A stretch of DNA of 43,386 nt from Nemertoderma westbladi (taxonomy: Eukaryota; Animalia; Xenacoelomorpha), in NCBI GenBank assembly GCA_032718475.1, contig JAUCBJ010007643.1, positions 1-43,386 on the forward strand, given 5' to 3'. Both the position numbers and the translations under genes were made by a program. Within the stretch, counting starts at the first letter, position 1, and each line of letters begins with the position of its first letter. The notes beneath the pieces were generated by a model. It did no database searches, had not been told where the DNA came from, and worked only from the letters and a program-made list of their open reading frames with translations. Shown here piece after piece: positions 1 to 43,386 of the stretch.

Positions 1-136
1 GCGCATGGACTGGCTTCGGCTAATGTTTTTGGTTTGTTTTGTATTAAATCTTATCATCTTACAAAAGGCAGATTATCAATAAAGACATATAAATTTCGGC
101 AGGTTAAACTGCTGAAGGTCTATAAAAGCGCGTACA
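1..136 (+). mobile_element. 3' end (U5) of an LTR related to the intronic BEL/Pao element, opposite orientation, cut by the window edge
   Basis: Aligns to the reverse complement of 8198-8322: shared blocks GCGCAT(G/A)GACTGGCTTCGGCTAATGT and GGCAGGTTAAACTGCT(G/A)AAGGTCT, ending AAAGCGCG(T/A)ACA; the middle is diverged. Confidence 0.85.
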
Positions 137-1505
137 GCCTATACTGTATATCGTTCAATATGACTGTTATACACGTGTATCACAGACAGACAGTTTATAG
201 GCCTATTCTGTTAAATAGTCAGTCGCCAGCCAGAAACAAGGGAAGTAGGGTTTGGGGGGGGGGGGGGGGGGGGATAAGAAACCAACGTGTCCCAACAGTC
301 TACCCCACAAATAATACGCAATAATCCATTAGATACTGCCTGGGAACGTTAAGGAGAAAGTGTATCAAAACTCCTCCAGGTGATGTTTAGATATTTTTAT
401 CTAGTCTAGAACAACTCATATGGGGTGTTTTTAAGGGGATTACCCCCCCCCCCCTCCTCCCCCCAGTCTATTGATTTTATACATTAATAATTAATAAACA
501 ACGCCCAATCTCTCTTGTCTTCTTTATAAGCTGCCTGCCTGATAACACTATACCTTTAAATACTCACCCTAAACTCTAAAAAGCTTATATAGATCTAACA
601 ATTATCCGAATTGCTAACTGATAACGTTAAAACCTACCATTTTTTCCAATAACTCCACAGCTAATCTAAAACCTAGATTTAAAATAAATCCCAATCAATT
701 ACACATAAACTTAATCCTCTAAGCGTATAAGTAGGCGATGATCAACAATTTGTAAACCTCTTATCTTATCATCACCAATTACAGCAATACAGAACTTCCG
801 GAAAGTTTACAATAATTACATTTATCCACCAAGGTATGTACAGTATTATAAATTACGTAACATTTTTCCACATAAGCTCTACCTCATCCTGATACAACCA
901 TGTGGGAGCGGAATTGTAGGTTAAATCCCTGTTAAAAAGTGGGGATATTTTGTTAAAAATTGTACAATACTGTACTTACAAGATCTCATATAATTCGCTA
1001 ATCATGAGTAACGTCAGAAGTTTCCTAGCAACATCGGTATTTGAGGCAATATTATTGGTTAACTGGTTCGTTTTCCTGAATATATAAATAAAATCGTATT
1101 GGTCTCATGCCATATTTATATTGTTGATGGTGTTCTGTCTTTACCTAGCCTAGCCTGTATTTCTGAGATAGGTCAGTTAAACGATTGCATGACAGTATCA
1201 AATTAGATTATCATTGATTTATTACAATATAACCAGCCTGGTATAGGTGGGAATTCTATCCCAAAATCTTGAAAGAAACAACTGTATAATGAAACTGTAA
1301 TAACTATTAACTGCTATATTTCGCAATATAATTCCGTTCTATTTACACAAATATTTGGTCGTACTAATATTATCACATAATATTATATATTTTGTTATTG
1401 TATAATCAAAAACTAACTGTTAACCTTATAGGTAATATTGTGTAATGTAATATTTAGAATAATGGATTTCTTAATACGTAGGCTTACATTAATTAAGATA
1501 CGTTC

Positions 1506-1803
1506 GTGGGGCGTCGCGCAGCACGCGAACTTGAGCAAGTTCGAAACAAGTTCGATTTGATCTCGAGTCAAAAGTTCGAGAGGTATTTGCCCGTAACTTT
1601 CATAAATATTGGAACTTTTTCTCTAGTATGCCCATACCAAATTTGGTTGAAATGGTTAAAATCTTCAAAAGTTATTTACGAATGCATTTTTCATTTCAGA
1701 CGGACAGACAGACAGTCTGACAGAGAGACGGTAATGAAATATGCCCTATTTTCTAATTATAATTGTGCGCTAAGTCTCGCCCTGACTGCGAGGCTCGCCC
1801 CAC
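1506..1803 (+). mobile_element. Non-autonomous Helentron/DINE-like short element
   Basis: Short inverted repeat GTGGGGCG/CGCCCCAC, internal (GACA)n tract near 1700-1725, and a 3' hairpin CTCGC-N7-GCGAG. Confidence 0.4.
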
Positions 1804-2073
1804 AGTATGAATGCATTTAAATATAATAATAAACCCAAATTTTTCCTTTTCGAAGTACCGAACTTTGGTCTGACCCGAACTTTGGAATTGTTGACATGGG
1901 GTAAAAATTGTCATTAAAAAGACAAACCATTATTTCGAAGTTTTGTATATTTCGAAGTGTTGACTATTTCGAAGTATTGAACTTAAATTTTCATAGACCA
2001 ACATTACGTGAGTTGTTAAGAGAGGACCGCGGACCACCCCAAAATGAAAAATCAAGAACAGTCAAATAATATG

Positions 2074-2350
2074 GCCCATGTGAAGAATACCAGACTTTCT
2101 GCCCGTTACATTTCACTTTGCAGTTACCCCCATGTGAAGAATACCAGGTTTTCACCAAAAACACAGGTTACAGAAGGGCTGAATCTAACCAAAACAATAA
2201 ACGAATTAGTTTATGTCCAGGTTATACGACCGAAATAAGCGCTATAAAACACTTAATAAAGATAAATTTAAAAAAATGAAAAATCTTCATATATAAAATT
2301 CCAATAAAAAGTCGACCGAAAAGTGAAATCCTGGTATTCTTCACATGGGC
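2074..2350. mobile_element. MITE-like element
   Basis: Perfect 20-bp inverted repeats GCCCATGTGAAGAATACCAG / CTGGTATTCTTCACATGGGC, with a second copy of the left repeat at ~2128. Confidence 0.65.
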
Positions 2351-2696
2351 GAAAAATATCATTACCACTACTGGGCAGGTTCGTTACAATAAATAATATA
2401 TTTTCCTTTCCAGTTTTATACTAAACTTTTTACTGTAATAAATAATTACGAGATACAATAACTGTAAATATACACGAAACAATTATGAGTACTACAGTAC
2501 TACATACATAGTACTACATAGTATAGTATAGTAGTAACCAAGAGTACTACATAGTATAGTATACTACATAATACTTGTTACTTATATCACAATTTAATAA
2601 TAAGAAAGTAATTTACTGAAATTAATTATATTTGTTGGAAAAGTATTTTATAAATTTGCTACAGTTGAAAAATTCTCAATAATGGGAATAATTAAT

Positions 2697-2840
2697 TAAG
2701 TAATTTAAACAGGACTTAGGATGATCCAACTCTATAGCAAATGGAGCGGAACAAATGAAGTCGATTCATTTTGGCCAATTCATTTTTTCCGCTCGATTTG
2801 CCATAGAGTTGGATCATTTGTTATTTGTTTAAATTACTTA
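2697..2840. repeat. Hairpin/foldback MITE
   Basis: Outer arms TAAGTAATTTAAACA / TGTTTAAATTACTTA and inner arms ATGATCCAACTCTAT / ATAGAGTTGGATCAT. Confidence 0.7.
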
Positions 2841-3189
2841 TATAAATAAATTATACAATCTATGGATGTTAAAACATTTAAACAATGGAAATAATTATTA
2901 CTGTACTTGCAATGTTATGGCCGTTTTATATAGGTACTTTATTTACATCGCTGTATGTACAGTATGTTGCACAAAATTTTATTTAAAATAGTTTGATTTA
3001 AATACGATAAAGGCTTGATGAAACTATGTAAAGGGTAAATAAAAGCAGTCTAATAAAACTATGAAGATAAATGTTAACAATATTATGGCTGTTGTGGGAC
3101 AATAATTCCAGCTTCATTTTTGAGGCCAAGTTTCCGCTGCTCTGACTGTGCTGTAGTGGCATTGTCACGGACAATGTAAATGTAGCCTG

Positions 3190-4690
3190 TGTGCAAGTCC
3201 AGCACAAAACGCTACAAATCGAGCAAAGTCTACCCGAAGGACCAGAGCTGCTTCTGTGTACGGACGAGTCTTCTGGTCTTCAGCATACTCGAGAACAGAC
3301 GTTGGGTGCGACCTGGAGTCAAGGTTAACCAACCGAATATCGATGAATGCCTGGAACTACGGATTAGACATCCCCCCCCCCCCCCCCCCCCCCCTATCAC
3401 TCATACTGGCTCCTGGATGATGTTACGTGGACCGAGTGCGAACGATTCCAAATCCCCACAATTTCACGAACCTCATAGTATCATTGTATCACAAGGCCAC
3501 TCTTCTTACAATTTAGGTTGTGATTGAGATCGAAGTTGGCCCCGTATCCACCGCAACGGGTAGGAACTCTATTGGAGGGGGGGGGGGCAGCGAAATGGTA
3601 TTGTGGAACAACTCAGAAGGAAAAAGTCCTGTTGTAAGTTAGCCAGTGAGATCACATATATGCAGCCACTTGTCTTCTATAACTCTATATACTCTATATC
3701 CAGTGGCATTTGGTACACAATGTTGGCAAAGTCAAAGGCCTCTTATTCTTGCTTGACAATTCTGGCCGATGTCTTTGCTTCCTTGAGGCTGGCCAGATGG
3801 TCCATCAGAGAGGACGTTTATTCTCCTTTAATCATATGCGAGAGTATGTGCATGCCCCCTTCCGACGTGGTATACTGGGAGGCTGATTCTGCCTTTGGGT
3901 TTCTGATCCCGAGACTCCCATTACTTGGCGACATAATGAATTGGCTGCATTCAAACTCAGTGATATTGCCTCCCATCTTTGCTGGAAGAAAGCAGTCGGC
4001 GATTGCTCTTTTGAGCATATCATATCAAGCAGGCCATCACCCGCTGGAGGTAATCAGGGAGCAAGTCATCATGGACTTGAACACAGCATATGGTTGGGCC
4101 TCTACTATCTAAACCAACGGAGATGGCAGTTGAAAAGGAACAAGGTGAACATCAAGGCCACAAGTCACTCACGTTCCAAAGAGCAGCCTTCCTATTCAGC
4201 ATGTTGAAAGTATTCGCTGTATCCACCAACAGTATGTCCCAACTATTGCCGCAGCATGCCTCAAAAATCGCCACCATCTTTTGGATCACTACTTCCATCC
4301 ACCCCAGCTGATGTTCCGAGAGCTGCTCTGATCTACTGGTATTAGTTGCATTGTCGCACAAGAATGCGCTCAAAGTGCACATTAACGAGATTGTGTTGGA
4401 GACCTCTAACAAAGGTCACCTAGCTAGCAAGCAGTTCAACAATGTCACAGCCAACAGCACTTGGCAGATGATATTTAGTTTGACTGAGTTGAGTGGCACG
4501 CCACCAGTGGTGCATCAATTGATCTGGTGGTTCACCCCCAACTAGATTGGCCCCAAAATCAGTTATAAGCCGGTTTGGGTCTAAGTTTGTGGAGTGTCTG
4601 TCAGTTAACCAGTTCCCTCCAAAATTGGTGTCTCAAGTGATGGCTTGTGCTAGCTGAAGAGGGACATCTGACATATACGCCATACGGGTG
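3190..4690 (-). mobile_element. Degraded CRE-like non-LTR retrotransposon (RT, zinc knuckle, restriction-like endonuclease)
   Basis: Minus-strand remnants in the expected order: LLVDTANTFNMLNRKAALWN (RT), CFLPAKMG...GSLGIRNP, FDLNHNLNCKKSG (knuckle), AFIDIRLVNLDS...QKTRPY (endonuclease). Many stops and frameshifts; ends approximate. Confidence 0.7.
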
Positions 4691-4732
4691 TTTGAGTGGT
4701 GTTGTAATTGGTAGACTGAATTTGTAAACTTG

Positions 4733-5539
4733 AAGACCTGGGATTCACACCTCAAGAACGCAGAAGTAGTAGATGATATCCGGCAACTACAGTGACAGAC
4801 ACCGACTTTGCGGATGACATCGCCCTGCTCTCTAATACCCTAGCAGATGCACAGCTTCTACTAAATAAAGTGGAGATGGCTGCAAAGGAGGTTGGATTGC
4901 ATATAAATGCTACAAAGACCGAATTCATGACCTTTAATGTTGATGGAAACTTGACAACCATTGATAATAATCAACTAGGGAAGGTCGATGACTTCCAGTA
5001 CCTTGGATCATGGATAGAGAGTAGCAAAAAGGACATAGAAGTTAGGAAAGCAAAGGCTTGGGTAGCTCTATCAAAAATGGATACCATCTGGAAATCAGAT
5101 CTCTCCAGGCACCTGGAGACTAAGTTCTTTCTAGCCACTTTGGGGGGTGAGACCTGGACACTGGCTAAATCACTTGAACAACGAATTGATGGTTGCTACA
5201 CAAGACTACTAAGGGCAGCCCTAAACATCAGCTGGAGACAACACATGACAAACGCCGAGCTTTATGGTACAATACCACCTGTATCAACCACCCTCCGTGA
5301 ACGCAGATTAAGATTCAGGGGCACTGCTGGCAAAGTAAAGACGAGGTCATACCAGATCTACTTTTCTGGCAACCAACTCATGGAAAGCGTAGTCGTGGAC
5401 GACCGGCCATAACATATATAGATCAACTTGAAAGGGATACTGAACTTAGGAGAAACGAAATTGCGACAACTATGGAGAATCGGAAAGCCTGGAAGGATCT
5501 CATTTCCACTGTCCGAGTTCGCTCGACCTAGTAGTAGTA
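4733..5539 (+). mobile_element. 5'-truncated RTE-clade LINE with (TAG)n tail and ~39-bp target-site duplication
   Basis: RT motifs DTDFADDIALL, FQYLGS, IDGCYTRLLRAALNISW, RRLRF; TAGTAGTAG tail at 5529-5537; flanking direct repeat GAGTGGTGTTGTAATTGGTAGACTGAATTTGTAAACTTG at 4694-4732 and 5544-5582. Confidence 0.92.
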
Positions 5540-5822
5540 TTTGGAGTGGTGTTGTAATTGGTAGACTGAATTTGTAAACTTGGTTGGTAAACTTGGTAAA
5601 CTCACTGGGGTCTAATTTGGTGGTCTAATTCAGGTGTTGGTGAACGATGCTTGGTTGGAGGTCTGCTGATAGTAGTTCATAATCGGGTGCATCCACATTG
5701 TCTGGTTGTGCAGCATACTTGGCTCGTGATGCCACACTAGCAACAGCGTTGGAAGCCTTGTAACATCGAGAGGATAGGATCAAAGGCTGATGCTATTTTG
5801 TTTGGCAAATTTCAAATATCTA

Positions 5823-6177
5823 ATCTAATCTAATATATATAAATATTCATTGTCTGTCTGTGAGTCTATCCAAGCTATACGTTCCAACACACGTGCACCA
5901 ATCTGAGCAAATGATACATCGATCGAAAGCTCTCGTCCTGAGCACGTAAACCATCGCTATCTGGAGGCTAAATTTACGTGTTTGCTTGCGTGAATGCTTA
6001 TTTTGTCGTCGCCGCAACATGTTGTGTGTCACTATCACTAAGTGATTCGAATATTCCTTTTGGCAGTACATGCCTGGCGAAGCTGAGAGTAAAGTGTTAG
6101 CAAGGCAGCTAGCTACTGGCAGACCAATCATCTCTTGAGGTGGCCTGCGCAGGCAGGCTGGGTTGGTTAAGTAGTAA
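5823..6177 (+). mobile_element. Possible non-autonomous Helitron-like element
   Basis: Begins ATCTAATATATATAAA followed by a (TGTC)n tract and ends in a GC-rich stretch with an imperfect CTAGT-like terminus. Confidence 0.35.
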
Positions 6178-6967
6178 TCTCAATAAATAGGACCCAGTAG
6201 GAGAGCGGAGTGGAACTACTGTGATTGGTTCCGTTACCCTACAATTTGGGTCTTGACTCTATCATGTGCGTGCATCTATATTATGCAGACCATCCTGAGC
6301 CCGTAAACATGAATTGTAAAGGCTATCTCGAGGCTGATTTTTTACACATTTACTTGATATTGCATGAATACGTATTTGAGGTAAAAGTGCATTATTCTGC
6401 AGTTGTTACTGGTCAGCAAGCAGGAAATTATAACAGCAGTTGCATCATTGTAACCACTCTGTTCTAACTGACACTTTGCAGAAGAAATTCTACCTAACCA
6501 TAGGCTGCGTGTTGGGAGGACGCCGACCAGTTTGCGGTTCTTTAGTCTGCCACAAGGAGGCGAAATGTCTGAAAGTGAAAATCTTATCCTATTTTGTTAT
6601 TAATAATGATTTTTAGCTGATACTTAGGTCCTTTACACAACACGTTTATGATGTTATTTTGCTGATACCAAGCAGAGTATACTACACCGTAGGTTGTGCA
6701 TTTGGGGAGACGATGACCAATCTACAGTCCCCAGTCTGCCGCTATTAGGGGATGAAATGTCTGAAAGAGGAAACCTACAATTTTGTTGTTTATGAATGCT
6801 TTTTTGCTGAAACTTGGCACCTGGCATTGTATGTAGCTGCAATTAAAGCGGCATCAGTCTGTTTGTTTGAGAGAATGCTCACTTATGTAAAGTTTTGTTA
6901 AGTTAAGTAATTAATTAATTTATGTTTGATATTGTCCATTGATTGATTGACTGTATAGAAGCTTGTG

Positions 6968-7006
6968 AACTAGAAAGCCGTGGCAGAAGTCTGCGGCTTT
7001 CTAGTT
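6968..7006. repeat. 13-bp perfect inverted repeat upstream of GPCR exon 1
   Basis: AACTAGAAAGCCG-N13-CGGCTTTCTAGTT. Confidence 0.7.
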
Positions 7007-7368
7007 GTACAAACAATATCGTTTAATATTATAATCGGTAGTGATAGCCTGCTGTGAAATAAATAGTTGTGATTGTAACGAGTAACAAATGGTTCAATAA
7101 TGGAAGCTGATTTACCATATGAACGCCTGTAACTCCCCTGTGACGCAACATATTATGTAGATAGAGAGTCTTTTGCTATAAAGTGATAGCCACATATGAA
7201 ACAGTTGGCATATCTCTGGCCGCTATCTGATATAATTGCAGACAGTCTATGCGTGGTAAATAGCCATTATTTTCTCTGTGATTGCGATTTACTATATTTG
7301 ATAAAATTGAAACAATTTTGCTGTTTATATATTCAGTAGATTTAAACTTGTTACTTTTCTATTTAATC

Positions 7369-7544
7369 ATGATTTTATATACAAACAATAATCAAACAGA
7401 ATCCGTTCACAATTATTCAATGGAAAGTGACGAAATAAATGTCTTTGGAGAACAAAGAATATTCATTTACATCATCACGATATTGGCTATTGTAATGTCA
7501 ACAATAGGAAATGGATTAATAATTTTCATAGTTTTATGTAAAAG
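7369..7544 (+). CDS. Class A GPCR coding exon 1 (N-terminus and TM1)
   Basis: MILYTNNNQTESVHNYS...ILAIVMSTIGNGLIIFIVLCK: two N-glycosylation sequons, the TM1 GN motif, donor AG|GTATGT (phase 2). The start ATG is inferred. Confidence 0.85.
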
Positions 7545-7569
7545 GTATGTAATAAATACATGCATAAAT

Positions 7570-7675
7570 GTACTACTACTATTATATGGTACTACTATAA
7601 TTGACATGCTGCATTGCAGCTGCATCCTACATTAGGGGGATTATACTTGCTCCGCAACAACCCCTATCATCCATT
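7570..7675 (-). mobile_element. 3' tail remnant of the second RTE family
   Basis: (TAC)n remnants and CATGCTGCATTGCAGCTGCAT, shared with the copies at ~28428 and ~34313. Confidence 0.7.
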
Positions 7676-8197
7676 GCGTTTGGATTCCTGGGTTTTTAAT
7701 CCGCTGTTACAAAGATTAGGTACCACGCCCACCTCTAAATAGTCTTTTTATGCCTCTGCTCTATGCGTCCTGTACTATGTCCTATGTCTTTATGATGTTC
7801 CCAAGCTATTAGTTTTTCTGCATATCTTGTATCTTGGATAATGTCCTCTTTCTAAGTTTAGCAGCCTCGACTCAATAGTCGTTCTTGCCTTACTTCGATA
7901 TCATCACGTGAGTGGAATCTATCTTGATTGAAATACTCATCGATAAATCTAGATTTTGGATCCTATATTTATAACCTACCTGTTCTTCCTTGACTATCGC
8001 GATAGCTACATATTTTTCTTCCTGTTGATCTAACTCTGTTTGTTCAACAGCCCCCTCTATAGGATGTAAATCAAATCATCCACCTAAAAGGCGTTGATTT
8101 TCCCTAAGGACCACTTCCACTAACTCACTTATCATTTATTTTGTCGAATTAAGAGAAGGATTATCTACTCCGAGTAAAAAATTACAATAGGGGTATC

Positions 8198-9382
8198 TGT
8201 TCGCGCTTTCAGACCTTTAGCAGTTTAACCTGCCAAATTGGGATGTCTCTTAGATGATAGATCGTCTTTAGCCTATGACAAGTATTTGATACACTACATT
8301 AGCCGAAGCCAGTCTATGCGCGATCATTCACCCGCTGGATATACCCGGGAGACTGGATTCGGAAGCCTAACCGTATTGCGGGGTAGGCCTACTGTATTAT
8401 TCGACTGATCGTAATATATAATCTCTGACAAATATTATTCACTTTCGGGAAATATTAACAGTTCCTTTAGGACGTGGCGCTCTAAATATGTAAACAGAGT
8501 TATGACTTAAACTAGACACAACGGGATGGTTATAGATTCACGTATATGGCGCATTCTTTAGGAGATGCTTTGTTATCAGTCACAATCATACACAATACTG
8601 CACAATACTGCACACTGATCTGCCGACCTTCACTAATTTTAGTCACATATAAAGAGAACAACAGACAATACATGTAGGGCCTATAAAATAGCATTAGATT
8701 CACTTCAAACCACTTAATGTAAGTCGCAATCGTTATATGTAACCGGTCTCTCTAACCTTTAGTATATCAAGAAGATTGGGGTGTCTGATTATTTATCAGT
8801 ATTCCAAATATAATATTCCATCAACAAATATAATGAATAACCGACAGTAAATAGCAGTACAAAGTTTAAGGTGTGAATGGTTATGAATGCAGTGAGTTTC
8901 GTTATGATTTGGTATGATTAGTTAAGGTTTGGATTGATAACAGATATACGTTCTATAATTAAGCCCACCAATGTTGGGCTAAAGACCGAAACACGGAGGT
9001 TCCAAAGCCGGTGTTGTAGGCTGTGGACAAAATCACATACTGACTCAACTCCACGAGTTTCTATATACAATCTCTAACTCAGAGGCAAAAAACGCTCTGA
9101 TTGGTCGACCGAACAAAGAAGGAACAGAGAACAACGAAAAGCTCCACGTGTACAGCACCAGCTGTTAGCCGTCGTCACGGCAGCTACACTGTTTCAAGAG
9201 GATCCGGTGCATTGCGTCACAGAACTGCCAATCATGTCCGCCAAATCACACATACAGAAGAAATGGCTCCCATGTCCTCCAAAACACCAGTACAGCAAGG
9301 ACACGGCCCCTTATGCCTGTTAAACCATCTACAGAGCACTTTACGGGGAAAACAACCAGCCAATTCCGCAAAAGCCTTTATA
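8198..9382 (-). repeat. 3' LTR (1185 bp)
   Basis: Direct repeat of 23040-24219 with about 17 differences by eye; the inner terminus reads TA instead of TG on the element strand. Confidence 0.97.
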
Positions 9383-9390
9383 CCGCTCCC
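9383..9390 (-). promoter_or_regulatory. Polypurine tract
   Basis: GGGAGCGG on the element strand directly abutting the 3' LTR. Confidence 0.7.
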
Positions 9391-9453
9391 AGAAAATGGG
9401 ATTTAAGTCTATAAAATATAACAAATCACAGTTTCTAAAATATAAAAATACTC

Positions 9454-10981
9454 TCAGTTAGTCTTTCTTACGAGGACGGCGTTTACGCAGTTTTTTGAGG
9501 CTAGCAAGAGTCCTTTTCTCTTTGGGGCGAGCCACTTTACTAGGAGGGCTATAAATCCTGGGTGAAGGGTGCAATATGATTGCATCAGAAGGTGTAGGAT
9601 TATGGTCGGGGTATCCGCCGTTTCGATATGCTTCTCCTCGAGCTGATTTTCCTCCGCTCGTAGCTGGATACGTTCATCCAAAAACTCTCGCAGAGAATAG
9701 GGTCGTCCAAGTGCGATAACTTCGTAGAGATTCTGGATTTCCCGATCGAACTGAGATAAATTTACTTTGTTTACCGCTTGGACTTGCTAGTGCAATTTAC
9801 ATTTATCTGAACAAGCGTAAGTTCCTTTTCTGATCTTTGTAGAATAGCGTCAAACTCATTTGGTACAACGCTCTCCGCCACTTTGGTGACAGGTTATATC
9901 GTGTTAAGCCGGGACGATGGTAAGGGTTAAACGGCGATATTAAATGTCCGCTTCCCAATCCGGCTAGGTAGGATGGGCTAATATCTAGGAAGCCCACAAC
10001 CGGGGTGCCACCGACTAATTGTTCAGGTAACACTAGATCTTTGAGCAGTGAGTACAGCTCGGGAGGATCCGTCATACTAATAGGATCAAGAGTCTGAGGT
10101 CTCACTAGGGAATGAGGAGGTCTGATCGAGTATTCCGAAACTCTGATCATTGGTTTATTTAAGGATCGTCTGAGTCGAACGAGCGTAGGTGATACATCGA
10201 ACAAGTTTCGCTCGAAACTCCCGTAAATATAGCGAGTAAAACCGTGTTTAAAGCAACGTCTCCGCGGATGTTTATGTCTTTTCGTTTGTTGGTTGGGTCT
10301 TGGGCATTCATTGCAATAATACCTAAGACGCACGTCTTGTAGGGGAAACGCGGGTGATCGTTCTCCAGTTTTACAATATTCCTCCATCTGTTCGAAGCTA
10401 TCCGGTACAACAGGTAGCGGTCGATCGGCGGTAAGATACATCATAGTGGAATAGAGCCGTTTGAGTTCTACCATGCGGTCATGATGTATACCTTGAGGAT
10501 ATCGAGTTTCTAGATTCTGTTGACTGGTAATATCGAGATAGGTTTCTCTCAAGAATTCCAGGTATTTGGTGAAGTCGCTGCGTTTATCCGGCTCTTCAAC
10601 ATCTGCACTTTCGAGTCAGTTTCTAATAGAATTTTCGTGTTCGAGTCTCAGTTTATCGTTCCGCTTCCGCTGGGTATGATATTTAAATAAAACCATTTCC
10701 CTTTTGGTGTCTATATCGTTCGTATCGTGTAGGTCGATAGGATGACCAGTAGTTAAGAAGTCCATATACGTACCATTACGATGTGTATAGCGAGCGGTGA
10801 ATTTTCTACAGTCCAACCCACGCGCAAGTTGCTCCCGGGACATTGGCGGTTAGATATAACGACCATCGTCCTCCGTAGTAGTTGGACCAGCGTCGCCGCA
10901 TATCAAGCTATCAACAAACGCTTGTAAAGGTAGAGTATATCGCTCCCTGATACCAAGATCATCTTCTATCAACTCAATCAT
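9454..10981 (-). pseudogene. Extra ORF (~500 codons, unknown function) between pol and the 3' LTR
   Basis: ATG at 10981; track ORFs 10616-10843 and 9803-10552 share one frame, interrupted by TAA (10850) and TGA (10616). A frameshift near 9830 and a TAG at 9787 would join ORF 9454-9681. Confidence 0.75.
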
Positions 10982-11814
10982 ATCTGCTATATAAGTTTAT
11001 CCATATTATAATGAGTTTATATTTAGGCGAGCGGGCGTCGCTGCCTACCCCTCTCTGCCCCCGGACAGTGCGAGATCCTCAGCGCTGGTGTACTTTCGCC
11101 GATGTGCCTATCGCCAACGTCGTAGCTGCACAACGACTACAACAACCAGCACAAGTCACTCCACCGTCCGTCCCAAAGGCTTAGATATACTTCAGGTTCT
11201 TACTGGAGAGTTAGGGCTACTTTCACAATTGCGACTCGCTACTGTAAACACACCTTAGTAGTAACATTCACCTACAAACGCACAAATTCCACGTAACTGT
11301 CACAAATGGTACACATTCTATCACACATTCGGGTCATTTGTCCGTTAGTCAAGTGCCTTCCAGAATGTCACGTTGTTATTATGTATCCTTGGATATTAGC
11401 AGTGCGCTATTTATTCCCTATGCTATTCAATGGGGCAAGCTTTCTATTGTTCTTTTAACTCACTTCCAATTCTAGCGTGGTTGTTGCCATGGTGACATTA
11501 TGGAAAGCTAGCGGTAGAATTAGGGTAATTCTCATGCATACAGATCTGGGATGCTATTTAATAGTAATTCTTTAATGGTCAATATCCCCTTTATACATGA
11601 TTTTATGAATTTTATCGGCTATTGACTATATATTGGAGATTCTCGCACACTAATATACTTAATAGAGTGAATCTCCGCTCCCATGATCTATTAATTAATG
11701 GAATTTTAGGAATGTTATAAATTGTATAAAAATGACAATTTATTAAATTCATTAAAATATATGAATTTAAATTTATTCCCGTAAATTTTATTATTTAATG
11801 TTAAATAGACACAA

Positions 11815-12110
11815 TTTTATTCCAGAACGTGTCTGGGGACTGGGATCCTTGATTCTAGGAATTTTGACCTTTTAAGAGTATCGGTAAGTGCTACGATATC
11901 TTAATCGACTAGAATTTTAAAGGATCTAAAATTTCGACAGATTTTATAAATATTAATAATTAATATTTAGGATGGGCACCAGTTTATTCCAGAACTTGTC
12001 TGGGGACGTTAACCACTGATTCTAGAATTTGTCTTTCAAGTATATCGGTGGGTGCCGCGATATCTTAATCGACTAGAATTACAGATGGTCAAAGGGTTTA
12101 ACAGATTTAT
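11815..12110. repeat. Diverged two-copy ~165-bp direct repeat in the pol-extra ORF spacer
   Basis: TTTATTCCAGAAC(G/T)TGTCTGGGGAC...CGATATCTTAATCGACTAGAATT at ~11817 and ~11983. Confidence 0.85.
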
Positions 12111-12625
12111 TTTGCGTTATACGCTACTGTTAAAAGGACATCACGCTACTATATGTATTATTTAATATACGGTATGAGAGCAATATCGCACGAAGCAATG
12201 TCAGTGAGAAGAGGCAAGTCGTTTCCAAGGTCTACCCAGAGCTTGGTTTAGCCGAGACACGAGGATCTGAATTTTGCATTCCTAATACTCTGCTTACCAA
12301 TAATACTTAAATATAGTAGGAGCTTTATTGTACTTTAATAAGTACGGATATTTCATCTTACTGTAGTCACGTATTTATAATATGATACGGACAGTAAGGA
12401 AAGAGAAAAAGAATTATTTCTCGCCGTCGCACTAAATATAATATATAAGTAATTAAGTAATAAACACTAATATATTGCACTAATCTACTAAATAATCGCT
12501 AAAATATCATTCTACTAAATAAAATTAAAGAAAACGATTATAATAAAATTACATAATAATACATACATAAATATAAAATAATAAGAATATAAAATAATAT
12601 GGTCACACACCCACTCCAAACGCTG

Positions 12626-15600
12626 TTACGTTGGGGAGTCCCTAGATGTTTGTTGGATTAGGGAGGTGGTCGTGGGAAGAGTATCTTGCCTTCCATAGTT
12701 TCCGGAGAGTTCTCTGTCCCTTTCCAGTAAACATAAACGACCAACTGGGCGATTGAGCTGCTGTGTCTCGAAGACAATTCCCGGTTTCTTGAAGTTACGT
12801 CGCATGACGACGAGTTCTACTGATCGCACTAAACCGTCATCCGAGATGTGAGTCTCGATGATACGACCTGTCTGCCACCGCTTACGTGGAAGATCTACAT
12901 CCACAATAAGAACCATGTCTCCAGCGCTGACGTTTTCTTGCTGCGCAAACCACTTAGTTCGAAGTTGTAGCGTGGCCAGATAATGTTTTTCGAAATGGTC
13001 AGCGAAACGACGGGATAACAACTGCATGAGTTGCCAAGTTTGCCGGCAGTATTCGTCTCCGTCTGTGATTTCCGATTATGGGAGCATGGCTACAGGCTTC
13101 TTCAGTAGGAAATGCGCGGGTGTTAGCGCTTCCAGGGAATCGGGACTCGATGAGACTGGCATAAGCGGTCTCTCGTTGAGATAGGCGGCGATTTCCTCCA
13201 TTAACGTCCGCAAAAGTTCGTCGGTGAGATACGCGCGGCAAGGCACTATAAAGTGAAATGCGGTCTTCACACTTCTTATTAATCTCTCCCAACTTCATCC
13301 CCACCAAGGGGCTTCGGCGGCGTTGAAGGTCCAGCTAGACGCTGTTACTCGTAGCTGATTGTCCACCTGTCTTTGGTTCCAATCTTTGACGTAAGCTTTG
13401 ATTTCATTGTTGGCACCAATGAAGTTTGTTCCCTTATCAGATCTCATCGTGTTACTAGTGCCAAAGCGAGCGATCTGTCGTCGTAAGCTTAATAGAAAGC
13501 TGTTGGTAGATAAATCGTTCACCATATCGAGATGGATAGCTCTACAAGTCATACAAACAAAGATGACATACCATCTCTTGACTATAGTCCTAGCACGATA
13601 TACTTCAATAGGGCCAAATAAATCTACACCGGTATTAGTAAAGGGTGGTTCATAGAAGCTTACTCTTTCCCTAGGTAATTCTGCCTCTCTCTGTGTTAAA
13701 GGCCTACTGAATGCTTTCCTACAGGGTATGCAGTTCCTAAGAACTTGGTTCAGAGCTCTACGGGGTTTATAAAAATAATAGCGAGTTCGAATTTCGCTAA
13801 GAACTCATTCTCTACCAGCATGATAAAGTTTGCTGTGAACATCTACAATCATCTTGACTTGTATTTCAAGATTTCTAATGAGTATGGGGAACTTAGTGTC
13901 AAAGGATAATGGAGCATTCGTTAATCTTCCTCCAATACGTATCAACCCATCTATCATTGTGCTAGAGAAACGATCCCTTAAGCGCATCTGTGGATTTCTC
14001 AACAACAGGAAATACTTATCGGAATCCTCATAGCATTGCAGGAGTCTCAGCATCTGCTTGTTGGTTTCTTCATGCTCCTGATAACTGATCTTCTCCTTCA
14101 GAAACCTATCGGATATCTTATATTTGGGAAGATCTTTAACAACATGGACCTGCACCGATGTTAGTGGAGTGGTATCACTTTTGGTCTTCATTCCGGAGTA
14201 GTGATGGTGAAAACATCTTTTTAAATATGTAACGGCCTTACAGAGCCGATTCCAGAAACTGTAGTGATGTATCGCTCTCTGCAGGAGAGGTGAGAGTCCT
14301 TGCGAGACGTCTGGTATTCCAGATTTCCAATCCTTCTCATGGATTTCCACAACAAGTTTATTTGTGGCTGTGGGTTTCTGATCCAAAGTGTCGTCTCCGG
14401 AAGTATGTAGTACAGACAGATCTACCATGGGTTTGAATAACTTCGATTTACTCGCCCGAGTTTTAGGTTTGACTTTCTCCGCTCCCTTGGCCTGTCTAAT
14501 CTCTGCTGTAGTAAGATGAGGAGGCCATTCTTCTTCTTCTTTGTAGAGGAAGTTGGGTCCACCTAACCAGTCTGGAGTATCTACCTTTTCTTGTGGAGTT
14601 GCTCCCCTGGAGGCGATGTCTGCTGGATTAATCGTTCCGGGGCAATGTCTCCATTGATCCATCGTTGTGCGACTGAGTATAATGGCTACTCTGTTGGTAA
14701 CGAAGACGCTGAATTGACAGACTTCATTAGTTATATACTCCAACACGAGTAAAGCATCGGTCCAATAGACAGTTTTCTCCAGTGGATAGTCGATCTGTTC
14801 TGTTACATTCCGGCCGATGGCTGTAGCGTATAGAGCCGCTTTTAACTCTGCTCGAGGAACTTTCAACTTATTGTTTATCAATGCCTTAGAGGTAACCAAG
14901 GCGACTTTGATTCCGTCCAGAGTTTCCACCCTTAGGTAGGCTACTATACCTATTCCCATATCGCTGGCGTCTCCAAACACATGAAGTTGATAGGAATACG
15001 TAGGGAGAACATGACCAAAATATGAATGGGAAATTATAAAGTTCTCGATGGCTGGTAGAGAATCTTCCCATTTCATCCACTTCTTTAATAATTCTTCCCT
15101 TAAGTGGATCGTCCCATGAGTGGTTTTCAAGCCACATTTGTTGTACTAAACTCCGAGCAATCAATATAACTGGGCTAATAAATCCCAATGGATCGAAATA
15201 AGTGCTCAGGATACTTAAACAAATCCGTTTAGTCCGAACTGGATTATCTCGCTGTTTTAGTTGGAAAAACAGGATATCTCTTTCTGTGTCCCATTTCAAA
15301 CCAAGGGTCTTAGTTTCTGGGAGATCATCTTTTATTAGATCTAGGTCTTTCGCTCCTCGATCTTCTACCGGGATCGACTCCAGAAACTCACGGGAGTTGC
15401 TGGTGAATTTAGTTAATCGAAATCCACCTCTTTTTAAGCACTCTACCGTTCCTTTAGCGACGTCAATGGCTTCTTCGACTGATGGAAGGGACTTTAGATT
15501 ATCGTCCATGTATATATCCCGCTTGATGTTGTCAATCACCTCTTTAGAGAAGGCTTCTCGAGAAGGCTTCATCTGCAGTGGTGCGCACCACTGAACAGGC

Positions 15601-18600
15601 GTTTGAAGGGCTTGAGATTATCCCAAAAGCCTGGATGGTCATCCAGTACTCCACCGGTTTCTGGTTGAGGTCTCCTTCAGGCCACCACAGAAATCGTAGG
15701 CTATCTCGATCCCTATCCAGCGCCTTGACTTGTAAGAACATGCCTTCTATATCTGAGGCGAAAGCAATTGAATATTGTCTTAATCTTAAGAGTATTCCCA
15801 ACAAGGATTGGAGTAAGTTGGGTCCGGGTAACAATTCGGAATTAAGGGATTGGCCCATATAGAGGGTGGAGCCGTCAAACACCACTCGTACCTCATGGGG
15901 TTTACCAGGTTTGGGAACGTAATGGTGAGTTAAATAATACGTTCTCTCAGTTATAGGTGTTTCTTCCGGTACTAGCTCCGCATATCCCTTGCTAATAAAT
16001 TTCTTCAACTGCGTTTGATACATTTCTTTAGCTGAAGAATTTGCCGTAAGGCATCGATGTAGTTGAGCAATTCTTTTCTCCGCCAAGGGTCTGTTGTTTA
16101 CGAACTTTGGTTCTCGCTTTCGGAAAGGTAGACCGATCTCATATCTACCTTGATCTTTAAGAAAACGTGTAGTTGTCTCTTGGATCTGCTTGGCTCTTTC
16201 TTCCTCTACCGATAGGGCCTTATCGTAGGAATTGGGCTCTACAGCCTCTTGAGTAAAGAATCGTACGGCGTGTTCATCCCGAGTCTTGGCATTATAACGT
16301 TCAATGACGTCATTAAGTTCGTCGTTATAGTCGTCTCGTTCTGATGGAAAAAGGAGCTGACATAAGTGCACTTGGTTTTGCCAAGTCTCGTTTTCCTTAA
16401 GGAGATCTATGGTATTCTCCTCATCGAAAAGTTGGTGGACATTGTCATTATCTGAGGAGTATGGTGTTCCCTCAGTTGGATCGTCTAACTCACTGCTCTC
16501 GACTTCCCATTTTCTTACCTGATATACCTGGTCTTTCAGTAATCTTTCCATGAGAGTTCTACGGGAAGGGCCAGTAAAGTACCAACCCACTCTAGTTCTT
16601 CCCGCATAAGCTTGTAGTGGTTGCGGTTGAGCAGGCCGTTTCTCCAATGTCTCGAGCGCTTCATGCGCGTTTTGACCGATGAGTATTTGCACTCCAGGGT
16701 AATCGGTGTTGAATCTAGGTATTTCCAGCTGCTGGGTGAAATCGTCCTCATCCCAGTTATAAGGTTCCACTTGGGTGGTGGCGAAGTTCTTTATCGCCAC
16801 CATTTTTACTGACCTTATACTATGTTCTCCTAGTTCATCCTGGGGGGTGGACAACGCACCTACATAATAATCCGCTATTACTGTAGATTTCCAAACCTGC
16901 ATAATTCCTGACATGTTTAGCTTAGTTCGGAACTTGGGTTGTCCAGCAAAGATGTCTTCGGCTAGTTCTTTGTTGATGAATGTTCTTGTACTACCGGAGT
17001 CAAGGAGGGCGTTCACTACATAACTCCTTTTAGGTCCGTGGACCCTTACCTGTACTACAGGAAATTCTCGGATTCCTACATTGGAAGGTGGCGCTTTCCA
17101 AGATGGTTGTCGATCAGAAGTAGTTAGGGTGAGGTCGCTGTCTGTGTCTTTTTCATACATAAGTGCTCGATACACTGCGGTATTTATCATGTAACAGGAT
17201 TCATCTTCGTCAGAGAATTCATCTGTATAGAATCCTTCCATCTCAGAACTTTGGTCAGTGTCGTTCACATCACTGAATTGGACATGTAGTTCGGAATCAC
17301 TTACCTGACTCTGGCTGTTTCGCTCAAATTCAGTGTGCAACAAGATATGATGTTTCGCACCACACTTTGCACACCTTGTGTCGGAGTAACAGGTTCGCCG
17401 TTGGTGTCCTTGTCTGAGGCAATTATAACACAACCGCTTATCCCACATGACTTCTCGTCTCTCCGTTAATGATTTCTTCAGGAATTCATCACACATATTC
17501 AAACGGTGGGTCCCGTCACATAACGCACATTTCGGTTTGATGTTACTTACTTTATTTTGAATAACATTGTGCACACTCGTTCTTTCTTCGGGCTTTCTCA
17601 CCTGAATTCTCTTGGGAGACGTAGGAGGAGTTTTTCTTATCTGTTCTCTCCTGTCATTGGTTCGAGACTTGAATTTACTTACCTGTTCTTTAGGCGTTTT
17701 ATTGACATAATAAGATCTTTCAGTGTCTTTCCCGCTATCCTCTCCTTGAGAAGTCTGGCTTTCGCCGTCGTCTGTATAACACACTGGTGTTACCTTTCTC
17801 CTAGAAACGGGTTTCTCACTTACCTTGTTTTCCGGTGTCTTCTCTCTGGACTGTTTTAGGAGCTGTAATTTCGCTTCTCCATCTAAGAATGACATGAGAT
17901 CAGCCATGGTAGGGTCTCGTCGTTGTTGTTCCATCATATATAACACTTTCTTATCCCAGCGTGTACCTACTCCACCCTTCGGTAAAGTAGAAGCCACGGC
18001 TCCAATAACCATAGAACTCTGATATTCATGAGACTTACCTAACCAATCTAATTGTCTACAGATCTCTTGAATCTCATCGGAAAACTCTATTATCCCGCTG
18101 CTAATGAACTTTCGGGGCGCTACTAATTTTGCATACAAATATTTAGCTATGTTATTCCTATTACCATACCTGATGTTTAGTGTATCCCAAACTTGTCTTA
18201 ATCCGTCTGGATGTCCAATAAACTTTAACGCCATTAACTTGGGAGATCCTTCCAAGCACTCGATGAGGAATCTAAGTTTCTCTCCATTAGATAGTACAGA
18301 GTTCTGTATGTTATCTTTATAATATTCATTAAAAGGTAACCATTTCATCTCATCTCCATTGAACTTGACTATCTCCTCCCACCTTTACCGCTTGACGGGC
18401 TTCGGTTCTAGCCATTTGACGCGTAAAGCTTTCTTGGGCCATCGTGTTATTTAATATCGAGTTATCGGTATATAAATTTCTCGGATTATGATCAGGTCTA
18501 TAGGGAATATCATTATCAACAGGTCTATAATTACCCTTAATAGGGTTCACTATAGGAATTTCTACTTCGCTAGCAGTATATATGCGTGTAGGCTCCACAC

Positions 18601-20736
18601 CTTCCGCATGAAATACTACAGACCTAACAGGTTGACACATTGTTACCGGGGTTGGTGGTATACCCTTTTGTGTATTTACTAATTTATCGCGTTCTAACGC
18701 TATACTTTGCTGCACTTCTTGCAACTCTAACCTACTCTCTCTAATTGTTCCCTTTAACTGCTGCACAGTTCCCTCCATCTCCTGGGCCTGCTGAGAGGAG
18801 CGAGAATGTTGTTCCCTCAGCTGTCCGAGCAGGAGACCCATCTCCCGTCGTCCCTCATCTACCCACTCGACCGCCGAAGCGGGAGGCGCCAACGTTGTAG
18901 CGGGCGGACGAAGGACAACGGGTGACAAGTCATGAATATTTCGCTCGGAGTCCAGGACAGGAACAATTTCAGGGGTGGTTCTGTGGGGCACAGGTAGCTT
19001 CGTGCTGTGCAGAGGGAATTTAGAGGTAGGTTCAGGGAGTACAGGTGTCTCTATCACCGAAGGGGTGGCTTCGAGAACAGGCCTAATTATTTCAGGCTCA
19101 TCTACTATAGTAGGGAGTCTTTCTATGTTAATTATTTGGTCTATGGGTTCTGTACTACCTAAGTCTGTGCTAGCTAGTTGCCTTCTAACAGCTGGGGGCA
19201 AATCAGGCATTTCTGACGGTGGGACATTCTTTTACGTCTGCTTAGGCGAGATCGATTTCCTCCGCCTTCAGGATCGGTGGTATCGCCTTCCTCAGATGAT
19301 GTATATCCCTGTCTTTTGGGAGTTGATCGACTCATCATCTGCATATTACTAGCTGTTAACTGTTTATTAAAGTTGTCTTGCCTCTCTTGAAGATTTTCCA
19401 ACTCTAGTTGGGTTGTCTCTTCAGATGCCCTCCGTTCTGCTTCTGCCACTGCCTCTGCCACTGCCGCTTTTCTTTCCGCTTCTGCCGCTGCCACTGCTGC
19501 TGCCACTGCCGCTTTTCTTTCCGCTTCTGCCGCTGCCACTGCTGCTGCCACTGCCGCTGTCTTTCTATCTTCTATACGTTTTTTCTTTACTTGTTCTTCT
19601 TGAACCTTAGCGATGTGGATGCTTTCATCAAATTTAGCTTGGTTCGCAGCTATCCTATCCACATCGATTGCGTCCAACACAAGCTTGGCTCCTTCACTTT
19701 TAGGGCTAAGTCTCTCTAGTCTTCTCCTCAACTCTTCATCTCCTACAAAACGTTGATAGTCCGACAGATAGATGTCAATAGCATCCCTCTTATGCGGTTT
19801 CTCTGCTGTCGCTTCACTTTCCACTTGGGAAAATGTAGCGTCTGTTGATTCTCCATGGGTTGAGCGCTCATCCAGTTGAACTTTCCACTGAGCCGTTCCT
19901 TGAACCTGGAGACTCACCCGTTGAAACCAAGTCTTTACGGCAACTTGCAACAACGTGTCTTGACTTCTTTTAGAAGCCTCCTCAAAGGCCGATAAGATTA
20001 GCCTGATTCGCAGAATTCTTTCTCTAACTTGATAAAGCAGCTGTCCCTGCACTTGAGGTCCTTGGGGTTGTTGAAACAGTTATTCCTTTAATCGCTCCAT
20101 AGAGCTGAAGAATCCCTGTACGTATCCGGCTGCGGACCTCTTCCACACAGCTGGATCGATGGTTTCCTTGGTTACTCCCATCCTATGTATGTCTTCCCAG
20201 GCAGCTTCTGATAAATCAAACGGGAGTCCGGGTCCAGGGAAGTTCCATTGCGACTCGACAATAGACTTCAGTTCTTCCCTTGTGTATCCCGCATAACTAT
20301 CTTTAGTCGATCGCTTATTTCTCGCCCAATCGATCTGGTGTTCTTCCACCGCAATCAATAACCTAGTGAGTACGGCTGCAGGAAGGATGAGAAGGGGATC
20401 CGAATAAACCGCATCCGTCATCTTTGCTCCGCGCTCGGGTGTCAGCTCTACAGTATCCTCACTACTGGAGCTGTCGGGCCGTTGAGAAATAAGTACTTGG
20501 CTCGCGGGTTGTTGCTGTTCCGCTGCTTCTTGGTCCCGCTTGACCTGAGCTCGAGTGCCTATGATAGACCTACGATGTTGGACTAGCCTAGGGTCTGATA
20601 TTACTACGGGAGGGATGATCTTTCTTACAGTAGGAGGTGAGTTGAACTTCGGTCCTACACGTTCCACACTCCTGTCTGGGTCACATATGGTTGTATCTAG
20701 GAGACTGTCTGACAGGTTTTGCTTTGTGTCAGACAT
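12626..20736 (-). pseudogene. BEL/Pao gag-pol polyprotein, disabled
   Basis: KFNGDEMKWLPF (Gag core); knuckles CALCDGTHRLNMC, CYNCLRQGHQRRTC, CAKCGAKHHILLH; protease LLDSGS; RT YMDD; RNase H FGDAS/WTD/NPADIASRG; integrase HAG...CIPC, GVDLFGP, SDKGTNF, WERL. In-frame stops at 20080, 13805, 13295, 13076; frameshifts near 19240, 18380, 15580, 15095. Confidence 0.95.
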
Positions 20737-20870
20737 GTTGATTTGCACAGTTGAATGCCTACTGCTATGTTACAGTTAAAGCAAATCTAGTAATTCAGTA
20801 TCAACTGATAGCCTAGTAATTAATTACCGATATCGTCACTAAATGTAACTTGATATATATATAATATATT

Positions 20871-21237
20871 AGAATACCGGTATGCTTATAGTATATATAT
20901 AAGTATTATTACAGACTAGGTTTGTCACAGAATACCGGTATATAATTCCAGCACAAATATATATAAATATATAATAGGCCTATCGTGGATACCGGTATGC
21001 AGTTTACACTTATAGTATATATAAGTATAATTATTAACTAGAATTAATTACAGAATACCGGTATAATTTCAGCCTAAATCTATAAATATATAATAGGCCT
21101 CTCGTGAATACCGGTATACAGCTTACACTTATAGTATATATAAGTATAATTATTAACTAGAATTAATTACAGAATACCGGTATAATTTCAGCCTAAATCT
21201 GTAAATATATAATAGGCCTATCGTGAATACCGGTATA
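20871..21237. repeat. ~119-bp tandem repeat (three copies) with seven ATACCGGTAT palindromes in the element's 5' leader
   Basis: Palindromes start at 20874, 20932, 20989, 21055, 21108, 21174 and 21227. Confidence 0.92.
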
Positions 21238-22190
21238 TCAATTATTTTTAGAATAATTGAATTTCTGAAATTTTAGGGGTTACTTGGTTACTTTGCTTTA
21301 CTCTATTACCGTTATTTGAGCAGTAGTCCAACTGATATTTAGACCTAATTGATGTATGGCAGGCCTACTATTTATAAATCGTTTGAGTTGATTTATAATA
21401 TATCTATACCCGTTAAAATGGGTTTTTGTCAATATTTGAAATAAATGTTATTATTTCTGGGGGAGTCACTACACAGAAGCTGTGCGCTCTCAGTGAAGTG
21501 CTACTTGTTGGACACTAAAACAAATAATTCTAATTTACCTAAGTTACTTAATACTACAAATTACGTACAATTCGGGGTGAGATTACAATCTCTAAATAAA
21601 CACAAAAATTACAAGTACGAATTTTTAGGGTATTTTTACAAGAAGTCTACTAACCAGCCAAACAAAGGGTTAGAATATCTGGTTATTACAACGGACAGGT
21701 TACTACGGTATTTGAAAATAATAAGTAGTAGTAAATATACTGCGTTGTCCAGATAGAAAAATACCACCGTCTGACGACTTATAGCCGTGGCGCTATAAGT
21801 ACTACGTTATGTATCACGGAGTGTTCCTACCTAGAAGTTAATTACCGCGGTCTACCAGAACCAACGTGCCTATTAACCACTTTACAACACAAATATACTG
21901 CCTACACACTAATCACCTTCGGAAAGCACTGTACACTAAACCCTAAATTAGTTACAAGTACTTATATAACAAATAATCAATAGTTAAAAATACTTGAACA
22001 GCCAAAAGAACCACGGTATCTGCTGGAGTGACCGGGGCACAAAATCACCAGTCTTTACCTACGCCAAGCAGCCCTGATGTAGTACCGGGGTTAGTTTAAC
22101 TATAACGGTATATATAACAAGCACAATTACTGTAGGAATAAACTTGGGGATATGAATGTTGCGAATAATCGCATAAACTCTGAATAATAA

Positions 22191-22760
22191 ATATTACGCT
22201 ACGCGTACAGACTACTCAAACAAAATGCAGACCAAATACTGACAGACTACTATCAAGCCCAAACAAACTACGGTATATGCAGACTCCGAAATGGTTAGTT
22301 AGTATGCGTTCTAACCGAGTAGTACGACTTATTCTTTCGAGGGGGTTTACCTCACAGCTCTGGAAGCCCCTACGTTCCCAACTGGCACTTTATCGGACAT
22401 ACACTCTACACACACCGAAATCTCTCAAGATCTAACAACAGCCAGACAAAATCCAGCCTACAAATTATCTAAATAAGAAATATTACGCTACCCGTACAAA
22501 CTACACAAACCAAGTACAGACCAAACGCTGGCAGACTACTATCAAGCCTAAATAAACTACAGTATATGCAGACTCCGAAATGGTTAGTTAGTATGCGTTC
22601 TAACCCAGTAGTACGACTTATTCTTTCGAGGGGGTTCACCTCACAGCACTGGCAGCCCCTACTTTCCTAACTAGTACTTTTTCGGACATACGCTCTACAC
22701 ACACTACAGTCCCTTCAGACTTAACAACAGTCAGACAACAGTCCAGCCTACAAATTGTCT
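22191..22760. repeat. Two-copy 289-bp tandem repeat in the element's 5' leader
   Basis: ATATTACGCTAC starts at 22191 and 22480; the central ~100 bp is nearly identical and the flanks are more diverged. Confidence 0.92.
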
Positions 22761-23018
22761 GTACAATCTGAGCAGGCTTACACGCCTTCTGCTCAATATT
22801 AGCCTACAAATAAATAAAACTGACAGAAATAGGCCTAAGTAAAATCCCAATAAAAACCAGGCGTCCCCGATTAATTATTAAGACCTACTGGTATATAATA
22901 ATCAAAATCGAATAATACTGCTGTACCTGTACTGCTGTAGGTACTAGTCCGGGTGGTTAGGTAGTCAGGCCTACTGGGTACCGGTTGGCCGGTACTTCAG
23001 CTTTATTGCCTACTGCAA

Positions 23019-23039
23019 TACAGAAGCTATATCTGTTAT
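23019..23039 (-). promoter_or_regulatory. Non-canonical primer-binding site complementary to the element's own LTR
   Basis: Element strand reads ATAACAGATATAGCTTCTGTA (no TGG); it forms an inverted repeat with 23779-23799. Confidence 0.7.
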
Positions 23040-24219
23040 TGTTCGCGCTTTCAGACCTTTAGCAGTTTAACCTGCTAAATTGGGATGTCTCTTAGATGAT
23101 AGATCGTCTTTAGCCTATGACAAGTATTTGATACACTACATTAGCCGAAGCCAGTCTATGCGTGATCATTCACCCGCTGGATATACCCGGGAGACTGGAT
23201 TCAGAAGCCTAACCGTATTGCGGGGTAGGCCTACTGTATTATTCGACTGATCGTAATATATAATCTCTGACAAATATTATTCACTTTCGGGAAATATTAA
23301 CAGTTCCTTTAGGACGTGGCGCTCTAAATATGTAAACAGAGTTATGACTTAAACTAGACACAATGGGATGGCTATAGATTCACGTATATGGCGCATTCTT
23401 TAGGAGATGCTTTGTTATCAGTCACAATCATACACAATACTGCACAATGCTGCACACTGATCTGCCGACCTTCACTAATTTTAGTCACATATAAAGAGAA
23501 CAACAGACAATACATGTAGGGCCTATAAAATAGCATTAGATTCACTTCAAACCACTTAATGTAAGTCGCAATCGTTATATGTAACCGGTCTCTCTAACCT
23601 TTAGTATATCAAGAAGATTGGGGTGTCTGATTATTTATCAGTGTTCCAAATATAATATTCCATCAACAAATATAATGAATAACCGACAGTAAATAGCAGT
23701 ACAAAGTTTAAGGTGTGAATGGTTATGAATGCAGTGAGTTTCGTTATGATTTGGTATGATTAGTTAAGGTTCGGATTGATAACAGATATACGTTCTATAA
23801 TTAAGCCCACCAATGTTGGGCTAAAGACCGAAACACGGAGGTTCCAAAGCCGGTGTTGTAGGCTGTGGACAAAATCACATACTGACTCAACTCCACGAGT
23901 TTCTATATACAATCTCTAACTCAGAGGCAAAAAACGCTCTGATTGGTCGACCGAACAAAGAAGGAACAGGGAACAACGAAAAGCTCCAGTGTACAGCACC
24001 AGCTGTTAGCCGTCGTCACGGCAGCTACACTGTTTCAAGAGGATCCGGCGCATTGCGTCACAGAACTGCCAATCATGTCCGCCAAAGCACACATACAGAA
24101 GAAATGGCTCCCATATCCTCCAAAACACCAGTACAGCAAGGACACGGCCCCTTATGCCTGTTAAACCAACTACAACTTTACGGGGAAAACAACCGGCCAA
24201 TTCCGCAAAAGCCTTTACA
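23040..24219 (-). repeat. 5' LTR (1180 bp)
   Basis: TGTAAAGG...CGCGAACA on the element strand; direct repeat of 8198-9382. Confidence 0.97.
23880..23949 (-). promoter_or_regulatory. Putative LTR promoter (CCAAT, TATA-like, Inr)
   Basis: Element strand: CCAATCAG (~23946), TATATAG (23909), TCAGT initiator (A at 23883). Confidence 0.5.
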
Positions 24220-26269
24220 GTATCTAATCTACCGTACATCGTTATAGTTGAACTTAATGTACTAACTCTACTGTACCAATACTGCTTGACACTGCTACAC
24301 ACTTCAACTGGCAGTAGTTAGTTACCTTGTCGTGATGGTTGTTCGGCTCGGTTCGATTTCCAATTCCAACTGTCTCTAAGTTTATTAAAAACTTGTCTAT
24401 TTCCAATCAACCTATGAAACCAGAGTTGATGACGCACCCGCCATATCAAAGCATAATTAGTTAATTTTCGCTTTTTTTCTCTCAGACCTTAACATTCCTA
24501 CACGTCCATGATAAATTGAAATGGCCAGATTTCAGATAACGCACTGCAAAAACCGTTATGTTAAAAAAAAATGTTAAGTTCCCTTCTGCTCCTCTGGCTG
24601 GAAACGACACGACAGCTTCGTATATTCCCTAGCTGTCTGATCCTTGGTGGAAGGAGATTCACATCTGGCTGTTAACACATATGTTTTTATCTGTGTAGTC
24701 TGATTCCTATTTCCTAGTGCCGAGGCACCAGGTACTAACTACAGTGTATATTTTTGATGTCGTATAAGCTGCGGCCTGATACCCAGGGCAGGTCTAGACT
24801 CCAGTAGATTATACAGTACTAATCAATTCATTTTTAGTTGACTTGGCCTGACTTAGCTCAGCTCACTTTTCTATACAGTTGCCATTTCAGATACCTTACC
24901 CATTTTCCATTTAAGCCTTATCCATTTTTAGTTGATAAATAATTCAATTTAAATTTCTGTCTGGCAGCGTGGCAGGTAAAACTGTTTGATATGATTTGAT
25001 TGGATAACATGGCTTAGCCCATGTCCCACATGATACACAATATTTTTGAAGTTGAATATTTTGACCAGAGAATGATGAGTGTAACTTCCCTCTCGGCCTC
25101 TCTCTGTGACAAAGTTGCCTGCGAAGTTCTAGACTTCCGTGACGAACTTCTAAACAAATTATATAAAAACTGTATAACCAAAAGATTAAGGAAAATTTAG
25201 AGATTTGAGAGTTCCACAGTTTGGTCAATGGTTCCACAAATCGGGATTTTAGTTAAGGGGGGGGGGGGGGGGGGGTCACTAATTAACTAAACATTTTCAT
25301 CCCATTATTTAATTTAGGAGATGGATTTTATCCAAAGTAATTGAAGTTTTGCACACTTGTATACAATAATGTGTAAAAAAAATTTCAAAAATTTTTTTTC
25401 TAAATTTTTAATTTTAATAAATCAACATAATTTATGCAATAATTTTTTTAAATCCAAAGGCTTTTAGAGGGATGGGCATCAAGGGATGGTCATCAAGGGA
25501 CCCGGAGTTTCGACAGAGTTTCGACAGATTTCGCAATTTTTGGCCAAAAATTGCAATATTTTGTTAAATATTTCACCTATAACAAAAAAAATCAAAAAAG
25601 TGGTAAAAGGAGGTGTTAAGCATCACCCATTCATCATTCGTGCCAAATTTCACAATTTCATTCGTTCGTTTTTGGAAAAGCCCCTGTATTTTGAAATTTA
25701 AAATTTGCATTCTTCAGAAAACGCATTTAAAGTTTATCGTTACTTACTTAGTTGTTCAATGACAAAACCAACAACAATAGTTTAACAATAAATTAACACA
25801 ATATAGTGGAGCACAATTCTAAATGTTATCTGTTACTAAAGATTTGATTTAATTTTTGATTTGATATATTTTTTGATTTATACCGAGTTGGTCATACACA
25901 TTAACACTTGCATTAAATTAAACTGACAGTTAAGCATTTTATAATTTAAAAATTTGTATTAAAGGAAGGGATTTAGTTTTTGAGTGTTGATAGTGCACTG
26001 TTAGTAGTTGACAGTAGCCGAAGCTAGTTTTGTCAACTGCTATCAACGGCCAGTTCGGGGGGGGGGGGGGGGGGGGTGGTGGTGGTGGTGGTGGTGGTGG
26101 TGGTGTGGTTAGCCTATCCAACCAGCAACAGCAACGTTATGCAGACTGTATCGTTAGGGTATTTTAATTAATTAATTAAAATATATTAATATTTAAAATA
26201 TATAATATCGGATATTATATTTGAATTAATTCAAATGTTAGAATTCACACAACCCAGCTGAAAATTTTA

Positions 26270-27050
26270 TTGCAAGGGTTTTCCGGGTCGCTGATTTTAT
26301 TTCTGAGGTAAGTCAGTTTTCTCATATGACTGCGTCATGTCTGTTTGAATTGGTGACGGTCTGTCCGTCAAAATATGACCGACATCTTAACAGACAATGT
26401 GGATGACGTAATACTTGACAATTGACATCGGAAATGAAATCACCAACCATTAAAACGCTCATATCAAAATTCTAAGATAGTTGGTATGGTTTCCTATTAC
26501 TTTGACAGACAGATCCTTGGACAGGCAGAAAAACCGACAGACAGACATCCAGGTAGGTTAGAACTGAAATCACGACTGACGTCGTGATCCGAATGACGAC
26601 TGTTCATAACTGACGTCGGAAATGAAATCAGCAGCCAGGATAACCCCCATAACAGAACTTATAGCTGGGTGGAATGCTTTCATAAATTTTGACTGACAGA
26701 CAGACGGACATACAAACTGACCGACAGACAGACATAATATACTTCTCTAAATATGAAAATCGAAATGGAAAGGGATATCAGCGACCTGGAAAACCACAAC
26801 AAAAAAGTTATAGCTTGATGGTATGATGTCCTTATATTTTTGACGGACAGATTGTCGGACGGACAGACAGACTGACAGACATAAATATTTATATAATAGT
26901 TTTCGTTAAGTGAAAACTGACGTCTATAATGAAATCAGCGACAAATGAAAACTCCCATTACAAAACGTTTAGCTATGATGAAAGCTTTTGTTATATTTAG
27001 ACAGACAAACTGTAAGAAACACAATCCCAGACGGACACTTTCTACAAACA
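26270..27050. repeat. Degenerate 150-190-bp repeats with (GACA)n tracts, Helentron/Helitron-like
   Basis: Recurring GAAATGAAATCAGC-like motif at ~26431, 26618, 26768, 26928, an inverted copy near 26285, and ACAGACAGAC tracts. Confidence 0.5.
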
Positions 27051-27461
27051 CTTACACAGAGTAAGGTTAACATAATCACTCATAACTGTTGAACTACATT
27101 AGCTATTAACAAACGGTTTGACGTTTTGAAATCCTCATAAAAATCTACACAAGACGCTAGAGGGGATTGTAATTGAAAAATTTATTTTTTCTTTTTTTTT
27201 CGGAATTAGTGAACCCTGAAGTGTTATTGTTAATTTATAGCTTTATAGAATAATATATAGGCCCTATACTTTCTATTGATATACTTTATAATTACATGCG
27301 GAATTATAAGTGAGATATTTACCTACGCATTAGAACACTTTTTTCAGTTATATTAAATATTGGTACCGATACCGCGCGGGGCATACTGTATACTAGTTAG
27401 ACATATTTCTTTTTTGCACTTAATATAATATCAGTATTATTACAGTTCTGGACTACTTCTA

Positions 27462-28184
27462 CCGGGTGTTCCATAATGATTGCCCCCCCCTCCACCGGGC
27501 ATCGGCCAAAACTGCCAGACATGCACTTTAGTGTAATATCTCGAAAGATAATTTAATTCTGAGCTTGCATGCAAAAATTTAGGGTCCAATACAAAAGTAT
27601 AAAAATTTTATAGACTATTCTTTAAACCTATCTTATTTTTCAATATTTTTGATTTAATCACAATTAAAAAAATATAATTTATCCAGCGTTAGTCATTAGC
27701 TTTGCCTTTCCCCTGTTTCCCCTTTGCAACACGGGGAGCTCCTCGATAGTGGCAAAGGATGTTGGCCTTTAAAAGGGCCGTTTTGGTTTGAGTTCAGTTT
27801 GATTATGCCACAGAATCACGACCCTCTCTAAAAGTAACTTCTCTGATCCTGTCAACCATACGTTTTTCTTCAGAATCATCGAAGATTGCACTGGAACTTG
27901 TCATTTTAATTACTTCTTGGTAGGCCTAATTCCGAAAAATTACCAAAGAAACACTAATACCGGTAACTGAATACTGTAATATATTGCAATACAGCAAAAG
28001 TCAGGCAGTAATAATTGTTTATACAGGGCTGCAAATCTGATCACTAACGCTGGATAAGTTATATTTTTTTAATTGTGATTAAATAAAAAATATTGAAAAG
28101 TGAGATAGGTTTGAAGAATGGCCTACAAAATCGTTATACTTTTGTAAAGGACCCTAAATTTTTGCAAGCAAGCTCAGAATTAAT
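27462..28184. mobile_element. Tc1/mariner-like non-autonomous element, right end truncated
   Basis: TA-CCGGGTG left terminus; ~140-bp inverted repeats at 27553-27693 and 28043-28184. Confidence 0.65.
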
Positions 28185-28404
28185 TAGGTTGAGCTGTAAT
28201 GCAACTGTAATTACAATGTAATTGTAATTGCAATGTTGTAATATTACGGTTTTGTTCAGAAGTGGAAAAAATAAATTTGCAGGTAACTTAAGTCTGCCTG
28301 TTCAATAGAAGTGGATTAGATGTGAGAGCGAGTGTCAGGGGCAAGTATGGCTGAAATGGTTTGCGCTACTGATACGGCCTGAAACGCCAAAACGTAGGTA
28401 TAGC

Positions 28405-28715
28405 GCTACTATACTACTACTACTACGGGCATGCTGCATTGCAGCTGCATTATATATATATTACATATATATTAAAAATGCTGTGCCGTCTTGTCGACGT
28501 AATTGCTCCGCCACAACTCCCCATCACCCATGACATTTGGTAGGTCATCCGGTTGATGATGCCATAAATAATCGAACTTTGAGGTTCCGTTATATTTTAT
28601 GGCATTTCCTAATCCTGAGCATTCAAGGCTTCCCATGCCTTCCCCTTACGTATCCGAAGGTCCACCTGACTTTCGGATCCATGATCCCATGTAGCAGAAG
28701 TTATCCACGTGCGCG
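28405..28715 (-). mobile_element. Internally deleted RTE LINE fragment (second family)
   Basis: (TAC)n tail, the shared 3' motif, then DLRIRKGKAWEALN, which matches DLRKRKGKAWAALN in the 34-35 kb copy. Confidence 0.85.
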
Positions 28716-29025
28716 AACATGTGAATGACGTATAGCCCTGGTTCAATCCCCGCCCGGTGCCGTGCGTCTTCATTTTTTCCATTTCTGAACCAAACCTTAA
28801 TATTACATCATTGTAAAAAAAGAACAATACATCAAACAATCATATAAATATTGAGCAACAACATAACATATAGGATTACCCCTAAAGCTTTGCAAATTAT
28901 TTCCAAGGCGGTCCTTTATGTATCTGATATTTCTTTATATTATATTTTTCAATAATAATATATACCACTCAGTCACTTACAAGTATATAAATATACTATT
29001 TCACAAATAGCATAAAACTAATGTA

Positions 29026-29958
29026 CACCATGACCCGTAATATAGTTTCATTTTCTGATGACACGGACCCCCCCCCCCCCCAGATTTTTCTACAAATATT
29101 TATAATATTGCTTGAAATTTGAAATACCACTAGTTCCACTCACCGTGGTTGACCCCATGAAGCCGGAATTTTGGATTTTGCCTTTAAATTTTTTTTATAA
29201 GCGTTTTAAAGTCTTTTTTTTCTTTAAAGTTTTTTGTATTTTGCTTAATCGCACCCTCCGTATCGTGGCCATTCTTCACATTAGTCGTAATTTCTTCATA
29301 TCATTAAAAAGCTTGCGTTGCAAGGATTCCAAACATGTAACAATATCTGAATTTCGTTGAGAAACAACTGAGATATAGGCGTTCAAAGATTGCAAGAATT
29401 ATCGTTCTCTGCAGGCCATTTATTCTATTTAATAATACACAAAATTCTAGAATGTGTTATTTATTTTATAAGTTGGTTGGCAACAGCGGTATTCCTATCC
29501 AATATATATATTGCATAGCTATTCATACTTAAACAAAATGTTCCAGAACATCGTGTATTTATTAAATGGAATAAATGGCCTTCAGCGAACGATACTTCTT
29601 GCAATCTTTGAACACATAAGTTCAGTTGTTTCTCAACGACATTCAGATATTGTTACATATTTGGAATCCTTGGAACGCAAGCTTTTTAATGATATGAAAA
29701 AATTACGACTAATGTGAAGAATGGCCACGATACGGAGGGTGCGATTTCGCAAAAGACACTTTTTTAAAACGCTTATAAAAAAAATTTATAGGCAAAATCG
29801 AAAATTCCGGCTTCGGGGTCATCGACGGTGAGTGGAACTAGTGGTGTTTCAAATATTCAAGCAATATGATAAAGATTTGTAGAAAAATCTGGGGGGGGGG
29901 GGGGGGGGTGGGGGGGTCCGTGTCATCCGAAAATGACACTATATTACGGGACATGGTG
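29026..29958. mobile_element. Foldback MITE with ~430-bp terminal inverted repeats and TA duplication (Tc1/mariner type)
   Basis: TA-CACCATG...CATGGTG-TA; the arms pair over ~29026-29452 and ~29540-29958. Confidence 0.9.
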
Positions 29959-30382
29959 TATATACGTACGGTACTTATTCATATTACTATGTACACGTCA
30001 TTTTATAATATATAATACGTAACTTTAGTATATAGTAAATGGTTAATAAACTATTAACTTACTGAAGCACTACTATTGTATTATTATTTTTTACACTGCA
30101 CACAGAGGTAATACTTAACTGCAGATTTAAAGAAATGTTGATTATCTGGGTGTTTTTTTATTTCATTTAGAGAGAGCGTTCCAATTTTTTATTCTGTTAA
30201 AAAAGAAAGTATCAGATTATATGGATTTACAATTCGGCAAGTAAAAGTTTGAAGCACTAGCTCTGATGTAGGATTTGTTGCTTAGATGTTTAGCGATAAT
30301 AGAAACCCGTTGAAATTATGTGTCATTTATATCTCATTGGATATAACTGAAGTCATATATAATTGTATATTTCTGTTATCAG

Positions 30383-30504
30383 GTCCCTTCGTACGTGGAA
30401 ATCAACGCTTATAGTGAATCTGTGTGTCAGTGACTTCTTATTTGGATTGAGCTTCGTTCAAAAGTTATTGGAATTTGTTCATCCACATACGGCATGGTCA
30501 CCAC
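30383..30504 (+). CDS. GPCR exon 2 (ICL1 and TM2)
   Basis: Acceptor TTATCAG; SLRTWKSTLIVNLCVSDFLFGLSF... has the NLxxxD TM2 motif; phase matches exon 1; donor CAC|GTAAGT (phase 1). Confidence 0.9.
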
Positions 30505-31385
30505 GTAAGTAGAGTCAGTAGGCATACCCGCATACAGCATGGTCACCACGTAAGTAGAGTCAGTAACCATACCCGCATACAGCCTGGTCACCTGGTAAGT
30601 AGAGTCAGTAGGAATACCCGCATACAGCCTGGTCACCTGGTAAGTAGAGTCAGTAGCCATACCCACATACAGCCTGGTCACCTGGTAAGGTGAATCAGTA
30701 GCCATACTCGCATACAGCATGGTCGTCTGGTAAGTAGAGTCAGTAGGAATACCCGCATACAGCCTGGTCACCTGGTAAGTAGAGTCAGTAGGCATACCCG
30801 CATACAGCATGGTCACCACGTAAGTAGAGTCAGTAACCATACCCGCATACAGCCTGGTCACCTGGTAAGTAGAGTCAGTAGGAATACCCGCATACAGCCT
30901 GGTCACCTGGTAAGTAGAGTCAGTAGCCATACCCACATACAGCCTGGTCACCTGGTAAGGTGAATCAGTAGCCATACTCGCATACAGCATGGTCGTCTGG
31001 TAAGTAGAGTCAGTAGGAATACCCGCATACAGCCTGGTCACCTGGTAAGTAGAGTCAGTAGCCATACCCACATACAGCCTGGTCACCTGGTAAGGTGAAT
31101 CAGTAGCCATACTCGCATACAGCATGGTCGTCTGGTAAGGTGAGTCAGTAGGCATACCCGCATACATCACGGTCACCATGTAAGTAGAGTCAATAGCCAT
31201 ACCCGCATACAGCATGGTCTCCATTTAAGTAGAGTCAGTAGCCATACCCGCATACATCATGGTCACCACGTAAGTAGAGTCAGTAGCCATACCCGCATAC
31301 GGCATGGTCACCACTTATATAGAGTCATTAGCCCCTATATACAGCATTGTCACCACGTAAGTAGACGTAGAGTAAGTAGCCATGT
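30483..31385. repeat. 45-bp minisatellite (~20 copies) spanning the exon 2/intron 2 junction
   Basis: Unit approximates ATACCCGCATACAGCMTGGTCACCWSGTAAGTAGAGTCAGTAGCC; variant units recur at 270- and 135-bp periods. Confidence 0.97.
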
Positions 31386-31596
31386 AAAATTGTAGCATAG
31401 CTATATATATTAGTTTCGTAGTTCGTTTCATAGTCGTTTCATATTTTCATATCAAAATTAAATTTACATTATAGTAGACTCGATGAACAATGTTCTATAA
31501 TATATCATATACATACAGTAGCAGCGATATACAATCAATAAATCATTTATCGATAGTTCAGATTGCATTCGACGCAATCAAATGTCATCCTTCTCC

Positions 31597-31695
31597 AGGG
31601 GAAAATCGACGTAAATAACAGCTGATTACTCCAAAAAATAAACTATAACCTGTTCTTTTGACTTTAGTTTATTGTTTGGTTGGAATTACGTCCCT
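31597..31695 (+). repeat. Dispersed repeat with a second copy at ~37970-38065
   Basis: GGGGAAAATC...CTGATTACTCC...AAACTATA.CCTGTTCT.TTGAC.TTAGT...TTGGTTGGAAT in both copies. Confidence 0.8.
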
Positions 31696-31869
31696 AAGTA
31701 ATAGGATTCTTTCGATTAATTGTACATTTAACATTAAGACTCGATATTAATTCGCCGAAATTAATTCCACCCACCCCCATCCGATTATAAGTTTATGTTA
31801 TATAGAGAGAGTTACACATTATGTAAAAGGACCTGTCACGTTATAATTTAGTTTTATCTTATTTTTCAG

Positions 31870-32035
31870 AAGACAACGAACTGGTATTAAATTTTACTTG
31901 CAAAACAAATTACTTCATCTTCTACTTGAACCAAGTGACTACCATTATGTTTCTGGTCTGCATTTGTGTGGAAAGATATATAATAATTGTACATCATATA
32001 AAAGCAAACCGGATTCTATCACCAACTAAATTAAG
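31870..32035 (+). CDS. GPCR exon 3 (TM3 and ICL2)
   Basis: Acceptor TTTTTCAG; ...FTCKTNYFIFYLNQVTTIMFLVCICVERYIIIVH... has the TM3 Cys and the ERY motif; donor AG|GTAAAT. Confidence 0.93.
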
Positions 32036-32510
32036 GTAAATAGCAGGAACTGTGTGGATATATTATTATATTGATATTTTCTTTATTTATATAATATTTT
32101 AATAATTTACCCATTCTTAACGCCCACGGTTGAATATACCAATAATATAACAGTCAAAAGATGAAATTCAGGGGACTGCAGGAGACTAAGGCGGGTCTCT
32201 ATAGCTATACACATAGACTGATTCTAAAACTCAGACATATGAGTTTTAGCCACCATTGAGTATAATCATCTAAAAAATGTTGACGGTTTCTTGTCATGAT
32301 TGTCAACAATTATCAAGTGAACTAAATAATACTAAATAAAACCTGGAAAGGGAACAACTTATGGTACAATTTTCTATGTAAATGCAGTATAATTCAGTAT
32401 TTCAGTGGGCATTGCCGGAGAAGTAAATTTTTCCTCTACCAGATCTACTTTTCCTGTAACCAGCTAAGGTAGGTCTTCCAATGTACTAAAACCTACTGTA
32501 TGATGTACTG

Positions 32511-32597
32511 TATATAGACCAACTTGAAAGGGAAGTCTGGATGGATCTCATTTCTGCTGACAGAGCTCGCTCGACCTAGTACTAGTAGTAGTAGTGG
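32511..32597 (+). mobile_element. Internally deleted 3' end of the first RTE family
   Basis: TATATAGACCAACTTGAAAGGGA...GGATCTCATTTC...CGCTCGACCTAGT followed by (TAG)n matches 5416-5539. Confidence 0.85.
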
Positions 32598-32668
32598 TAC
32601 TACAATTTACCTAGAACCTTTTTTTTTATTTTAATATTCGAAATACACTCTATTTTCTACATTTACAG

Positions 32669-33076
32669 GGCAACTGCTACAATTGTATGGATCACAGCAA
32701 TAGTATTATGCTCTCCATTCTTTATTTTTTCTGGTCCGTGGAATGTACCCGGCTATCAAATATGCAATGTGGGATATCTTCCAAACGGATTTTCACCTAT
32801 AATGAATATAGCAGCGACCAACATGAGTTACTGCAATATCGGAGGGAAAACACAATTTGAAGTAGCGTTTCCTATTTTTAAAATTACGATATTGTATTTA
32901 ATACCCACGTGTGTGATGCTAATTTTGTACGGAAATATTCTGCGGACTTTATCATTTAGTCTGAATAACCCCATGCTCGGTATCATACAACAATCTTCTT
33001 TAACCAATAAGAATAATACTCGCCCCATCCCACAATCGAGTATCATGGCTTCCATTTTCTCTACAACTTATAAAAG
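32669..33076 (+). CDS. GPCR exon 4 (TM4, ECL2, TM5, start of ICL3)
   Basis: Acceptor TTTACAG; IVWITAIVLCSPFF (TM4 W...P) and YLIPTCVMLILYGNI (TM5); donor AG|GTGAGT. Confidence 0.93.
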
Positions 33077-33619
33077 GTGAGTATTATTAATAAACTTACA
33101 GACACTTATTAAACTTGTGTATAGAGGCACATTAATGAGGGATACAAACATTAATTAGAGACACAGATATATATGGTCGCAAGAATTAATGAGAGACACA
33201 AACATTAGTTAGGGAGAAATATATGGATGTGGGTTACAAATTAATGAGAGACACGTCAATATTATTAATGAGTGGTTTTAAATATTAATAAGGGGTACAA
33301 GGTATAACTTATTATACTGTAAGACTCAGCACCATATTAACCGGTATTAGAACTATTTTTATTGCAAACTAATTTTTATTCACATGGTAATGTGAAGCAG
33401 TACATATATATACATTCTTTTAATTTTCTTCAATAATACACTCAAAGGTTCTTCACTCAGGGGATACTTGGGAATGAACCATTGTTACGGTCTATTACGA
33501 ATTATTTATGTTTTGTTTGTATAGGCTAATTAATACATCATAGATAATAATATGAAAAAATATATTGGAAATAGTGCAATGGCCAACATTTTTAGGATAC
33601 AATTTAAGATGTATTGGGT

Positions 33620-35830
33620 CTGTTTGGAGCTATGTGCATCATACTTGACACAAAGAACCCGATGTAGCATTCTTGTGTATGAGCGAGAGCCATCCATCAC
33701 CTGCAGTGAAAACCCAGCATGGACTCCCATATATAAGTACTGGTTCTACTCCTGATTTAAATAATTGTTCCTTATAATTCCAATGTATTCTATGTGACCT
33801 CAAAATCCGTGACAACCCATTCAAAGCTGCCTATATGCCAACCATATTTAATGAATAACCCCAACCCCATACACATATTCAAAGGTATTCATCTGAATTC
33901 CACATCCATGATCGCAAACGGCAGAAGTTAACCATAGTCTCAAGCATACCACCATCAGTTGTATTGACTAGGAAAGGCTCTTATTAAAATCTAATAGCAT
34001 TCCTTTAGTGGAAACTTCATAGAGATCTACAGAAATGTATGCCACATTTGACTCCGAGAGTTTGCTTGGTCCAAAGCATTTTGAATGTTCAAAATATTGG
34101 TTTTATAATTTAAGTCAATTAAATATTAAAGGGTGAATGTTGTCCATATATATTGACATTTTCATGTCCCTCCTTGCTCCTCTGTAGGCTTTTTTTTTGT
34201 TTTTGTTTATTAGCGTTTGTTTATGGAAGCGATGCCTTCTACCTCGGGTTGACCATCTGTGAACGTCGCCTGACTGGTTGTTCTATGCCTACTACTACTA
34301 CTACTAGGATCGGCATGCTGCATTGCAGCTGCATTTTTAAGAATGCTGTGCCGGCTTATCGACAAAATTGCACCGCCACAACTCCCTATCACCCATGACA
34401 TTTGCTAGATCATCCGCATCTTCAAGGCCAGTGTCCTTTAAGATGCGTCTCAAGAAAGTCATGGGCTGTCCACCATGCTTACTCACTCCATAAGGCTGCC
34501 AAAGTACAAGATTATGCACTGGCTGGTCCTCACGGCGAAAGCAATGTCCTGCAAAGCGGAGGCGATTTTGTTCTAGTGTCAAGCTTGGGGGAACCAATGA
34601 GACACCTCCAATGTTATATAGTGTCTGGTTGGAGATGTGTGCATTGAACTTGACACAATGAACCCGGTGTAGCATTCTTGTGAATGTGCCATCCAGAGAT
34701 TTGGTGTCCTCAGCAGTTAGAGCCCAGCATGGACTCCCATAGAGGAGTACTGAAACTACTGCTGCTCTAAATAACCGGACCTTAAGTTTCCGATTAATTC
34801 TCGGTGACTTCCAAATCCTGGAAAGCCTATTCAAGGCTGCCCATGCCTTTCCCTTACGTTTTCGAAGGTCCTCACCTGACTTCCGGATCCAAGATCCCAG
34901 GTAACAGAAGTCATCCACATGCTCAAGCATACCATCGTTTGAGCTTATGCTCATCCGATCAGAGACTTGCTGAGGACTTTCAAAGTTAACTGTCAAAATT
35001 TTGGTCTTTCTGGAGTTAATAAAAAGACCAACACTAGAAGCAGAATGTTCTAATGAGCTGAGGAGCCGTTGGGCTCCCTCTAGTGATTCTGAGAGTACTC
35101 CTAAGTCATCAGCAAAGTCTGGATCAGTTAGGTACTTGGCAGGATTTCCTCGACTTCTGGAGCCAGTAGGTGGAGTTATCATCACCCCATCTTCTTTATG
35201 ATGATCTAATGACATGCGTAGAACATAGTCAACAACAATTATGAACAAGAATGGTGCAAGTGTGTCTCCCTGGAGGACACTGTTCTATGCCTGGTTTCTT
35301 TTACTGCTGTCATCTTTGACTGGGAGTTGCTGGTAGAGAGTCCTCTCATTTGGTTCAAGTCGGGCACAGTGGCCACTTGACTCACCCTGGTCACTTCCAA
35401 ATTATTAATAACAAAGGCGGTCAATTGGGTAAGGGTATTGAAAGGTCCACACAGTTTCCCCTTACTCTTTTCGAATATGTTGTTTGTATGTATCAATTCA
35501 CATTCTTCCATTAGGTCTAAGAGTAAGCACCAATTTCTTTTCGAACTGGTGTTATAGTTGTAACCCTGTAAGTCTTATGGCCCATTTGCACATTCAGGTT
35601 ACCAGCAATGACTTTCAAATTGTGTTTCGGAATGTCATTTATAAGTCCATTCAGATCTTTATAAAACTTGACTGCTTGTTCTGGCTCTTTTAAATCGAAT
35701 TTACAGATTCGATTTTGTTTAGGGTCTGAGGTGCAAATGGGCTTAGCAAAATTATTACTCCACCAATTGATGCATTTGCCGAATTTCTTTCCGTTTTGCT
35801 TTTTACAAATGTCCATCAATTGTCGTGACA
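33620..35830 (-). mobile_element. Old degraded RTE LINE (endonuclease and RT remnants) split by a younger RTE insertion
   Basis: Endonuclease-like FYKDLNGLINDIPKHNLKVIAGNLNVQMG (~35575-35665) and C-terminal LFKSGVEPVLIYGSPCW / YTRMLHRVLCVKY (~33630-33765); ends approximate. Confidence 0.75.
34291..35280 (-). mobile_element. Young 5'-truncated RTE LINE with (TAG)n tail and 12-bp target-site duplication
   Basis: Uninterrupted frame VLQGDTLAPFLFIIVVDY...DFADDL...YLGS...RLRFAGHC; TGTTCTATGCCT at 34279-34290 and 35281-35292. Confidence 0.95.
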
Positions 35831-36336
35831 TGACAAATCATGACAAATCCGATGTCGATGTTATATTCCATTGCCAGATATATCGATAAGATATAATCAA
35901 AACCGTGTAATGAAATATCCTACACGCAACTGACAAACAATAATTCACGATAATTTATTACGCACCATGTTTAATAAGAACAGAGGGAGGGTAGATGCAG
36001 TGAGAGGTTTATCTACTAAATAAGTAGGGAGGAGTGATGAACTTCCGGAGGGGGATGTTAAATGGCACAAGTGGAGTGGATAACCAACTGGACCGAATCT
36101 GGCAGGAAAACTGACAATATACTTAGTGCAAACCTCACCAACGCGAGAATGGATAACGTCGAGGGACACGATCCAAAAAGGGTGTCCCAATAATGAATTT
36201 ACACAGTGCAAGAAGGAAGGACGATTGTATATTTTATATTTACTTTTCGTAGACTTAGTTGACAAATTAACATCTTGAAAGAATAACCTTATTCACCAAT
36301 TAACTCTCCAATACTTTTCTCTTATTTGTATTTCAG

Positions 36337-36515
36337 ATGTAGAGGTTGGGGATCATCCCCGATTAGCATTGCTGATAAGAAACGCATTAATGATCGAATA
36401 ACAATTATCTGGGGTTATATAACTGTCGTAATTGTCTTCATTATTTGTTGGCTTCCTAATCATATTTATAACATAATGGAGTTGTGTCAAGTCATTCATC
36501 AAGACAAGAGCTCTG
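36337..36515 (+). CDS. GPCR exon 5 (ICL3 and TM6)
   Basis: Acceptor TATTTCAG, phase matches exon 4; ITVVIVFIICWLPNHIYNI has the CWxP motif; probable donor G|GTTAGT. Confidence 0.9.
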
Positions 36516-37619
36516 GTTAGTAGAATAAATAACACAGGATGACAAACCCAGGCATTAAATGCTCTAATTGGATTATATGAGGTAATCCTCCCCCCCCCCC
36601 CCCCCCCCCCCTATGCAATTTAATAATTTGGCATTATGGCAATTTTATAATGAATTGAAATAATGGATAGTACTTACAAATTTGTGGAAATTATTCGCAG
36701 GGAAAAAATAATTAAAATTAAATACGTAGAATCTTTCATTACAAATAATTTAATCCTTTATAAAAAAAATGTATAGAATAATAAGAATAAATATTTCAAC
36801 CACCACCTATCAATGGTCACCATATCAATATCGCAGGGTTTTGGCCAAAGCCCAGCATCATACTGCATGTACTACAGAATCGATTTGACAGCTCTGCCAT
36901 CGTAGATCAGATTTTGTTCTTTGGAAGACGGCAGGTTAGAGGCAACATGGTGGAGAGCCATTCCTGAAACGTTCGCTAAATGATACTGGTGTTGTGGACC
37001 CAGATGAATTCGGGAGTTATATGGCTCAACCCGTCAGAATTATTATAACAAACACAAAACCTTTTAGTTTGACATTTTACTTGTACTTTTCATCCTGGGG
37101 GACCAAAATTACACCAAAAATGATGGTCGCATTGCCAGAAAATATTTTTAATAAGTTTTTTCGTGTTCAGCTACCTCGAAATCCCTTATACCATCAAAAT
37201 TGAAATCAAGATCTAAAAAATTTCTAAAATGAAGCCCTCCATCACGGTCCAATTAAATAGTAAAGAAGCACGGGCGAGATAGGGTTAACTCCCTAAATGC
37301 GACAAGGCAAGATGATAGCAATGACATCCTAGCTTCGGATTAATGCAGAGGGATTCGAAGCTCGGTTGAAAGATACCAACTGCTGCCTCGTTCTTCTGCA
37401 TCTGGTAGACTGCGAAATTCTTGATTACTTTAGGACCCCAGATAGTTTGACATTAAGGTCTGCGAATTTAGGGGAAATTTATTTCCAGACAAGGAAGCAT
37501 CTGTAACAACTCATGTCCCATGTATGGATGCGTCATGTGCCACACCCTTTGCAATAGTACATCTATCTGACTAACTCTGCATTGACGTCCTACGAGGAGA
37601 ACAATGTCCCTCATCAACG

Positions 37620-37815
37620 TTATTTAGGTGTGTCCCAAACACAGGAGCAATGCAGAAGCACAGCATCCGCACTTAGATATCCCGGTATTGGTGGTAGTCT
37701 GCGTATGGGAGCCAACCCTACGAGTTTCGCAACTTTACCTACCCAGCTATTGGCATTATTTATCACATCTTCTATCTGGTTCTTTAAGTTTCCTTTATCT
37801 AAAAAACAATAAATC
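37620..37815 (-). mobile_element. Possible degraded LINE RT C-terminal fragment
   Basis: FLDKGNLKNQIEDVINNANSW...LLHCSCVWD resembles the region following the RT core in non-LTR elements; weak. Confidence 0.4.
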
Positions 37816-38378
37816 GGTATAGTCAAGAACCATTTTGACCCATCTGTACCAAACATCACTAAGATCTCAGCTTCAAGCTCAGGTAATATCATGGTGTAAT
37901 ATTTGGATGCCTCTGGGATCCAGAGAGGGGAGAGGGGGGTTCGATGCAATCAAAATGAAGCCACCCCGAGGGGAAAATCAACAAAAATAACCACTGATTA
38001 CTCCTAAAAATTAAACTATAGCCTGTTCTATTGACATTAGTCTATTGTTTTGGTTGGAATAACATGCCGCCACTATAACCTGATCCTTTATTTACCATTG
38101 ATAAGATATATGAATTCGCCGACAGGGGATTTGCATGAAGAATATCTCGCCCCTGTATTCTGTGATGTAGCTGATTTTGGGGCCTTTTGGTGACAAAGCT
38201 CGGACCACCAGCACCACTCTATGCAGGGTGACAGTCCAAAATAGTACAAGCCGCCAAAATAAGATATCGAAATAATAAAAAAAAAATACCATTATGTTTT
38301 ACTCCATTTTTTGGAAAATATTTAATATACTTTCTTTTAGAATATCGTCGGACTTCTCTGATGGGTGAGTAGTAGGGT

Positions 38379-38673
38379 CTTGGGCGGCTCTGTGACAGTT
38401 AGACCTCACTGACACCCATTGGGTGTCATATGACACCCAATTATCACCCCATGGGTGTCATTGGGTGTCATTGGCGCCAGACTGTCTGGGTGACACCTCC
38501 CAATTAGGCTAATTAGACCTAATTGACAGGTGTCATCAATTAATTAGTACAATTAAACCCTAACAGGCTACTCATTTAGGGTTTAATTGATTATCCTAAT
38601 TAATCAGACTGATTAGCGCCCTGACACACAATGGGTCATCAGTGATGTCTAACTGTCACAGAGCCGGCTCAAG
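38379..38673. mobile_element. MITE with terminal inverted repeats and internal TGACACCCA/TGGGTGTCA repeats
   Basis: CGGCTCTGTGACAGTTAGAC ... GTCTAACTGTCACAGAGCCG. Confidence 0.8.
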
Positions 38674-38719
38674 AGGGTGTCATAAGTGACACCGCGGCTC
38701 TTTTATTTATTAATACCTA

Positions 38720-39545
38720 TTTATTTATATTTAATTTTAATTAATTATTTGTATTTTATTTTACTTTATTCGTATTTAATTTTAAATTAATTATTCATTT
38801 GTACTTTATTTTAAATTAATTAATTGTATATATTACTTTTACTTTATACATTGATTTCTATTTTTAGATTAATTAGTTTTTATATTACCAATGAGATCAC
38901 TATGACATAATATCTATTTTTAACTTTATAATGGCTATGGTATACGGCTCCCTACTGGCAACTATCAACTGCGTTCATCGGCGGGGGGCCCCTCCTCTGT
39001 CCTCATTATTCATTTGTACTTTATTTTATATTAATTATTCATTTGTACTTTATGGGTATACAGCTCCCTTACTGGTAACTAATTACTCTTATCTATATCC
39101 AGACAGCTTTTTCGTTGACCTTTGACCTTTGACCCCTCAATTAGCTTTAACCAAGCAACAGCATATTAATGATAGTTGTATCCAAGCGCCCCTGCCCCCA
39201 CCCCGTGACAGCTCTGATTACTAATTACTCGTACATATATCCAACCGCCTGCAGTTCCATAGTCTGCCGCTAGAGGGCGTATTATCTGAAAATTAACATC
39301 TTCTCTAACTTTGTTATTTTCAATTTAACTATTTATTTATATTTAATTTTAATTAATTAATTAGTACTTTATTTTACTTTATTTATTCATTTGTAGTTTA
39401 TTTTAAATTAATTAATTGTATTCTATTTTACTTTATTTATTCATTTGTACTTTATTTTAAATTAATTAATTGTATTACTTTTATTTTATATATTGATTTC
39501 TATTTTTAGATTAATTAGTTTTTATATTACTTACCGCTACTAAAT
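38720..39545. repeat. AT-rich local duplication (~38720-38895 and ~39330-39545)
   Basis: Shared TTGATTTCTATTTTTAGATTAATTAGTTTTTATATTAC...AATGAGATCA; GGTATAC(A/G)GCTCCC..ACTGG recurs at ~38939, 39055 and 39600. Confidence 0.8.
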
Positions 39546-40394
39546 GAGATCATTATTGGAAGCATCTAACCATAGACTTGCAGCCTTATTTAGCCATAGG
39601 GTATACAGCTCCCCTACTGGTAACTATTTTGGAGTTAATGTTAGCAAAGGGCCTAAACTTAAGACAAGCTATCGCCTAGGTTACCAGTTACGCATGAATG
39701 AGCAATTTATCGGGGGCCCCTCTTAAAATTCTTTGTGCTGCGTCAGGATTGCCTCATTTAAGGAAGCCGCATCCCTATCGATAATCTAATTATGGTATCG
39801 CTAACCATTTTCAGTATACTGTATAATTAAATAGGGCCCTCTTTTAATACATAAGTTTTATATATATACAGTTTATCTTCAATTTAATTTGTTTTTATTT
39901 ACAACCCTATGTTCTACTGTAATTTATGTTTTATAATAACAAGCTATATCCGGTTAATCCGTATTAATTTTCTTTGTACTGAGGTTATCGAGGGCGCTCT
40001 TTCCAATGGTCCTATTCTCAAAACGATCTAACCTACTGTATAATTAATTACTTAAGACTGCGAGGTATGCGTAATTAACACATCTCATTTACCAGTTTTC
40101 CTTAAAAACTATGAAGTTATATTGCTTAAGAGTTCTAAGGGGCGAGCCATGAGGCAAGATGTTTGAGACTTATTTAGATATATTATTACTTAATTTGACC
40201 CCCCAATCGGCATCTACTATGGCATAGGCTATATCTTTTGCAGAGTCACAGAGTAGTATGAAGTTCCCCAGTCTGCCGCTAGAGGGCTTAATGTCTCAAA
40301 GTGAAAACCATACGGTAGCCATGAATTGGTTACTAGGCAATAATACTGCATTTTGCAACGTTAGACCTATTGCTGACCGAACGAAAACTGCCCT

Positions 40395-40464
40395 GGTTCA
40401 TGCAGGGGTCGAACCCATGACATACGAGAGATGTGAATTCTACGCAACCACTACACCAAGGTGG
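40395..40464 (-). other. tRNA-derived (SINE-head or pseudo-tRNA) Pol III promoter
   Basis: A box TGGTGTAGTGG (40458-40448) and B box GGTTCGACCCC (40415-40405); no intact cloverleaf. Confidence 0.55.
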
Positions 40465-40530
40465 AACAGTAACCTTCGAATTTGTTCGTTGACGTTCGAA
40501 TTTGTAAGACTCTCATTTAAGACTTGACAC

Positions 40531-41254
40531 AGACTATGCCTCACCGAGGCATAGACTATGACTCACTGAGGCATAGACTATGCCTCATTGAGGCACTGAG
40601 GCATAGACTATGCCTCACTGAGGCACTGAGGCATAGACTATGCCTCACTGAGGCATAGACTATGCCTCACTGAGGCATAGACTATGCCTCACTGAGGCAT
40701 AGACTAGGCCTCACTGAGGCATAGACTAGGTCTCACTGAGGCACTGAGGCATAGACTATGACTCACTGAGGCATAGACTATGACTCACTGAGGCATAGAC
40801 TATGCCTCACTGAGGCATAGACTATGCCTCACTGCCTCACTGAGGCACTGAGGCATAGACTATGACTCACTGAGGCATAGACTATGCCTCACTGAGGCAT
40901 AGACTAGGCCTCACTGAGGCATAGACTAGGCCTCACTGAGGCACTGAGGCATAGACTATGCCTCACTGAGGCACTGAGGCATAGACTATGCCTCACTGGG
41001 GCACTGAGGCATAGACTATGACTCATTGAGGCATAGACTATGCCTCACTGGGGCATAGACTATGCCTCACTGAGGCATAGACTATGCCTCACTGAGGCAC
41101 TGAGGCATAGACTATGACTCACTGAGGCATAGAATATGCCTCACTGAGGCATAGAATATGCCTCACTGAGGCATAGAATATGCCTCACTGAGGCATAGAC
41201 TATGCCTCACTGAGGCATAGACTATGCCTCACTGAGGCATAGACTATGCCTCAC
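40531..41254. repeat. 22-bp palindromic satellite (~30 units)
   Basis: Unit GAGGCATAG-A-CTATGCCTC-ACT, with occasional extra GAGGCACT. Confidence 0.98.
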
Positions 41255-41654
41255 CATGGATGGGCTTTACCACTGTACTCGCATCTGCTGTCTCATTGGC
41301 TGCTCGATGCCTCAGATTAAGGGTCTAAGACCTTCAAGCTGGTCATTTGCTTAGTTTTATAATTAGAAGGTCGTGAGTTCGAACCCTAGAAGAGCATTTT
41401 TCTTTTTCCTAGCTCTTGGTTAACTCTAGTATACACTCTAGCTTTGACTCTCCCGCCGGCTATAGTTATAGTATGCAACCTTGGGAGTTAATGTGAGTAA
41501 AGACCAAGAGATTAGACTTCAGGCTCCCTCTATTGGTTCATTCTTCTTAACTTTATATAATAACTCAACCCGTATTTAAAGTTTTGAAAATTATGACTTA
41601 GTCGACTAATTTTCCAAAGTATATTATAAAAACATATAATTTCTTGAATAAATA

Positions 41655-41805
41655 GACCTAATAGTAATAAATATTGTGGGGTAAATACATTTATAATACT
41701 AATATAATTATTATGGATAAATAGTCCTAATACTATTATAATTGTTATGGATAAATAGTCCTAATACTAATATAATTGTTTTGGATAAATAGCCCTAACA
41801 CTATT
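41655..41805. repeat. 34-bp AT-rich tandem repeat downstream of the zinc-finger ORF
   Basis: GGATAAATAG(T/C)CCTAA(T/C)ACTA at ~41715, 41749 and 41783. Confidence 0.85.
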
Positions 41806-41831
41806 ATGAAAGGAACTCAAACAAACAAATG

Positions 41832-42884
41832 TCAATAGCGTCGTCCTGCGCGGGCATTTACTGAACGAGAGTTTTTTATCATAGGTCTTCGAAAATTAGT
41901 AAAAGCTGGTTGATTTACTTTACTTTCATCTTCCTCGTTACCCAACTGTTTCTTAATTTTATTCAATTGTTCATTAATTTTCAGTAATTTACTTTTATTT
42001 CCCAGAACCTGTCTTAATATCTCTTCTCTATTTTCCTCATTTTCTTCCATTTGTTTAATAAATTTCCGCATTTGATTTTTGTTTCCTAATATTTGTCTCA
42101 ATATCTCTTCTTTATTTTCATCATTCTCTTCTAAATGTTTAATAAATTTCTGTAATTTAATTTTACTTCCTAGAACTTGGGTCAATGTCGCCTCTTTATT
42201 TTCTTCATTTTCCTTCAAATGTTTAATAATTTTCCGCAATTGATTCTTATTTCCAAGTAATTGCCTCTTTATTTCCTCATTATCATCATTTTCATCCTCT
42301 TCTCCACTTTCCTGATCTTCACTTTCTTCACCCTCTTTCTGACCTTCACTTTCTTCATCCTCTTCCCCGCCTTCACTTTCTTCATCGTCTTCCTGTTCTT
42401 CACTTTCTTCATCCTCTTCCTGTTCTTCACTTTCTTCATTCTCTTCCTGACCTTCGCTATCTTCACCCTCTTCTTGACCTTCACTTTCTTCATCATCATC
42501 CTGATCTTCACTTTCTTCGTTCTCAACCTCACTCTCTTCAACTTCATCCTGACCCTCACTATTTTCATTCTCCATCTCATCATCCTCTTCTTCTCCATCT
42601 TTCTCACTCAAATTTTCCTCATTTTCTAGGGGTAACTGTTTTTGTATCCCTTTCAAAATATTCATAACTTTATGAAATTTACTTTCCATTGTCTGTTTTA
42701 TATTTAATATATCACGCTCATCTCTCTTTTTCTTTTCATCTTCACTAAAAATATCTTCGGATTTTTTAAATTTTTTTGGTAATGGAGCCATTAGTTTTTC
42801 CTTTCCATGTGTTTCCATATGACGAGATAAATTGTCTTGTCTCATTTCTTTATTACAGACCAAACAAGTTTCATGTCTATGCAT
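41832..42884 (-). CDS. 350-aa protein: single N-terminal C2H2 zinc finger, basic patch, acidic 9-aa repeats, four 28-aa helical repeats
   Basis: Intact ATG-to-stop frame; CLVC-x12-HMETH; PKKFKK; EESEGQEE-type repeats; NKEEILRQILGNKNQMRKFIKQMEENEE-type units. Confidence 0.8.
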   Translation of the reverse strand: MHRHETCLVCNKEMRQDNLSRHMETHGKEKLMAPLPKKFKKSEDIFSEDEKKKRDERDILNIKQTMESKFHKVMNILKGIQKQLPLENEENLSEKDGEEEDDEMENENSEGQDEVEESEVENEESEDQDDDEESEGQEEGEDSEGQEENEESEEQEEDEESEEQEDDEESEGGEEDEESEGQKEGEESEDQESGEEDENDDNEEIKRQLLGNKNQLRKIIKHLKENEENKEATLTQVLGSKIKLQKFIKHLEENDENKEEILRQILGNKNQMRKFIKQMEENEENREEILRQVLGNKSKLLKINEQLNKIKKQLGNEEDESKVNQPAFTNFRRPMIKNSRSVNARAGRRY

Positions 42885-42996
42885 TATATAGCAATGTCAA
42901 TTGAAAATATTGAATTTTAGCTAAATGATTTTACAAAATTTTAAATAAATTAAACTTTTATGAAAATAAATAAAACTTTTTAATATAAAACTTAGA

Positions 42997-43125
42997 GAAT
43001 GACTGGGAATGCGTTGAACGGGGGTTATTATAGAGGGAGGCTAGAATGGATTATCCAATCAGAGTGCGAGGGTGAGTTAGGCAGCCAATCAGGACTCGAG
43101 GGAGGAAAGTTAAACAGCCAATGAG
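42997..43125 (-). promoter_or_regulatory. Putative promoter of the zinc-finger ORF
   Basis: CCAAT boxes at 43055, 43085, 43118; minus-strand TATAATAA from 43032; TCATTC initiator with A at 43000. Confidence 0.65.
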
Positions 43126-43341
43126 AGAGCAGATGCGAGTACAGGGGTAAAGTGCCCGCCCATCCATGGTGAGATAACGTCACACTAACTCTCAAGGATA
43201 GTTATACTCACCATTCAAATATCCCTCGCAAACCAGATTCCCCCCAGCATCTAACGTATTCCACTTCAATGCAAAATATATAGAGCTTTAGTTGGATTTG
43301 AACCTGTGCTTGTAAACTTTTTTGTGCTCGTATATTGAAGT

Positions 43342-43386
43342 GAGGCATAGACTATGCCTCACTGAGGCATAGTCTATGCCTCAGTG
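43342..43386. repeat. Second stretch of the 22-bp palindromic satellite, cut by the window edge
   Basis: One forward unit, then GAGGCATAGTCTATGCCTCAGTG, the reverse-orientation unit. Confidence 0.9.

Follow-up and report, generated by a model that had tools for sequence, protein, structure and literature searches.

Our analysis suggests that a BEL/Pao retrotransposon in the genome of Nemertoderma westbladi probably primes its minus-strand DNA with a piece of its own LTR RNA rather than with a host tRNA, a reading based on the sequence and on analogy with known self-priming elements. The element lies in a stretch of 43,386 nucleotides (contig JAUCBJ010007643.1 of assembly GCA_032718475.1), hereafter called the window. 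With somewhat less assurance, we also favour the view that it is an intron-less derivative within an animal branch of BEL/Pao elements that does without tRNA priming, and in most members of which the primer would be built by the spliceosome.

The element is 16 kb long, is read from the minus strand and is bounded by 1180-bp LTRs and a 5-bp target duplication. Its main parts, in window positions, are the following:

24220-24224 and 8193-8197, minus strand: target-site duplication GATAC, on both flanks
24219-23040, minus strand: 5' LTR, 1180 bp, TG...CA
20769-12626, minus strand: gag-pol region with eight listed open reading frames, disrupted by stops and frame changes
9390-9383, minus strand: polypurine tract, directly before the 3' LTR
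about 9382-8198, minus strand: 3' LTR, in which the first dinucleotide is TA, not TG

The two LTRs are 98.4% identical, with 15 substitutions and 5 gap columns between them. The domains follow one another in the order DUF1759, a weak zinc knuckle and protease, RT (YMDD), Peptidase_A17 (the RNase H region), a weak integrase zinc domain and DUF5641; the Pfam families Asp_protease_2 and Integrase_H2C2 are matched weakly, and the best homologs of the element's pol contain PF05380. We assign the element to BEL/Pao because of DUF1759, Peptidase_A17 and DUF5641, together with the weak protease, zinc-knuckle and integrase-zinc matches, and the PR-RT-RH-IN domain order, TG...CA LTRs, polypurine tract and short target duplication expected of the group are likewise present. 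By eye, what we take to be the acidic motifs of RT and RNase H are legible in the disrupted frames. The RT is at most 48% identical to any sequence found, and in a quick tree of 96 rows it forms a long branch (1.49) without supported placement among its relatives.

In the 2.3-kb leader (20770-23039) a 289-bp unit is present twice (22179-22760) and a 119-bp unit about three times (20853-21237). A further 3.2 kb between the integrase and the 3' LTR (9390-12626, minus strand) contains a 270-aa open frame (9803-10615) and one of 110 aa, for which we found no Pfam family and no Atlas look-alike (for the 270-aa frame, none at a score of at least 0.9). The same region contains the purine tract once more, at 11682, as well as a repeat of 164 bp (12108-11782), and a G-rich tract stands at 12617, immediately past the integrase stop.

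The features on which the self-priming reading turns are located in the 5' LTR and directly behind it, with one copy in the 3' LTR:

23950-23881, minus strand: promoter-like motifs, namely CCAAT (23946), TATA-like (23909) and Inr-like (23885-23881), all of them consensus matches only
23799-23791, minus strand: 5' extension of the predicted primer duplex
23790-23779, minus strand: predicted self-primer core, with its predicted 3' end at 23779
23079-23058, minus strand: predicted 8-bp hairpin near the end of U5
23039-23028, minus strand: predicted core of a non-tRNA primer-binding site, 12 nt, beginning at the first base past the LTR
23027-23019, minus strand: site extension, a 2x2 loop followed by 7 bp formed with 23799-23793; by itself it is not significant
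8957-8937, minus strand: second, identical copy of the primer segment, in the 3' LTR

The first bases past the LTR (23039-23028) are the perfect complement of 23790-23779, at offset 0, and the match stops at 12 nt. The original prediction had described a post-LTR duplex of 12 perfect pairs, a 2x2 loop and 7 further pairs, one of them a G-U pair favouring the sense RNA; the 21-nt duplex has precisely this form, and its energy is -20.1 kcal/mol on the sense strand vs -17.2 on the antisense strand. The accompanying observations were equally accurate: TGG is missing within 180 nt past the 5' LTR and occurs first in the leader at 181 nt, the LTR segment recurs without change in the 3' LTR, and the TATA-like and Inr-like motifs stand where they had been placed. 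From these motifs transcription is predicted to start near 23883, about 93 nt upstream of the core. AATAAA is absent from the sense strand of the LTR, which leaves nothing to place the RNA 3' end. Rfam gave no tRNA-like match in 22000-24300, and the window contains no tRNA genes. Two candidates were discarded. Neither for the LTR nor for the leader did Rfam indicate a known ribozyme or another family, the search having returned just two weak chance matches, and a 10-bp complement between 23828-23819 and 23115-23106 is by rough estimate within chance.

The probability of a few times 1e-4 that had been put forward for a chance match stands at the optimistic end of our estimates: an anchored match of at least 12 nt is found in 26 of 20,000 order-2 Markov LTRs (1.3e-3), and in the rest of the window DNA 11 positions out of roughly 54,600 have one (about 2e-4). 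Within the internal region, one of 13,650 positions attains 12. Allowing five offsets brings the chance to about half a percent. The 7-bp extension contributes little: Markov LTRs produce a 21-nt duplex as good as the true one in 7 of 400 cases, and among 19 swapped partners 4 do no worse than the true one. When 1084 nt are folded, the pair probability of the duplex is 0.001, and 3.2 kcal/mol are needed to force it. A published criterion for predicted self-primers (PMC6317226) asks for at least 10 nt of complementarity beginning 0-5 nt past the LTR, and with 12 nt at offset 0 the element qualifies. Taken alone, the 12-nt match is suggestive, not decisive.

We therefore turn to the relatives. 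The comparison comprised 98 loci, namely the best 80 of 535 confirmed metagenome loci (part of the collection) and 18 in prokaryote bins, which are mostly 36-46% identical to the element over the RT segment (38-47% for the relatives that lend the strongest support). The latter 18 BEL/Pao loci (L081-L098), several of them with both LTRs, sit in bacterial genome bins and are probably DNA of animal hosts. The end of the LTR was defined where both LTR copies run past their shared end, which was the case for 19 loci out of 98. From these we removed L002, because it belongs to the family of L003, and also L022, L048 and L072, whose ends are not clean, so that 15 remained. For each we recorded the longest perfect complement of the post-LTR site in the element's own LTR, either contiguous or across a GT...YAG intron.

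At offsets 0-3, nine of the 15 relatives attain 11 nt. Three cases at offset 4 were then noticed by eye, the range was widened to 0-4 and the controls were recomputed identically; with this setting 11 of the 15, which are not all independent in that L087/L089 and L013/L020 are related pairs, attain 11-15 nt, all across introns of 76-451 nt in their own LTRs. The pairing on whose conservation the original prediction depended is thus present in most of the readable relatives; among the controls, none of 236 swapped pairs and one of 555 shifted positions attain 11 nt. This comparison with controls supports the self-priming reading that had been proposed from the window element alone, which had missed that in most relatives the complement is located at a splice joint. 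The intron donors are GTRAG in ten of the 11 and near-consensus in L051, and the acceptors are pyrimidine-rich. The other four comprise L041 with 10 contiguous nt, L082 with 10/11, L095 with none, and L039, which has a TGG site and a self-match of only 4 nt. Among the 15 readable relatives L039 is also the only one with TGG within the first 8 nt; the other 14 lack it.

Less complete loci were treated likewise. Twelve further ones, in which the LTR start is known and all ACA ends were scanned, gave a canonical spliced match of at least 11 nt in eight (four of these being repeat families already counted), 10 nt in two and nothing in two. From 55 loci represented by the 5' region only we obtained six canonical spliced matches, repeat-derived matches in one locus, which we do not trust, and nothing in 48; many of these contigs likely begin too late to contain the LTR. 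The signature is spread over many branches of the quick tree of 96 rows.

Changes on both sides of the pairing were found twice between L087 and L089, twice between L007 and L032, and once, by eye, between the intron-less L041 and L022, the LTR end of the latter being unclear. Across groups we counted 47 both-sided, 81 unchanged and 1 broken cells, but the matches themselves set bounds to this count, which also takes in loose groups, and for this reason only the close pairs were used. Pairing beyond the core is modestly stronger than in swaps, at -7.9 kcal/mol in 20 elements vs -6.0 (rank test p = 8e-4, the comparisons not being independent). The predicted primer ends in A plus a pyrimidine in 14 of 16 relatives, as it does in the window, and lies 44-236 nt from the LTR end in the relatives vs 739 nt in the window. 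TATA-like motifs 125-139 nt before the primer end occur in 5 of 14 relatives, a weak peak that has a rival at 155-169 nt; the corresponding distance in the window is 131. A primer formed by the opening 11-12 nt of the RNA was rejected as a rule for all relatives: L007 has a TATA 31 nt before the match, but the profile over 16 relatives is mixed. In L087 and L089 an AATAAA follows immediately past the predicted primer end, so that the repeat available to the first strand transfer would be very short.

A match that begins 0-4 nt past the LTR, is 10-15 nt long, replaces TGG and changes together with its partner has the geometry of a primer. The same pairing might nevertheless be real and selected for a structural reason, such as RNA dimerisation, packaging or translation control, while another molecule acts as primer. 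We consider this unlikely, even though the pretzel fold of Tf1 was not found and the primer is predicted to end some 105 nt into the RNA, vs the first 11 nt in Tf1 (accessible text of PMC7175516): the match always falls at the place and length a primer requires, and the complement replaces TGG instead of standing beside it, the TGG-bearing L039 having just its 4-nt match.

Self-priming from the LTR remains the reading we prefer, and because the complement in most relatives exists solely across a predicted splice joint, the window element looks like an intron-less member of a splice-built system. We infer this extension of the relatives' pattern, given the long RT branch and its lack of a supported placement.

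Four of seven public runs listed were compared with the window, with depth taken as summed contig depth, not copy number. In X1 and X2 the site (23029-23036) has some 22-25% of the depth found at the LTR end, and a site like that of the window is thus common in the family. It is accordingly not a decayed oddity of the window copy. Three core variants are abundant in X1 and X2, respectively: at 23039 (position 1) with 38% and 34% of depth, at 23035 (position 5) with 37% and 42%, and at 23034 (position 6) with 70% and 81%; they are those among the site differences listed, and we read the listing as covering places far from contig ends. A single X5 contig bears all three. The variant at position 6 alone gives a G-U pair (-11.1 vs -11.8 kcal/mol), while the three together, facing an LTR segment that has not changed, would bring the duplex from -11.8 to a weaker -5.3 kcal/mol. 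They are either compensated on the LTR side or a real counter-example. The compensatory change anticipated by the original prediction is thus seen in the close pairs of relatives, but within the family no difference falls inside 23779-23799 among the 40 of 324 rows listed, which neither shows nor excludes compensation.

The boundaries of the two segments are also visible in the runs. A divergent group of four X1 contigs leaves the window sequence at 23027, right past the twelfth site base, and at five joints (X1, X2) the 43-88 nt that immediately follow the predicted primer on its 3' side are replaced, the window sequence resuming at 23778; as sequence edges, both would fit the self-priming model. 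In X1 the bin 23780-23828 forms an island with a depth of 193,791 vs 6,741 and 26,109 in the adjoining bins. X5, which we guess to be RNA, has zero coverage over 23731-23877, and we draw no inference from it. A common A-to-G variant at 23076 preserves its hairpin pair as G-U. At 23808, 23811 and 23829 the window copy disagrees with almost all of the contig depth and therefore represents a minor subfamily; with the letter that is common at 23829, the sense strand gains an Inr-like or acceptor-like motif. IMG/VR yielded no relative by single protein or alignment, and the exact 23-base junction of LTR and site is missing from the metagenome collection.

Could the primer of the window element be splice-built as well? 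Joining a donor at 23783 to an acceptor at 23072/23071 would remove a 712-nt intron, give an 11-nt match at offset 1 and leave about 30 nt to the LTR end, nearer to the 44-236 nt of the relatives than 739 nt is, and the fifth base past this acceptor would be a pairing partner for the variant that is common at 23039. We nevertheless hold such a primer to be very unlikely: the donor is not GTRAG-like, the acceptor bases lie within the 8-bp hairpin, the joint is missing among the 15 joints listed, and the unspliced match is longer (12 vs 11). Since the same 11 nt are also obtained with another acceptor, at 23598, a match of this kind is cheap.

Slightly less credible still is a primer taken from a host RNA other than a tRNA 3' end, for instance a tRNA half or another small RNA, with the LTR match incidental. 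Priming by half-tRNAs is known in Copia lineages, according to the accessible text of PMC6317226, but three abundant site variants in one family do not fit a fixed host primer, the site of each relative is wholly different and is matched by that relative's own LTR, and the Rfam result for the LTR end and leader speaks against a tRNA-derived candidate. Least probable of all is that the 12-nt match is chance or a dead relic, for which the five-offset figure, the divergence of the element from the tested relatives and its broken genes may be cited, since most relatives share the geometry and so make the prior high, a conserved LTR block ends exactly at the predicted primer end, and a similar site is widespread in the family.

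Under the self-priming reading, we propose that transcription would begin near 23883 and that folding of the RNA would pair 23790-23779 with 23039-23028. A cut after 23779, made, by analogy with Tf1, by the RNase H of the RT, would leave a 3'-OH about 105 nt into the RNA. DNA synthesis would be primed at the first base past the LTR, and the RT would copy the 739 nt of LTR behind the cut and jump to the 3' repeat. Plus-strand synthesis would later copy the last 12 or so bases of the primer back into the site, and this copying back would maintain complementarity and account for the sharp edge of the perfect core. In most relatives, where an LTR intron appears to split the primer, splicing would build it; the primer would then exist on spliced RNA only, and the intron could be inherited only if the 3' LTR copy stayed unspliced. 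Vice versa, copying an RNA with a spliced 3' LTR would produce an intron-less LTR with a ready-made primer, as might be seen in the window element, L041 and L022. The sense strand of the window's 5' LTR contains no GTRAG donor at all, which fits the intron-less state.

Several further features lie outside the element. RT fragments of other retroelements occur at 4777-5412 (plus strand) and 34337-35284 (minus strand), the second with DUF6451; long inverted repeats at 27553-28183 and 29021-29963 are likely non-autonomous DNA transposons. The stretches 30348-31457, 40498-41286 and 41832-42896 hold, in this order, a tandem array of 45-bp units, a near-palindromic array of 22-bp units that has an inverted copy at the window end, and a 354-aa open frame containing 84-bp and 27-bp repeats. 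A weak rhodopsin-family 7TM match under the curated cut-off (32595-33080, plus strand) is possibly a host gene fragment.

BEL/Pao is one of the three superfamilies of LTR retrotransposons. If our reading is true, self-priming extends to the third of them and in a different design, with an internal primer, no pretzel and, in most members, dependence on splicing, and the onset of reverse transcription would be tied to RNA processing in the nucleus. The reading would also explain why primer sites in BEL/Pao are hard to find and offer annotators a simple test, and each element would yield exact predictions for the start site, the joint, the cut position and the compensating letters.

Neither self-priming nor a splice-built primer in BEL/Pao was found in the literature covered, most subscription papers, Repbase reports and supplements being outside the search. 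Word searches of the accessible text of the main BEL/Pao surveys (PMC3118150, PMC554778, PMC8556966) found no discussion of primer sites, and self-priming of BEL/Pao is likewise unreported in the accessible portions of PMC8220671, PMC4600332, PMC3601003, PMC13524379, PMC5443660, PMC5445492 and PMC5341516.

The nearest known counterpart is the Tf1/sushi group. Tf1 and Tf2 of Schizosaccharomyces pombe, Tj1, Tf1/sushi and Tcn1 chromoviruses resemble the window element in having no tRNA site and in that some 11-12 nt past the LTR complement their own LTR transcript, a cut of which would give the primer (accessible text of PMC7175516, PMC4600332 and PMC5341516). These are Ty3/gypsy chromoviruses, whereas the window element is BEL/Pao by its domains and so not a member. 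In Tf1 the RNA's first 11 bases anneal to the site, and cleavage by RNase H follows base 11 (PMC7175516, accessible text); the primer of the window element is predicted to end about 105 nt in. The three-duplex pretzel of Tf1 (described in the accessible part of bioRxiv 10.1101/2022.12.06.519325) was not detected in the window, where the flanking duplexes are no better than shuffles (269 and 96 of 300 as good), and among relatives only 2 of 20 stood out in the same tests. For a primer formed across a predicted splice joint, as in the relatives, the accessible sources describe no counterpart in Tf1-type systems.

Self-priming has been predicted as well for Tcn1 and for Copia elements of the TAR lineage (PMC6317226, accessible text), in the latter case, the plant Ty1/copia elements Houba and Osr-1, by the very criterion under which the window element qualifies. 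TAR elements are plant Copia, and the accessible text of that study does not mention an intron-built primer.

Among viruses classified by the ICTV, the window element agrees with Belpaoviridae (genus Semotivirus) in its LTR length (0.2-1.2 kb in the family), polypurine tract, gag-PR-RT-RH-IN order and BEL/Pao Pfam domains (PMC8742986). The family description gives an 18-nt site complementary to tRNA-Arg or tRNA-Gly and a genome of 4.2-10 kb, whereas our element has no tRNA site and spans 16 kb. The same description calls replication in Belpaoviridae poorly understood (PMC8742986). Since most relatives likewise lack the tRNA site, we regard its absence as a gap in the description of the family and not as a reason to exclude the element from it.
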